Shown one piece after another: positions 1 to 64,000 of a DNA stretch of 64,000 nucleotides. The stretch's first letter is position 1. Each line of letters opens with the position of its first letter. The notes beneath the pieces were generated by a model. That model was given only the letters and a program-made list of their open reading frames with translations. It was not told the DNA's origin and ran no database searches. The position numbers and the translations under genes are program-made. Source of the DNA: an uncultured bacterium (lineage in GTDB: Bacteria; Acidobacteriota; HRBIN11; JAKEFK01); assembly GCA_963777505.1 (NCBI GenBank), contig CAVZQN010000003.1, positions 224,001 to 288,000 of the forward strand, written 5' to 3'.

Positions 1-1023
1 AAATATCTTCCAGGAGCTGTCCAACCTACGCGAAGACTCGGGGAAATACTTTTTGAATAGGATGCGCAAAGCATCACGTTATCTTTTTTATCAAAGGCTT
101 TACATACTTTGGGACGCTCACCCTCAAAATGTAATTCACCATAGATATCATCTTCGATGAGCGGAACATCTCTACGAGCCAGAAGTTCTACCAGATCTTT
201 TTTCTTGCGATCAGGCATCCGACCGCCCAATGGGTTTTGGAAATTGGGCGTTACAAGACAAGCCTTTACCGAATTCTTCTTCAAAGCTGCTTCCAGCGCA
301 TCCAAACAAATTCCTGATTGTGGACTCGTTGGAATTTCAAGCGCTTTCATTTTTAAACTTTCAATGATCTGAAGAAAACCATAATAAGTCGGCGATTCCA
401 CCGCGATCGTATCGCCTTGTGATGCAACGGCTCTTAAGCATAGATTCACGGCTTCTGTGCAGCCGAATGTTGTGACGATATCATCACCGGTTAACGAACA
501 ACCTTGATCAATCGAGCGTCGAGCAATTTGGTGTCTTAATTCGGGAGTACCTTGAGCAGGCGCATATAAATGATTGCTGACATCTGAATTTCGAGCGAGT
601 GACGCAAGAATGCGATTCAATTTGCGCATAGGAATCATGTCGGGTCCGGGAACTGCGCCACCAAGCGGAATCATTTCTGGATCCAAAACAGCATCATGAA
701 TGTTGGCCACAAGCTCGCTGATGTTGACACGCGATGCTAATGCGGGAGGGTGAAACATTGCTGGCTCGGGAGGGAGCGCGCGAGGTTTTAAGCGAACATA
801 AAATCCGGATTGGGGACGCGCTTCAATTAATCCGCGATCTTCCAGCAAAAAGTAAGCTTGCAAAATTGTGGAAATGCTGACCTGTTCCTGATTGCTCATT
901 CTTCGCACAGAAGGAACTTTTTCCCCAGGCCGCAAGGTCCCTTTCTCAATTAGATTCGCTGATCTTTCCGGCAATCCTTTCATATAAAAATGGTTCTAAA
1001 ACCGACGCCGTCGCTTGTTGCAT
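1..1023 (-). CDS. GntR/MocR-family PLP-dependent transcriptional regulator (runs off left edge; apparent +1 frameshift near 960)
   Basis: Manual translation: ATG at 1023 with GGAGG RBS gives MQQATASVLEPFLYERIAGKI. One base on it continues ANLIEKGTLRPGEKVPSVRRMS...STILQAYFLLEDRGLIEARPQSGFYV (GntR wHTH). Aminotransferase motifs AVESPTYYG, TPNFQNPLG and IEDDIYGEL follow. Not in the ORF track. Confidence 0.9.
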
Positions 1024-1042
1024 AACAGGCCTCCATACCTAC

Positions 1043-1058
1043 AACTGTACAGGTACAG
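1043..1058. promoter_or_regulatory. Putative MocR autoregulatory operator
   Basis: AACTGTAC-AG-GTACAG contains the inverted repeat CTGTAC-N2-GTACAG about 20 bp upstream of the MocR start. Confidence 0.5.
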
Positions 1059-1084
1059 AGTAGGATACCACAAATCTGTTATGC

Positions 1085-1885
1085 TTAGCTTTGCGTCTCT
1101 GCGGTTAGGATTTTCCCGCAGAGTTCTTTCAGAAGTTTTGCTGTTGATGCCGCAGTGATTCCGCCTACATCCTTATCTGGATTCAGCTCAACAATATCTG
1201 CGCCAATCACTTTGGCTTTCATTCGCTGGATGATTTGGACAGCCTGTCTCACGGTTAATCCGCCACCTTCAGGGTGAGAAACTCCAGGTGCGCATGAAGG
1301 ATCCAGGCCATCGAGATCGAATGAAATGTACACCGGCGTATCGAACTCGAAAACCATATTGTCCTGCCAGTCTTTCATTTCGTGGGTTTCAACACCATAT
1401 TTTCGGATTTGGTCGCGCAGATGTGTATTACTTGCGCGAATTCCTACCTGCACAAGCCTGTGAATCAACTTTTCTTCCAGAGCACGCGCGAAAGGGGACG
1501 CATGCGAGTGTGGATTTCCAGAAAAATCCTGATAAATATCAGGGTGCGCATCAAAGTGGAGCACTCCAAGTTTCGGATACTTTTTTGCAACGGCGCGAAG
1601 AACCGGATACGTGATCGAATGATCTCCACCGAGGCAAACCGGTTGCAAATTTTGATTGAGAAGTTTTGTAATCGCATTTTGAATTTCATCAAATTCATCA
1701 GGATGTTTTGGATCGAGATCTCCAGCATCGTTAATCAACCCTTTCTGACTTAAATCAATCCCGTTTTCAGTCCATGAATTCGATGATTCACTCCAAAAAG
1801 CTTCTCGAATGACTGGAGGTGCTTTCGCTGAACCTCGAATATAAGATGAATTCTTATCAAATGGCAGGCCGATAAGTCCAATCAT
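1085..1885 (-). CDS. speB: Agmatinase / arginase (ureohydrolase) family protein
   Basis: GGDHSIT, HFDAHPD, SFDLDGLDP and ADIVELNP ureohydrolase motifs. Confidence 0.85.
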   Translation of the reverse strand: MIGLIGLPFDKNSSYIRGSAKAPPVIREAFWSESSNSWTENGIDLSQKGLINDAGDLDPKHPDEFDEIQNAITKLLNQNLQPVCLGGDHSITYPVLRAVAKKYPKLGVLHFDAHPDIYQDFSGNPHSHASPFARALEEKLIHRLVQVGIRASNTHLRDQIRKYGVETHEMKDWQDNMVFEFDTPVYISFDLDGLDPSCAPGVSHPEGGGLTVRQAVQIIQRMKAKVIGADIVELNPDKDVGGITAASTAKLLKELCGKILTAETQS

Positions 1886-2001
1886 GGTAATTCTCCTTGT
1901 TTAAATTATCTACCGATTGCGCCGGGACTGGAAGCCGGAACACCGATTGTGTAGAATGAGGGGCTTTAAAATTATAATGACATGTATCAAGGATTGAAAT
2001 T

Positions 2002-3192
2002 ATGAGAATTATCATCAGTTCGGCAGGCGCTCAGAGCGATCTAATGTTTCTTTTTGCGTTGGCCAAAGAACTTCAACAGCGTAATCATGTTGTAACCCTG
2101 GTTGTACCTGAAAAATACAGAAGCCAAATCATGAAAATGGAAGTACGCATGGTGACTTGCGGCCGCAGTTTTGATGAATACCTGGAAGGGAATCCGGGGG
2201 AGCATCAAGATAAACTTGCAAAGGGTCTTGCTTCTCAAGTTGCGAGTCAGTTTGTTTCGTTAAGAGATGCACTTCGAGAATCGGATGCTTTTGTATCTGG
2301 CACATTTGTAATTCCTGCAGCTTCAATGGCAGAAAAATTAAATCTGCCATTCTTTCAAGTGATTCAATCCCCGTTGTTGTTGGATCCCGATCAATTTCCT
2401 TCGCAAGGAATTTCGAAAGAAAAATCGAAGGGACTTTTGAGCGGAAGAAGAATGGCGGCGCTTCGGGATGAATGGAAAGATCTGATCGGAAAAGTATTGA
2501 ATAAGGAGCGCTCCTTCGCTCATCAAGAACCAGTTTCAGACCTTTATGATCAGTTATACGCATACGGTCATCAAATTGTGGCTGTCGATCAGGAATTTTC
2601 CGAAGTACAAAAAACCTCAAATCGATCGGTCGTAGGCTATTTTGATTTTGAATCCTTCAATCAGCAGCTTCCAGGTTTACGAGAAGGCAAACAAGCAATC
2701 TTCTTAGGTCCACTCCATTTGAATCAAATTGATCGTGAACCATTTTTGCGTGAGCTCTCTTTAGCTTTGTCCAACCCTGAGTATCAATTAATCGTTCGAT
2801 CCGATTGGATCGGTGGACAAGATAAGCAGCTACCTGAGAATTGTCTTGCAATTGATCCTTTGCTAGAACCTTCTGCAATCGTGCAAGCCTCTGCCGTCAT
2901 TCATCAAGGTGCCGGTGGATATGTAATGGCTTGTGCAAGAAAAGGAATACCGCAGGTAATCGTCCCTCTTCTTACCGATCAGCTTTTTTGGGCAGATCGG
3001 GTTGCAGCATTGAAGCTAGGTCCTGCGCCTCTGGACAAAATTGATGCAAAAACAGTTGCTGCAGCTTTGATGCAAGCCTTAAAAATGAGTGAATCCTCAA
3101 TTGCTTTTGCTGAAAGAAAGAGAGATCAAAATGGAATCGTTGCTGCGGCTGATGTGATTGAATTAATTTCCAGAGAGAAGATAACCGGCTGA
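2002..3192 (+). CDS. GT-B glycosyltransferase (GT1/GT28-like)
   Basis: N-terminal MRIIISSAG..DL..LA.ELQQRNHVV and C-terminal VIHQGAGG..GIPQVIVP..DQLFWADRV UDP-sugar motif. Confidence 0.8.
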   Translation: MRIIISSAGAQSDLMFLFALAKELQQRNHVVTLVVPEKYRSQIMKMEVRMVTCGRSFDEYLEGNPGEHQDKLAKGLASQVASQFVSLRDALRESDAFVSGTFVIPAASMAEKLNLPFFQVIQSPLLLDPDQFPSQGISKEKSKGLLSGRRMAALRDEWKDLIGKVLNKERSFAHQEPVSDLYDQLYAYGHQIVAVDQEFSEVQKTSNRSVVGYFDFESFNQQLPGLREGKQAIFLGPLHLNQIDREPFLRELSLALSNPEYQLIVRSDWIGGQDKQLPENCLAIDPLLEPSAIVQASAVIHQGAGGYVMACARKGIPQVIVPLLTDQLFWADRVAALKLGPAPLDKIDAKTVAAALMQALKMSESSIAFAERKRDQNGIVAAADVIELISREKITG

Positions 3193-3933
3193 GCTTAAGC
3201 TCTTTCCATCTAATTTCAAAACTCGCAATTCGCCGGTATGCTGCGGATCTGAAAACCCGATCGCCCCTCTGCTCCGTCGAACATATCGGATTACCCAATC
3301 GTCCTGGTCAACGAACATTGGTATGACTTTGGCCCCCTTGCGTGATTCCCAGTGTGCATTAAAAGCTTTTTCATCGATTCCACAAATTTTATTTAAGAAA
3401 AATTCATTCAACTTGGATCCAACTGTATAAAGAACCGGGGTGATCTGCTCGCCGTTACTCCAATTTGTTTTGTTTCCAAGGTATATTTCTTTTAACTCTG
3501 CGCTTGTAATGTCGGTTAGAGCATTTTCAGGATTCACTATGAGAACAATTCCAGATTCCAGAGCCTTCTTCTGACTCGCTACTTTCAGTTGTAAATCATG
3601 GAATTCCTTGGCTACCGTAGATTGATCGATGCGATGAAGTGAAGCTTGCTTCAGATATTCAGCAGCCTTTGTCATCTCTCCTTTTTCGAATGCACATTTG
3701 GCGAGATAGTAATGAGGGATGTATTCAATTGTGATTGTTCCATATGGACGGGATCGGATATCAGGCTTAGGATTTTTTTGAAGTGCCGATAAAAAGAGGG
3801 CTTCTGCTTCTGCGAGCTGTCCTTTTTTTAACTTTCCCTGCGCTTTGTCATAGTCCTCATACCATGTTCCACCGATCGCATCGAAAGACAGCAGTATGAT
3901 AAAAACCAAAGAAAATGCGTATTTCACAACCAA
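3163..3933 (-). CDS. Exported TPR protein fused to a PstS-like periplasmic binding domain
   Basis: Signal peptide and TPR-like helices, then IVNPENALTDITSAELKEIYLG..W and GAIGF..LKLDG typical of phosphate-binding-type domains. Confidence 0.65.
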   Translation of the reverse strand: MVVKYAFSLVFIILLSFDAIGGTWYEDYDKAQGKLKKGQLAEAEALFLSALQKNPKPDIRSRPYGTITIEYIPHYYLAKCAFEKGEMTKAAEYLKQASLHRIDQSTVAKEFHDLQLKVASQKKALESGIVLIVNPENALTDITSAELKEIYLGNKTNWSNGEQITPVLYTVGSKLNEFFLNKICGIDEKAFNAHWESRKGAKVIPMFVDQDDWVIRYVRRSRGAIGFSDPQHTGELRVLKLDGKSLSSAGYLLSGN

Positions 3934-4030
3934 CCATCGCTCTGAGGCGGAGCGTAACAGATCCGTAATTTTGGGTCAAATCTCATAAAGCATGATTACG
4001 ATTGGACAGATATACTTACAATTAATAAAT

Positions 4031-4489
4031 ATGCCGGAAAAAGAACCCAGGTACCCTTTAATAATGTATGACGCGAAATGCGGTTTTTGCGATCGATGGG
4101 TACAGCTTGTTTTGCGAAATGAAGGCGGAAAACCTATTTATTTTCTTCCAAGACAAAGCGCACTTGCACAAAAGCTTCGCAAAGCAAATGGCATCCCTGC
4201 TGATGCAGAGTCTATCGTATTTCTTGACCGTGATTCAGAAGGGAAAGTACAGGCATATTTGTATTCTACGGCTACCTTAAGGATTTCAAGATATTTATCC
4301 GGAATCTGGAAGATTTTGTTAATTGGCAATATAGTTCCTAAACCGATTCGCGATTGGATGTACAAAATATTTGCGCGCAACCGCTATCGCATGTTTGGCC
4401 ATTCGGATCAGTGCATTATTCCGTCACCCGAATTCCGCTCCCGCTTTCTCGAGGATGACTGGGAAAATCCTCCTCAGGAGTTAAAATAA
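4031..4489 (+). CDS. DCC-family thiol-disulfide oxidoreductase (DUF393/YuxK)
   Basis: YDAKCGFC and RDWMY..ARNRYRMFG..C motifs. The start is more likely ATG 4031 than 3992. Confidence 0.9.
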   Translation: MPEKEPRYPLIMYDAKCGFCDRWVQLVLRNEGGKPIYFLPRQSALAQKLRKANGIPADAESIVFLDRDSEGKVQAYLYSTATLRISRYLSGIWKILLIGNIVPKPIRDWMYKIFARNRYRMFGHSDQCIIPSPEFRSRFLEDDWENPPQELK

Positions 4490-4495
4490 AAGCCT

Positions 4496-7400
4496 ATGTC
4501 TGACATTCATGTGCTTTATATCGAAGATGATGATTCACTCCGGGCGCAGATTTCTGCCGGTCTTCGAGACCGTGGGTTTACTGTCATCGATACTGGCTCA
4601 GGTAAAGATGGATTAAGAATATTAAACATGCAGGGGGCAGATATCGTTCTCTGTGATCTCAACATGCCTGCAATGGGTGGCTTTGAAGTTCTTCAAAAGA
4701 CACGCGATAAACATCCGGATGTTCCCGTTATTATGATCACCGGTCATGGCACGATTCAGGCAGCGGTTCGTGCAATGCAAGTGGGCGCCTATGATTTCAT
4801 GATCAAACCCACTGAAATTGCAGAACTGGAAACTACAATTCGCAATGCATTGGATAAGGCCGCGTTGTTAAAACGGCTTCAGCGTTCTGAAAAAACGTTG
4901 GAAATGATCCTGGATAATGTGCCCGACATTATTTATTCACTCACTCCCGAAGGCGATTTCATTAGTCTGAATCGAGCCGGTCAGGCCATTCTTGGATATA
5001 AGACGGAAGAAATGCTGGGGAAATCTGTTTACGATGTGATTTATCCAGATGATCGTGAAAAGATTCGTGAATCTTTTCGCATTTCGATAGAAACAGGTAA
5101 ACAGCCGTATCAAACGATGGAATTTCGAATGGTAACGACGTGAGGGAGAGGTACGCCATTTTGAAGTAAGCGGCAAACCAATATTTGAAAATGGCCGCAT
5201 GGTGAGACATGACGGCATTGTCCGTGACATAACACTGCGAAGAGAAATGCAGCAAAAGCTGAAGCTTTATTCGCAAGAACTCGAACGGATGGTAAAGGAA
5301 CGAACGGAAAAGCTTGAGTTTGCCACTCAACAACTTTCTGCACTCAACGAAGTATCAAACCGATTCACGCAAATTTTCAGTGAACAAGAGTTACTGGATG
5401 AAGTTCCAAAACTTCTAACACGCAGTCTAGATTTTGACAGGGGTTATTTAGTTCTTGAGATTGATGGAAAATTCGAGATTGTTTCCTATTCGATGGAAAA
5501 AGATACACCTGAACTAGTCGAAAACTTCCTAAAACGAATCAATGATCCGAATAATGAGATACCAAAACCATTTCTTGATAGTTTTCGGGAAAACAAAACA
5601 GTCTTCATTAAGGATCTAAATACAGATCCTCGCTGGCCGAAACAGTCCGGGGAAGTTGTTCGAACCAAAGCGATGGTTGCAGCTCCGATTCGTGCGGAAG
5701 GAAAACCGATCGGTGTGATCATTGGAAATATGCAACACCACTCCCGTTTGATGGATGAAGGAGATGTCACACGCTTTGAGATGTTTGTGAATATGGTAGG
5801 CCTGGCTCTTGAAAATATTCGGGCATATCAATCCTTAGAAAAGAAGGTCATTGAGCGAACGAAAGAATTGCGCGATGCCAACCGTGAAATGCGCTTGAAA
5901 GCGGAAAAGCTCGAAAAGGCTACATTCTCTCTTGCAAACGCAAACGTTCAACTTCTCGCGGTTCAGGAACAACTTGAAAAACGCAATGCTGAACTGGAAG
6001 TTGTTTTAAAAGAACTTTCTGAAAGCAAAGGAAGCATGGAAGCGATTCTAGATTCTTCAAACAGCGCAATCCTTATGGTAAACGACGAGGGAATTGTCAC
6101 AGCATCAAATCCCTCTCTGGAAACATTTTTTGGAATTGAGAAACAAGAAATTTTGAATAAGCCGGTCCAAGTCTTCGCTGAAAAGATCAAAGACACGTTT
6201 AAGGATCCGGAGGCATATGAAGCGCATCTAAAGCAATTATTGACCAATACTTCGGAAGTTCTAGAAGTGGATATGGTTGAAGTTTACGAACAAGGATTCG
6301 AGTTAGTAAAACCAACCAATCGAATTCTTGGCGCTTTCCCGGATTCAGTGATTGATAAGGAAGGCGCGTTAATCGGTCGTGTTTGGGGTTATACAGACAT
6401 CACTGAATTAAGGAAAGCAGACGAACAAATTCATAAAATCGTAGAAGCAGCCCCGGTTCCTCTTTTTGTCAGCCGGTCTGAAGATGGAAGAATTCTTTAT
6501 GTGAATGAGAATCTTTCACAGATGATGGGTCTTTCAGTTGACGAATTAACAAAATATCACGTATACGATTTCAATCAGAGTGAAGATCAGCGGAGAGAAT
6601 TGAAACTCTTGATCGAACACGAAGGAGGAGTCCGGAATCATGAAACCTTGCTGCATAAAGCTGATGGCTCCCTCATATGGGTCTTATTATCCGTGCAAAA
6701 GACAGACATGGCTGGTGTGCCTGTTGTCATTGGTGGATTAAGTGACATCACGGAGCGCAAAGCCGCAGAAGTTGCATTAAGAGAAAGCGAAGGAAGATTT
6801 CGAGGTCTGGTTGAAAACGCAAACGACATAATTTATTCGTGCAATGAACAGAATGTGTTTACGTATGTTTCACCAAACTGGACTGATCTACTAGGCCATC
6901 CAGTTACAGAAGTAATTGGAAAAACCTTCTCTCAGTTTCTTCATCCGGAAGACCTATCAGGAGTTTTGGATTTTTTTGAAAAGGTTTGGGATACGGGTGA
7001 GAAACAAAGTGGATTTGAATACAGAATTCGACATAAAAATGGAAGCTGGCGATGGCACACCACGAGTGCTTCAGTGATCCGGAACGAGAAAGGTGAAGTC
7101 GTTACCTTTATTGGCGTTCTTCATGATGTAACTGAGATGAAAAAGGTAATGGACGATCTTGGTCTCGCAAATCGTCACCTGCGTGAGACTCAATCACAGC
7201 TCGTACAATCGGAAAAAATGGCTGCCATCGGCGTTTTGGTTGCTGGAGTTGCTCATGAAATCAATACTCCTGTTGCAGCAATTGACAGCATGCATGATAC
7301 GCAAATGAAAGCGTTGGCAAAATTAACTGGATTGATCCAGAACCAATTTCCGGAAGTGATGGATAATCCGAAAATGAAGACAATGCTAGACATTATTAAA

Positions 7401-7982
7401 GAGGGTGATCGCGTCATTGAAAGCGCGTGTGACCGCGTGACGAATATTGTGCGTAGACTCCGGAGTTTTGCCAGACTTGATGAAGCCGAATTGAAAACCG
7501 TAGACATTCATGAAGGATTGGATGATACGTTAACTTTAATTCACCATGAACTGAAGCACAGTATTAAGGTGACGAGAAATTTTGGAAGTATTCCTCAAAT
7601 TGCTGTTTATTCCGGAAGACTTAACCAAGTTTTCTTAAACATTTTGATCAATGCGCGCCAAGCAATGAAAGATGGGGGCGAAATTACAATTTCGACCTAC
7701 TCAAATGATGGAAAAGTATTCATTGAATTTAAGGATACGGGGGGCGGAATACGGCCTGAGCATCTAAAACGAATCTTCGATCCCGGGTTTACAACAAAAG
7801 GTGTGGGGGTTGGTACCGGATTGGGACTCTCAATTGTTTACCAGATTATCCAGGATCATAAAGGCGAGATTCTTGTGAAAAGCGAATTGGGAAAAGGATC
7901 AACTTTTACGATCGTCTTGCCTGACAATCTCGAAACTCTGGTTCGCAGCCCGGAAAAGGCTTCTGCATCCGCCTCCGCATAA
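4496..7982 (+). CDS. Hybrid sensor kinase REC-PAS-GAF-PAS-PAS-PAS-HisKA-HATPase (split by apparent +1 frameshift near 5138)
   Basis: Removing one base joins ORFs 4496-5143 and 5199-7982 within a PAS domain (MEFRMVT-REGEVRHFEVSGKPIFENGRMVRHDG). H-box AGVAHEINTP and G-boxes FTTKGVGVGTGLGL are present. Confidence 0.9.
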
Positions 7983-8003
7983 AAAGAAGATAATTCTGAT
8001 TTC

Positions 8004-10799
8004 ATGAAAAGATCTTTTTACAAAATCACAGGAATCCGCGAAGGCGAAGTATTCCGCGCGCTCCTGATGTTTTCTTATATTTTCTTAGTCATTACATCTC
8101 TTCAAATTCTCAAACCTGTGCGAAATTCTCTATTCCTGACAAGGTTTGGAGTCAGTGAGCTTCCGAAAGTATATTTGCTTGTTGGCGTTGTAGTTGGTGT
8201 AATTATTTTTCTATACACCCGTTTCGCGCGCAAAATCAGGCTAGGCCGGCTCGTTGCGTATTCACTTATAGTATCGATTTCTATTCTGATTCTTTTTAGA
8301 ATTTTTTTAGGCGGTGACCATAGATCAGGATTTCTTGCGTACGCTTTTTACATTTGGGTTGAAACCTATGGCGTCATTCTCACTGCACAATTCTGGTTAC
8401 TTACAAATTTTGTTTTCGATTCGCGTGAAGCCAGACGATTATTCGGTTTCGTTGGCTCCGGGGCAATTTTAGGAGGAATTGCCGGAGGATATCTGACAAA
8501 ATTGGTTGTACCGCTTACGGGTACCGTAAACCTGATCTTAATTTGCTGCCTACTCTTAAGTTTCTGTATCCTGATTCTCAGGATCGTTTGGATAAAAAAC
8601 GTAAAGCCGGCTTTCAGAGATAGGCGAATTACACCCGTTCGTGTGGAACAACGCGGTACGTGGAGCCCATTAAAGCTTGTTTTATCATCTTCTCACTTAC
8701 GGCTGATTGCAGGGATCGTCGGAATTGGTGTACTTGCAGGGAACCTCGTAGATTATCAATTCAATGTGATTGCTGTTTCTCGGATTCAAGATCGAGATGA
8801 GCTTACTGCATTTTTTGGATTCTGGTTATCGAACCTCAGTATCATTTCATTGTTCATTCAGCTTTTCATAACGCCGCGCATCCTGATGAAATTTGGCGTA
8901 GGCGCCTCATTGTTTGTTCTTCCAACTGGAATTCTTTTTGGAACTCTTTACTTCTTGTTACAACCCGGTATCTGGTCAGGCATTACTACAAAAATAGGCG
9001 ACGGTGGTCTTAAGCATTCTGTAAATAAGGTTGGTTTGGAATTGTTGTATCTTCCAGTTCCATCTCACATCAAGACCCAGGTCAAAACCTTCATTGATGT
9101 TTTTGTTGATAGCTTTGCCGAAGGTCTAAGTGGCGTATTGCTTATTGTTATTGGCCTTACGTTGGGAACTCATATTCGTTCGATTAGCATGGTGATCATT
9201 GCGTTGGTTTTCATCTGGTTTGGTCTCGTATTTCTGGCACGCAAGGAGTATGTGAATGCATTCCGAAATGCCATTGAAAAACGCACAATCGATCTCGAAG
9301 ACCAACAGGTCAACCTTGAGGATGCAAGCCTTTTTGATTTCATCGCCAGGATTCTTGAAAGTGAACGAGAACGCAGGATCTTGTTTGTTCTTAACCTGAT
9401 TGAGAATTCACATAACAACAAACTGGTTCCTTATTTAAGAAATTTACTGAAGCATCCATCGGACGATATTAAAATCCAAGTCCTTCAGATGCTGCAGAAT
9501 TTCGGATCCGTGAACTTTTCTGCCGAAGTTGAGCCGCTTGTTTCGGATAACAGTTTTGAAGTCAGAACAGGTGCCATCGATTATTTGTGTGATAAAGCAC
9601 CTGCTCGATTTGAGAAGCTGGAAATGTATTTAGATGATCCTTCATCCGAAATTCGCGCAGCTGCATTGATGGTTGCAGCGCATGATTTCACTACGATTCG
9701 TGATTTCCGCAAACATTTTCAATTTGCGGAACGGTTTAAGCAGCTTGTAGGAAATTATCAACAGAACAACTCTAACGAACTAAAGATTCAAGCTGCGCGA
9801 ATTATTGGTGAAGCGCACGAACCAGCACTCTATCCTTATCTGCATGAGTTATTGAAGGATACAGAACGGGACGTTCTTCGTGAAGCAATACAAGCGGCCG
9901 GTGAAACTCGGGCGGCTGAATTCGCTCCCGTTTTGATGCGTCATCTGAGCACAAGGAGAGTCCGCAAGCATGCACGTGTATCATTGGCAAAATATGGTGA
10001 ACCGATAGTCAACGATCTAATGAATCGATTAAATGATCCTTCGGAAAACAGAATTATCCGGCTCAGTATTCCAAAAGTCTTAGCTTTAATCGGTGTTCAA
10101 CGATCTGTTGATGAGTTGCTCAGCAAATTAGAAGAACCTGATCTCTTGCTAAGATACGAAGTTCTTAAGGCTCTCAGCAAACTCAAAGCGAATTTTCCAA
10201 ATGTTAAGGTAAATCGAGAAGTAATCATGAAGGAAATACTTGAAGAAACAAAGTATTACTTCAAAACTTTTAATGTGCTTAAACTGGAGCAAGAAAGCCA
10301 ATCAGATCATGACAACGATTCTCTATCTAAAGCACGTAGATTGCTTATGCGAGCGTTGGAGGAAAGACTGGACAAGAATCTTGAACGCATCTTCCGCTTG
10401 CTCGGTCTTCGCTATTCGAGTCAGGACATGTTTAGCGCATATAAAGGAATCGTCAGCGATCAAAACGATCTTCGTGCGAATGCTCTCGAGTTTTTGGATA
10501 ATGTTTTAGATCGATATTTAAGGCGTTACATCTTGCCGATTGTTGATGAAATGCATGCCGGTGAAGCGCTCGATGACCTTCGACGTGAATTTGGCGTCGA
10601 AAATCACGATCAAAAAAGAATGCTTAAAGACCTGTTGGAAGGTGACGATAACTGGCTTAGAATTTGTGCGCTCTATGTAGTTTCAGCGCTTAATGAAAAA
10701 GATTGCGTACCGCTTGTTGAATCTCTAAAGGAAGATACCGATCCGATTGTACGAGAGACTGCAGTGTTTGCATTAAGACAGCTGGAAGCGGGAGCTTAG
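8004..10799 (+). CDS. Npt1/Npt2 (TLC, ATP/ADP translocase-like) transporter with C-terminal HEAT repeats
   Basis: About 12 TM helices with LKPVRNSLFL, QFWLL.N.VFDSREARRLF and ELLYLPVP..K..K.FID motifs, followed by about 500 aa of HEAT-like repeats. Confidence 0.9.
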   Translation: MKRSFYKITGIREGEVFRALLMFSYIFLVITSLQILKPVRNSLFLTRFGVSELPKVYLLVGVVVGVIIFLYTRFARKIRLGRLVAYSLIVSISILILFRIFLGGDHRSGFLAYAFYIWVETYGVILTAQFWLLTNFVFDSREARRLFGFVGSGAILGGIAGGYLTKLVVPLTGTVNLILICCLLLSFCILILRIVWIKNVKPAFRDRRITPVRVEQRGTWSPLKLVLSSSHLRLIAGIVGIGVLAGNLVDYQFNVIAVSRIQDRDELTAFFGFWLSNLSIISLFIQLFITPRILMKFGVGASLFVLPTGILFGTLYFLLQPGIWSGITTKIGDGGLKHSVNKVGLELLYLPVPSHIKTQVKTFIDVFVDSFAEGLSGVLLIVIGLTLGTHIRSISMVIIALVFIWFGLVFLARKEYVNAFRNAIEKRTIDLEDQQVNLEDASLFDFIARILESERERRILFVLNLIENSHNNKLVPYLRNLLKHPSDDIKIQVLQMLQNFGSVNFSAEVEPLVSDNSFEVRTGAIDYLCDKAPARFEKLEMYLDDPSSEIRAAALMVAAHDFTTIRDFRKHFQFAERFKQLVGNYQQNNSNELKIQAARIIGEAHEPALYPYLHELLKDTERDVLREAIQAAGETRAAEFAPVLMRHLSTRRVRKHARVSLAKYGEPIVNDLMNRLNDPSENRIIRLSIPKVLALIGVQRSVDELLSKLEEPDLLLRYEVLKALSKLKANFPNVKVNREVIMKEILEETKYYFKTFNVLKLEQESQSDHDNDSLSKARRLLMRALEERLDKNLERIFRLLGLRYSSQDMFSAYKGIVSDQNDLRANALEFLDNVLDRYLRRYILPIVDEMHAGEALDDLRREFGVENHDQKRMLKDLLEGDDNWLRICALYVVSALNEKDCVPLVESLKEDTDPIVRETAVFALRQLEAGA

Positions 10800-10809
10800 T
10801 GTTGAAATC

Positions 10810-11226
10810 ATGCTGACAACTGTCGAAAAAGTTATTTTCCTTCAGGACATCGATTTCTTCGAATTTACTCAAACGGAGGATCTCGCTTACATTGCAGCGA
10901 TTACACAGGAAGTCAGAATCAAAGCGGGATCGATGATATATAAGGAAGGGGAAGATTCGGATTCGATGTATCTTGTTATTGACGGCAAGGTACGGCTGCA
11001 CCGCGGCGGCAGTGAAATCATGGTTGCCGAAAATAAAGATGTTTTTGGCACGTGGGCCTTATTTGATGATGAACCGCGAGTCGCAACTGCAACAACTCTA
11101 GACGATACTTCGCTGCTAAGAATCTCACGAGAAGATTTTCTTGATCTGCTCTCTGATCACACTAATATTACGGAGTCTGTTTTTAAAGCTCTTGTGAAAA
11201 AAATTCGAAGTCTGATCCGCGACTAA
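10810..11226 (+). CDS. Cyclic nucleotide-binding domain protein (possibly the frameshifted C-terminus of the transporter)
   Basis: IYKEGEDSDSMYLVIDGKV..VFGTWAL..PRVATA cNMP fold. Confidence 0.9.
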   Translation: MLTTVEKVIFLQDIDFFEFTQTEDLAYIAAITQEVRIKAGSMIYKEGEDSDSMYLVIDGKVRLHRGGSEIMVAENKDVFGTWALFDDEPRVATATTLDDTSLLRISREDFLDLLSDHTNITESVFKALVKKIRSLIRD

Positions 11227-11241
11227 GGGCTCCAGTAAGGC

Positions 11242-11530
11242 CACTGATAAACGCGGATTTTACAGATTACCACGGATCTAATTGAACCACGGATACACAC
11301 AGATAAACACGGATCGAACTCACATTCAGTTCGGATAGCAGCCTCTTGCTGCCGGCGGCCTTTCAGGCGTGAATTGAGGCAGTGCCAAAAACAAAAGCCG
11401 CAGTAAAAGGAAATTGATGCATTAAGAGTAGTGGCTTTTGTTTTTGGCACTGCCTCAATTCAGTGCCCGCCGAAGGCGGGCCGCCGGCATCTATCCGTGT
11501 GCATCCGTGTAATCCGTGGTTAAATCAGTG
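11242..11530. repeat. Nested palindromic intergenic element (REP/MITE-like) between convergent genes
   Basis: Perfect 30-bp inverted repeat at 11370-11399/11433-11462, GCCGGCGGCC at 11351-11360/11479-11488, and outer CCACGGAT/ACACGGAT arrays facing ATCCGTGT/ATCCGTGG arrays. Confidence 0.85.
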
Positions 11531-11538
11531 TTCAATTC

Positions 11539-14511
11539 TTATTTTGTGAGCTTTGTGCTTTTGCGGTTAACATCCCGGCCAAATCGTGTTCGCAACGGAA
11601 CCTTCACCTGGATTAAAGTTCCTTTATCTGGTTCGGATTCAACTTGCAAACTTCCGCCAAGCAATCTGGCACGTTCTTTCATCGTTTTTAAGCCATTTCC
11701 ATCAAACGCTTTGCCGGATGGAATTCCGCGACCATTGTCTTGAATCGTGCAAAAAAACGATCCGTTAGCGATTTTCATTTCTATGTGGGCGGCAGTTGCT
11801 TTGGAATGTTTAACGATGTTATTTACGCATTCTTTAACGATGAGATGGATATGGCGTTTGAAATCAGGAGTTAGTTTTCGTCCTGTATCCAGTTGAGGTG
11901 CAATCATTTCAAAATCGATATTTGAAGCTGAGAGAATATCGACACTAAATTTTCTTACCCTTGTCACCAGATCTTCCACACGATCACGCGACGGATTTAC
12001 GGCCCACACAATGTCGCTCATTGATTCCATTAAGTCGCGCGAGGTTTCTGAAACTTTCTGCAAACGTGAGGTTGTTTCTGCCCCAGAATTCTGAAGTTGT
12101 TCGCGTATGGCTTCACTAATGACGGCTATCTGAGAAAGTCCTGCGCCGATATCATCATGCAAATCCGAAGCAATGCGCGTACGAATCCTTTCAAGCTCCA
12201 ACACCCTTCGAATCTGAAAAGCATGAATTCTCCAAATCAAAAGTGCAGCAGCCATTCCAGAAATCGCGTAAAACCACCATGTTTGATAAAAGTATGGCCG
12301 GAGTTGAAACGCGAAGCTTGCACCTGTTTCATTCCAAATGCCATCATTGTTGCAGGCGCGTACTTGAAATGTGTATTGTCCTGGCGGGATATTTGTATAT
12401 TGCGCAATCCGCCGAGTTCCTGCTTCTATCCAACTTCCATCAAATCCAGTTAATCGGTACTGGAAGCGCACTTTTTCTGGCGCTAAAAAACTGAACGCTG
12501 CGAATTCAAAATCGAAATTGCGATTTCCTGGCGGCAACGATCGCGCTTGCTCTAATTGAATCTGTCTTCCGGATACGATCATTTTTTCAATCATCACTGG
12601 AGGCGGTACTGGATTCGTTTTTAACTTCCCTGGTTCAATGACCGCTGCACCTTCCAGTGTTGCGAACCAAAGCCGCCCATCTTTTGAGTGCCAGATGGAT
12701 GGTTGATTTCCATCGAAGCATTCTGCATTCCTCAATCCATCACTCGTTGTGAATGTTTGAGGTTCCAGCTTTGTCAATTTCCCATCGGCAAAATCGTTTG
12801 CTTGCTGTTTTGAAAGTCGAAGAATTCCTTTATGACTTCCTATCCAGATAAATCCTTTTGAATCATCAATGAATGAAGAAACCGAGTTGATACCCAGGCC
12901 ATCTGCGCCACGATAGACAACAAACTTACCGTTTTTATAACGCAAAAGTCCTGACGACATCGTTCCAATCCAGACCGTTCCATCAGCATCTTCGTAAACT
13001 GTAGATAAAGTATCCGTGGGGAGGCCGTCTTTGCGCGTATAGTGTTTCCATTTATCTTCTTTGTATTGATAAAGTCCGCCTTTCGTCGCAACCCACATCC
13101 CTGAGTTTGAAGATTCGAAAAAGGCTTGAATTGTTCCTCGGCGAAGTTCGTTTACAGAAAGTAATTCCCCATTCGTGAAAATATTCAGGCCATTGTTAGT
13201 TGCGATCCAGAGCCGTCCCTGCGTATCCTCTTTGAGTGCTATGACAACTTGATCCAGCAATCCATCTTTCGTTGTATAACTGCTGACTTCATTCTTTGAT
13301 ATGCGGTTTAACCCTGACATAGATCCAACCCACAAATTACCTTGTGAGTCTTTAAGGAGTGACGTTATGTAATTAGAAAGCAGTCCATTTTTCGTATTAA
13401 GGTGTGTTATTTTTTCCCCATCAATTCGGTTCAATCCTTCATCGGTTCCAATCCAAAAGATTCCATCAGGATCTTCGTACACTGAAGTTACAATGTCGGT
13501 GGTTAAGCCTTCAGCTTTTCCTATAACGCGAACTTTCCCTTCACTGAAGCGGCTGAGTCCGCCATTGCTCATACCGATCCAGACACTGCCTTCCGGATCT
13601 TCGTAAATAGCCCACACTGCATCGCGAGGCAAACCTTCTTTTGATGTATAGCGTTCAATTTTGTCTTTATACTTTCTCCCAATTCCTCCTTCAGTACCTA
13701 TCCAAAGGTTGTGATCTCTGTCCAGCATTAAACAATTGACAATGTTACTTGGAAGACCGTCTGCTGTTGTGTAATTTTTAAATTTTCCATTCTTGTAATG
13801 ACTTAAACCACCTTCAGTTGCGATCCAGTGTGAACCATCCGGATCGCGAATAATCGCCCACACGGCATTATTTGCTAAGCCATCACGTTGGGTAACTGTT
13901 TTCCACTTACCATCACTGAAAATAAGAAGTCCATCTTGAGTACCGGCCCAGACAGTTGAGTCTGGATCAACTGTCATGTAATGAACATATTTTGTTCCAT
14001 TCAATTGTTCTGGAAGATATTTTGTAAATGAAGCACGATTCCATTTTGCGATGCCTTCATGTGTTCCCAGCCATAAATTTCCTGAAGGATCTTCGGTGAT
14101 GGAATAAATCCACGAATCGTTGAGGCCATCTTTTTTTGTGTATCGGATGGTTTCGGTTCCACTATGTTGGAAGAGTCCTTCCATCGTTGCAATCCATAGA
14201 TTGCCCTGAGAATCAGGGAAAAGAGAATTGACAGTTCGCATTGAGAAGTCAGAATTTTCTGGCATCTCAAGTGGAACAAAACGCACACCGTCAAATCGTG
14301 TGACACCCTGATAATCACCGAGCCATAAATAGCCATTCTTCGTTTGGGTGATAGAAAGGACTGTATCCTGCGGCAAACCTTGTTTCGATTTGTAATTAAT
14401 ATGGACGTAATCCTTGATGGGAATGGAAGGATCCAAAGAGAAGCAGATTATGGGAATGCAAAACTGCAAAAGGATCAGAAATGCATAGGAGCTTTTCTGT
14501 TTAACATGCAT
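11539..14511 (-). CDS. Sensor histidine kinase with double beta-propeller, Y_Y_Y domain and HisKA_3
   Basis: Repeated DGL..V..I.ED..G.LWIGT units, YTNIPPGQYTFQVRACNNDG, a TM helix, RIASDLHDDIG and GNGLKTMKERA. Confidence 0.93.
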   Translation of the reverse strand: MHVKQKSSYAFLILLQFCIPIICFSLDPSIPIKDYVHINYKSKQGLPQDTVLSITQTKNGYLWLGDYQGVTRFDGVRFVPLEMPENSDFSMRTVNSLFPDSQGNLWIATMEGLFQHSGTETIRYTKKDGLNDSWIYSITEDPSGNLWLGTHEGIAKWNRASFTKYLPEQLNGTKYVHYMTVDPDSTVWAGTQDGLLIFSDGKWKTVTQRDGLANNAVWAIIRDPDGSHWIATEGGLSHYKNGKFKNYTTADGLPSNIVNCLMLDRDHNLWIGTEGGIGRKYKDKIERYTSKEGLPRDAVWAIYEDPEGSVWIGMSNGGLSRFSEGKVRVIGKAEGLTTDIVTSVYEDPDGIFWIGTDEGLNRIDGEKITHLNTKNGLLSNYITSLLKDSQGNLWVGSMSGLNRISKNEVSSYTTKDGLLDQVVIALKEDTQGRLWIATNNGLNIFTNGELLSVNELRRGTIQAFFESSNSGMWVATKGGLYQYKEDKWKHYTRKDGLPTDTLSTVYEDADGTVWIGTMSSGLLRYKNGKFVVYRGADGLGINSVSSFIDDSKGFIWIGSHKGILRLSKQQANDFADGKLTKLEPQTFTTSDGLRNAECFDGNQPSIWHSKDGRLWFATLEGAAVIEPGKLKTNPVPPPVMIEKMIVSGRQIQLEQARSLPPGNRNFDFEFAAFSFLAPEKVRFQYRLTGFDGSWIEAGTRRIAQYTNIPPGQYTFQVRACNNDGIWNETGASFAFQLRPYFYQTWWFYAISGMAAALLIWRIHAFQIRRVLELERIRTRIASDLHDDIGAGLSQIAVISEAIREQLQNSGAETTSRLQKVSETSRDLMESMSDIVWAVNPSRDRVEDLVTRVRKFSVDILSASNIDFEMIAPQLDTGRKLTPDFKRHIHLIVKECVNNIVKHSKATAAHIEMKIANGSFFCTIQDNGRGIPSGKAFDGNGLKTMKERARLLGGSLQVESEPDKGTLIQVKVPLRTRFGRDVNRKSTKLTK

Positions 14512-14567
14512 CTTAAACTATGATCTTACCTCAAACCCGTTGACTCTTTCTGTGGTAAAAGAGTGGA

Positions 14568-16019
14568 GTGCATCTCAATCGGATTTTAGCGGCACTGCTT
14601 GCCGCTATCGCAGGCCTCACATATGTGAGAACACTTTTGCCTGGAATCGGTAATTCCGGTGATACCGCAAAGTTTGCTTTTGCAGGATATGTTTGGGGAA
14701 CAGCACACGCTAACGGTTATCCAACTTACCTAATTCTCAATCATTTCTTTACAACGTTTTTGCCCTTTGGAAGTATTGCGTATCGCGCAAACCTGCTCTC
14801 GGCAGTCTTCAGTGTTATTGCGTTGATCGTTCTTTATAGAATTTTCATTCTTCTCAAAGTCAAACCTATCATCGCGTTTCTGGTTTGTCTTGCTTTTAGT
14901 TGTACGCGTACGCTTTGGTCTCAATCAGTTGTAGCAGAGATGTACACATTACATGTGTTGTTTGTAAGTCTCGTAATGTTTTTCTTCCTGAAATGGAATG
15001 CGACTCACAAAGAGCGAGACCTTCTTCTTGGCTGCGGTTTTTATGCCTTCTCATTCGGCAACAGTCCGTCCATGATTGCGTTGCTGCCCGCTATAATTTT
15101 TCTAACTCTGAAAACAAAAAAACAAATTTTCTTTAATCGTAATCTAGTTCTGAAAATCGGTGCACTGATCGTGTTTGGCATTCTTCAGTATTCCTATTCG
15201 CTTTGGCGATATTATGATCCACATACCAAATATCTTGAGATTGCCACTCCTGATTTGAAGACTCTCTGGTGGGCTATGACTGGCGCGCAGCTCAGGTCAA
15301 CTCTGTTTTCAATTCCGATTTCTTTTATCGTTCAACAAAGAATTCCAGAAGTCGCAATCCTCTTTCTGAAAGAATTTTTCTATTGGATACCATTAGCGAT
15401 CTTTGGTATCAAACGATTGAATAGGACTCTGAATGTATTTTTCCTTCTTGCATTTGTAGGCAATATGTTTCTGGTTTTCAATTTTTACTTTCGCGTTTGG
15501 ACGATTTATTTTCTTCCAAACTATTTCATCATCGCAATTTATTTGGGTCTCGCTCTTGATTGGTTTTATGAAAGGCTGTCCCGGAAATCTCTTCAATACG
15601 CGACTCTTGCAGTGTCATTATGCATTCCAATGACATTGTTTTTTTCCAATTACTCCGTAGTCGATCAGCACAAAAACACATTGATCGCAGACACTGCAAA
15701 GAAATATCTTGCGTTAGTAGATTCAAATGCCCTTATTGTTTCGCCGGGCTATGATGCTTCGGAGTACTTATGGTACTACCTGATCGGTGAAGGCTTGCAG
15801 GATAAGACCCAAAACTATGTTATCCATGATTGTTCGATCGATCAGATCAAAGCATACATTGAAGAAAACAGACCGATTTATTCATCGATTCAGCGGATTC
15901 ATATTCCAGCCGGGCTCCAGGTATATTGTTTGGGACCTTCGTACGTTGAAGGTTTGCAAAAGGCAGGGTTAAAAGTTCAATTGCTAAAAATGGGACTTTT
16001 TAGAGTTAGCAAAGGGTAG
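14568..16019 (+). CDS. DUF2723 / TMEM260-like GT-C membrane glycosyltransferase
   Basis: GDTAKF..GTAHANGYPTY and LWSQSVVAEMYTLH motifs; polytopic membrane protein. Confidence 0.8.
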   Translation: MHLNRILAALLAAIAGLTYVRTLLPGIGNSGDTAKFAFAGYVWGTAHANGYPTYLILNHFFTTFLPFGSIAYRANLLSAVFSVIALIVLYRIFILLKVKPIIAFLVCLAFSCTRTLWSQSVVAEMYTLHVLFVSLVMFFFLKWNATHKERDLLLGCGFYAFSFGNSPSMIALLPAIIFLTLKTKKQIFFNRNLVLKIGALIVFGILQYSYSLWRYYDPHTKYLEIATPDLKTLWWAMTGAQLRSTLFSIPISFIVQQRIPEVAILFLKEFFYWIPLAIFGIKRLNRTLNVFFLLAFVGNMFLVFNFYFRVWTIYFLPNYFIIAIYLGLALDWFYERLSRKSLQYATLAVSLCIPMTLFFSNYSVVDQHKNTLIADTAKKYLALVDSNALIVSPGYDASEYLWYYLIGEGLQDKTQNYVIHDCSIDQIKAYIEENRPIYSSIQRIHIPAGLQVYCLGPSYVEGLQKAGLKVQLLKMGLFRVSKG

Positions 16020-16119
16020 CAATTTCCAGTTAGCAATTTCCGGTTGAATTTGATTATTTTGGGATCATCTTTACTAGGGATGCCTTTGGGGGGAAATTCG
16101 ATTACAATATCTGATCGTT

Positions 16120-16602
16120 ATGACACCCGATCTCGCGAACTCTACGATTCTTGTCGTCGATGATGAAGAAATCGTTCTGACAAGCATCAAAAATTTTCTA
16201 GCGCTCGAGACTGAATACAACATCCTTGCCTTTTCTTCGCCTACAGAAGCACTAAAAGGGATTAAGGATACACCGATTGATCTCGTGATTTCGGACTATC
16301 TTATGCCCGAAATGAATGGCATTGAATTCCTCTTGAAAGTGAAGGAACTATACCCGACTGCAACAAGAATCATTTTGACAGCTTATGCAGATAAAGAGAA
16401 TGCGATCCGCGCGATTAATGAGCTTGGTCTGTTTCAATATATAGAAAAGCCGTGGGACAATGATCAGCTCAAAATTTCAATCCGGAACGGTCTTGAACGA
16501 AGAATCTTAATGAAACAACTTGAAGACACAATCAGGGAGTTTGAGGGATCGCAAAGTCAGTTGAAATCGATTCATAACCGCATTTTAAAGACTTTCGTTT
16601 GA
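16120..16602 (+). CDS. Response regulator (receiver plus short coiled coil)
   Basis: ILVVDDE, ISDYLMP, LTAYAD and YIEKPW motifs. Confidence 0.92.
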   Translation: MTPDLANSTILVVDDEEIVLTSIKNFLALETEYNILAFSSPTEALKGIKDTPIDLVISDYLMPEMNGIEFLLKVKELYPTATRIILTAYADKENAIRAINELGLFQYIEKPWDNDQLKISIRNGLERRILMKQLEDTIREFEGSQSQLKSIHNRILKTFV

Positions 16603-16626
16603 AACCAACACTCATAACAAACTTAG

Positions 16627-17998
16627 ATGAATAATCAGCAGTATCGCCTTGTACGTATTTTTCTGTCTGCAGCTTTCTTCTATGTCATGGATGCGAATTC
16701 CAGTCCGTTGCTTGATACCGAGAAAATAAGCCAGGAATTTGCATTGAACGCCGATCAGGAAGATTCAGTCCAAACCGGCGAAACCACGAGAACCGGGAGT
16801 TGGGAAGCTGAAAGAAAAAAGAAATCCTCTTTCTTAGAACCAGAAAAAAGATCCACAATGGAGAAATTTTTGAGTGGGCTCGGTGATGAAGGGGGATTGG
16901 GTCTAAATTGGAAGGGCCTTTACCCAAGATTTGGCGGTCTTGAAGCTTCTGGAGCAAGTATTGGAGCCGGCGTTCGATACTGGCGCCGCAATATTTTGGG
17001 ATCACATATTGAAATGCAGGCACAAGCACTTTTTTCGATCCGCAAATATCAGCAGTACACTTTTCAATTTGGAAAAATTATGAGATATGAAGTCCATCGT
17101 CTGATTGGTACCCGCGGCTATGGCGGCCTTCATAATTTTATCGGGCTCGATAAGAGAGACGACGATTTCTTTCTATTCGGAACTTATCGATATCGAGATT
17201 TTCCCCAAGAGGACTTTTTATGGAATCGGGCCGGACTCAATCGAAGAAAATCGAACCAATTATCGTCAGAAAGATTCGACGATTTTGGGGACGGTTGGAT
17301 ATGAATTAACTTCATGGGCGGTTATTGCGGGATCTGTCGGTTATATGAACGTTGATACTGAATCTGGAGAAGACTCCCGTTTTCCCGATACTTCAATCCT
17401 TTTTGATGATGAAACGGCTCCCGGACTTTTTACGAGTAGTGATTTTATTGTAGGAGGCGGTACTGCAGTTATTGATTTACGCGACAATCCTTCCAATCCT
17501 CACTCCGGGTTCATGCTGGGATTTGAACACGTTCGATATGAAGATGAGAGTGATACAAATTTTAGTTTCGGGCGCACTAGCTATGATGCCCGCTTCTATT
17601 TGCCTCTTGGTTCTGAACATCGTACATTCGCCTTTCAGCTTTACACTTCAATGAACAACCGCGACTCAGGGGATAGAGTTCCTTTCTATTTGCTAGAAGG
17701 CTTAGGCGGAGCCGATGCGTTGCGAGGATTTGATTCGAATCGTTTCCGCGATGATAATTTGATTTCTCTTTCTGGTGAATATCGATGGGAGCCGGCTCCG
17801 TTTTGGGAACTTGCTCTGTTTTATGACGCGGGCAAGGTCTTTCCAAATGGTGAGAATTGGAATTTCGAAAAACTTGAAAATGGGTTCGGAATCGGTACAC
17901 GATTCAAACTTCCCAAAACAACAATTCTCAGAGTTGACGTTGGTCACAGCAACGAAGGAACCCGAGTGTATTTCAAGCTAACCAGCCCATCCTTTTAA
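16627..17998 (+). CDS. Omp85/BamA-TamA family outer-membrane barrel without obvious POTRA domains (apparent +1 frameshift in T-run near 17215-17219)
   Basis: Dropping one T joins FPQEDF to YGIGPDS. LGGADALRGFDSNRFRD loop-6 motif, FYDAGKV and a terminal Phe are present. Confidence 0.85.
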
Positions 17999-18001
17999 CA
18001 C

Positions 18002-19628
18002 ATGATTATCACTAAGAAACTCTCTTTATTCTTTTTTGTACTCCTTTTTAGTGTTCCATGTTTCGCGATGAAGTTTTATTCCGATGATCCTGTTACTAAG
18101 GATGAAGATCAAAAACCTGTGCCTCTGCCTGCTCCGGTAGAAGCAAAAGGTGCTTATGATTTCGTAGAGAACACTTTTATCCTGCCGCGTAAGAAGGAAA
18201 AATATAATCAAGAACGTTCTGTCAATATCAATACGCTTGGTGAAGTCCCCGATTCTAGCTGGTTCACAAACAGAATTGGAATTCAACCCATGAGCGAACA
18301 GGAATTGATTCATGGGTCGAGCCAATTAAGCGGTCCTGACCCAGAAGGTAAATGGACGATTGTTCAGGCAAAGTCGCAAGGGGTAACTCCTGGATTTACG
18401 ATTCAAGACAGCAACGGTCATGTTTTTTTTCTTAAATTCGATCCCAAGAAGTACCCTCAACTAACTACTTCAGCGGAAGTGGTGGCTACAAAATTTTTTC
18501 ATGCATTGGGTTATAACGTTCCAGAAAATTATATTGCTTTTCTTCGTCCCGAAAATTTAGAAATAGGGCATGAAGCGATTATCACAGATGAAAATGGCCA
18601 ACGCCGGCCAATGAAAAAAGATGATGTGAAACGAATTCTAAAACGTGTGCCTCACAATGTAGATGGTACGGTCCAGGTGATTGCAAGCCGGCGCATTCCT
18701 GGAACATTGTTGGGGCCATTCAAATATTTTGGAACGAGAAGCGACGATGCCAATGATATCTTTCGGCATGAAGATCGAAGAGAGTTGCGCGGAATGCGGG
18801 TCTTTGCATCATGGTTGAATCATGATGAACCATCACGCGTTAACTCACTCGATTCATATCAGGGATCAGCCGGAGAAGGGTATATGAAGCATTTCTTAAT
18901 TGATTTTAATTCTTGTTTAGGCAGTGGAAGTGTACGCCCAAATGAGTTGCGTTCTGGAAATGAATATGTATTTGAAAAAGGACCAATCCTAAAGTCGGCT
19001 TTGACACTCGGCTTGGCTGATCGTTCATGGCGTTCTGTCCATTATCCGAAATATCCTTCAGTGGGTAGATTTGAATCGCAATATTTTGAACCTCAGAAAT
19101 GGAAGCCTGAATATCCAAATCCCGCTTTTGATAGGATGACCCCCGAGGATGCTTTCTGGGCGACGCGAATTATGATGCGGTTTTCAGATGAAGCCATCAA
19201 TACACTTGTAAAGACCGGGATGTATGAGGATCCTGGTGCAATTGACTACCTGACAAAAACTTTAATAGAGCGGCGTGACAAAGTTATTCGTTATTATCTT
19301 TCCTTTGCTCCCGCCTCTTGATGAATTTCAGTGGTCTGGTGATTTGTTGCAATTTAAGGATTTGGGTGTTGAACGAAAACTTGGGACCGTTCAAGGATAT
19401 AGTTATCAATGGTTCCGTTTCGATAATAATGCTGAGACTTTGCAGGCAATCGCCCCACCTTCTACAACTTCAAATACATCAATTACAGTCCCATCAGACA
19501 ATGCAGAATATCTTATGGTTCGGATTGAAAGCATAAATCCCTCATTGCCTGGTTGGAAAAAGGCCGTGAATGTTTATTTACGTACCAATGATCGAGTGAT
19601 TGTTGGCATTGAACGGGATTCAGACTAA
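18002..19628 (+). CDS. Secreted protein with atypical (HipA/PI3K/CotH-like) kinase motifs (apparent +1 frameshift near 19304)
   Basis: Sec signal peptide; KSQGVTPG, FLKFD, SAEVVA, GYNVP, WLNHDEPSRVN and FLIDF in kinase order. Dropping one T joins RYYLS to LLPPLDEF. Confidence 0.6.
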
Positions 19629-19669
19629 CTTTGCAACCAGGCGTCTTCAGGACTAGATTGGAAAAAACA

Positions 19670-20578
19670 ATGCGTAAAAATGTCTACTTAGTGGTTCTGC
19701 TGATCCTCGCGTTTCTGGTTCCTGCTGCAGGCCAAAATAAGCCTTTTCCATTTGCAGTTATCGGTGATAGTGGATGTGACTGCTCAGGGCAGGAGATCGT
19801 TTCCAAGCAGTTGTTTGAATGGTATAAGAAAAAACCATACGGGATGGTTTTAATGCTAGGAGACAACATCTACGGTGATACTTCCTTTTTTGGCGGAAGA
19901 AGAGGTGGAGATCCGGCCCTTTTTGAAGAACATTTTGATGAATATTACAAACCTTTATTGGATTCCGGAGTTAAGTTTTTCGCCACACTTGGAAATCATG
20001 ATATGGAAGCCGATAACGGACGCTCAATGATCGCAGATAAAAAACGTTTTCATATGGTCGGAAGTACGGGATTCTATTCCTTTGCGCCTGAAGAAGAAAA
20101 AGGATTGATTACATTTTACGCTGTGAATTCCGTAACTATGGTTAAAGGTAAAACAGACCTGGGACAAATCGGGTGGCTCAGGGAATCATTGGAAAAAGAT
20201 AAATCCACATGGAAAGTAGTGTTTATGCATCATCCGATTTATACAGCAATCGGTGGACATCGGGCAGATACTGGTCTTCTCGCAGCACTTGAGCCTGTAC
20301 TGGTTAAAGGTGGGGTTCAACTTGTTTTGTCAGGTCACAATCATTATTACGCACGAACGAAACCGATAGATGGTATTACCCATATCACTTCAGGCGGTGG
20401 AGGAAGGTCCCTCGTTTCAATAAAATCTACTGGACAATTGGTAAAAGCCATTCGCACATATCAATTTATGTATTTTGAAGCATCATTTGGAAGATTAGAC
20501 TACTGGTCAATTGATGGCGACGGACGAGAGATCGATCGCGGCTTCCTTGAACCAAAACCAAACTCCGCTTCTCAGTGA
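19670..20578 (+). CDS. Exported calcineurin-like metallophosphoesterase
   Basis: Signal peptide; GDSG, GDNIY, GNHD, HHP and GHNH motifs. Confidence 0.92.
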   Translation: MRKNVYLVVLLILAFLVPAAGQNKPFPFAVIGDSGCDCSGQEIVSKQLFEWYKKKPYGMVLMLGDNIYGDTSFFGGRRGGDPALFEEHFDEYYKPLLDSGVKFFATLGNHDMEADNGRSMIADKKRFHMVGSTGFYSFAPEEEKGLITFYAVNSVTMVKGKTDLGQIGWLRESLEKDKSTWKVVFMHHPIYTAIGGHRADTGLLAALEPVLVKGGVQLVLSGHNHYYARTKPIDGITHITSGGGGRSLVSIKSTGQLVKAIRTYQFMYFEASFGRLDYWSIDGDGREIDRGFLEPKPNSASQ

Positions 20579-20597
20579 AAACTTTGTGTCTCTGTGG

Positions 20598-21818
20598 TTA
20601 AGACTTCATATCAAGGCAAATTAATTCTTTTTGGTTTCTTAAATAGAGTTTCCCATCGACAAGTGTGGGCATCGTCCAGCACTTTCCTTGCAAAACTTGA
20701 GCTTTTGCTTTTTCGCGGTATTCATCCGGTACTGCTTCCACCAAAACAAGCAGACCTCTTTCGCTCAACACAATTAATTGACCATCGGCCAAAATTAATG
20801 AACCTTTTCCGAATCCGCCTTGGGTCCATTTCGTTTCACCGTTCGTTACATCGATGCATTTGAGTTGAGCGTTATCGAAGCCATATAGATGACCGTTGAA
20901 TGCTACTGAAGAATTGAAATGATTCTTCATTCCCTTTGTAAGCCAAACCTCTTCTACACTTGCTGTTTTAGTTCCACGTACACGAAGAAGGGCACCGCCC
21001 CGGTCATAAGAAGTAGAAATGAAAACTTTGTCATCAGGAACGTGGATTGGCACTGCGGCATTCACAAACCAGTCCGTTTTCCATGGATATTTCCAAAACA
21101 ACTTTCCATCAGCCGGTGAAAGAGAAAGGAGAGCTGTCCCTGAAAATACAAGGATTTGTCTGGTCCCATTTATGTTGACAGCTATAGGAGTGGAGTAACC
21201 AGGCTCATCTGTTTGTGATTTCCAAACAATTGCGCCGGTTTTTTTATTGAAAGCCACAACCGCGTTATTTTCTCCGCCTCCAACAGGAAGAATCAGAAGA
21301 TCACCTTCTACGAGCGCTGATGAGGATACACCCCAGATCGGTACTTTTGCACCCATTTCTTTTACCAGATCATGCTGCCAGACTTTTTCTCCGTTATCAG
21401 CTTTCAGCGCGAACAGAGTTCCGCGGGCACCAAATGTATAGACCATTCCATCATTCACTGTTGGAGTTGATCTTGGGCCATTTCCTTGATCATTAATAAA
21501 ATTGGAGTCCGATCGAAAGCGCCATAATTCTTTCCCGTTTGTCGAATCCATGGAAACAACGAATTCATCTTCGCCTTGAGCAAACATTGTGTATATCCGG
21601 CCGCCAACAATGGAAATCCCTGAATAGCCGTCGCCTAGATTGACACGCCATACAGTTTTTGGGCCTTCCGCTGGAAATGTTTTAATGAGCCCAGTTTCTG
21701 TCGATATTCCATCTCCTTTTGCCCCGCGATAAGCTGGCCACTCAATGCCGGCTCCATACATGTCAAAAACAAGGATGAATAGAAATCCAAAAATTATTCC
21801 TATCTTAGTCTTTTTCAT
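20598..21818 (-). CDS. PQQ-like beta-propeller repeat protein
   Basis: WPAYRG, GPRSTP, G.ELW/G.IVW repeats and GKLYLRN. ATG 21818 has a GGAG RBS. Confidence 0.9.
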   Translation of the reverse strand: MKKTKIGIIFGFLFILVFDMYGAGIEWPAYRGAKGDGISTETGLIKTFPAEGPKTVWRVNLGDGYSGISIVGGRIYTMFAQGEDEFVVSMDSTNGKELWRFRSDSNFINDQGNGPRSTPTVNDGMVYTFGARGTLFALKADNGEKVWQHDLVKEMGAKVPIWGVSSSALVEGDLLILPVGGGENNAVVAFNKKTGAIVWKSQTDEPGYSTPIAVNINGTRQILVFSGTALLSLSPADGKLFWKYPWKTDWFVNAAVPIHVPDDKVFISTSYDRGGALLRVRGTKTASVEEVWLTKGMKNHFNSSVAFNGHLYGFDNAQLKCIDVTNGETKWTQGGFGKGSLILADGQLIVLSERGLLVLVEAVPDEYREKAKAQVLQGKCWTMPTLVDGKLYLRNQKELICLDMKS

Positions 21819-21902
21819 TTTTACTCCAACCATCATTTTTATAAGTACAAGGTGAGGCGGAATTTAATCCGCCCCTCCTTGATTGAGGCAGGGCCTCAAG
21901 CG

Positions 21903-23444
21903 TCACGATTTTAATTTCTTTAACATTTCGGCTGCATTCTGATTTGCCGGATCATATTCCAGTACTTTTTCAAAATGTTCAATTGCAAGTTCCTTCTTGC
22001 CTTCATTCATGTAAATTGTTCCCATGAGTTCGTAAGTTTCCCAAACATCGGGATACACTTCAGCATTAAACGTAAGCAATTCGATCGCTTCTTTGGTTTT
22101 CTTTTGTTCCGAAAGTTCACGGCCTATATCGACAAGAGTAATAGGATCATAAATCTCGTAATCGGGGTCCTTACTACGAGTTTCTTGCTGAATCGCTGCA
22201 GCCGCGGCCAATCCTTTTTCACGTAAAAGTTTTACGAACTCTTCTTCAGAAGGCGGAAGTTTTAGACCGGCTCGCATTTCAAGCAAAACTCTGTCCGCTG
22301 GTTCAGGTTTTTCTTTGAGTGAAGCCTGGGCTTTAGGATCTTTTTTTACATTTGCATCGAGGAATATCGCTGTGTAACGGCAAATCGTTTCATAACCGAT
22401 TCGATTATCTACTGGAGCCTCTCTTTCCGGTGATGGCGGAACGGGAATCATCGGAGTAATCATTGAGAAACTACTGAAGTCAACAGGAGTCATTCCTTTC
22501 AATTTGATTTGCGTTAATGGTGCATATTTGATTGCGCGCAAAAATGCATCATCAGTTGCATCATTCACTTCCTGTGATGTGAAATGCAGAACCGGAACAC
22601 GCAATCGCGAAGGTTCATAAAGTGGATTTTGAAACAGAACAGAATATCCAAATTTATTTGCAGCCGCATTTTCGAGAGTTACAAATGCATCGACATCTCC
22701 GTTGTACATCGCAAGAAGGGATCCTGCCAGCCCTCCAAAACTAAATCCGATCATTGCAAGCTTATCGGGGTCGACTGCGGGAAATGAACGCAGATTTGCA
22801 ATGATAAATTGCATATCTTGCATTTGTGTGATGGTTCCGAGTGCATCAAAACTGAGCTGTCGCGCGGTTAACCCGACACCAGGACTGGAAGCAACAACGT
22901 ATCCGTGGCTGGCAAGATATTCTGAAAGTATTGCATTGCCAACAGGGGAAGAGAGCCCAGTGCTTGGAGCAATCAAAACCAGCGGAAAGCGTGTTTTGGA
23001 AGGAGCAGCATCACGCCAGGCCATCGTTTTTGTTGCAAGTGCTTTACTGATGTTTTCATCCGATGCTTGATTGACCCAACGATTCTTAAATGCAGCGATT
23101 GTACTTTGTTTTTGTTGTGCCGTAGCTTCAGACCCAGTTTCTTCAGTGGAAGTCAAATAAAGGTAATCCTGAAACGTGACCTGTGTGGCATTGCTACTCG
23201 ATGACGCTGGATACCAAATGTTAATTTGTATCGGTCTGGAACGATTACCTGCAATCGGATTTCCTTGATAATCGCGTTTCGGTTTATAAGGGCGGGATGG
23301 GTCTTGCCGGAACATGACCTGAAAACCAACAGCATGCTCGCCCGGGGTTAATTTTCCCCAAGTTGTTGATGTTTCCCCATAGGACTGAACCAGTAATCCG
23401 AAAAAAAGAAAAGCGGGAAGCAAGAGAACGGTAATCTTCTTCAC
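21903..23444 (-). CDS. Exported alpha/beta-hydrolase fold protein with C-terminal TPRs
   Basis: Signal peptide, IWYP, LASHGYVV, GFSFGG nucleophile elbow and a TPR tail. Confidence 0.8.
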   Translation of the reverse strand: MKKITVLLLPAFLFFGLLVQSYGETSTTWGKLTPGEHAVGFQVMFRQDPSRPYKPKRDYQGNPIAGNRSRPIQINIWYPASSSSNATQVTFQDYLYLTSTEETGSEATAQQKQSTIAAFKNRWVNQASDENISKALATKTMAWRDAAPSKTRFPLVLIAPSTGLSSPVGNAILSEYLASHGYVVASSPGVGLTARQLSFDALGTITQMQDMQFIIANLRSFPAVDPDKLAMIGFSFGGLAGSLLAMYNGDVDAFVTLENAAANKFGYSVLFQNPLYEPSRLRVPVLHFTSQEVNDATDDAFLRAIKYAPLTQIKLKGMTPVDFSSFSMITPMIPVPPSPEREAPVDNRIGYETICRYTAIFLDANVKKDPKAQASLKEKPEPADRVLLEMRAGLKLPPSEEEFVKLLREKGLAAAAAIQQETRSKDPDYEIYDPITLVDIGRELSEQKKTKEAIELLTFNAEVYPDVWETYELMGTIYMNEGKKELAIEHFEKVLEYDPANQNAAEMLKKLKS

Positions 23445-23523
23445 GGGATCCTCCGCTAAATTTAAAAACTATGGTGTTAGTAATATTTACTACAAATGTA
23501 GGAGTAAATCAAGACCACGTTGC

Positions 23524-23543
23524 GGCGGGTCTTAGACCCTACG
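23524..23543. repeat. REP-like palindrome GGCGGGTCTTAGACCC(TAC)
   Basis: The same 16-mer occurs at 63580-63595. The minus strand reads GTAGGGTCTAAGACCCGCC (GTAG-led REP style). Confidence 0.55.
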
Positions 23544-23610
23544 AAAGCGCTGGCTATATTTTTGCACTAATAGTCTGCGGAGAAAAGCCCTCGAGGAGGT
23601 AGTTCAAGTT

Positions 23611-24006
23611 TTGGGATTATCAGTTCAAGACTCTGAATCAGGAATCCGAAAACGGATCATTATTAAGTCGGAAGGCCGGATTTTATTCTTAAGTCCTGAA
23701 AGTATTAAGTGGCTTGAAGCACAAGGAAATTACGTCAATATTTACGTGGATTCAGATCAACATACAATTCGAGGCTCGATATCTTCGATCGAAAAAGAAC
23801 TGGACCCCTCGATTTTTCTTCGGATTAGTCGCTCTGTGATCATCAATATGAATTATGTTCGGGAAATGCAGCCATGGTTTCGCGGAAATTATCGTGTCTT
23901 GCTGACCGATGGTACGGAGCTGACATTAACCAGCAATTTCCGTGAACGCCTGGACCTCTTCATTGGAATTCCTGTTGGAAGACGCTCCCGCCTTGCCGAA
24001 AGCTAG
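23611..24006 (+). CDS. Stand-alone LytTR DNA-binding domain protein
   Basis: IKWLEAQGNYV, FLRISRS.IIN and PWFRGNY motifs. TTG start after a GAGGAGG RBS; no receiver domain. Confidence 0.88.
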   Translation: MGLSVQDSESGIRKRIIIKSEGRILFLSPESIKWLEAQGNYVNIYVDSDQHTIRGSISSIEKELDPSIFLRISRSVIINMNYVREMQPWFRGNYRVLLTDGTELTLTSNFRERLDLFIGIPVGRRSRLAES

Positions 24007-24115
24007 TCGTACCCGCCTCAAACATTGTTAAGAATTGTTAACTCGTCACTCAATTGAGTTGATGATTCTCCTTAAGCATCGTATGTTTAGAGGAGACCGC
24101 TGAGGTCATAAGGGT

Positions 24116-25294
24116 ATGTCCAAAAACAAGATTATCGTACTCATAGGAACGATACTGATTCTTGCGCTATCTTTCTGGCTATATTCGTCTGCCCGAAACC
24201 AGAAATCGCCAAAATATAAGACTGAGAAGATCGAAAAAGGTGATGTCACTTCAACTGTCACAGCCACCGGGACACTGTCCGCATTAACAACAGTAGCTGT
24301 TGGGAGCCAGGTTTCAGGGATTATTTCCGGTCTTCATGCGGATTTTAATTCTAACGTTAAGAAAGGGCAGCTTCTTGCTGAACTGGATCCAATCTCCTTT
24401 CAAGCAGTAGTGGATCAAAGGAAAGCAGATCTTGCGCGTGTGCAGGCTGAAGAAAGGAACGCACGGCTTGCATACGAGCGTGCAAAAAATCTGCTTGAAA
24501 ATGAATTTATTTCTCGATCTGAATACGACACGTCAGAAGGGAATTGGAAAGCAGCTCAAGCTGCGGTCGCTCAATCAGAAGCATCATTAAAACAAGCCGT
24601 AACAAACCTTTCGTATACACGGATTGTTTCACCGATCGATGGAGTTGTTGTGAACCGCCAGATCGATACAGGCCAGACTGTTGCTGCATCCTTTCAAGCG
24701 CCGACTTTGTTTACGATTGCCCAGGATCTAACAAGGATGCAAGTATCTACGACAGTTGATGAAGCCGATATCGGCAAAATCAAAGTTGGGAAGGATGCGA
24801 CTTTTACAGTCGATGCATTTCCCGACCAGATTTTCAAAGGATCAATTTCGCAGGTACGTCTTTCAAGCACTGTGGTTCAAAATGTTGTGACGTATCCGGT
24901 GCTTATTGATGTGGATAATCCGGATCTTTTGTTAAAACCTGGAATGACTGCGAATGTGAATATCCCGGTTGACACTCGAAATGATGTAATCAAAGTCCCG
25001 AATGCGGCATTACGATTCAAGCCAGATCCTTCAGAAATGGAACAAGGTCCAAAGCCTGGCTCTGAAAAAAGACAAGACAAAAAAACTTCCAGCACAGTTT
25101 ACCGAATTGATGTGACTGGGAAATTAACACCTGTTGTCGTTACAGCTTCTATCACAGATGGTGCATTTACTGCTGTCGAATCTGCAACATTGAAGGCAGG
25201 GGATGAGGTTGTGGTTGGTCTTGCAACTTCGCGTGCTATGGAGCAGCAAGGTGGAGTTCAGCAGCGGCGTTCTCGCGGCGGTCGCGGATTCTAA
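24116..25294 (+). CDS. MacA-like periplasmic adaptor subunit
   Basis: [28 protein letters not shown] and LKPGMTA motifs. Confidence 0.93.
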
Positions 25295-26091
25295 TGAGCA
25301 GTCAACCAGTGATGGAGATGATAGATCTGAAAAAGGTCTATCGAATGGGTGAAACAGAAGTACACGCGCTTCAGGGCGTTTCTCTGCAAGTACAAAGCGG
25401 TGAGTTTCTTGCGGTTATGGGTGCATCGGGTTCGGGAAAATCAACCCTCATGAATATCATCGGATGTTTGGATCGGCCCACTTCAGGGCAATACATGCTG
25501 GAAGGTGTCAAGGTTTCGTCGTTAGATCGAGATCAGCGTGCTGAAATTCGGAATGACAAAATAGGATTTGTATTTCAGAGTTTTAATTTGCTGCCACGTA
25601 CATCGGCTCTAGAAAATGTGGAACTTCCATTAATCTATTCAACGAAACATCATTTGAATGATATTCAAATGCGGGAACGAGCGAGAGAATGTCTTAATCG
25701 TGTTGGGCTGGAAGGAAGAGGTGATCACGTGCCGAGCCAGCTTTCGGGTGGTCAACAGCAACGCGTCGCAATTGCAAGAGCACTCGTAAATGATCCCGCT
25801 ATTATTCTGGCTGATGAGCCAACAGGGAATTTAGATACCAAAACATCTGAAGAAGTAATGCTGACACTTCAAAAACTAAATGCCGAAGGAAAAACGATCA
25901 TCTTAATAACACACGAACATGACATTGCGAATTTTGCTAAGCGCGTCATTACGTTGCGTGATGGCCTGGTCATTTCTGATATTTTGAATGATACTTCGAG
26001 GCCCGGCCCAGCGGATGCGGGGATCGGGGGCCGGGCCTCTGAGGCCCGGGTCTCACACCCCGCCACCACAGACCCGGGCCTCGACCGATAG
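25294..26091 (+). CDS. MacB/LolD-type ABC ATP-binding protein
   Basis: [24 protein letters not shown] and ADEPTGNLD motifs. Confidence 0.95.
25998..26082. repeat. Two tandem GC-rich hairpins inside the ATPase 3' end
   Basis: GAGGCCCGGCCC(25998)..GGGCCGGGCCTC(26039) and GAGGCCCGGGTCT(26041)..AGACCCGGGCCTC(26082). Confidence 0.8.
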
Positions 26092-26093
26092 CT

Positions 26094-27323
26094 ATGAACA
26101 AGACGAGTAACACCATAAAAGTTGCTTTTCGTTCAATTGGACGCAATAAATTGCGTTCGATTCTAACGATGCTGGGCATCATTATCGGCGTCGCATGTGT
26201 GATTGCTACGATCGGAATTGGTGAAGGTGCTCGCATGCAGATGGAATCGCAGCTGCGATCACTTGGAACGAACTATCTCATGGTGTTTCCAGGTACGACC
26301 ACATCTTCAGGTGCTCGTTCAGGGTGGGGAACGAATTCAAAACTCAGCGATTCGGATGTTGCTGCGATTCGACAAGAATGCAGCAGTTGTGCTTATGTTT
26401 CGGCTCAGGTTCGTACGGTTGCTCAGATGGTTTATAACAATAAAAATTGGTCCACTTCGGTACAAGGAGTTGAAGTAGATTGGCCGCTCATCCGTACATG
26501 GAATGTTGAAACAGGACAATTTTTCACTGAAGCCGATAATCGTGCGGGCGCAAAAGTTTGCGTCATAGGAAAATCGATTCAAACCGAATTGTTCGGGAAT
26601 GAAGATCCGGTCGGCAAAGTTCTACGCATAAAAAATATTCCATTTCGTGTTATTGGTACGCTTGAAACAAAAGGCGGTTCGATGGTAGGCCAGGATCAAG
26701 ATGATGTAGTTGTTGCGCCATACGAAACCGTGCGGAAAAAATTAATGGGCACGCCTACGCCTGTTGGAATTATTACTGTGTCATCAATGTCGAGTGAAAT
26801 GGTCGAGAATACTGAGCAAGAAATTACCGGCATACTTCGCCAGCGTCATCGTATTAATCCTGACGCAGGTCAGGAAGATGATTTTATGATCCGTTCCCAA
26901 ACAGAGATGCTGGCTCAAGCTGAAATGCAATCCCGTACCTTGAGTATTTTGTTGTGGTCCATTGCGGGCGTTTCGCTGCTTGTAGGTGGAATCGGAATTA
27001 TGAATATTATGCTTGTAAGCGTAACAGAGCGAACCCGCGAAATCGGAATCCGAATGGCAATCGGCGCTAAGGGTAAAGATGTTCGTGCGCAGTTTTTGTT
27101 TGAAGCTATGGTTCTTGCTTTAACTGGCGGTATTCTTGGAATTTTTCTTGGTCTTGGAATTCAAAAGGCTGTCGCGCGCTTTGGTGATTGGCCCGTTTCA
27201 CTTCAGCCTGAAGCTGTTGTTTTAGCTTTCGTATTTTCAGCTCTGGTAGGAATTTTTTTCGGATTCTACCCTGCACAAAAGGCGAGCAGGCTCGATCCGA
27301 TTGAGGCACTCCGTTACGAATAA
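26094..27323 (+). CDS. MacB/FtsX-type ABC permease
   Basis: RSILTMLGIIIGV, GGIGIMNIMLVSVTERTREIGIRMAIGA and LDPIEALRYE motifs. Confidence 0.95.
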   Translation: MNKTSNTIKVAFRSIGRNKLRSILTMLGIIIGVACVIATIGIGEGARMQMESQLRSLGTNYLMVFPGTTTSSGARSGWGTNSKLSDSDVAAIRQECSSCAYVSAQVRTVAQMVYNNKNWSTSVQGVEVDWPLIRTWNVETGQFFTEADNRAGAKVCVIGKSIQTELFGNEDPVGKVLRIKNIPFRVIGTLETKGGSMVGQDQDDVVVAPYETVRKKLMGTPTPVGIITVSSMSSEMVENTEQEITGILRQRHRINPDAGQEDDFMIRSQTEMLAQAEMQSRTLSILLWSIAGVSLLVGGIGIMNIMLVSVTERTREIGIRMAIGAKGKDVRAQFLFEAMVLALTGGILGIFLGLGIQKAVARFGDWPVSLQPEAVVLAFVFSALVGIFFGFYPAQKASRLDPIEALRYE

Positions 27324-27365
27324 ACAATCTCTGTGGCTTTGTGGTAAGAATTTGCATTCTTTGTC

Positions 27366-28262
27366 ATGGATCGAAGAAACTTCCTAAAAGCTATAACAAT
27401 TTCAGCTGGCTATCTGATTCCAAAATTCTCTGCAATCGCCAGTCCGGAACAGAACACGAAAGCTGTATTCACGCATGTTGTACCGGAGTGGCGCACAATT
27501 TCAAAAGGCCTGCATTTCGCAAGGGTAAAAGTGTTTCGAGAAAACAAGGAAGTGGATTCTGTAGGTGTTATTCGAATCCAGCCGAAGCACAATAAAATCC
27601 GCGTCTTTCATTCTTACGATGAAAAAAATACTATCGTTCGAACGTTAGATGAATGGCAGAAAGAAACCTCTGCTCTTGCCTTGATTAATGCCGCGCAATA
27701 CATGGCGGATCCATACTACAAGCCGTGTGCGCTTGTCATCTGCGATGGAAAACAGAAAGGACCATTGCGGAACAAAAGTGTACGTGGAATGTTCGTATCT
27801 GAACCGTTAAAAAAAGATTTGCCCCACGCAGATTTGCTCGACTTCGATTATGAACAGTTTGATTTAGCATCAAGTTCATATAGTCAAGGGATTCAACATT
27901 GGCCGATCCTGTTAGATCGTGAAGGTAGAATTAAGGTTCAGAAATCTGAGCTGCGAGCAAATCGAACAATCGTTGCAAAGAATTCAGACAATGAAATTCT
28001 TTTCTTTACTACAGAACTGCCTTCGTTTAGTCTTTATAATTTTGGACTCTTCTTAAAAGATAGCAACACGCGATCCGATGGTGGATTTAAAATCCACACT
28101 GCTATGAATATGGATGGCGGAAGAGAAGCAAATATGGTTTTACGTTCTGGTGGTTTTTCTTATTCCTCATGGGATTACAACCCAATGGCGAGCAGTGAAG
28201 GGAGTTCCATTTTGGATTTAAAAGCCAGGCTGCCCGGCGTTATTGGGGTTTTTCCACGATGA
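27366..28262 (+). CDS. Tat-exported phosphodiester glycosidase (NAGPA-like) family protein
   Basis: MDRRNFLK twin-arginine signal; LINA, RANRT and AMNMDGG motifs. Confidence 0.72.
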   Translation: MDRRNFLKAITISAGYLIPKFSAIASPEQNTKAVFTHVVPEWRTISKGLHFARVKVFRENKEVDSVGVIRIQPKHNKIRVFHSYDEKNTIVRTLDEWQKETSALALINAAQYMADPYYKPCALVICDGKQKGPLRNKSVRGMFVSEPLKKDLPHADLLDFDYEQFDLASSSYSQGIQHWPILLDREGRIKVQKSELRANRTIVAKNSDNEILFFTTELPSFSLYNFGLFLKDSNTRSDGGFKIHTAMNMDGGREANMVLRSGGFSYSSWDYNPMASSEGSSILDLKARLPGVIGVFPR

Positions 28263-29419
28263 AAGGAATTTTCTTCCTGTGCTTTTCATTCTTTCTATCG
28301 CTGAGTGCTGATGCAGTCGATTTAAGCCTTAGAAATCTTCAAGGAAAAAAAGAAAGTCTGGAAGATTATCGCGGCAAAATTGTCATATTAAATTTCTGGG
28401 CTACGTGGTGTGTTCCATGCCGTAAAGAGATGCCGTTGTTTGTCGAATTACAAAATGAATATGCCGCGCGCGGTGTGCAATGGATTGCTGTATCGACAGA
28501 TCCTGCTGAATCACGAAAAGAAGTGGACGCTTTTGTAAAGGAGTACAAATTAAATTTTCCGGTGTGGGTCGATGGCACATCCGATCATCAATCATCATTG
28601 AAGCTTGCCACCGGATTGCCGGCTACGTTAATTCTCGATGCCGAAGGCAATCCTCGTTTCCGGATTATTGGTGAATCGACTCGGGAAGCACTGACCGAAC
28701 GCCTTGATTATTTGCTTTTACAAAATAAAGGTCTCGCGCCCGCAGAAATAATCTTGCCGCCAGGTTTAACTCCTGAACACTTCCATGAACACGAAGCAGG
28801 TGAAGAGGAAGATCATGAACATGAGGAAGAAATAGCCGAAGCTGGCTCGGCTGTCCCTTCCTGACCGCTTTGACCAGGCGAAGGCAGGGTGATCCGTGGG
28901 ATCGCCGGGATCGATAAAAAGAGATGGATCGTTTCATTCCGTTATTTTCCTGAGCTACTTGATCGTGCGAAAGTACGAGCAACCTTGCAATATCGTTTAC
29001 ATTCCAGAATTCTCGTAGGGGTTGAATACAATCCACTCGTAGATGAAGTTGCACCGCTTGCCAACATAACTTTCGTTTCAGAGACTCAACATCTGCCCGC
29101 AATTATTTTGGCAACAAGCACAGATCGTATTGGTACGCCTGATGGTCAGTCAGTCACATTAACTGCCAGCAAAGATTTGGAATCGTGGCTTCATCTGCCA
29201 ATCGCTCCCTACGCAGGCATTACTTATGGCACGTATGAGGATCGATTCAGACCAGTTGGTGGATTGCTCCTGCGCTTTCATCCCAATTTCTATTCATTGA
29301 TTACATTTGATGGCGTTCATGTGCATCCGGTTGTGACCTACAACTATGGCATGCATGCATTTTCTTTTTTACTTTATAAAGGCAAAGAACCAGGCGTCAG
29401 TTACAGCATTCTGTTCTAG
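28259..29419 (+). CDS. Predicted selenoprotein: TlpA thioredoxin + His/Glu linker + UPLU + beta-barrel-like domain (ORF track calls 28259-28864 and 28889-29419 separately)
   Basis: NFWATWCVPC TlpA motif. Both ORFs share one frame, separated by TGA CCG CTT TGA CCA GGC GAA GGC AGG. The downstream part has amphipathic strands and a terminal Phe but no signal peptide of its own. Confidence 0.7.
28888..28906 (+). promoter_or_regulatory. Candidate bacterial SECIS hairpin
   Basis: GGTGATCC-GTG-GGATCGCC forms an 8-bp stem with a G-initiated loop 22 and 31 nt after the two in-frame UGAs. Confidence 0.55.
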
Positions 29420-29436
29420 CTCGATGAACGAGAGTT

Positions 29437-31122
29437 CTACTTTTCACCTGCAGCAGTAAATACAGGTGCAATGTCTGTTGGAATATCTTTCAAGCCTTCA
29501 GTTACGCGATTGATCTCATCGTTCGTTACACCGTATTTTTCAACAAGCCTGGTTGCACGATCAAAATCACCGGTCGCTTCAATCATCAGCAGTTCATTGG
29601 AAAGGGATTCAACAGCCGTTCGCATTTTTGCTATATCGACCTTGTAATGCTTGTCTGAAGTTGGAACGATCGCACCTTTTTCCCGGAACCAGTTCCACTG
29701 AATTGCAGTTCCTCTGCCATGAGCTTCGTTAATGCCAAATCGCATACTTCGATAGAGCAGTCCTGCATTCGTAATGAAAAGAGTTTCAGCATCAAAAGTA
29801 GACAGGAGCTTTTTATCCATTGCATACAATAAATTCCAAACTCCAAGTACATCTGCTTTGGCTTCTTCGATCGTTGAGTATAAATTTTTCAGCAATAACC
29901 TTGCTTCAACACGTTTGCCATCAGCTCCTTTGATTAAGCCAGGTCCAAGGCCATGCGAAAGTTCATGAAACAAAACATGATTAAAATAAGCATCGAAAGA
30001 AATTCTTGATGCTTGTGAAGGATCAATCAGACGCTCTGCAATGGGCTTACCGGATTGTTTGAATTTTGCTTCCATGACATTTTTCAACAGCACATTCTTG
30101 AAGCCTTTCTTTTCACGGACCTGTTCGTCATTCGGTAAGTTAAATGCAGATGTCTGTACGCCGGCTCTCGCATCTCCAGCAGTGTAAATTTCCTGAACTA
30201 TTTTTAGCGCGGTTGATGAACCACGATTTGGATTTTTATGTTCGTCCGGAATCGGAAGATTCCGTTCCATATCGGATAAGTGTTTTAGATAAATTGCGAG
30301 GCTTTCACTTTCTTTTTGATCAACAACCGTAATGTAGGATGCGTAAGCCGCTTTGTAGTTGAATAGATTGTCTTCATAAACCTCGTAGGGCCCAATAACG
30401 ACTTCGATTGGTGAATCCAAATCAATCCATGCAAAATCACTTGCAGAATAATCGTCATTCAAAAATGCATCAGCCCGTTTTGTTAAATAATCTTTTAACG
30501 AAGCATTCGATGTAAGTTGTGCTGCCTGCCGTAATTTTTTTACAACAGTTTCAATATCTTTTGCGTAATATTGATGATACGGAATCGCGTTTAACTTAGA
30601 GTTCTCCCTGCGAATGACCGTAAAGAGACCATGAAAAGCGTCCTGATCTTCAGGATGCGCTTTCACCCATTTTTCAAACTCTTCTTTTGTCATATCTTCA
30701 GGATAAAATGCCGCTCCTGGCGGTTTTTCTCCTTTCTCTCCAAAAGGTGCAATAAATGGCTTGTCTTCTTCCAATCGATTCCATCTGCCTTTCATCAAGT
30801 CAAAAAGTTCCAAAGCCTGATTGTATTGATGAGATTTGCTCAGCGATTGAAGAGTTTGGCGAAGTTCGATGTTCTTTTCTGAAACCTGTTTGTAAAAGAG
30901 CAGGTCAATTGTTTTCGAAGCCTCAATCAAAATTGCGACGACTTTCTTCTCTTCTTCATTCAGAAGGCTGCGATCATAATCGATAACGGTTCTCGGAAAT
31001 TTTTTCAGTACTTCCGGTATTTCTTGAGATACCTCAAGGGATGGTGATTGTGCAATAGCGGCGGAATTAAATGCCAATAATAAAACAAGAAGTATTCTCA
31101 GAATTTGTTGCCTAAGTTTCAT
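29437..31122 (-). CDS. Exported peptidase family M49 (dipeptidyl-peptidase III-like)
   Basis: IGPYEVYED, AFNLPND, FHELSHGLG and EEAKAD motifs. Confidence 0.88.
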   Translation of the reverse strand: MKLRQQILRILLVLLLAFNSAAIAQSPSLEVSQEIPEVLKKFPRTVIDYDRSLLNEEEKKVVAILIEASKTIDLLFYKQVSEKNIELRQTLQSLSKSHQYNQALELFDLMKGRWNRLEEDKPFIAPFGEKGEKPPGAAFYPEDMTKEEFEKWVKAHPEDQDAFHGLFTVIRRENSKLNAIPYHQYYAKDIETVVKKLRQAAQLTSNASLKDYLTKRADAFLNDDYSASDFAWIDLDSPIEVVIGPYEVYEDNLFNYKAAYASYITVVDQKESESLAIYLKHLSDMERNLPIPDEHKNPNRGSSTALKIVQEIYTAGDARAGVQTSAFNLPNDEQVREKKGFKNVLLKNVMEAKFKQSGKPIAERLIDPSQASRISFDAYFNHVLFHELSHGLGPGLIKGADGKRVEARLLLKNLYSTIEEAKADVLGVWNLLYAMDKKLLSTFDAETLFITNAGLLYRSMRFGINEAHGRGTAIQWNWFREKGAIVPTSDKHYKVDIAKMRTAVESLSNELLMIEATGDFDRATRLVEKYGVTNDEINRVTEGLKDIPTDIAPVFTAAGEK

Positions 31123-31147
31123 ATAGCTCCTTATTAATTCTTACTAG

Positions 31148-31296
31148 CCACGGATGACACTGATTCAATTAACCACAGATTCACACGGATAAACACGGAT
31201 TTTCTTAAATAATAAGATCGTGTCTATCCGGGGTTAAACATTATAACTTGGCAATCGATTCAGACTTCACGATCAACTCTGCGTTCTCTGCGGTAA
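31148..31296. repeat. Cluster of CACGGAT/CACAGAT and CTCTGCG short repeats
   Basis: CCACGGATGACACTGAT, ACCACAGATTCACACGGATAAACACGGAT and CTCTGCGTTCTCTGCGGTAA; same family as 11242-11530. Confidence 0.7.
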
Positions 31297-31333
31297 ATCC
31301 TGTATGCTTAAATAATAACGGAGGACGGAGATC

Positions 31334-31882
31334 ATGAAAACATCAAGTTGTGTAATTTTATTGCTTACGTTATGGCTTCCAGCGATTTCATTTGGGCAGG
31401 CACAAACGACTCCTGAAGCGGGGAGATTTAAGGTTGATCTTCTGAAACAAATTGAAGATGTAGAGAAGAAGCTTGTGAGCCTTGCAGAGGCGTTTCCGAC
31501 TGAGAAGTTTTCCTGGCGTCCGGGGGACGGTGTGCGTTCAGTGAGCGAAGTATTGATGCATATCGCTGGTGGAAATTATTTACTACCGAGTATGGCAGGG
31601 GTCACACCGCCGCCTGGGATTTCACGTGATATGGAAAAGACTGTAACCGAGAAACCAAAGGTAATAGAAACCCTTAAACAATCGTTCGTTCATTTACGCC
31701 AAGCGGTTGAGAAGACATCTGATTCCGATTTCGATCGAGGCATTAAATTTTTTGGCGATGATGCGACGGTGCGTTACGTTTATATGGTTGCGGCCGCACA
31801 CGGCAATGAACACCTTGGGCAATCAATTGCTTACGCGCGAATCAATGGAATCACGCCACCCTGGTCAGCTGCTGAAAACTAA
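31334..31882 (+). CDS. Exported DinB/YfiT family protein
   Basis: SWRP..GVRSVSEVLMHIA and H.NEHLGQSIAYAR.NGI.PPW motifs; signal peptide. Confidence 0.9.
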   Translation: MKTSSCVILLLTLWLPAISFGQAQTTPEAGRFKVDLLKQIEDVEKKLVSLAEAFPTEKFSWRPGDGVRSVSEVLMHIAGGNYLLPSMAGVTPPPGISRDMEKTVTEKPKVIETLKQSFVHLRQAVEKTSDSDFDRGIKFFGDDATVRYVYMVAAAHGNEHLGQSIAYARINGITPPWSAAEN

Positions 31883-31884
31883 AT

Positions 31885-32946
31885 TTAGCGAACTGATGTG
31901 AAGTAGCCACGCCAGCTCATACCAAATTTGCGGGCCATCGAACCTGTGTTTCCACGATAATTCACAAAGATTTGTTTGTTCTGGCGAACACCCGCTTCAG
32001 CAAGGATCTGCATAATCTTTTGCTGTTTTCCTTCACTGGCAAGCTGCCATGCTGAAAATCCAAATTTATCTGTAGCAAAAAGATCGGCGCCTGCTTTGAT
32101 CAGGATTCGCGCAATATCTCCGTGACCTTTCAGGGCTGCCCACATTAACGGAGTCCGTTGATGATTATCACGGCCATTCACATCTGCTCCGTAATCCAGC
32201 ATCACACGGACCGTATCTTGATAATTCAGAAATGTGGCCATTTTTAAAGGCGTCCAACCTGATTGTGTTTTGATATTGAGATCAGCACCTTTTTCAATAA
32301 CGAAGTGCGCGATATCAAGGTAACCTTTAAATAAAGATTCCATGAGGGCAGTTGTTCCGGAATAGCTAACTTTGACGTTTACATCAGCGCCTGATTCAAC
32401 AAGAGTTTTGGCGATCTCAGTATGTCCGCCGTTTGCCGCCCAAATGAGAGGTGTCCAGCCCAATTTATCCTGTGTATTCACTTCGGCTTTGTTTTCAATT
32501 AACTTTCGTACGATATCCATATGGCCTTGACCAGCTGCCATCATCATGGCTGTTTCTTCGCTGTTATTGCGATCGTCTACTTCAGCTCCTGATGTTATCA
32601 AGACAGTCATTGCTTCAATTTGATTCGCGCTTGCAGCCCACATCAATGCGGTCTTTCCTTCAATATTTCGTGCAGTAACAAATGCGCCTGAGTCCAACAA
32701 AACTTTTATTGCACCGGTGAAGCCCGATGAAGCAGCTAGCATCAAAGGTGTATTGTTGCTTGCATCACGTTCGTTTACGTTGGCCCCGCTTTTTAGTAAA
32801 CCTTCGATCTTGCTTATATTATTTTCTTTAACGGCAGCTGTAAGTTGTCCCGAGGTTTGTTTGGAATTCGATTTATCTGCAAAAGCTGGCGTTAGACTTA
32901 AGACTCCACATACTGCAATGACTAGTATGGAAACAGAAGTGCGCAT
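31885..32946 (-). CDS. Exported ankyrin-repeat protein
   Basis: Signal peptide and about 9 G.TPLM.AA..G repeats. Confidence 0.93.
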   Translation of the reverse strand: MRTSVSILVIAVCGVLSLTPAFADKSNSKQTSGQLTAAVKENNISKIEGLLKSGANVNERDASNNTPLMLAASSGFTGAIKVLLDSGAFVTARNIEGKTALMWAASANQIEAMTVLITSGAEVDDRNNSEETAMMMAAGQGHMDIVRKLIENKAEVNTQDKLGWTPLIWAANGGHTEIAKTLVESGADVNVKVSYSGTTALMESLFKGYLDIAHFVIEKGADLNIKTQSGWTPLKMATFLNYQDTVRVMLDYGADVNGRDNHQRTPLMWAALKGHGDIARILIKAGADLFATDKFGFSAWQLASEGKQQKIMQILAEAGVRQNKQIFVNYRGNTGSMARKFGMSWRGYFTSVR

Positions 32947-33026
32947 ACTTTACCTCTCCACATTGATTACTTCGATTATAAATGGTTTTGTTAAGGATAC
33001 AATCCTGTCTATATCCTGTCCGACCC

Positions 33027-34268
33027 TTAGCCCCTCTGCTCCTCCGCTGATGCAATCCTCCGAACTCTCTCAAGCAAAGGAGGATGTGTGTAATTCAAGA
33101 ATACATAGAGAGGATGGGGAGTGAGATTCGAGAGGTTATTTGCATACAGCTTTTTCAGAGCAGAAATCAGATTCCGGGTGTCTTTTGTAGTCTCAACTGC
33201 ATACTGATCTGCTTGATTCTCGTTGTAACGGGAAAGGGCATTAAAAGCAATGGAAAACAGGAAGGAAAGAGGTTCAAACAATAGTCCAAAAAAGACCAAC
33301 CCTGCATAAATAGAGGGATGACCGATATAAAATGCATCGAAAAGTTCTTTTCGATTGATAAATATTGAAAGCAAATAAAACACGAATCCCATATATAAGA
33401 AGCTGAGCAGCATACTGACGACGATGTGCTTTTTCTTGTAGTGACCGACTTCGTGTGCAAAAACAGAAACAATTTCAGGATCGGTACTTCCGGAAACCAG
33501 GGTATCGAACAGCGCAATCCTTCGGTATTTACCAAAGCCTGTAAAAAATGCATTTGATTTTGTAGATCTTTTCGAGCCATCCATCACGAAAATCTCTTTA
33601 AACGGAAATCGAACTTTTTGCGCGTACGCCAAGATTGCATGACGCAAATTACCTTCAGGAAGAGGAGTGTACTTGTTAAACAGACGCAGGATCCAAACAG
33701 GTGCAACGTACTGAAGCGCAAGCGAGAAACCGACAGAAACAAGCCAGCAATAGAGCCATGCGTTGCTGCCCGCACGATCGAAAAACCAGAGAATAACCCA
33801 GAGCAAAGGTGTACCCAGAATGATCGCAAGTACAAAACCTTTTAATCGATCAAGGATGAAAAGAGCAGGATTGGTCTTGTTAAACCCGAAACGTTCTTCA
33901 ATGACAAATGTTGAATACCAATCAAATGGAAGTGATAGAACTGAATTCGCAATTCCAAGTATTCCGATATAAAGAATACCGGTTGGAATCGTAGATAAAC
34001 CAAAACTTCGAACCCAATGATCAAGTGCGTTAAATCCGCCTGAAAACCAGAACCACAGCATGATGATCAGGGAAAAGGTTGCTTTCACTAAACCAAATTT
34101 TGAGCGCACCCGCGTATATTCATTTATCTTCGCGAACTGCTCCGGGGTTGTGACATCAGAAAGTTCGGAAGGCAGCTCCGTTTTTCTTTCAGCACTCCAC
34201 CATTCGAAAAACAACAGAAAATATCTAAGAAATAGGGTGCTTAAAATGATTGCTTGATAGAGTCGCAT
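33027..34268 (-). CDS. M48 (Ste24/CaaX prenyl protease-like) metallopeptidase
   Basis: DGSKRSTKSNAFFTG, AHEVGH, E.QAD and THPPL motifs. Likely start ATG 34268. Confidence 0.93.
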   Translation of the reverse strand: MRLYQAIILSTLFLRYFLLFFEWWSAERKTELPSELSDVTTPEQFAKINEYTRVRSKFGLVKATFSLIIMLWFWFSGGFNALDHWVRSFGLSTIPTGILYIGILGIANSVLSLPFDWYSTFVIEERFGFNKTNPALFILDRLKGFVLAIILGTPLLWVILWFFDRAGSNAWLYCWLVSVGFSLALQYVAPVWILRLFNKYTPLPEGNLRHAILAYAQKVRFPFKEIFVMDGSKRSTKSNAFFTGFGKYRRIALFDTLVSGSTDPEIVSVFAHEVGHYKKKHIVVSMLLSFLYMGFVFYLLSIFINRKELFDAFYIGHPSIYAGLVFFGLLFEPLSFLFSIAFNALSRYNENQADQYAVETTKDTRNLISALKKLYANNLSNLTPHPLYVFLNYTHPPLLERVRRIASAEEQRG

Positions 34269-34272
34269 AAGA

Positions 34273-35637
34273 TTATTTAATAATGTATCGCAATAGATTG
34301 AGTCGATTTCCATACGGGGGATACCGCAAAGGAATATCGATTACTGTAGAGGAACGAACTAATCCCTTTTGATGTGAGAATGCATCAAAGCCGAACTTCC
34401 CATGATACGCACCTAAACCGCTTCCTCCAATTCCTCCAAAGGGTAGGTTTGGATTTTGGAATTGAACAAGGCAGTCATTGATGCATCCACTGCCAAACGG
34501 GACACTACTGACGATTTTTTCCTCAACTTTTCTATCGTTAGTGAAAAGATAAAGTGCAAGAGGGTTAGGGCGTTCTCGGATGATATCGATCGCCTCATCA
34601 ATCGATTCATATTTCAACACTGGCAGGATCGGACCGAAAATTTCTTCCGACATAATTTCATCTTGAAGCGAAACATCTCGAATAATTGTTGGAGATATAT
34701 GTTTTGTAGTGCGATCGTGATCTCCGCCAGAAAAGATATTTCCCTTGATTGATTTTACCAGCTTGTCGAAGTGGCGCTCGTTGATGATGCGGCTATAATC
34801 GGAGGACTTTGAAGAATCTGTACCAAAAAGAACTTCGATTTGCTCTTTTAGTTTTCCGAGAAGTCGATCGTACTCGCTGACCGGTGCGAGTACATAGTCA
34901 GGTGCAATACAAGTTTGTCCTGCATTTAAGAATTTCCCCCATGCAACTCGACGCGCAGTCAGTTCAAGATTTGTACCGCGATCCACCAGGCAAGGGCTTT
35001 TTCCGCCGAGTTCCAGAACGACCGGAGTCAGATTGTGTGCTGCACGTTCAGCCACGATCCTTCCGGTTTTCATTCCACCCGTAAAAAAGATGAAATCAAA
35101 TTTCTGCTTCAATAGGGATTCAGCAACTTCAACTCCACCTTCAAATGAAAGAACGTATTCAGGTGGGAATGTTTTTGTAATGATGTCTGTCAGGATCCGG
35201 GATGTTGCTGGAGCAACTTCAGATGGTTTAAGGATTGATGTGTTTCCGGCTGCAATGGATCCAATCAACGGGACCAGGATTAGTTGAAATGGAAAATTCC
35301 AGGGGCCAATAATCAGTGCAGTTCCTCTGGGCTCAGAATGGATATAACTTCGAGAGGGAAGAATTGGAAGTGGTGTTGGGACTTTCCTTGGCTTTGTCCA
35401 GGACCGTACGTTTTTAAGAGCGTGATTAATTTCACCATAGAAGATACCAATTTCCGTTTCGTAACCTTCAAATGGCGACTTTGCAAGATCCTTTTCTAAG
35501 GCGTCAAGAATTTGCTGTTCGTTATCCTTTACCGATTGCTTCAATTTACGCAATTGCTCAATACGAAAATCGACTGAGCGAGTCTTTCCGGAATTAAAAA
35601 ACTCTCGCTGCAGGCGAACCCCTTCGGCTATGTCCAT
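34273..35637 (-). CDS. Aldehyde dehydrogenase (ALDH3-like)
   Basis: PWNFP, LELGGKSP, NAGQTCIAPDY and EEIFGP motifs. Likely start ATG 35637. Confidence 0.95.
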   Translation of the reverse strand: MDIAEGVRLQREFFNSGKTRSVDFRIEQLRKLKQSVKDNEQQILDALEKDLAKSPFEGYETEIGIFYGEINHALKNVRSWTKPRKVPTPLPILPSRSYIHSEPRGTALIIGPWNFPFQLILVPLIGSIAAGNTSILKPSEVAPATSRILTDIITKTFPPEYVLSFEGGVEVAESLLKQKFDFIFFTGGMKTGRIVAERAAHNLTPVVLELGGKSPCLVDRGTNLELTARRVAWGKFLNAGQTCIAPDYVLAPVSEYDRLLGKLKEQIEVLFGTDSSKSSDYSRIINERHFDKLVKSIKGNIFSGGDHDRTTKHISPTIIRDVSLQDEIMSEEIFGPILPVLKYESIDEAIDIIRERPNPLALYLFTNDRKVEEKIVSSVPFGSGCINDCLVQFQNPNLPFGGIGGSGLGAYHGKFGFDAFSHQKGLVRSSTVIDIPLRYPPYGNRLNLLRYIIK

Positions 35638-35700
35638 ATGAATACAGTTTATAACGTGGTATCCAGTTAAAAAAGGACCGTCATCTATATAATGATTCAT

Positions 35701-38352
35701 ATGGCATACCGCGTGTTCTTATGTCTTTTATGTTTTTGCGCAATTGCGAAGGCAGAAGAGAATTCTTTAAAAAGCTTAACTTTAGTTTTGCCTCCGGAAC
35801 TCCGGCAGAAACTTGCCTGTAATTCGGAGTCTCAAGAAGCGACAGAACTAAAACCCGCGAAAGAAATATTGACTGAATCAAATGAACCCGCATCGCCAAC
35901 AGTAATTGCGCCATCAAACAATCGCTGTGTTGATGCAACGCCTGTAAGTTTTGGAACGATCGTATCTGAAACATGCGGCGCTTCACGCGATGGTTCATCA
36001 TCCTGCCAGCAGTCATCAAACGCACCCGATATTTGGTATGTATTTACTCCGGAAGAAGACGCAGTGATAGCCATCAACACATTCGGATCCACTTACGATA
36101 CGCTGCTCTCTGTTCATACTGGATGTCCAGGAACATTTGTAAACGAGATTGTTTGCAGTGATGACTGTGGCAGTCCAGACTCTTGCGTAAGTTTCAACGC
36201 GGTTGCTGGAACTTCATACAGGATCCGTGTCGGTGGTTTTCAACATGATGCCGGGCGGACAAAGCTAACGATTTCAAAGCAAGGCTCTTTTGGCGGACGT
36301 ATTACTGATGCCGATACAAATCAAGGCATCGCAGGGACATTGATTCTTGTTTATACAAAAGATGCGGAGTTTGTAAAAACAGTTACTGCAGATACGAATG
36401 GAAATTATGTTGCAGATAGTCTTGCTGAAGGGGAATACATTGCGCGCAGTTTTAATTCGGCAGGTTATGTGGATGAAGTTTATGAGAATGTGGTTTGTGA
36501 AGGATTGAACTGCACTCCTGAAGGAGCAACGTTAATTGAAGTCACAGGAGGCGAGTTTACACGGGTACCTTTTGCTCTTGATCTTGGAGGTGATGTTCGC
36601 GGCATGCTTACTGATTCCACTACGGGAAATCCGATTGAAGATGTGGAAGTTCATATTCATGATCTTTCGAATGTTCACATTTCTCTTGGGTTTACAGATT
36701 CAACAGGTAAATATGACACCATTGATGGTTTGCCTGCAGGCTCATACATTGTTTTCGCTTTTAATAATGATGACTTTGTTGATGAACTTTACGATGACAT
36801 TCCTTGCGTTAATGGAATTTGTTCAACCACTTTGGCGACTGTTGTAAAAGTTTCGCTCGGTGCGGTTATTGATAACATCAACTTTGATCTTGATATTGGC
36901 GGCGAAATTGTTGGCACTATCTTAGATTCAAGCACACAGCTTCCAGTACAAGGCGTTCAGGTATTGATTTTTGATTCCGGCGGTACCCGAATCTCCTCTG
37001 CGTCTTCCAATTCAACAGGTGAATATACTTCTTTTGAAGCCTTACCTTCCGGCAACTATTTTGTGCATACCAACAACTTCAAACATTACATCGATGAATT
37101 ACACGATGGCTCCATTTGTCTTTCAGGTACATGTACGCCCACTTCAGGCACGCCTGTGCCACTGGTCTTGGGATCGGAATCTCAAGTTGACTTCGCTCTG
37201 GATCCTGGCGCTATCATTTCCGGTAAGATCACAGATACTGCTACAAACGGTTCGCTCACGGGAATTTTTGTTGAAATTTATGATGCAAGCGGTAACCGTA
37301 TTGCGCTGGAAGCTCCAGACACCTTAGGGAACTATTCGTCCTTACCCGGACTTCCCGAAGGGATCTATTTCTTAAAGACACTGAACCAAAGAACATATCT
37401 AGACGAACTTTATGACGGTATCCCTTGTGTTGCGAGCGAATGTAATCCTTTGGTAGGCACTCCAGTCTTTGTGAAAAATCAGGACAATGCTGATGGGATT
37501 AACTTCGGATTATCAAAAGGTAGCGTGGTGTCCGGAAGGATTATTGAGTCCGCAAGTGGACTTCCACTTAATAATATTTTTGTTTTGATGTCTGATTCAA
37601 ATCTTGTATTGAATTCCTTTGGCGTTACTGATGCGTGCGGTGAATATAGTTCATTTCATGGAATGCTTTCTAACAAATATCGCGTGAGTACTTTGAACTT
37701 TTCAGGCTTTATCGATGAACTCTATGACGATGTGCTTTGTCTGGCCGGATGTGATTTTTCTAAAGCTACCATAGTTCCACTGGACTTTGGCGAACACGCC
37801 ACCAAGATCAACTTTGATCTGAGCCAGATGTTACTGCGAGATGAATTTCAAAACAGCCAAATGGACTGGATTGTAAAATCAGGAGACTGGACGGAGAAGG
37901 ATGGTTTCCTCAAAGGATCTATCAATGCTTCTACGAATAAAGCTATCGCATCTGTTCCGATTCCGTGGCAACCTTCAGGAGAAACTAGCTGTTCACGTTG
38001 CACGCTTGATACTGCAATCAAGATGGAAGGCGGCGCTGGCGCCAAAGTAGTTGTTCATGCCTGGAAACAAAATTCGTCAAACCGTGTTGAATTATCGATT
38101 CGGGAAGATACAGACAAATGGAAATTGACGCACCTTGTTAATGGCAGAATCGTAATCAGGAAAATCAAAAAGTTTGATGTAAAACCTGATACGTTATATC
38201 GAATAAAGTTGCGATATGACGGTTCAAAATTTCAATTGTGGGTTGATGATACTCTGCTGTTGAATGTTGAATCACCACTTGCACCAGCAGGGTCCGCTGG
38301 CTTCGAAGTTAAAAACACTTCTGCATCGTTTGACTATATTTTGATTTATTGA
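35701..38352 (+). CDS. Secreted Cys-rich protein with five carboxypeptidase-regulatory-like beta-sandwich repeats
   Basis: Signal peptide; five ~100-aa units each with (Y/F)xDE(L/V)(Y/H)..xxC..C; PPC-like N-terminal and lectin-like C-terminal domains (inferred). Confidence 0.7.
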   Translation: MAYRVFLCLLCFCAIAKAEENSLKSLTLVLPPELRQKLACNSESQEATELKPAKEILTESNEPASPTVIAPSNNRCVDATPVSFGTIVSETCGASRDGSSSCQQSSNAPDIWYVFTPEEDAVIAINTFGSTYDTLLSVHTGCPGTFVNEIVCSDDCGSPDSCVSFNAVAGTSYRIRVGGFQHDAGRTKLTISKQGSFGGRITDADTNQGIAGTLILVYTKDAEFVKTVTADTNGNYVADSLAEGEYIARSFNSAGYVDEVYENVVCEGLNCTPEGATLIEVTGGEFTRVPFALDLGGDVRGMLTDSTTGNPIEDVEVHIHDLSNVHISLGFTDSTGKYDTIDGLPAGSYIVFAFNNDDFVDELYDDIPCVNGICSTTLATVVKVSLGAVIDNINFDLDIGGEIVGTILDSSTQLPVQGVQVLIFDSGGTRISSASSNSTGEYTSFEALPSGNYFVHTNNFKHYIDELHDGSICLSGTCTPTSGTPVPLVLGSESQVDFALDPGAIISGKITDTATNGSLTGIFVEIYDASGNRIALEAPDTLGNYSSLPGLPEGIYFLKTLNQRTYLDELYDGIPCVASECNPLVGTPVFVKNQDNADGINFGLSKGSVVSGRIIESASGLPLNNIFVLMSDSNLVLNSFGVTDACGEYSSFHGMLSNKYRVSTLNFSGFIDELYDDVLCLAGCDFSKATIVPLDFGEHATKINFDLSQMLLRDEFQNSQMDWIVKSGDWTEKDGFLKGSINASTNKAIASVPIPWQPSGETSCSRCTLDTAIKMEGGAGAKVVVHAWKQNSSNRVELSIREDTDKWKLTHLVNGRIVIRKIKKFDVKPDTLYRIKLRYDGSKFQLWVDDTLLLNVESPLAPAGSAGFEVKNTSASFDYILIY

Positions 38353-38354
38353 AA

Positions 38355-38660
38355 TTACTCTTCCAGTAATTCAGTCATCTTATCGCGGATTACTGATTCA
38401 ATTTTTCCTTTAAACGCAAGCGCTGCTATCGGAATTTGACCTTGCATATTTACTTCACGGTCTTCAACTTTGACTTTGCCTGAAACATCAAAACCCATTA
38501 CCGTAAAACTGAATGAACCGGAATCGTCTGCCCACGATTCGGATAAATTTTGAACCATATTTCCATACTGTTTCTTGATTTGTTCTGTCATTTTTCTGAG
38601 CCGCTCAATAGCATTTTCTTTCGTGAGATTGTGAGGAACTGACAGTTTTATTGAAGGCAT
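38355..38660 (-). CDS. Polyhydroxyalkanoic acid system (PHA_gran_rgn) family protein
   Basis: VPHNL..E.A..R, W....F and FKGKIE pattern; 101 aa. Confidence 0.8.
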   Translation of the reverse strand: MPSIKLSVPHNLTKENAIERLRKMTEQIKKQYGNMVQNLSESWADDSGSFSFTVMGFDVSGKVKVEDREVNMQGQIPIAALAFKGKIESVIRDKMTELLEE

Positions 38661-38705
38661 TTTTAATCTCCAAATGTGCTCTGTGACTCTGTGTTTAGAT
38701 TAGGA

Positions 38706-38756
38706 GCCGTTCGGTCATATCACAGACCAGTTCATGGTGCCGTATGACCCGTTCGT
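38706..38756 (+). promoter_or_regulatory. Three LytTR-type direct repeats at 21-bp period
   Basis: GCCGTTCGG (38706), CCAGTTCAT (38727) and CCCGTTCGT (38748). Confidence 0.7.
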
Positions 38757-38815
38757 GGCATTCTGTTTACACCTCTCAAAGAGTGTATGTTTTACTGTTG
38801 CTGGAGCAAAAGCAA

Positions 38816-38974
38816 ATGATTCGGTTACACGCAGGAAAATGGATAATCAAGATGCTGCAGATTGGAATGCTGATCGGCCTTTATATCACAACTACATCAG
38901 CGACCTGCCAACTTCTTCACTCGCCTGAAGCTCATTTTGTACGCTTAATCATCCGTATTCTTAGTACCACATAG
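38816..38974 (+). CDS. Small hydrophobic protein (52 aa)
   Basis: GGAG RBS and ATG 38816 give MIRLHAGKWIIKMLQIGMLIGLYITTTSATCQLLHSPEAHFVRLIIRILSTT, followed by a hairpin. Confidence 0.5.
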   Translation: MIRLHAGKWIIKMLQIGMLIGLYITTTSATCQLLHSPEAHFVRLIIRILSTT

Positions 38975-38989
38975 ACGTTACCACATGAA

Positions 38990-39013
38990 GCAGGGCGGCA
39001 CCCACCGCCCTGC
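38990..39013 (+). terminator. GC-rich hairpin after the small ORF
   Basis: GCAGGGCGG-CACCCA-CCGCCCTGC; no U-tract. Confidence 0.45.
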
Positions 39014-39089
39014 ATCTCAGCAATAACTCTGCTGGTTCCCTCGCATAGGTCTGCATATAATGAGGGGTTAATATTCTCAGGAGTGAGTC

Positions 39090-40607
39090 ATGCAGGCGCG
39101 CGCGAGCGGCATTCTTCTTCATATAACATCCCTTCCATCAAAATTTGGTATTGGCGATTTGGGGCCTGCTTCGTATCAGTTTGTCGATTTTCTAAAAGCA
39201 TCACACCAACAATATTGGCAAATTCTTCCACTGAACCCGACAGACACATTTGTTGGAAGTTCGCCTTACGCAAGTTACTCTGCGTTTGCAGGCAATCCAT
39301 TGTTAATTAATCCGGAAAAACTCATAGAAGATGGATTGCTTCAAGAAAACGATATAGAAATGAGACCGGAATTTTCTAACGATACAGTTGAGTACAAAAA
39401 AGTAATTACATATAAGACACGAATTCTGCAACTTGCATACGATCGTCACATGCTAACGGGAATATTGCGTCCTGAGTTTGAGGAGTTTCAAAGGGAAAAC
39501 CAATCGTGGCTTGAAGACTTTGCCATGTTTGTTGCACTGAAACAGGAGTTTGAGGAAATCTATTGGGTCGAGTGGGCACCGGAAATTCGGGATCGAAAAG
39601 AAGAGTCCTTGAAATATTGGCGTGAAAAACTTCGCGACAGAACTTTGAGAGCCAAGTTTTTCCAATTTCTTTTCTTTCACCAATGGCATGCACTGAAATC
39701 GTATGCCGGACAAAACGGAATCAAAATCATTGGAGACATTCCAATATATGTAAGTAACGATAGCTCTGATGTTTGGGCCAATCCGCAGTTGTTTAAGCTG
39801 GATAAGGAAAAGAATCCTACTTTTGTTTCAGGGGCACCTCCTGATTATTTCAGTGAAACGGGACAACGCTGGGGAAGTCCTGTGTATCTTTGGAACATTT
39901 TAAAGAAAACTGGTTTTTCCTGGTGGATTAGAAGGATTGCTCAAAATCTAAAATTGTTTGACATAGTTCGGTTGGATCATTTTCGTGGGTTTGTTGCGTA
40001 TTGGGAAATTCCGGTCGAAGAAGAAACGGCTGTCAATGGCAAATGGGTTGACGCACCCGCTTATGAATTTTTTGAAACAATCCTGAAACAATTTCCTGAT
40101 GCGAACATTATTGCTGAGGATCTTGGATTAATTACGCCGGATGTCCGTGAAGTAATCAATCATTTCAAATTTCCTTCAATGAAAATCCTTCAATTTGCTT
40201 TTGGTGACGATATGCCAACCAATCCATATATTCCTCATAACTACGAACGGAATTGCCTGGCATATACAGGGACGCACGATAACAACACAACCCAGGGATG
40301 GTACCGAAACGAAACAGATGGAGCTATCCGCAAACGGCTTGCAGAATATCTGGGACATCCAATAAAACCGGAGCTTATACACTGGGAAATGATCCGGTTG
40401 GCATTTGGGTCAGCAGCAGTATTAGCCGTTATTCCAATGCAAGATGTTCTTGGATTAGGTGAAGAAGCTCGCATGAACTTCCCTCAGAAAACCGACGGAA
40501 ACTGGCTCTGGAGGCTGAAGCCTGATCAAGTGACGCAGGAAATCATCGATCGGCTCGGCTATATAACATGGTTTTACAATCGGGTTTCTAAAGATGCTGA
40601 GAATTGA
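39090..40607 (+). CDS. malQ: 4-alpha-glucanotransferase (GH77)
   Basis: SGILLHITSLP, WQILPL, GDIPIYV, RLDHFRG, IAEDLG and YTGTHDN motifs. Confidence 0.97.
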   Translation: MQARASGILLHITSLPSKFGIGDLGPASYQFVDFLKASHQQYWQILPLNPTDTFVGSSPYASYSAFAGNPLLINPEKLIEDGLLQENDIEMRPEFSNDTVEYKKVITYKTRILQLAYDRHMLTGILRPEFEEFQRENQSWLEDFAMFVALKQEFEEIYWVEWAPEIRDRKEESLKYWREKLRDRTLRAKFFQFLFFHQWHALKSYAGQNGIKIIGDIPIYVSNDSSDVWANPQLFKLDKEKNPTFVSGAPPDYFSETGQRWGSPVYLWNILKKTGFSWWIRRIAQNLKLFDIVRLDHFRGFVAYWEIPVEEETAVNGKWVDAPAYEFFETILKQFPDANIIAEDLGLITPDVREVINHFKFPSMKILQFAFGDDMPTNPYIPHNYERNCLAYTGTHDNNTTQGWYRNETDGAIRKRLAEYLGHPIKPELIHWEMIRLAFGSAAVLAVIPMQDVLGLGEEARMNFPQKTDGNWLWRLKPDQVTQEIIDRLGYITWFYNRVSKDAEN

Positions 40608-40623
40608 ATATTAGGATTCTTCC

Positions 40624-41100
40624 ATGAAACGGATCATTGGTGGCAGCGCATTAATTTTTACAGGCCTTTTCATGATGATGGGATTTTTTGCAAGTGATAA
40701 ACCAAGTTCCATTCCTGTGAGTGTAATCATGCTGCTTCTTTTTGTATTAGCTCCAATCATTGGGGGCATCTTTACAATACGGAGTCACTATTTATTAAAA
40801 CAGAAAGCATCAAAAGAACAGAAGAAGGCTCTCCAGGGGATTCACGAAAAGGAAATTATTTTACTGGCAAAGCAAAAGGGAGGAACCCTAACAATACCGG
40901 AAATCATTTCAGAGTCTTCCTTGAACTCTGAAGAAGCAGAAGAAGCGATGAAAGAACTTGTTGTAAAACGATATGCAGATATGAGGATGACCGAAACTGG
41001 CATCATAGTTTATGAATTTTATGAAATTCTCAAACAAAAAGAAGAGCAGAATGAACTTCTGAATCAAAGAGCTTCAAGAATTGATCCATTAAAAGAATGA
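40624..41100 (+). CDS. Two-TM membrane protein with C-terminal winged-helix-like domain
   Basis: Two hydrophobic helices, then LAKQKGGTLT..EEAEE.M..L..G.IVYEF. Confidence 0.6.
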   Translation: MKRIIGGSALIFTGLFMMMGFFASDKPSSIPVSVIMLLLFVLAPIIGGIFTIRSHYLLKQKASKEQKKALQGIHEKEIILLAKQKGGTLTIPEIISESSLNSEEAEEAMKELVVKRYADMRMTETGIIVYEFYEILKQKEEQNELLNQRASRIDPLKE

Positions 41101-41855
41101 AAAAGCATACGATTCGAAAATGTCCTGTTTGTCATATCGTTCTCCGGCGTGTTCTTCTTTGCGAAAACGTTGAAGTTGAGATCTGCCAGAGCTGTCGAGG
41201 AATTTGGTTTGACAAAGATGAAATTGATCATACTTATAAAGCGCCGCAGCTTCCGCCACTCTTTCTAAGCGAGCGGAGAGGTCTTCGCGATCCATCTGTA
41301 TGTGTGAAGTGCCACGAACTCAATTCTCGTTCAATTCGGAAATGCAGTCACTGCGGTTTTCAATTGGAGTTCCGGTGTCCGTACTGTCTATATGCTCTTG
41401 AAGAAGTTCGCGTAGGAGATGTGATTGCTGACCGTTGTAATCAATGTCGTGGTGTATGGTTGGATGGCGGCGAACTGGCGCTCTTATTTAATTTCTACAA
41501 AAGGCAATCCGTCAATCGATCGAAGGCTGGACTCGATCCTTATGACACTCTGGATTTTCTCTTTTGGACTACTCATCTTTCGGATGCCGGGGCGATTGTA
41601 ATTGACGCAGCGGCTCACGCACCAGAGGTTGTTGGGAATGTGCTCGAACATGTTGGCGATATTCCAGGATTGGCAGGGCAAGTTTTTTCTGGAACTGCTA
41701 ACGTTGCCGGCCATGTTGTCGATGTTTCTGGTGAACTCATTTCTGGTGCGATCGATCTCGCAGGAAACGTTCCAGAAGTTGCAGCCTCCGCAGCCGATGC
41801 GTGCTCGGGATTTTTTGAGGCACTGATTGGTTTGATTGCCGGGATTTTCGATTAA
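41097..41855 (+). CDS. zf-TFIIB-type multi zinc-ribbon protein
   Basis: Two CPxC..CxxCRG(I/V)WxDxxE units flanking a CxxC..CxxC ribbon, and a low-complexity Gly/Ala/Val tail. Confidence 0.8.
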   Translation: MKKHTIRKCPVCHIVLRRVLLCENVEVEICQSCRGIWFDKDEIDHTYKAPQLPPLFLSERRGLRDPSVCVKCHELNSRSIRKCSHCGFQLEFRCPYCLYALEEVRVGDVIADRCNQCRGVWLDGGELALLFNFYKRQSVNRSKAGLDPYDTLDFLFWTTHLSDAGAIVIDAAAHAPEVVGNVLEHVGDIPGLAGQVFSGTANVAGHVVDVSGELISGAIDLAGNVPEVAASAADACSGFFEALIGLIAGIFD

Positions 41856-42292
41856 GTTTTCATTGATCTCGACATCAGAACCGCACTCTCAGGACATAAC
41901 GAAGTAAATTCGTGAGTGGCGCGAATTACATTCGGCGCATCATTTCTTTCTACCAGCGTGAATCCAAACTTTGTAAAGAAAGCTTCAGCTGCAGTCGTCA
42001 GCAAATAAACTTGTTTGATCTGCCTGTCTTCCGCATAGTGAAGTATTTCATCTATTAAAATCTTTCCCAATCCGCGCTTCCGATATTTTTCATCGACAGC
42101 AAGTGATCGAAGTAAAGCTATATCTTCATAAACTTCCAATCCAACAACTCCAATCAGTTTATTTTCATCTTCAACGCAAAGAAAATGATCAATATGAGAT
42201 TCAATATCTGTGTATGGCAGATCAACAGATTTCAATAGCCGTTGAATTTCCTGAATATCGCTCGTTTTTGCAGAATGAAATTGACACGGCAT
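41852..42292 (-). CDS. arsN2: Arsenic resistance N-acetyltransferase ArsN2 (GNAT)
   Basis: LLRSLAV..R.RGLG, YLLTT.AE.FF and C-terminal EFTSLCPESA; downstream of arsM. Confidence 0.85.
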   Translation of the reverse strand: MPCQFHSAKTSDIQEIQRLLKSVDLPYTDIESHIDHFLCVEDENKLIGVVGLEVYEDIALLRSLAVDEKYRKRGLGKILIDEILHYAEDRQIKQVYLLTTAAEAFFTKFGFTLVERNDAPNVIRATHEFTSLCPESAVLMSRSMKT

Positions 42293-42304
42293 CTACACTT
42301 CCAA

Positions 42305-43102
42305 TCAGGGTTTCCGTGCGATTACACGGGCACTCCAGATTTTGCTAACAACTTTTTCCGCAAATGCATTTTTGTTAATTAAAGCTGCAACTTGATCTCG
42401 ATCATAGATATTTCTTTCTGTAACTTTAACATCTTCGAAACCTGCCTGTTTCAAAGCCTCAAGATATTCTGTCTCTGAAATTGCCCCTGCCACGCAAGAG
42501 GTATAGAGCGATGTATTTTCGCGAAGAACCTGTGGTAAAGATTCAACCATAATATCGCTGACTGCAAGCTGGCCGCCGCTCCGTAAAACGCGAAAGGCTT
42601 CCCTAAAAACTGCAGGTTTATTCGGAGACAGATTAATCACGCAATTTGAAATAATCCAATCGGCCACTTTATCTTGTAGCGGCATGTGTTCGGCTTCACC
42701 AAGTCTGAATTCAACGTTGTCAAATCCACCTTGACGCGCATTTGTGCGTGCCTTTTCAATCATGATAGGAGTCATGTCCAGACCGATGACTTTTCCGGTT
42801 GTTCCAACAATCTGGGCTGCCAGTAAGCAATCGATTCCGGCTCCGCTTCCTATATCAACAACAGTCTGCCCGGGCATTACGCCTGAGAAAGCTAACGGAT
42901 TTCCGCAGCCAAAACTGTTTTGAACAGCGTCCTTTGGAATGGATTGCAACTGATCCTGAGTATAACCGGCAGAACATGCTACTCTGTCAACAGGAATGAT
43001 TTGGCTCTCTTGAGTCTTAGAACCGCAGCAGCCTGAATCTGTTGAAACTGCTGCTGTATAACGATCGCGTACCATTGTTCTAATTTTCTCTTCAGATTCC
43101 AT
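42305..43102 (-). CDS. arsM: Arsenite S-adenosylmethionine methyltransferase
   Basis: GCCG, FGCGNP, DIGSGAGID, SNCVINL and SCVAGA motifs. ATG 43102 has a GGAG RBS. Confidence 0.93.
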   Translation of the reverse strand: MESEEKIRTMVRDRYTAAVSTDSGCCGSKTQESQIIPVDRVACSAGYTQDQLQSIPKDAVQNSFGCGNPLAFSGVMPGQTVVDIGSGAGIDCLLAAQIVGTTGKVIGLDMTPIMIEKARTNARQGGFDNVEFRLGEAEHMPLQDKVADWIISNCVINLSPNKPAVFREAFRVLRSGGQLAVSDIMVESLPQVLRENTSLYTSCVAGAISETEYLEALKQAGFEDVKVTERNIYDRDQVAALINKNAFAEKVVSKIWSARVIARKP

Positions 43103-43118
43103 TTTGCTCTCCTTCAAA

Positions 43119-43139
43119 TACTTGTATCATACAACTAAT
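43119..43139. promoter_or_regulatory. MarR operator copy upstream of arsM
   Basis: TACTTGTATCATACAACTAAT with core palindrome TTGTAT-C-ATACAA; near-identical copy at 43654. Confidence 0.75.
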
Positions 43140-43152
43140 TATCCAAAAAAAA

Positions 43153-43662
43153 CTAGGTTTGAACGTCAGGGCGTACGGATTTGGCCGGACGTTTTGCGAG
43201 TTTGATGCTGTCTACCGGAATCACTTTGCCCGAATCTGTCCCGCATTGTAAAGCGCGATTCAGCTGTCGGATAATTTGCGGTAAAAGTTTACGGACTTCG
43301 TCAGGGAAATCTTTTATCGCCTCTGCAAGGATTGTTGAAAAATCCTTTTCGATTCGTGCCATCAGTTTCTTGCCGGCCTCGGTCATGTCGATTTGTCTGA
43401 CGCGGCCGTCTTCGTTTCCGCGGGTTCTGTGAACGAGCTTTTTTCGTACAAGTTGATCCACCAGACGAGTGGTACTTGAAATATCCAGACCTAATTTGTC
43501 TGAAAGAGCGCTTGTACTATGAGCTCCTTCTTGAAGCGTCTGTAATGCGTAGCATTGCGACACTGTCAATCCGTAGCAACAAATCTCATCACGATTACGA
43601 AACTGATAGCGCCGTGCTAGTTCCGTCAGGGATCGATACAGTTCAACCGTATTTACTTGCAT
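43153..43662 (-). CDS. Cys-rich MarR-family regulator
   Basis: EICCYGLTVSQCY, DISSTTRLVDQLV and DGRV...T..G MarR wHTH motifs. Confidence 0.9.
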   Translation of the reverse strand: MQVNTVELYRSLTELARRYQFRNRDEICCYGLTVSQCYALQTLQEGAHSTSALSDKLGLDISSTTRLVDQLVRKKLVHRTRGNEDGRVRQIDMTEAGKKLMARIEKDFSTILAEAIKDFPDEVRKLLPQIIRQLNRALQCGTDSGKVIPVDSIKLAKRPAKSVRPDVQT

Positions 43663-43674
43663 GATACAACTAAT
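43654..43674. promoter_or_regulatory. MarR operator copy overlapping the marR start codon
   Basis: TACTTGCATGATACAACTAAT, 19 of 21 bases identical to the 43119 copy. Confidence 0.75.
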
Positions 43675-43725
43675 ATTAACAAAACGCGCAGATCAGTCAA
43701 GCCGCGCTCGCGGTACACTTAGAAC

Positions 43726-44469
43726 ATGAGCGAAGATACAGGAATTGGGGGATCCAGATCCCGTTTTCCTACAACGCGTCATTCGGCAATTGTTGCGGCG
43801 CGAAGTGATGACGCTCAGGAACGATCCAGAGCCCTGGAAGTAATTGTAGGCGCCTACTGGAAACCTGTTTACAAATACATTCGCATTCAATGGCGAAAAT
43901 CCAATGAAGATGCGAAAGATCTAACACAGAATTTTTTTACCCGGATTCTTGAAAAGGAAATTTTGCAAAATTTTGATCCAGCCAGAGCAAAATTCCGAAC
44001 GTATTTGCGGACATGTCTCGATGGATATCTTGCAAATGAGCATAAAGCGGCAGGCAGACAGAAACGCGGTGGTGATGCATTGATCCTTTCACTTGATTAT
44101 GAAAGTGCAGAAGGAGAATTGAAAAATGTTGATATTGCAGACCCTCAAAATACAGAAGAATATTTTGAGAAGGAATGGGTCCGAAGTTTTTTTGAGTATT
44201 GTCTTAAAGAATTAGAAAAAAATTTGGCAGGACGCGGCAAAATGGTTCACTTCCAACTCTTTGAGCGTTATCACATGGAAGGTGGTGATGATTTGACCTA
44301 TGAAACTCTGGCTCGAGAGTTTAAGTTATCACCAAGCAATGTCACAAATTATCTTGCTGCATCGCGCAGGGAGTTTCGAAAGATTATTTTAGAAAGGTTG
44401 AGGCAGCTCACTGTGACTGATGAAGAATATTCGCGTGAAGCAAGAATATTATTAGGGATCAAGGTGTAA
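43726..44469 (+). CDS. ECF sigma factor, Ser/Thr-kinase-associated type
   Basis: FPTTRHS, YWKPVYKYIR, DAKDLTQNFF and FDPARAKFRTYL motifs. Confidence 0.9.
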   Translation: MSEDTGIGGSRSRFPTTRHSAIVAARSDDAQERSRALEVIVGAYWKPVYKYIRIQWRKSNEDAKDLTQNFFTRILEKEILQNFDPARAKFRTYLRTCLDGYLANEHKAAGRQKRGGDALILSLDYESAEGELKNVDIADPQNTEEYFEKEWVRSFFEYCLKELEKNLAGRGKMVHFQLFERYHMEGGDDLTYETLAREFKLSPSNVTNYLAASRREFRKIILERLRQLTVTDEEYSREARILLGIKV

Positions 44470-44473
44470 TCGA

Positions 44474-45460
44474 TTGCTTTCAAAAGACGCGTTAAAACGG
44501 CTGCAAGCTGTCGTTGAAGAACCTGATCTGGAGGGGACACGCTATCGTGTGATCGAAAGAATCGGACAAGGAGGAATGGGTACAGTATTCCTTGCAGAGG
44601 ATTCTGAATTGCAGCGCAAAGTTGCGTTGAAGGTAATGAATCTTGTGGATTCCAGTGATGATCTCACTTCACGAATGTGGAAGGAAGCTCGAATCATTGC
44701 ACAGCTTGAACATCCTGGAATCGTGCCTGTGCACGATGTTGGTTCGCTTCCGGATGGAAGAATATTTTACGCGATGAAGTATGTGCAAGGCAGCCGTCTG
44801 GATCAACTTCCTAAAGGTAACAGGACACAGACCGAACTATTGCGTTTATTTGAAAAAATTTGCGAAGCTGTTGCATTTGCAAACGCGCATGGAGTTATAC
44901 ATCGTGATTTAAAGCCCGAAAACGTAATGGTAGGTCCTTTTGGTGAAGTGCTTGTGATGGATTGGGGTATAGCAAAGTTTTTACGGCAAACTGAGGACGG
45001 ATTATCCGGTGCGTTAAATTCTTTGCATCCGAAATCATCGGATACTGATCATGGCACGATTATTGGGACACGCGGATATATGTCTCCTGAGCAAGAACGT
45101 GGTGAGTCTGGTTCGTTGGATCAACGTACTGATGTTTATTCGTTGGGAGCAATTCTTTATTTTTTGTTAACTGCGGAGCATCCAACTTCTGGGAGCGTTC
45201 AAGTTTTACCTAAAATACCAAAGCGGCTCGCTGCAATATGCCGCAAAGCCATGGCTGTATCACCTGAAAATCGATACAAGACAGCGGATGAACTCGCATC
45301 CGATATCGCAAAATTTATTGATCATCAACCAGTTTCTGCATACCGCGAAAATCCGTTCGAACGCGCTGCTCGATGGATCGATAGAAACCGGTTTGTTGTG
45401 TATCTAATTGTCACGTATCTTCTGCTGCGTTTCCTCGTCCTTATCTTTCTAAACCGCTAA
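44474..45460 (+). CDS. Hanks-type Ser/Thr protein kinase with C-terminal TM helix
   Basis: GQGGMG.V, VALK, HRDLKPEN, DWG, YMSPE and DVYSLG motifs. Confidence 0.93.
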   Translation: MLSKDALKRLQAVVEEPDLEGTRYRVIERIGQGGMGTVFLAEDSELQRKVALKVMNLVDSSDDLTSRMWKEARIIAQLEHPGIVPVHDVGSLPDGRIFYAMKYVQGSRLDQLPKGNRTQTELLRLFEKICEAVAFANAHGVIHRDLKPENVMVGPFGEVLVMDWGIAKFLRQTEDGLSGALNSLHPKSSDTDHGTIIGTRGYMSPEQERGESGSLDQRTDVYSLGAILYFLLTAEHPTSGSVQVLPKIPKRLAAICRKAMAVSPENRYKTADELASDIAKFIDHQPVSAYRENPFERAARWIDRNRFVVYLIVTYLLLRFLVLIFLNR

Positions 45461-45508
45461 AGCTACTGGCCTGAAGAAAAAAGTTGTACGGAAGAATGGA
45501 GGTTCCGT

Positions 45509-46033
45509 ATGAGATGGATTTGTATTGTCATGACGTTTGTTTTTTCTCTTTCATTGTTCGCCGATGTGCCACCAGGTAAACAGATGACAGACCGTGAGAT
45601 AGATCACGAAGTTGTTGTGAACGCTCCCAAAGAAAAGGTCTTTGAACTCTGGATCTCAGAAGAAGGCATCAAGAAATTTTTCGGAGTGAAGGCAGAAATT
45701 GAAAACAAGGTTGGAGGTAAATACTATGTCTATTTCCATCCTGACGATCGCGGACTATCTTCAGAAGGAGTAAAGATCCTGCGTTATGAACCGTCTTCCT
45801 TTTTGAGTTTTGAATGGCGTGGTAAACCTGAAATGGTTGAAATGAATGTCGAGCCTTTTCCAACATGGGTCGAAATAGAATTTGAAACCGCAGGGAATAA
45901 TAAAACGAAAGTGAGCCTGCATCATTATGGTTTTGGCAAAGGTGGAACCTGGGATGAAGGATACGAATTTTTTGACAAGGCATGGAACCAGGTTCTGGAA
46001 AATCTTGCAGCAATTTTTACCGCAAAGACTTAA
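45509..46033 (+). CDS. Exported SRPBCC/AHSA1 domain protein
   Basis: VNAPKEKVFELW, LSFEW, TKVSLHH and W..VL..L motifs; N-terminal signal peptide. Confidence 0.85.
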   Translation: MRWICIVMTFVFSLSLFADVPPGKQMTDREIDHEVVVNAPKEKVFELWISEEGIKKFFGVKAEIENKVGGKYYVYFHPDDRGLSSEGVKILRYEPSSFLSFEWRGKPEMVEMNVEPFPTWVEIEFETAGNNKTKVSLHHYGFGKGGTWDEGYEFFDKAWNQVLENLAAIFTAKT

Positions 46034-46812
46034 AGCGGTTTGCCTAGAAGTTCGTCCAATCTTTGCCGATAGCGGCGGCTCAAAGTTAGAGTCGTTCCAT
46101 TGTGAAGAATGACTCGATAATCGCCGTGAAACCATGTCTGGAGCTGTTGAATGCGATCTACATTCACGATTGTCGATTTATGGATTCGTACGAACTTTCT
46201 AGGATCCAATTCATTTTCCAGTGTGTTCATTCCTTCACGAACCAGATGTTCCTCTTTGCCGGCGTGAATTGAAACGTATTTTCCCTGTGCTTCGATCCAA
46301 TCAATCTCTTCTGTCTTTAGAAAAAAGACACGGCCGCTTGCTTTAATTACGAGACGTTCAAGATATCGCGGTGGAGTCTTCATTTCTTCAAGAAGCGCAA
46401 AGATACCTTTGTTCAGTGTACGATTACGATCTTGTTCAATTTGTGCTTTGGCGCGTGTGAGTGCTTCTTCAAAACGTTCCGTATCAAACGGTTTGAGCAA
46501 ATAATCCAGTGCATGAACCTCGAAGGCTTGAATTGCATATCGATCATAAGCCGTGACGAAAATTACATGAGGCATATTTTCGTTTTGTAATGATTTCAGA
46601 ACTTCAAAACCATCCATGCCAGGCATTTGAATGTCCAAAAATACAAGATCAGGTGAAAGCTTTCGGATCGCCTCCGTTGCATGTTCGCCATTGTTGCAAA
46701 TTTTTACGATTTCAATGGAAGTATCATCTTTAAGAAGTCTTTGAATTCGTCTGCAAGCGATCGGCTCATCATCTACGATACAAACTCGAATTGTCTTTTC
46801 TTGAACCATCAT
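46030..46812 (-). CDS. LytTR-family response regulator
   Basis: IVDDE, FLDIQMP, DYLLKP and FVRIHKS motifs. ATG 46812 has a GGAG RBS. Confidence 0.95.
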   Translation of the reverse strand: MMVQEKTIRVCIVDDEPIACRRIQRLLKDDTSIEIVKICNNGEHATEAIRKLSPDLVFLDIQMPGMDGFEVLKSLQNENMPHVIFVTAYDRYAIQAFEVHALDYLLKPFDTERFEEALTRAKAQIEQDRNRTLNKGIFALLEEMKTPPRYLERLVIKASGRVFFLKTEEIDWIEAQGKYVSIHAGKEEHLVREGMNTLENELDPRKFVRIHKSTIVNVDRIQQLQTWFHGDYRVILHNGTTLTLSRRYRQRLDELLGKPL

Positions 46813-46822
46813 AGTTAAACTC

Positions 46823-49049
46823 CTATTGCATTCTGAGCAGACGTGTATCAACTGGAATTTCAACTGTCACGAGGAGGCCTCCTTCAGGCGCGTTTTCAAG
46901 GTGAAAACGATGTCCTTTTCCATACAATTGTTGAAGTCTTTCGCGCGTGTTGGAAAGTCCAAGACCTTTTTTCAAAGGCACTGTTTTTCGTTGATCATCC
47001 GTTAACCCGGGCCCATTATCATGAACTTGAACCTGAAGCACACCATTGTTCCGCTTAGCACAAATCTCAATCTTTCCAGGTGTTGTACGTGGTGCGATAC
47101 CATGACGGATTGCATTTTCAACAATCGGTTGAAGTAAGAGATTTGGTACAGCTACGGGTAATGTTTGAGGTTCAATATCCATATAAATGCTTAAACGATC
47201 CTGAAAACGTACATTTTCGATTGCAAGATAACACTTTAGAAACTCGAGTTCTTGTTCAAATGGGACTTCTTGTTGCTCAGAATTGTTTACGGTTAAACGC
47301 AGAAAATGTTCTAGGTGAGCCAGCATTTTTTCAGCTGCTTGAATGTCTTCCTGCATCAGTTCAGAAAGGGAATTCAGCGTATTAAACAAAAAGTGGGGAT
47401 GTAACTGCATCTTCAACGCTTGTAGTTGAGCGCGAGCAAGCTGGCTATTGAGTTTTGATGCGCGGATCTGGCTATATACATAATGGCGCCGGTAACGCGA
47501 GGCACTTCCTAATGCGACGATTGTCCAATAAATAAGGATGTCCAGTGAAAATTGTGTTTTTGCGAAAACCATTGAAATCGTCTCAAGGAATTTGCCTTCT
47601 TCAAATAGGCTGATCCAATGCAAGAGAGCAAATCCTAAAGTAGTGTAGAAATAGACCGCCAGATTTGTTAAGAGATGTACGAAACCATTTTTTAGGAAAA
47701 CCCCTTTCCGTAGCGGATATTTTTGAAGAATGTTTAAGATGAAAGGAGTTAACAAAGCCCAGATGTACCACGTGCTGGATTCAAACAGGAGCATAGCCCA
47801 GGGCACCGGCTTACCTTCCATTTTAAAAAACATTGAATTCATAAGAATGAAATAGAAAGCAACACCTGACCATGCAGCAACAATGATTCCCCATCGCCTC
47901 ACAGGATTGATTGGAGGATCTTTATATTCGCTGTGCTGTGTGGCTGATGCGTTTATAGCTTCAGTGCTTGGACTTTCATTCTCCGGTTGATTGTCGATTC
48001 TTAATAAGACTGAAGCTTTTGAGTCTTTTTCTTCAATAGAAAACTCCATATTCCGCGAGTGAGTTTGTGTGAAGCTTTTGAGGCTTGATTGCAGGGAATC
48101 GAGTTCACTTTTGTTGGACACTTTGAGAAGATCATGAATCTGAATTGTTAATAAATTTCCATGACGATCTGCCTCCACTACGATCTGATCTGAATTCTCA
48201 GCCTGTGTGCGGTTCCGTTTTAGCATTGCTTCAATCGGAGTTTGTATAATGCGATTCGGTACAAGCCAATCCAAACAGCCTGGAGAAATCTGATATTGAA
48301 TGGATAGCCGCACTCTTCTCGCGAAATTTTTCCAGCTCAGTTGTGCACTTCACGAAGTCGAGTTCTTTGCTAAGTGGAATTTCTCGATATTGTGCGTTAT
48401 CAAGAGTCATCCGCAAATAGTCACCTAATCGTGCGATAAGCCGATCAGCAGATCTTAAGTCACTGTGCATAAGTGTGGAGAGTGAATGCAAAATTCGAAA
48501 AAGGAATTTTGGCTCCAGTTGCATTTTTAATGCTTGAGCTTCAGCGCGCCATATTCGATCTTCAACCTGAATTGAATTGATCTCGTTTTCGCGAGCCCTG
48601 CGATAATAATCAAGCGCATAACATACAGCCAGAATTGCGTGATAGATCGCGAACCGCCAGAAGACATACCAGCCAAAATAATCACCTGACTTCTTAAGGA
48701 TGTCTGCAAATGTCCGTTCGGGATGGGGAAGCCAATGAACAATACCGATTAGGGTTGAAGCATGTAGAGTGGCGATTGTGAGGCCGGCCAACAGATGAAC
48801 AAAGATACTGCGATGCCAAGTTTTTGAATCATAGCGAAAACGTTTTGCAAGTATGAAGATCAATGGAAATAAAGCAGCCCAGAGATACCAGGATGTAAAT
48901 GCCCACAGAAGAGCTTCTTCCCAGTGATATTCCTCTGTACCATCTTGCGAAATATAACCCTGTCCAAAAAAGATCAAGGCAATCAATGTTGCTACTGTGA
49001 TTACGATGATCCATTCCCCGCGACGGGTTATTGATAGAGTGGTTTTCAT
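46823..49049 (-). CDS. Tandem-duplicated LytS-type sensor kinase, N-terminal half degenerate (apparent +1 frameshift near 48314)
   Basis: The first unit has TMs and ALKMQLEPKFLFRILHS; the second has TMs, ALKMQLHPHFLFNTLNS, LQPIVENAIRHG and GLGLSN. Dropping one base joins ELEKFREK to VRLSIQY, colinear with AIENVRFQDRLSIYM. Confidence 0.85.
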
Positions 49050-49140
49050 TGTTGACTAATATCGCATTACATAGTGTCTGGAGCAACTACTCAATGGAAC
49101 GACAGGGATTCGAGTCACCCCGAGCGGGAATTTAAGAAAT

Positions 49141-49171
49141 AAAAAAGTGGGGCAGTTTTTCACCGCCCCAC
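49141..49171 (-). terminator. Intrinsic terminator
   Basis: Minus strand GTGGGGCGGTG-AAAA-ACTGCCCCAC-TTTTTT. Confidence 0.75.
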
Positions 49172-49189
49172 AGCTACTCTTTTACGGGG

Positions 49190-49256
49190 GAGCCATGAGC
49201 GACTCCTGAGTTTGGCCGCCGTCACGCAGTCCAAACTCAAGTGCGGCTCGCGACCC
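49190..49256 (-). ncRNA. Candidate structured RNA (long G-U-containing hairpin)
   Basis: Perfect inner stem TGAGTTTGG/CCAAACTCA. The outer stem GGGTCGCGAGC/GCTCATGGCTC closes with G-U pairs only on the minus strand. Confidence 0.4.
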
Positions 49257-49328
49257 ATTTTTTCAACGCCGAGTACCCCGAGAGGAAAATAAAAAAAATA
49301 CTCGGCGCCCTCGGCGTTAAAAAAGATT

Positions 49329-49359
49329 TTGGAGGGCCATCATAATCGTGACCCTCCAA
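49329..49359 (-). terminator. Hairpin after the TonB-dependent receptor stop
   Basis: TTGGAGGG..CCCTCCAA inverted repeat, with a T-run shortly after on the minus strand. Confidence 0.55.
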
Positions 49360-49369
49360 TTTCAAAAAA

Positions 49370-52315
49370 TTAGAAACTGTACCGGATGCCTAAACGAACA
49401 GCACGCGGTGAAATATTCTCTTCGATCTTATTAAACGTGGAAGCGTTTACTCTTCGTTGGCGGCGGATAATCGTATTTTCGTTTGTTACGTTAAACATAT
49501 TCGCTGAAAGAGCCAGCCTGCCGTACGATCCAAGTTCGATCCCTTTTTCAAATTGAAGATCGAGCGTAAAGATGTTATCGAAACGGCGACTTCCAAAAGG
49601 TTCAACAGCAAACAGGTGGAAACTGGTTCCGAGTGCCGAGCTCATGCTTCCGTCGCTTACTCTAGCGAACAGCACATATGGATAACCTTGTTGATACCTT
49701 GCGAAAGCTCCTGCGCTGATATCCCAGGGGAATTGATAAACTCCGCTGAGCTTCAGCTGCCATTCTGAATATGGATAAACTCCAGACTTTCCGCTCCCTC
49801 CTGGTGCAAATGCATAAGGCTGGTCATCAAGGAAAGGCAAGTTTGTTGGATCAAACGGAAAAACTTGACCCGTGAGTCCGCCATCACCAATGTAGAAAGC
49901 AAGCGAGTCGCCGCCATCATAATTAGCTTTTTGCCTTTGCAAAGTTAGACCTGCATTGACCATGAAGTTGTTACTCATGCGTTTCCGCGCATTGATATCA
50001 AAACCGTCGTAACTTGTCTTGTAGTCATTTGCATTTGTAGCAATGAGTGATCCGTCGTGTGTGAAAGGAAGTGTAAAGTACGGAACATTGAACACACCTA
50101 CTGGAGTATCCGCTGTGAAAACACCTGCAGGAACAAAATCAGTTTCATCGATTCCAAACGGTACGATTGTGGTTGCATCTCTATAGTCGCGATGCGTATA
50201 TGTCACGCCGACTGCAAGATCTGTCGTAAGCTGACGTTCAAAACCGACCAGGTATTCCCACGAGTTGGAATTTTTCAAATCGGAATCGTAGATACGCGAA
50301 TCAAAATTGTATCCACCCTGTGTCCATCCTCCGTAAAAACTCTTAACTCCTGTTACTTCCTCCGGACTGATTACGCGATCTCCATTTGCATTTTCGAAAA
50401 AGAGTTGCGCGCCGTTGTAAGTAAACGTAGGATTCGAATGCGTTAAAAACGCAGAATTGTAAGTGTCATAGTAACGTGCGAGATTCCCACGTACGATAGT
50501 CTTTCCATCACCAGTCAGGTCATAAGTAATACCTAACCGCGGCGAAAAATCATTGAAATCTACGCCAGGATCATTTCCTGCGAACTGAATCGGACCAACA
50601 AATTCTTCAAATCCAGGAACAGCAGGAATGTTGGCCGCTTCATTGTTTCCAGTTTGCCTGTCAAAACGGAAACCAAGATTCAGAGTTAAACGGTCTTTGC
50701 GATAAGTATCCGTTACGTAAAAACTGGTTCTGTCGATGTTCATAGTTCCATCAACAAAATGTTGAGCGTACAGATAACCTGACGTCAATGGTCCGTTTGG
50801 AGTCGTTTGATAGTAATCAACAATCAGCACTCCGTTTCCGTAGCTGCTGAATGTTGAAATCTTGCTTGTTTTGTATTCAAAGCCAAACTTGAATTCGTGA
50901 TCGCCGCCTAAAACATCTTCTTTGTAATAGTTGGCATCAACAACGAAATCGTGAGAACCGCGATCAATCGGTGAAGCGTAGAACGATGTTTGTTCCCAAT
51001 GTGGAATTGAAGCAAGATAGATTATTGGAACGTCTTTTCCACCTGCTGGAATCAGATCAAACACATTACCGACATAACCATAACGGCCAGTGACAATCGT
51101 GTGATCATTTGGAATCCATGTATGCTGGCCTGTCCATATTCCTGGCAGGATGCTTCCTTCTGACAATTGGGTCCACAACGATTCAGGCGCCATAATCGCA
51201 GCATCAAAAGCGGCGCGACCGCTCTTTTCTTTCTTTCCATTGAAATATCCGAACTGCGATTCATGCGCAGGATTCCAATTCATGTTTGTTTTAAAGTTGA
51301 TGTCTTCTAATTCTGTTCGATCAATCAAATCGGTTATTGTGAACAGACTGATTTCATACTTACGATACGCACCCCAAACAAAGAGCTTGTCTTTAACGAT
51401 CGGGCCACCGATGTCAAAACCGTAATCGGTTACTTCATCCAATCGATTCGATCCCTTTATCGGTTCACCTGTATTTGGATTGAGGTTTGGATTATCGATC
51501 AATTCCTGGGGAGTATTTGTTCCTTGCAAACTATCGTTTACGAAATAGTAGGAACCACTTCCTTCCCATCTGTTTCCACCGCGTTTAGTAACGATGTTTA
51601 CAGCAACACCACCCGTTGGAATTGAAGCATCACTTCCTGCTGTAACGATGTTCAGTTCTTCGAATGCGTCAAAATCAAAGTAGGTAGGAGATGCACCAAG
51701 AGACTGTGGATCGGTTACGTTCACGCCATCGTAATTCCAGATGGTGTTGTCATCGCTTCCGCCACGAGCGATAAAGGATGCTTGCTGGCCTGATTCGGAA
51801 CCCGCAACATTGTAGCGATCCGTATCGACTCCTGTTGTCTGATCGATGATGACCCATGGATCACGTGCATTGGGTACATCTTCCAGATAGTCTCTGTTGA
51901 ATGTTTCATCCAACCCTGTTTTCTTTCTGTCAACAACAGGGCTTTCACCGATGACGGTGAATTCTTCAGTGAGTGAAGGTCTCAATGTGATTTCCAATTG
52001 AACTTGAGAACCCGTACTCACTCGAATCTCTTCCTGGCGAATTTCTGCAAATCCTTCAATTGCGAAATTTACGGAATAAACACCGGGAGGTAGATTAGCA
52101 AAACGAAAACCTCCGGAAGGTCCGGAAGTCGCTGTCTGTGCTGGAATCTGATCTGATTCCAACGTGACGATGACTCCTGGCAGCGGTGCGCCTTTCTCAT
52201 CATTTACCTTTCCATAAATGGAGCCCGTCTTTGTCGCAACTTGCGCATAAACGGAAGATGTAAATGTAATGATCAGAAAAACCATTGCCATTAGTAGGAA
52301 CCATTTAGTTTTCAT
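49370..52315 (-). CDS. Oar-type TonB-dependent receptor with N-terminal carboxypeptidase-regulatory-like domain
   Basis: GSIYGKV.D..G.PLPGV, GGVAVNIVTKRG, FSPRLG.TYDLTGDGKT and C-terminal PRAVRLGIRYSF. ATG 52315 has a GGAG RBS. Confidence 0.93.
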   Translation of the reverse strand: MKTKWFLLMAMVFLIITFTSSVYAQVATKTGSIYGKVNDEKGAPLPGVIVTLESDQIPAQTATSGPSGGFRFANLPPGVYSVNFAIEGFAEIRQEEIRVSTGSQVQLEITLRPSLTEEFTVIGESPVVDRKKTGLDETFNRDYLEDVPNARDPWVIIDQTTGVDTDRYNVAGSESGQQASFIARGGSDDNTIWNYDGVNVTDPQSLGASPTYFDFDAFEELNIVTAGSDASIPTGGVAVNIVTKRGGNRWEGSGSYYFVNDSLQGTNTPQELIDNPNLNPNTGEPIKGSNRLDEVTDYGFDIGGPIVKDKLFVWGAYRKYEISLFTITDLIDRTELEDINFKTNMNWNPAHESQFGYFNGKKEKSGRAAFDAAIMAPESLWTQLSEGSILPGIWTGQHTWIPNDHTIVTGRYGYVGNVFDLIPAGGKDVPIIYLASIPHWEQTSFYASPIDRGSHDFVVDANYYKEDVLGGDHEFKFGFEYKTSKISTFSSYGNGVLIVDYYQTTPNGPLTSGYLYAQHFVDGTMNIDRTSFYVTDTYRKDRLTLNLGFRFDRQTGNNEAANIPAVPGFEEFVGPIQFAGNDPGVDFNDFSPRLGITYDLTGDGKTIVRGNLARYYDTYNSAFLTHSNPTFTYNGAQLFFENANGDRVISPEEVTGVKSFYGGWTQGGYNFDSRIYDSDLKNSNSWEYLVGFERQLTTDLAVGVTYTHRDYRDATTIVPFGIDETDFVPAGVFTADTPVGVFNVPYFTLPFTHDGSLIATNANDYKTSYDGFDINARKRMSNNFMVNAGLTLQRQKANYDGGDSLAFYIGDGGLTGQVFPFDPTNLPFLDDQPYAFAPGGSGKSGVYPYSEWQLKLSGVYQFPWDISAGAFARYQQGYPYVLFARVSDGSMSSALGTSFHLFAVEPFGSRRFDNIFTLDLQFEKGIELGSYGRLALSANMFNVTNENTIIRRQRRVNASTFNKIEENISPRAVRLGIRYSF

Positions 52316-52355
52316 AGCTTCTCCATGGTTAGATTTGGTTTCCAACCCGGAACTT

Positions 52356-52371
52356 AGCAACCGCTATGCCA
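52356..52371 (-). promoter_or_regulatory. Sigma54 (-24/-12) promoter of the TonB-dependent receptor
   Basis: Minus strand TGGCAT-AGCGG-TTGCT with exact GG-N10-GC spacing, 40 bp upstream of the ATG. Confidence 0.8.
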
Positions 52372-52584
52372 TGTTCTAAAAGTTTCTAAAAAGTGTGTAG
52401 AAGCAATGATTTACGGCAAAGTAAGGTCGATTTACTTCAATTCTGAAATCAATATTTGGTCCCTGGTATGAAATGCGGTGTTTGTCTAAAGATACAGTTC
52501 ATTCCAAAAAACAGGCCCTTTATTTGGAAAACATTCACTTTTGATACCGGAACGTAATTTTGGATTGGAACCACAAAGACTCAA

Positions 52585-52631
52585 GCGGCCTTCGGCCGCA
52601 ATTTCAGATTTCGGATTTCAGATTTCTGATT
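52585..52631. repeat. cUUCGg hairpin plus ATTTCNG heptamer tandem repeat
   Basis: GCGGCC-TTC-GGCCGC, then ATTTCAG ATTTCGG ATTTCAG ATTTCTG. Confidence 0.65.
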
Positions 52632-52760
52632 GAAATTGAATGATTCGTGATTGAATTGACCTCTTACTCAAAACTTTGCTGGCATGAAAGAAAAGATGCG
52701 GAAAAAGTCGAAGTTACAAAAGACACGGAGCTTCAACAGGAAATCTTCGAGGCTTTACGG

Positions 52761-53558
52761 TTAGAATGTGGAGACTTGTTGAACGGGACTCGAAAAAGAA
52801 TTTCCTGTTAGTTTTCGTAAAGTTTGTTTTCGACTCAACACTAACCTTGTACCATCCTGAAGGATGACCTGGTAGTTGCGGCCATGATTCCATGGTTGCA
52901 CCCATCGAACACGATCGGAGTTAATAATGGTGCAACGATGAATTCGTACAAACTTTCCGGGATCCAACTCTGCTTCGAGCGCTGAAATTGACATTTTAAG
53001 AAGCAATGCTTCGCCTGCCATGTGCAGCCGAACGTATTTTCCTTCTGCTTCTGCCCAATCAAGCTCTTCGGCTTTTACAAAGAAAACGCAGCGGCCTGTT
53101 TTGATCGCAAGCTGACGATGTTGTGTTTTTGAATTTTCAGTTTGAATGCCCCGGTTCCGTTTCAAACATCTCTTTGCGCGTTCTAATGCGCGAACGAAAC
53201 GTTGTTCGACAACGGGTTTGAGCAAATAGTCAACGGCAGAAACATCAAATGCACGAGCGGCATATTGATCACGTCCGCTAATGAAAATTGTGACCGGCTG
53301 ATTCCCCTGTGGAAGTGAATCCAATAAAGCAAAACCATGCATGCCTGGTAGCTCTACTTCTGATATAAGCACATCCGGTCTGAGATCGCGTAATGCTGCA
53401 ACTGCTTCGATTCCGTGACTGCATTCTTCAACTGTTTCAATAGAATCATCTTTTGACAATAATGCAATTAAGTTTTGACGTGATAATATATCGGGGTCAA
53501 CGATTAATACTTTCAGCGAAAGGCGGTCAATCCGCGAGTCATTCCCTTCGTAAAACAT
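52761..53558 (-). CDS. LytTR-family regulator with atypical receiver (phosphoacceptor Asp replaced by Glu)
   Basis: IVDPD, DVLISEVELPG, DYLLKP and FVRIHRC motifs. ATG 53558 has a GAGGTG RBS. Confidence 0.88.
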   Translation of the reverse strand: MFYEGNDSRIDRLSLKVLIVDPDILSRQNLIALLSKDDSIETVEECSHGIEAVAALRDLRPDVLISEVELPGMHGFALLDSLPQGNQPVTIFISGRDQYAARAFDVSAVDYLLKPVVEQRFVRALERAKRCLKRNRGIQTENSKTQHRQLAIKTGRCVFFVKAEELDWAEAEGKYVRLHMAGEALLLKMSISALEAELDPGKFVRIHRCTIINSDRVRWVQPWNHGRNYQVILQDGTRLVLSRKQTLRKLTGNSFSSPVQQVSTF

Positions 53559-53803
53559 ATTCACCTCATGATTCAACACTAGGCTTATCCTCCTCAATCC
53601 GCAATCAATATGGTACAAAAGGTCCCCTTGAAGGAATAAAGGCCTAATGGCCTGGAACGTGCGGGCTTTGTAGCGAATTTTTAGCTTTGCTGGAAATTTG
53701 GACGATTTTTCAGTGGCGTTGTTCCTGAAGAATCCCTCTCATGTCAAATTTATTGTTTCGCTTGTTGGCAGATTGATAGGATTCGGGGAAAGGAGAAGTA
53801 GAG

Positions 53804-54703
53804 ATGAGACAACTCACATGGTTTGCTTTTTTCATGATCTTTTTTGTCGCTAATTTTTCATTCGCAGAAGATCCCAATGTTGAAGCAGAGCGTTATTTAA
53901 ATGCGAATGACTGGCCGAACGTTGTTACGGCGTATGGTGCGCTTGCAAAAAAAGATCCTTCGAATGCCCAGGCATGGTACAGGCTTGGAAGAGGCTACCA
54001 TGAATTAGGAAAATACAGCGAAGCTTTAAAGGCTTACGATGAAGCTGAAAAAAAAGGCTTCCATCAGATGTCAGTTTATATAAGGAAGTCAAAAACATTT
54101 TCGATGATGGGGAATTCAAAAGAAGCGATGGACATTTTTAAGCAAGCGGTAGATCAAGGTTTCAATGATCCTTCCGCAATGTCAGATGATAAGGAATTTG
54201 CCAGCCTCAAACAGGACTCACGGTACGATTCCATTTTGGCTCAAGTGAAACGGAACGAAAAGCCTTGCGGATTTGATCCTGAATTCCGGCAATTTGATTT
54301 TTGGATCGGTGATTGGGAAGTTTTTATGGGTGGGAATCTTGTTGGAAAAAGCCGAATTGAATTGATTCTGAAAGATTGTGTGATCGTTGAAAATTATGAA
54401 AGCACTTTTTATGGTTATACCGGCAAAAGTTACAATGTTTACAACCCAGGATTAAAAAAGTGGCAACAATTCTGGGTTGATAGTTCAGCAGGTCCAACCT
54501 TATATACAGGTCAACTGATCAATGGTGAAATGCGATTTGAGGCCGAAAAGTACAATGCAGATGGCACGAAGGCTTTAACAAAAATGACATTCTATAATTT
54601 AGGTCCAGATAAAGTCCGTCAGTATATTCAACAATCCACTGATTCGGGAAAATCCTGGACTAACGGTTTTGATGGTGAATACAGGCGAATCAATAAAAAA
54701 TGA
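53804..54703 (+). CDS. Exported TPR protein with C-terminal beta-barrel domain (FDFWIGDW type)
   Basis: AWYRLG TPR, QFDFWIGDWEV, WQQFWVDS and S.DSGKSW..FDGEY motifs. Confidence 0.75.
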   Translation: MRQLTWFAFFMIFFVANFSFAEDPNVEAERYLNANDWPNVVTAYGALAKKDPSNAQAWYRLGRGYHELGKYSEALKAYDEAEKKGFHQMSVYIRKSKTFSMMGNSKEAMDIFKQAVDQGFNDPSAMSDDKEFASLKQDSRYDSILAQVKRNEKPCGFDPEFRQFDFWIGDWEVFMGGNLVGKSRIELILKDCVIVENYESTFYGYTGKSYNVYNPGLKKWQQFWVDSSAGPTLYTGQLINGEMRFEAEKYNADGTKALTKMTFYNLGPDKVRQYIQQSTDSGKSWTNGFDGEYRRINKK

Positions 54704-56133
54704 AAAATAAAAAGTCAAAAATCCAATTGTTGTTTTTGTTTTTTATTTCGGTTTCTGCGTTAGCACAGAATCCTGAATCGTTTCCAAAAGGGAAGCTCAT
54801 TGAGAAAGTACCGTGCCTGGCGGCACCAGAATTTTCGTATGTGCTTTATCTGCCTTCCGCTTATACCGATCAGAAAAAATGGCCGGTTCTCTTTTGTTTT
54901 GATCCCCGAGCGAATGGAATGGTTCCAGCCGAGCTATTTCAACCCGCTGCAGAAAAATATGGATACATTATTTTGTCTTCAAATAATTCAGGCAGCGATG
55001 ATGCATCGATTCCAAATGCTCAGGCAATGAAAGAAATGTACGATGATGCTGCCTCGCGCTACTCAGTTGATGATAATCGTTTCTATGCAACGGGTATGTC
55101 CGGTGGCGCGCGGATTGCATGTGATATGGGTTACCGGTACGCAAACCAAATAGCGGGTGTTATAGGCTGTGCTGCTGGTTTTCCTACAGACAAGATGCCG
55201 TCAAAGGATACTCCTTTTGCTTACTATGCAACGATCGGCAATCTTGATTTTAATTACCTCGAACTTCGTTCATTGCGGCCCAAACTTGAAGAAGCAGGCA
55301 TTCCATTTCATATTCGCGTGTTTGATGGTGAGCATCAATGGCCTACTTCCGAAGTTGCAACCGAAGCGTTGGAATGGATGGAAGTTCGCGCAATGAGAGA
55401 TGGAAAGCGCGAAAAGGATTCTGTATTGATTGAAGCATTATTTAATAAACGATTAAAAGAGGTGGAATCACTTACTGCAAAATCGGTTCTTCATGAGGCC
55501 GCCTATGAGTATAAGAATTTGGTCAATGACTTTGAGACGTTGCGTGATATTTCCAAAGTGAAAGCGGAATTCACGAAATTAGATACATCGGAAGAAGTTC
55601 AGCGTTTGCGTGAAGAAGAAAAGCAGCGTGATCTGGAGATTCAAAACTTTCGGCAGAAACTGGCAAGCGTTAATCAATCGATTCAAAATAGCGCAAAAAC
55701 AATTCCGAGCGTAGAAAAAGTAATGGCATTTCTAGAAATTGAATCGCTGAAGAAACAGGCAAAGGAAGCTCCTTCCAAAGAAGAACGGCTTCATGCACAA
55801 CGCCTGTTGGAACTTGTGAGCGTACAGCATGGCTTTTATATGTCGCGGAATTTCATGGAGTACGGAGATTATCCACGCGCCGAACTAACCCTTGCCGTTG
55901 TTACGCAGATCCATCCAGAGGAGCCATGGATTTGGTATAAGTTGGCTCGCGCCCAGGCTCAAATGGGACAAAAGGAAAAGGCACTTGAGTCATTGAACAA
56001 AGCAGTTCAGCAAGGTTTCGATGACCCGGAAAGATTCGGAAGCGATTATGATCTAAAATCCTTGCATGAAGATAAACAATTTAAGAAGCTCTTAGAGCAA
56101 ACAAAAAAGAATCAACAGAAATCGAAACCATAA
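54700..56133 (+). CDS. Exported alpha/beta hydrolase with C-terminal TPRs
   Basis: YVLYLPSAY..KWP, GMSGGAR, GNLD and FDGEHQW motifs; TPR tail. Confidence 0.82.
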   Translation: MKNKKSKIQLLFLFFISVSALAQNPESFPKGKLIEKVPCLAAPEFSYVLYLPSAYTDQKKWPVLFCFDPRANGMVPAELFQPAAEKYGYIILSSNNSGSDDASIPNAQAMKEMYDDAASRYSVDDNRFYATGMSGGARIACDMGYRYANQIAGVIGCAAGFPTDKMPSKDTPFAYYATIGNLDFNYLELRSLRPKLEEAGIPFHIRVFDGEHQWPTSEVATEALEWMEVRAMRDGKREKDSVLIEALFNKRLKEVESLTAKSVLHEAAYEYKNLVNDFETLRDISKVKAEFTKLDTSEEVQRLREEEKQRDLEIQNFRQKLASVNQSIQNSAKTIPSVEKVMAFLEIESLKKQAKEAPSKEERLHAQRLLELVSVQHGFYMSRNFMEYGDYPRAELTLAVVTQIHPEEPWIWYKLARAQAQMGQKEKALESLNKAVQQGFDDPERFGSDYDLKSLHEDKQFKKLLEQTKKNQQKSKP

Positions 56134-56197
56134 TTTTCTATTCCTGCTTTCTGTCACATCCTTTCTTTTTACCTCTATCCTGCAATATCCTTAATGT

Positions 56198-57103
56198 GTG
56201 GGAATCCTAAACACCAGAATCAAGTTGAAATGTTTTTTCAAGCTTTGGCTTTTATTCATGTTTGCCATCCTTTCTTTATCAACATCAGGAATGGCACAGA
56301 CTGAATATCTTCGTCATCCTGCCGGATTGGAATTCAAGTATCCCGATGAATGGACGGTTAATGAAGCAACATTTGCAGATTTAGAACTGGTTCCACCTGA
56401 TCAAAATGTAAGTTCAAGTGGTCCGACTGAAGCTTACTTCGTTTGGGGGCTTGGTCTGGACCCATCCAAATCGCAGGAAGAGCAAATCGCAATTCAATTA
56501 AAAGACCTAATGGAAGGAATTGCATCTTTCTTAAAACAAGCAGGAGACCCTGAAGCATTTTTAGGAAAGCGAGTTCAAGGGTTTGTCTATACCTATGAAG
56601 GAAAGCGGCCTGACGGATATGAAGTACGGAGTCGTATTTTTGTGCTTCCTGAAAAAGATCTTGCTTTTGCGCTTGTCGCTTTAGGCCTACGGGAAAACAT
56701 TGTAAAACGTGAGGCATCTATTAGTGAAGTGTTCGGTTCGTTCCTATTAAAAAATGTAATAGTGGATTCTAAATTGACCGGCCTCTGGATCACTCCTGAA
56801 AATAGTTTTACGCCTACACAAACGCAAACAGGATCCTCATCGGAACGTAATGAAATGCAACTTGAGCCCGATGGTTCGTTTATTACGCTCATGCAATCAC
56901 CCAAAACCGAAGGATTGGTGAATACACTTAATTCAGGACGTTGGTATTCCAAAGGTAATAAACTTTATTTTGTTTCAGCCGGCAATGTTGGATTAATGTT
57001 TCGATATGAAATTAATGGAGAGCCCGGCTTAAGAAAATTGACTTTGATTCATTCAAATGGCGATAAGCAGGAATTTCACGAATTTCAATCGGAACCCGAA
57101 TAG
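56198..57103 (+). CDS. Hypothetical exported protein (PsbP-like N-domain, lipocalin-like C-domain)
   Basis: Signal peptide, GLEFKYPDEW and LTGLW motifs. The start codon is uncertain. Confidence 0.55.
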   Translation: MGILNTRIKLKCFFKLWLLFMFAILSLSTSGMAQTEYLRHPAGLEFKYPDEWTVNEATFADLELVPPDQNVSSSGPTEAYFVWGLGLDPSKSQEEQIAIQLKDLMEGIASFLKQAGDPEAFLGKRVQGFVYTYEGKRPDGYEVRSRIFVLPEKDLAFALVALGLRENIVKREASISEVFGSFLLKNVIVDSKLTGLWITPENSFTPTQTQTGSSSERNEMQLEPDGSFITLMQSPKTEGLVNTLNSGRWYSKGNKLYFVSAGNVGLMFRYEINGEPGLRKLTLIHSNGDKQEFHEFQSEPE

Positions 57104-57454
57104 ATAAAACTCTACCTTTATATTTATTTCTCACATCTACGATCCCCTTGCTTAACTCCTTTTTGTAGCCCGAAATTTGACTTTGTCCGTCGTTTATTTA
57201 GCCCCAGAAGTGCCAATTTTTTGTGCTTCGTTGTAGCAAAATTCGGCTCTTTTTCGAGCATCTTGTCACATTAATGAAACCAGAGCGTTCAAAATGAAAA
57301 AAATGAGTCACACGAATGTGACAGATTGGCATTTTTATCGTCGACAAAGAAAATACTGTTTTTCAATTAGTGAAATAAAGACGGTCTGGCGATCATTTTG
57401 CTTCTCGAGAAGCAGAATCACACAAAAACAGAGACCCCTGGAGGATTCGGCAGT

Positions 57455-60400
57455 ATGGAATTGCGAAGGGAAGGGAAGCCATTTAGATGGCTCTTCTGTC
57501 TTATCTTACTGTTTCTCGCAGGCACTCTGCACGCTCAACAATGGGTTGATAATTTCACTGCCGTCCGCACCTTTTGGGTTTCGCCCAGCGGAAGTGGTTC
57601 GGGTACTGAAAGCAATCCGATGAGTATTACAACAGCAATGAATCAGGCTCTTCCTGGTGATCTCTACTGGTTAACAGCCGGAACATATAACGGTCAGAAG
57701 ACTCTTACTCGTAATGGAACATCTTCTAACCCAATAGTATGGAGAGGCGTTGCCGGCGGAGGAGCAATTATTAATGGAAGTATCTATGTCTCCGCAGCAT
57801 ATAACTGGATCTGGGGTCTGGAAGTTAAGGATCCTAATAATTCTGGAACCACAGAAGGGATTGCGCTTGTTCAAGCAGGCGGACACATTATCAATTGTAT
57901 CGTTCATGACATAAAAGGTCGTGTTGGAATTGCAGCTTGGACGGCCGGTCCTGACCAAGTTGTTTACGGAAATATCGTTTACAAACAAATTTCCAATTCA
58001 AACAATCCGCACAATATTTACACTCAAAACGATTTTGCAGCGCATGGTTACAAATACATTGTGAATAACATGATGCTCGATTCATGGGATGCCAGCGGAG
58101 GCGCATATAACTTTCATGCGTACACCGAAGGCGGAAAAATAAGCGGATTTCATATAGAGAAAAATATTATTAGAAGGGGACGATTTTTAATCGGTGGAAT
58201 TAATCTTCCTGCCGATAATGAAATTGTAAAAGGAAATTATTTTTGGAATGGTCCAATTAATTTCGGATATAACAGACCCTCGCAAGTTCAGTTTCAAAAC
58301 AACTATGTAGGACGGTCAGATCTCTGGACTTACTATTTCTGGGGGAAAGGCGAGACTCAATATCCTCAGACCGCAGCAAGTATTTTTACAGGGAATGAAT
58401 TCCATAAGCCCCCCTCGAATCATTTTGATTTTCGCACCTCAGCATTTATGCCGGGACAATGCAACGGATGTCCTGAAATAAGAACTGGTGATAGTTGGAA
58501 CAACAATACATATTCATCACCATTTAAGGCCTCTTTCCATGCGGACAATAATAATCAAGGAGACGTCACATATTCGGAATGGCAAACCTTTACCGCCAGT
58601 GCGGGTAATGCATTTGATACAAGTTCTACCGTAACTTCATCGACCCCGGATCGAATTGCAGTTATCCCAAACGAATATGAACCCGGACGCGGACATGTCG
58701 CAATCTTCAACTGGAGTTTGAGTTCCACAGTAACTGTGGATCTTTCATCAGTACTTTCCAACGGAGCAAATTTTCAAGTTTTAGACCCACGGAACATGGG
58801 CTCACCCGTTTTAACTGGGACGTATTCAGGACCTGTAAACATTTCAACAGGTGGTCAGGAATTTCTGGCTTTACTTGTTGTTACTACTTCTGGGGGACCT
58901 CCACCGGATACAATTCCGCCGGATACAACAATTACAAGTTCACTCTGTGGAACAACGGTAACCACCGCTTCGGTAACAGTCAATTGGACTGGTTCTGATA
59001 ACGTAACGCCTACTGGCAATCTTGTATATGCCTATTCACTGGATGGAGGAGCCTATTCATCATATGGATCGGCGACTTCAAATATATTTAATAATCTGAC
59101 CAATGCATCGCATACAGTTTCAGTAAAAGCGAAAGATGTGGCAGGGAATGTTGATCCGACTCCGGCTCAATGTACTTTTACGGTGAGTGTTGCAGATACA
59201 ACTCCGCCGGAAACTACAATCACAAGTTCACTCTGTGGAACAACGGTGACTACATCTTCGGTGACAATCAATTGGACCGGCTCAGATAACGTAACGCCTG
59301 TCGGCAATCTTGTATATGCCTATGCACTGGATGGAGGAGCCTATTCATCATATGGATCGGCAACTTCAAATGCATTTACTAATCTGACCAATGCATCACA
59401 CACAGTTACAGTAAGAGCAAAAGATCAGGCAGGGAACGTTGATCCGACTCCGGCTCAATGCACTTTTACGGTGAATGTTGCAGATACGACTCCACCCAAT
59501 ACAACAATTACAAGTTCGTTCTGTGGAACAACGGTAACCACCGCTTCGGTGACAGTCAATTGGACTGGCTCTGATAACGTAACGCCAACTGGTAATCTTG
59601 TATATGCGTACTCACTGGATGGAGGAGCATACTCATCTTACGTTTCTGCAACTTCAAATACATTCAATAACCTGAGCAATGCATCCCATACAGTTTCAGT
59701 AAAAGCGAAAGATGTTGCAGGGAATGTCGATCCGACTCCGGCTCAATGCACTTTTACGGTGAATGTTGCAGATACGACTCCACCCAATACAACAATTACA
59801 AGTTCGTTCTGTGGAACAACGGTAACCACCGCTTCGGTGACAGTCAATTGGACTGGCTCTGATAACGTAACGCCAACTGGTAATCTTGTATATGCGTACT
59901 CACTGGATGGAGGAGCGTACTCATCTTACGTTTCTGCAACTTCAAATACATTCAATAACCTGAGCAATGCATCCCATACAGTTTCAGTAAAAGCGAAAGA
60001 TGTTGCGGGGAATGTTGATCCGACTCCGGCTCAATGTTCTTTTACAGTGAATGTTGCGGATACGACAGCACCCACAATTTCCAATATTCAAGCAACAGGT
60101 ATTGGTATTACGAATGCAACCATACTTTGGGATACGAATGAAGCTTCAGATACTCAGGTTGAATATGGGACTTCAACATGCCCATGTTCACAAAATTCGC
60201 CATTAAATGCGAATTTAACAACTGCACATTCTGTAGTTCTTTCGAATCTTACAGCAAGCACACTGTACCACTACCGTGTGAAATCGCGTGATGCAGCTGG
60301 AAACCTAGCATTCGGTATCGATAAAACGTTTACTACGGGCACAAATCCTCCGCCTCCACCTCCACCAACTGGATCGTCAACTTGCCAGGAAGCGGAAGCG

Positions 60401-61105
60401 GCAATACTCGCACAAGGAATGGATAACGATAACAATTCCTTAGCTTCGAACCATGCGTCCGTAGTATCAAAAACTTTCGATGAAGGTTCCGTTAGTTTTA
60501 CTTTGGACATTTTAGTACCGGGGACATACGTAATTTGGGCCCGCGTTAAGGCTAGTAGTGCAAACGAAGATTCATTTTATGTTTCGGCAGATGGCGGTGC
60601 GGAAGATATTTTTGACTGCGCACAGGGAACCTGGTCGGAGTCATTCCAGTGGTCGCGTGTCAATGGGCGCAATGGGGGCGAACCGGAAACACTGAATCCA
60701 CGCACCTTCAATTTCACTGCCGGACTGCATACAGTGGTCTTCAGGGGACGAGAACCAAAAACGGAGTTAGATGTAATTCTTGTGACCAACGATTTGAACT
60801 TTGTTCCTTCAGCTTCAAGTTCAAATTCAATGTTGTACAAAATAAAGATTGGGAAGAAGAAAGTTACATCGACTTCTTTAAAAGTGAAATGGAGAACTGA
60901 AGTACCGGCGAATTCCCGGGTTGAGTATGGAACTACAACTCAGTATGGGTCATTTTCGCTTCTATACGATGCGATGGTAACAAAACGCAGCGTATTGTTA
61001 GAAAATTTACAACCCAACACAACGTACCACTATCGAGTCAGGTCGGTAGATGGTACCGGTAATCTGTGGATATCGTCCGATTTTACATTTACGACTCCAC
61101 CGTGA
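57455..61105 (+). CDS. Large secreted beta-helix protein with four Ig-like repeats and FN3-like domains
   Basis: GGAGG RBS and ATG 57455; signal peptide; FWVSPSG and PGD..L..GTY beta-helix start; tandem DTTPP.T.I repeats; YHYRVKSRD FN3. Confidence 0.85.
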   Translation: MELRREGKPFRWLFCLILLFLAGTLHAQQWVDNFTAVRTFWVSPSGSGSGTESNPMSITTAMNQALPGDLYWLTAGTYNGQKTLTRNGTSSNPIVWRGVAGGGAIINGSIYVSAAYNWIWGLEVKDPNNSGTTEGIALVQAGGHIINCIVHDIKGRVGIAAWTAGPDQVVYGNIVYKQISNSNNPHNIYTQNDFAAHGYKYIVNNMMLDSWDASGGAYNFHAYTEGGKISGFHIEKNIIRRGRFLIGGINLPADNEIVKGNYFWNGPINFGYNRPSQVQFQNNYVGRSDLWTYYFWGKGETQYPQTAASIFTGNEFHKPPSNHFDFRTSAFMPGQCNGCPEIRTGDSWNNNTYSSPFKASFHADNNNQGDVTYSEWQTFTASAGNAFDTSSTVTSSTPDRIAVIPNEYEPGRGHVAIFNWSLSSTVTVDLSSVLSNGANFQVLDPRNMGSPVLTGTYSGPVNISTGGQEFLALLVVTTSGGPPPDTIPPDTTITSSLCGTTVTTASVTVNWTGSDNVTPTGNLVYAYSLDGGAYSSYGSATSNIFNNLTNASHTVSVKAKDVAGNVDPTPAQCTFTVSVADTTPPETTITSSLCGTTVTTSSVTINWTGSDNVTPVGNLVYAYALDGGAYSSYGSATSNAFTNLTNASHTVTVRAKDQAGNVDPTPAQCTFTVNVADTTPPNTTITSSFCGTTVTTASVTVNWTGSDNVTPTGNLVYAYSLDGGAYSSYVSATSNTFNNLSNASHTVSVKAKDVAGNVDPTPAQCTFTVNVADTTPPNTTITSSFCGTTVTTASVTVNWTGSDNVTPTGNLVYAYSLDGGAYSSYVSATSNTFNNLSNASHTVSVKAKDVAGNVDPTPAQCSFTVNVADTTAPTISNIQATGIGITNATILWDTNEASDTQVEYGTSTCPCSQNSPLNANLTTAHSVVLSNLTASTLYHYRVKSRDAAGNLAFGIDKTFTTGTNPPPPPPPTGSSTCQEAEAAILAQGMDNDNNSLASNHASVVSKTFDEGSVSFTLDILVPGTYVIWARVKASSANEDSFYVSADGGAEDIFDCAQGTWSESFQWSRVNGRNGGEPETLNPRTFNFTAGLHTVVFRGREPKTELDVILVTNDLNFVPSASSSNSMLYKIKIGKKKVTSTSLKVKWRTEVPANSRVEYGTTTQYGSFSLLYDAMVTKRSVLLENLQPNTTYHYRVRSVDGTGNLWISSDFTFTTPP
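58907..60058 (+). repeat. Four intragenic 288-bp (96-aa) tandem repeats
   Basis: Units start at 58907, 59195, 59483 and 59771; units 3 and 4 are nearly identical in DNA. Confidence 0.95.
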
Positions 61106-61491
61106 AATTAACAGACAAGGGAGTAAGCAGGCAGCCGGAATGAATAAATCAAGGTTATGCTCTTGGGCTGAGAGATTGATTTTGTTGCAATTCTGGCAGT
61201 CTGCTCCTTTCTTTTCACAACTTTTTGTAGTTAAATCCAATTTAAGAAATGTTCTTGGAGGAAAGTAATGGTAACAAAAAAAGGTGGCAACACTAGACCA
61301 CTAGTTTTATCTCCGGTTTTACCCTCTTAAAAAACCGGCATCCACAGTTAGCCGGGAAAATTAGGTTCAGTCTTACGGCTCTAATCAGAGCCTAAAACTT
61401 TTAAATGCGGAATACTTGCTAACCAAGTTTCAAAACGAACGTTTTGAGAATTGAAGTATATCAAACGCAAAATCATGATTTTGGAGGATCA

Positions 61492-63552
61492 ATGTTCAAT
61501 AAAAAAGACAGAAGGCTAGGACTATCGCACTTCTGCGGAATGTTTCTACTATTGCTTCTTGCGGGCAGTCTGGAAGCTCAACCGTGGGTTCAATCTTTCA
61601 CTCCATTACGCACTTTTTATGTTTCACCTAGCGGGACAGGCACAGGCACTCAGAGTAATCCGATGGGTATTACAACAGCAATGAATCAGGCTAATCCTGG
61701 TGATCTTTATTGGTTAACGGCGGGAACATACAGTGGTCAGAAGACATTTAGCCGTAATGGAACATCTTCGAATCCGATCGTATGGAGAGGCGTTGCCGGT
61801 GGTGGAGCGATTATTAATGGAAGCATAATTGTTCCAGGATCGTATAACTGGATCTGGGGTCTTGAAGTAAAGGATCCAAACAAAGTTGGCACAACTGAAG
61901 GTATCGCGCTGACTGCTGCAGGCGGACACATTATCAATTGCATAGTGCATGACATTAAAGGTCGTGTTGGAATTGCTGCCTGGATGGCCGGTGCAGGTCA
62001 AGTTGTTTACGGAAATATTGTTTACAAACAAATTTCCACTTCTAACAATCCGCACAATCTTTACACTCAGAACGATTTTGCAGCACATGGTTACAAATAC
62101 ATTGTAGGAAACATGTTGCTCGATTCATGGGATGCAAGTGGAGGCGCGTATAACTTTCATGCGTACACAGAAGGTGGAAAGATAAGCGGGTTTCATGTAG
62201 AGAAAAATATTATTAAAAGGGGACGATTTCTAATCGGTGGAATTAATCTTCCTGCCGATAATGAAATTGTAAAAGCAAATTATTTTTGGAATGGCCCAAT
62301 TAATTTTGGATATAACAGACCTGCACAGGTTAAGTTTCAAGATAACTATGTAGGCCGGTCGAACCTCTGGACTTCATATTTCTGGGGTAAAGGTGAGACT
62401 CAATATCCGCAGACTGCACCAAGTCTTTACACCGGGAATGAATTCCATAAGCCAAGCGGAAATCATTTTGATTTTCGCACCTCAGCATTTATGCCGGGTC
62501 AATGCAATGGATGTCCGGAGATAAGATCTGGTGATAGTTGGAACAACAATTCATACTCATCGCCATTCTATGCAACTTTTCACGCTGATAACAATAATCA
62601 AGGGAATGTTTCGTTTGCCGAATGGAAGACGTTTACTTCTCAGGCTGGCGTTCCTTTTGATACTAGCTCAGCAGTAGTGACATCAAGTCCGAATAAAGTT
62701 GCCGTGATCAAAAATGAATATGAATCAGGCCGTGGTCATATTGCAATTTTTAACTGGGCTTTAAGCGCTACAGTTGTTGTAGATCTTTCATCGATTCTTA
62801 CCAGCGGAACAGCTTACAAAGTATTTGATCCCAAGAATATGGGGTCCCCAATTCTTACTGGAACTTACTCACTGCCGGTAGCCATTCCAACTGGCGGAGC
62901 AGAATTTCTTGCTTTACTTGTTCTTAAAACTGGAACGGCACCACCTCCTCCGCCGCCACCACCACCAACTGACACAATTGAACCGAATACAATGTTCACG
63001 ACCACAGGAATATGCGGTACTACAATTTCAACCAATTCGGTAACGCTGAGCTACACTGGAACAGACAATGTAACTCCAACTGCCAGTCTTGTTTACCGAA
63101 CCAAGGTTGATAGCGAGTTATGGTCATCGTATTCATCAGCAACTTCTAAAACCTTTTCCAATCTCTCGAATGGTGCGCATAAAATTCAGGTAAGAGCGAA
63201 GGACCTGGCAGGGAATCACGACGGCACTCCGCCGGCTTGTTGGGTTACGGTGAATACATCTTTGTCGGATGCAAATCCTCCTGTTATATCCAATGTCCGA
63301 ATCGCCGGTATTCAAGGCCAAAATGTAAAAATTGCCTGGGACACAAACGAAAATTCAAGTACACAAATTGAATACGGTACAAATGCTTGTCCCTGTTCAA
63401 ATCAAACCGCTGTAAATCCCGATTTAGTGCAAACACATCGCCGTCGAATCAAAAATCTTCAGCGCGGTACCACATATCATTACAGAGTTAAATCCCGGGA
63501 TTCGAACGGAAATCTTGCAGTGAGTAGTGATCGGACATTTACGACACCGTAG
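61492..63552 (+). CDS. Secreted beta-helix protein, tandem paralog of 57455-61105
   Basis: GGAGG RBS and ATG 61492; long identical peptide stretches with the upstream gene; one Ig-like repeat and one FN3. Confidence 0.87.
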   Translation: MFNKKDRRLGLSHFCGMFLLLLLAGSLEAQPWVQSFTPLRTFYVSPSGTGTGTQSNPMGITTAMNQANPGDLYWLTAGTYSGQKTFSRNGTSSNPIVWRGVAGGGAIINGSIIVPGSYNWIWGLEVKDPNKVGTTEGIALTAAGGHIINCIVHDIKGRVGIAAWMAGAGQVVYGNIVYKQISTSNNPHNLYTQNDFAAHGYKYIVGNMLLDSWDASGGAYNFHAYTEGGKISGFHVEKNIIKRGRFLIGGINLPADNEIVKANYFWNGPINFGYNRPAQVKFQDNYVGRSNLWTSYFWGKGETQYPQTAPSLYTGNEFHKPSGNHFDFRTSAFMPGQCNGCPEIRSGDSWNNNSYSSPFYATFHADNNNQGNVSFAEWKTFTSQAGVPFDTSSAVVTSSPNKVAVIKNEYESGRGHIAIFNWALSATVVVDLSSILTSGTAYKVFDPKNMGSPILTGTYSLPVAIPTGGAEFLALLVLKTGTAPPPPPPPPPTDTIEPNTMFTTTGICGTTISTNSVTLSYTGTDNVTPTASLVYRTKVDSELWSSYSSATSKTFSNLSNGAHKIQVRAKDLAGNHDGTPPACWVTVNTSLSDANPPVISNVRIAGIQGQNVKIAWDTNENSSTQIEYGTNACPCSNQTAVNPDLVQTHRRRIKNLQRGTTYHYRVKSRDSNGNLAVSSDRTFTTP

Positions 63553-63576
63553 AAGGATTAAACAGCAGTAATTGGT

Positions 63577-63607
63577 ATAGGCGGGTCTTAGACCCGCCTA
63601 TTTTTTT
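63577..63607 (+). terminator. REP-like palindrome acting as intrinsic terminator
   Basis: ATAGGCGGGTCT-T-AGACCCGCCTAT followed by a T-run. Confidence 0.75.
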
Positions 63608-63631
63608 AAGATCGTATTTTTGAAAACCGAA

Positions 63632-64000
63632 TCATGATGCCTTTTTTGCAACTGCAAAAAGGTGTGCGGTTCTTTTCGGTTGTTCGTCAAGACCGCGTGA
63701 CTCTATTTTGCTGATCAAATTACACAACATCGATTCCGCCGTTTGCAAAGGACGCCGGAGACTGAAACCGCGCAAACCCTTGTAACGGTATTTGCCTGTC
63801 TTAATTCCGTAAGTAACTTGAACATCCGAAAAATATTTGCTGAGCAGTTCGGTAAGCTGCTTGCGTGTATAGTGGCGGATATGGTCTGGATTGTAATGCG
63901 GAGGCTCGTTCTTTACATAATCTCCATTAGGAGTCGTTAGAAAAAGAAACCCACCGGATTTTAAAACACGATTTAACTGTTGGATGAATTGTTCATCATT
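63632..64000 (-). CDS. Class I SAM-dependent methyltransferase, C-terminal part (enters from right edge)
   Basis: Manual translation NDEQFIQQLNRVLKSGGFLFLTTPN..NPDHIRHYT..L..LL..YF; stop at 63632-63634. Confidence 0.8.
   Translation of the reverse strand, partial: NDEQFIQQLNRVLKSGGFLFLTTPNGDYVKNEPPHYNPDHIRHYTRKQLTELLSKYFSDVQVTYGIKTGKYRYKGLRGFSLRRPLQTAESMLCNLISKIESRGLDEQPKRTAHLFAVAKKAS

Follow-up and report, generated by a model that had tools for sequence, protein, structure and literature searches.

The region 28259–29419 on the forward strand of the window (the whole analysed stretch of 64,000 nt of DNA) is, with a rough probability of 0.85, one gene for an exported selenoprotein that is composed of a thioredoxin domain, a linker, a UxxU motif with two selenocysteines (Sec), and a barrel. 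No selenium, RNA, or proteome data are available, and the proposal is based on sequence comparisons and structure predictions. The gene structure and the Sec reading by themselves are considered to be very well supported, again without experimental evidence of selenium incorporation. The initial annotation had postulated a hidden protein of about 386 aa with a thioredoxin domain, a His/Glu linker, a UPLU motif, and an outer-membrane barrel, and this view was supported by every test that was run. Among soil Acidobacteria the family is widely distributed, public annotation misses it, and it appears to be an undescribed, widespread family of selenoproteins with two Sec residues.

Organization of the gene

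The whole gene comprises 386 codons and a TAG stop codon and includes two in-frame TGA codons, as deduced from the frame, the homologous matches, and the codon conservation. Its ATG overlaps the stop codon of the upstream ORF (ATGA, 28259–28262). A TlpA-like ORF (28259–28864) and a 176-aa ORF (28889–29419) lie in one frame, and only TGA-CCG-CTT-TGA is found between them. Two features that had been noticed previously were confirmed from the sequence: the proximal ORF ends with GSAVPS-TGA and continues via CCG CTT TGA and an open frame into 28889–29419, and the two UGAs have the spacing of a CxxC motif. When TGA is read as U, a product of 386 aa with the sequence ...VPS-U-P-L-U-PGEGR... results, in which TGA1 (28862–28864) corresponds to U202 and TGA2 (28871–28873) to U205.

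The TlpA part had been proposed to carry a signal peptide, and its hydrophobic N-terminus (28259–28315, MKGIFFLCFSFFLSLSADA) is probably a Sec-type signal peptide. It was recognized by eye, without a predictor, and forms a low-confidence helix in the model. It is followed by a TlpA/ResA-type periplasmic thioredoxin domain (28310–28687; Pfam, pLDDT above 90) with the active site W50-C51-V52-P53-C54 (28406–28420), which contains Cys and not Sec, and by a His/Glu-rich linker that is predicted to be disordered (28775–28840, EHFHEHEAGEEEDHEHEEEIAE; pLDDT 40–66). The conserved motif S-x-V-P-S-U-P-L-U-P-G-E-G-R-x-[VI]-R-G (28847–28900) is present in 30 of 30 loci. It overlaps a SECIS-like hairpin (28888–28906), which was deduced from folding and covariation. 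The remainder of the gene encodes a 12-stranded outer-membrane beta-barrel with a C-terminal Phe (28925–29416, residues about 223–386; AF2, Foldseek, and VIA). All of these features are located on the forward strand. The distal ORF had been described as lacking both a signal peptide and a clear ribosome-binding site. The former is correct, as its start (MIRGIAGIDKKRW) is not hydrophobic, but the latter does not strictly hold, as a GAAGG motif is located 8–12 nt before the GTG at 28889.

Conservation of the two UGA codons

The frequency of the two TGAs was quantified in three sets of genomes. In the first set, two TGAs within a match spanning both halves were found in 4 of 41 genomes (G000 and 40 relatives). 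In a sample of the phylum, a profile of the barrel matched 32 of 401 genomes, and in 31 of these 32 two TGAs were present inside the match. In species-representative genomes, at least 525 stretches, mostly titled Acidobacteriota, encode relatives. These were retrieved with an alignment as query; a single-protein query of genome contigs yielded none. The best 80 of the at least 525 stretches had TGA/TGA in 79 cases and TGC/TGA in one case. The expectation that homologs have TGA or Cys codons at both positions was thus met, with TGAs in 31 of 32 genomes and 79 of 80 loci, or else Cys. Frame, spacing, and flanking residues were kept in 31 of the 32 genomes and in all 80 further loci, including the one with TGC/TGA, and none of the homologs examined has TAA or TAG at the motif or is shifted in frame there. 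Kin genomes are not independent, and therefore, these counts suggest more independent observations than there are. The matches of the copies in G006 and G063 were split into two pieces.

The sequence downstream of TGA2 was analyzed in 30 loci. Pro-Gly-Glu-Gly follows directly after TGA2 in all 30, and its codons vary synonymously, with all four codons of Pro and Gly and both codons of Glu being used. The first in-frame ATG, GTG, or TTG past TGA2 is located between codon 5 and codon 78. In 16 loci it is found at codon 23 or later, in some of them at codons 65–78, which is within the conserved barrel. The other 14 loci, including the window (GTG at codon 6, GAAGG upstream), have an in-frame start not more than 14 codons past TGA2, and for these 14 of 30 loci separate initiation cannot be excluded from the sequence of a single locus. 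A conserved start of its own for the distal ORF, which would have spoken against one gene according to the initial annotation, was not detected across the 30 loci.

Several homologs encode Cys instead. P0002 has LVPSCALCP at the position of the UxxU, the four proteins P0100, P0129, P0089, and P0146 share PTCAGCA[GA]EA[RK], and the homolog of genome G296 consists of a signal peptide, ECGPFCPVCSGS, and then the barrel. Locus L100 has VPS-C-PL-U, and thus Cys at the first position only. At the level of predicted sequences, the comparison shows that the residue at both TGA positions alternates with Cys in relatives and that both UGAs are translated in frame.

A conserved hairpin downstream of the UGAs

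An 8-bp hairpin with a G as the first nucleotide of the loop had been reported downstream of the two TGAs, and its presence and position were verified. The arms (28888–28895 and 28899–28906) form 8 bp, including one G-U pair, and enclose the loop GUG (28896–28898), the first G of which follows TGA1 at a distance of 31 nt and TGA2 at 22 nt. The hairpin starts 23 nt past TGA1 and 14 nt past TGA2, and the distance from the loop G to the U is 34 nt for TGA1 and 25 nt for TGA2. A bSECIS element is characterized by a stem-loop 3′ of the UGA, a G in the apical loop, and a distance of 16–37 nt to this G. The hairpin of the window meets the bSECIS stem-loop criterion.

Folding of 60 nt of the window alone was not significant (z = −1.36, 18 of 200 shuffles were as good), and the minimum free energy structure of this single sequence has a different pairing. 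In the covariation analysis, 86.3% of the cells were paired, and 5 of the 8 pairs had compensatory changes; none of 500 shuffles reached this result, and slid controls yielded 19–60%. Taken alone, the hairpin in the window is unexceptional, and its significance stems from the comparison with other genomes. The top of the hairpin, which is composed of UCC, a G-rich triloop, and GGA, is shared with the hairpin that follows the selD Sec codon in the source genome. In the large GRAVSG subgroup, which is of the Pyrinomonadaceae type, the hairpin is not formed in the same register and a shifted one seems to be used, as judged from single-sequence folds without a covariation test.

In E. coli, the spacing between hairpin and UGA is strict. 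As only one hairpin is present for two UGAs that are 9 nt apart, it is less certain that TGA1 is decoded than that TGA2 is. The gene family is a clean natural test case for the decoding of two UGAs at a distance of 9 nt with one bacterial hairpin.

The Sec machinery

The absence of Sec machinery from the genome would have refuted the initial proposal. All components that were sought were found in the source genome, namely SelA (470 bits), SelB, tRNA-Sec (69.6 bits), and a Sec-containing SelD with an in-frame TGA at SGG-U-AGK. SelA was detected in every one of the 31 genomes with a double TGA, compared with 301 of 401 genomes overall. G296, which has the sole TGA-free homolog in the sample, is not among the SelA-positive genomes. 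Within the sample searched, the comparison of genome sequences thus shows that the double-TGA form is confined to SelA-containing genomes. In the window, TGA is otherwise an ordinary stop codon that ends 11 of the 35 ORFs of at least 250 aa. A genome-wide reassignment of TGA was also considered and was rejected on the basis of these 11 terminations.

The thioredoxin part and alternative N-terminal partners

The proximal part matched the Pfam families AhpC-TSA (PF00578; 92.2 bits, 3.2e-26, cut-off 26) and Redoxin (PF08534; 75.7 bits, 4.3e-21, cut-off 26.6), and the sequence NFWATWCVPC carries the CxxC active site of thioredoxins. The NCBIfam equivalogs TlpA, ResA, and DsbE all stayed under their cut-offs with this protein (89 bits versus 230 for TlpA), and therefore, the thioredoxin part can only be classified as a member of the superfamily. 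His-rich stretches occur in several homologs at the same place as the linker of the window's protein. The median His count in the last 45 residues was 0 for the 79 motif-matched among the 80 named loci, and by this measure the His-rich linker is not general in the family.

The TlpA domain is frequent and not obligatory, as in some members the UxxU is preceded by a YHS-like domain or merely by a signal peptide. What all members have in common is therefore the unit of UxxU and barrel. In P0100, P0129, and G296 the passenger is missing altogether, and the proteins consist of just a signal peptide, a CxxC, and the barrel. The YHS model (PF04945, cut-off 30.3) matched the relative P0089 with 47.2 bits, while the scores of P0146, L051, and L057 were below the cut-off (29.7, 20.8, and 19.0 bits, respectively), and it did not detect a YHS domain in the window's own protein. 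A YHS-like partner in place of TlpA, with a score above the cut-off only in P0089, was observed in both Sec and Cys forms. The alternation of TlpA, a YHS-like domain, and no partner before the UxxU/CxxC-barrel unit offers a direct handle on function, be it redox or related to copper or a different soft metal.

The barrel half

The distal ORF had been described as containing beta-strands and a terminal Phe, in agreement with the AF2 model of the distal half, which has 12 strands (pLDDT 87.3), and with the end of the protein (...YSILF). Foldseek retrieved FapF, NanC, and OEP21, and VIA yielded Z values of 13–15.6 against autotransporter barrels, KdgM, COG4313, and FapF. The barrel contains the conserved loop TS[ST]DRIGTPxG. 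It did not match any Pfam family (E up to 0.1) or any NCBIfam family, and the leads from a search of the ESM Atlas were merely generic, with clusters that are outer-membrane-barrel-like or "hypothetical" and YjbH/BcsS at 0.95. In the full-length model (pTM 0.47), the UxxU is located on a flexible arm ahead of the barrel (pLDDT 40–54), and where the arm lies with respect to the pore could not be predicted with confidence.

Public annotation and genomic neighborhood

The claim that gene callers split the protein proved to be right, as the public proteins represent separate halves. The 162 public matches have lengths of 96–308 aa, and all source names among the 120 listed matches are "hypothetical protein." Public proteins of 212–676 aa that match residues 190–386 were not found at that sensitivity, and neither was a full-length or U-annotated form. 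This is a systematic annotation error, by which one gene is called "TlpA family protein" plus "hypothetical protein." A list of 119 selenoprotein families from 2026 does not contain the family, although supplementary tables of selenoproteome papers might include it as an unnamed hypothetical protein.

Recurrent neighbors were sought among the ORFs within about 8 kb at 21 loci. Apart from a cluster on the opposite strand, only the gene's own two halves occurred in at least 4 loci, and therefore, the gene has no conserved operon partner. The opposite-strand cluster, which is the third ORF cluster (5 loci), overlies the gene.

Alternative explanations

All public gene calls treat the locus as two ordinary genes, in which case both TGAs would terminate translation and it would be coincidental that the ORFs have a common frame and this spacing. 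The conservation of frame, spacing, and flanks, the link to SelA, the existence of Cys homologs, and the lack of starts and signal peptides make this extremely improbable. A variant is that UGA1 encodes Sec, UGA2 is a true stop (...S-U-P-L), and the barrel is translated separately from a downstream start. "UXX-star" families, which have a Sec three residues before the stop, do exist (PMC13188914, as far as its Table 1 is concerned), and the GTG of the window at codon 6 past TGA2 with its upstream GAAGG could serve as a start, as could the in-frame starts within 14 codons in 14 of 30 loci. However, the feature of the UXX-star families is not met, because the coding conservation goes on right after TGA2: Pro-Gly-Glu-Gly is invariant in all 30 loci although its codons vary synonymously, and it is not preceded by a start. 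In addition, the first 22 codons lack an in-frame start in 16 of the 30 loci, an outer-membrane barrel made in this way would be devoid of a signal peptide, and the Cys homologs hold both Cys and the barrel on one chain. Separate translation of the barrel is thus regarded as very unlikely.

The full-length reading as such is silent on the inserted residue, and a near-cognate tRNA for Trp, Cys, or Arg could read the UGAs, or a non-Sec local recoding signal could be involved; the hairpin could stimulate such generic read-through. Yet the relatives have Cys and not Trp or Arg at these positions, all 31 genomes of the sample with a double-TGA form are SelA-positive, and the top of the hairpin resembles that of selD in the same genome, which leaves little room for this explanation. 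A further alternative accepts the same gene and assigns an autotransporter-like role to its product, i.e., the barrel exports the thioredoxin passenger to the surface, or the arm runs through the pore and conducts electrons or metal ions across the outer membrane. The order of signal peptide, passenger, linker, and C-terminal 12-stranded barrel ending with Phe is that of type Va, the best folds include EstA (Z 15.6), AIDA-I, NalP, Hbp, and BrkA (Z 13.1–15.6 for the five), and model residues from about 7–9 align with the pore linkers of these barrels. Of the type Va criteria, however, the 12-stranded barrel is met, while the beta-domain family and the helical pore linker are not: an autotransporter Pfam match was not obtained, and the linker is predicted to be disordered (pLDDT 40–54) and not helical. 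Moreover, the barrel has about 165 residues compared with about 250–300 in those structures, the channels KdgM, NanC, COG4313, and FapF score equally, passenger-less members exist (P0100, P0129, and G296), and, by inference, a thioredoxin at the surface would lack a known electron donor. An autotransporter-like role is therefore possible, albeit unlikely.

Comparison with known systems

The initial annotation had referred to SelL as the known example of UxxU, but SelL is not the sole precedent. The SelB/SECIS-dependent bacterial families with UxxU in Table 1 of PMC13188914 include a Prx-like thiol:disulfide oxidoreductase with UxxC/UxxU, the metal-binding protein NF041115, and an FmdB-family protein. 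These families and the window's protein have in common two Sec codons three residues apart, predicted decoding by a downstream hairpin, and the existence of Cys homologs. In contrast to them, the UxxU of the window's protein is located outside of a thioredoxin-fold active site or HMA-like domain, on a disordered arm before a barrel, and the distal half had no NCBIfam match to these families. The eukaryotic SelL with its Prx-like fold also contains a UxxU, which is taken to form a diselenide. In SelL, the UxxU takes the place of the fold's own CxxC, whereas the fold of the window's protein keeps its WCVPC and the UxxU is found 150 residues downstream, outside the fold. The decoding system is bacterial and not eukaryotic, and the NCBIfam model SelL_rel_redox reached 18.3 bits versus a cut-off of 120.

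The TlpA of Bradyrhizobium has the clients ScoI and CoxB. Both systems have a periplasmic TlpA-type thioredoxin beside a Cys/Sec pair that probably binds metal, and in both the ligands would remain reduced owing to the reductase. The difference is that here reductase and client motif are one polypeptide, the ligands would be Sec, and they are anchored by a barrel.

The fold and the C-terminal aromatic residue are shared with 12-stranded barrels, namely EstA (3kvn), NalP (1uyo), Hbp (3aeh), AIDA-I (4mee), KdgM/NanC, COG4313, and FapF, with Z values of 13.4–15.6 and an rmsd of 2.4–3.1 Å over 150–167 residues. In contrast, the identity is only 6–13%, the distal half belongs to no Pfam family, its strands and loops are much shorter, and a helical pore linker is not predicted. 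In PcoB/CopB, a disordered metal-binding N-terminal region precedes an outer-membrane barrel, which is a possible functional analogy. The fold match to PcoB/CopB (7pge) is weak (Z 8.7, rmsd 4.8 Å) and without a Pfam match; the two do not match as a sequence family, and PcoB/CopB contains neither Sec nor a thioredoxin. Outer-membrane selenoproteins listed in PMC13188914, again limited to its Table 1, are a TonB-dependent receptor of the FCYXU type and a GSU2204/MtrB-PioB-family barrel. They likewise have Sec in an outer-membrane beta-barrel protein, but they are single-Sec proteins with large 22- or 26-stranded barrels from other families, and the window's protein had no NCBIfam match to them.

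Proposed function and implications

For the two-Sec thioredoxin-barrel protein, the following mode of action is proposed. The idea of the initial annotation, a trans-envelope redox or metal device in which the diselenide is reduced by the thioredoxin, likewise has the status of an inference. SelB and Sec-tRNA would be guided by the hairpin to insert Sec at both UGAs. The barrel would be inserted into the outer membrane, and the thioredoxin domain and the U-x-x-U arm would remain on the periplasmic side, next to the opening of the barrel. An inner-membrane reductase of the CcdA/DsbD type would presumably recharge the thioredoxin domain, which in turn would hold the diselenide in the reduced state. 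The selenol pair could then bind or reduce a soft substrate at the pore, most likely a thiophilic metal, e.g., Cu(I). The function can only be inferred: at a pore in the outer membrane, a selenol pair that is serviced by the reductase would probably act on a soft metal such as copper or in redox chemistry. Metal handling as the specific function is a tentative assignment, which is only inferred and not backed by a metal, redox, or transport assay. It was made because the linker is His-rich, partners resembling the metal-binding YHS domain occur in Sec/Cys members, and TlpA is known to service copper-site cysteines. The lack of conserved neighbors, the His-poor linkers of many other members, and the uncertain placement of the arm weigh against it.

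Two successive Sec insertions are unlikely to be efficient, and therefore, the gene probably also yields a free thioredoxin of 201 or 204 residues, which is likewise an inference. How much free relative to anchored product is made would then depend on the selenium supply. A more far-reaching idea, which must be regarded as doubtful, is a selenium-gated relay across the outer membrane, in which electrons of the inner-membrane thiol pathway would be transferred via TlpA to a U-x-x-U arm that enters or threads the barrel and from there to a soft metal or metalloid outside. The arm would reduce or hand over Cu, Hg, Se, or Te beyond the outer membrane, and, depending on the selenium supply, termination or Sec insertion at the two successive UGAs would lead either to a thioredoxin that is free in the periplasm or to the anchored device.

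To our knowledge, the use of selenium in Acidobacteriota, a dominant soil phylum, has been little studied. An outer-membrane pore would be an unusual location for a diselenide/selenol pair. If the relay was true, it would represent a new kind of envelope redox/metal system, which would be common in soil Acidobacteriota.

Gene layout at the locus

The TlpA-like ORF (28259..28864, +) ends with GSAVPS-TGA. This first TGA (TGA1, 28862-28864) is followed by CCG CTT, a second TGA (TGA2, 28871-28873) and, open in the same frame, the distal ORF (28889..29419, +). The initial annotation had proposed one frame through both TGAs, encoding a thioredoxin fused to an outer-membrane barrel; the frame is indeed continuous, the structural reading was right overall, and the comparative evidence indicates that the finding is real. 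Reading TGA as selenocysteine (U) yields a 386-residue product whose junction, VPS-U-P-L-U-PGEGR, contains U202 and U205. The proximal half contains WCVPC and matches the Pfam families AhpC-TSA (92.2 bits) and Redoxin (75.7 bits). Pfam and NCBIfam scans of the distal half returned no family match.

The gene is preceded by an ORF of 298 aa (27366-28262, +) matching NAGPA phosphodiester glycosidase (37.3 bits), and the ATGA at 28259-28262 forms both the end of this ORF and the start of the selenoprotein gene. The overlap suggests translational coupling. The NAGPA-type neighbor is not conserved at the other loci, and no conserved neighbor gene was found across the loci, so that the device seems to be self-contained. 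Just upstream lies a MacB-type ABC pair (25294-27323, +; ATPase of 265 aa, permease of 409 aa), an assignment based on translations alone. An exported peptidase M49-like protein with DUF6887 (74.6 and 30.3 bits) is encoded convergently (29437-31122, -), and farther on an exported protein that by eye resembles ankyrin repeats (31885-32946, -).

Conservation of both TGA codons

A search of 40 relatives with the fused protein revealed four genomes, the window's own included, with a single match that spans both halves and contains two TGAs; one of them belongs to another family (41% identity). A profile of motif and barrel matched 32 of the 401 phylum-sample genomes (26 of 227 genera). The codons upstream of the barrel, which had been expected to be TGA or Cys codons in homologs, were TGA at both positions in 31 of these 32 genomes, and Cys was found in others. 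Among the 31 double-TGA genomes, the junction was located in all but G063, whose locus was left out of the analysis; in each of these 30 it reads S-x-V/A-P-[SANT]-U-[PS]-x-U-P-G-E-G.

The four codons after TGA2 specify Pro, Gly, Glu and Gly in all 30 loci, with synonymous variation (CCA/CCC/CCT/CCG, four Gly codons, GAA/GAG). Counting from TGA2, the earliest in-frame ATG, GTG or TTG occurs at positions between codon 5 and codon 78. In 16 of the 30 loci there is none ahead of codon 23, and two genomes (G005 and G006) have their first at codon 65, deep within sequence conserved with the window's protein. Judged from this codon usage, the protein is under purifying selection in this frame from the codon right after TGA2, without a start codon before it. 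The genomes are related, and the counts do not represent independent events. One unpublished double-TGA genome (G058, locus L042) was used in the junction, hairpin and fold sets, and G035 and G153 enter only the relatives, phylum-sample and SelA tallies; the argument does not depend on any of the three alone. In G006 (L013, about 2290-2300) and G063 (G063:C51:145280-145727) the barrel match is in two pieces in different frames, which points to a pseudogene with a frameshift or to a fault in the assembly.

A scan of GTDB species representatives (one genome per species) gave at least 599 pattern matches, 525 of which encode relatives; the best 80 were kept. Among these, 78 fit the TGA/TGA pattern, and L138 also has TGA/TGA, with PGESR. 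The remaining locus, L100 (a named MAG record; motif around position 2016), has TGC/TGA and is a natural hybrid, VPS-C-PL-U-PGEGR, the sole Cys-first locus among the best 80. Record titles are mostly acidobacterial (Pyrinomonadaceae, Blastocatellia, Chloracidobacterium, Terriglobia, 'Acidiferrales'). By title only, a few carrier records (within L085-L164) are Clostridia, Actinomycetota, Heliomicrobium or Tectimicrobiota, and public-protein records of the distal half include Verrucomicrobia and Nitrosotenuis. Records titled outside the Acidobacteriota may be mis-binned contigs rather than cases of gene transfer.

When the 191-residue motif and barrel served as query, with TGA read as Cys, an exhaustive HMMER search found 215 proteins at E values up to 0.001. 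Among the 150 matches listed, five have CxxC at the aligned place: P0002 (LVPSCALCP after a thioredoxin-domain tail), P0100 and P0129 (signal peptide, PTCAGCA[GA]EAR, barrel), and P0089 and P0146 (YHS domain, PTCAGCAGEA[RK], barrel). Others, e.g. P0025, P0047 and P0010, have no Cys pair at all, and therefore the pair is typical of the wider barrel family, not universal. The sole TGA-free homolog in the phylum sample (G296:C131:48611-49162, locus L165) consists of a signal peptide, ECGPFCPVCSGS and the barrel, a Cys-only minimal form. The flanks of this locus are low in GC and quite unlike those of the other loci.

A covarying hairpin downstream of the TGAs

The 8-bp hairpin with a G-first loop that the initial annotation had claimed exists in the sequence. 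The arms of this SECIS-like element are at 28888-28895 and 28899-28906 (+) and its GUG loop at 28896-28898; it starts 23 nt after TGA1 and 14 nt after TGA2, which places the loop G 31 and 22 nt past them. The hairpin does not stand out statistically on the window sequence alone (z = -1.36), and the 60-nt MFE structure has a different pairing. The case rests on comparative genomic evidence. Alignment of the 30 junctions needs no gaps across 78 nt, and 86.3% of the cells of the helix (columns 42-49 with 53-60) are paired. Both sides have changed in five of the eight pairs (e.g. one pair is GC in 20 sequences, AU in 7, GU in 2 and CG in 1). The observed covariation values were reached in 0 of 500 shuffles, and pairing fell to 19-60% when the partner was shifted by 1-3 columns. 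The two top pairs are broken in six sequences of the GRAVSG (Pyrinomonadaceae-type) subgroup, which is dominant among the best 80 named loci. Its apparent hairpin lies about 4 nt farther upstream with the loop CGUGA, according to single-sequence folds only, without a covariation test.

Selenocysteine machinery

The window's genome contains SelA (470 bits), SelB, tRNA-Sec (69.6 bits) and a Sec-containing SelD, as the proposed decoding demands. Its selD (G000:C1:410139-411071, -; locus L031) is a selenoprotein gene in which an in-frame TGA encodes the U of SGG-U-AGK; 13 nt past the U of that UGA begins a short hairpin, CAGUCC-GGU-GGACUUG, whose triloop is rich in G. The hairpin top, UCC / G-rich triloop / GGA, is common to selD and the studied gene. 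Elsewhere TGA is a normal stop, ending 11 of the 35 window ORFs of at least 250 aa. SelA was detected in 301 of the 401 phylum-sample genomes, including all 31 double-TGA genomes, and G296 (92% complete), which carries the TGA-free homolog, is not among them. No p-value is given for this link because kin genomes are not independent. Taken together, sequence comparison establishes one frame, two UGAs that by this evidence are translated and alternate with Cys, a covarying hairpin and co-occurrence with SelA.

Predicted fold and domain architecture

The model of motif and barrel (191 residues, 43-row alignment) had a pLDDT of 87.3, a pTM of 0.81 and twelve strands. Foldseek matched it to FapF, NanC, OEP21, a designed 12-stranded barrel and intimin/invasin barrels. 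A Foldseek-independent search retrieved the EstA autotransporter (Z 15.6), KdgM (15.5), a COG4313 channel (15.2), FapF (15.1), AIDA-I, NalP and Hbp (13.5-13.8), NanC (13.4) and PcoB (8.7). On the basis of the model and these matches, the distal half is a 12-stranded outer-membrane barrel of small size whose loops are very short. Modeling of the whole protein with a 20-row alignment gave a pLDDT of 82.4 and a pTM of 0.47; the pLDDT is above 90 for the thioredoxin domain, 80-90 for the barrel and 40-54 for the stretch from residue 180 to 218, in which both Sec positions lie. The motif is therefore predicted to lie on a flexible arm, with strand 1 beginning about 17 residues farther on; this model does not predict its position relative to the pore.

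The frame upstream of the motif is open in 30 of 30 loci, each of which joins the upstream partner to the barrel in a single frame across both TGAs, and it encodes four architectures. Proteins of the window's type have a signal peptide and a TlpA-like domain, in many cases with a His-rich linker. In a second type, a domain rich in Cys (about 120 residues; GQVVCxxCWxEADR...) stands between signal peptide and TlpA-like domain. A third (G112, G215, G050, G340) lacks TlpA and has a short YHS-like domain after the signal peptide; the YHS scores of the two members tested, 20.8 and 19.0 bits, were both below the cut-off. The fourth (G175) has only a signal peptide and linker. A W[AC]xxC thioredoxin motif is present upstream in 74 of the 80 named loci, 49 of which also have the Cys-rich domain. 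With upstream domains so varied, the constant unit is U-x-x-U-PGEG plus barrel, and TlpA is its usual partner. An exported N-terminus is joined to an outer-membrane barrel fold. The Cys-rich domain (GQVVCxxCWxEADR ... C..C) is N-terminal, preceding TlpA, in L038, L041, L043, L044, L046, L047, L049, L050, L052 and L056. No Pfam family covers this domain, which may be metal-binding.

Annotation and proposed function

Public gene calls split the gene, as had been suspected: the distal half matches 162 public proteins of 96-308 aa and no public protein of 212-676 aa. Among the 120 matches listed, none has a Pfam domain, and the source names given are all 'hypothetical protein'. As far as a 2026 review is accessible (PMC13188914), its Table 1 comprises 119 selenoprotein families. 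The only UxxU entries are a Prx-like oxidoreductase, the NF041115 metal-binding protein and an FmdB-family protein, and the only outer-membrane selenoproteins are of the TonB-dependent receptor and GSU2204/MtrB-PioB types; the bacterial UxxU selenoproteins of this table are themselves predicted. No family in the accessible Table 1 matches the double-Sec barrel protein, which is also unmentioned in the available portions of PMC9312934 and PMC12013277. Full-text literature searches (bacterial UxxU, acidobacterial Sec, diselenide outer-membrane barrel, TlpA + Sec; supplements excluded) found no paper on the family. As far as searched, this is an unannotated, undescribed family of double-selenocysteine envelope proteins.

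All evidence is computational, and there is no experimental evidence of Sec incorporation or function. In the inferred mechanism, SelB-dependent insertion at both UGAs would be directed by one hairpin, BAM would place the barrel in the outer membrane with arm and thioredoxin in the periplasm, and the thioredoxin would keep the selenol pair reduced. Two serial Sec insertions should be inefficient, and thus termination at UGA1 or UGA2 is likely to yield free thioredoxin as a second product.

Known clients of TlpA are copper-site cysteines. Judged by the partners of the barrel (TlpA, YHS domains, the Cys-rich domain, His-rich linkers), the substrate may be a thiophilic metal, e.g. copper. The role could still be purely redox, or the protein could handle selenium or tellurium. 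Both the way of decoding and the kinds of domain are known; what is new is their combination and location.
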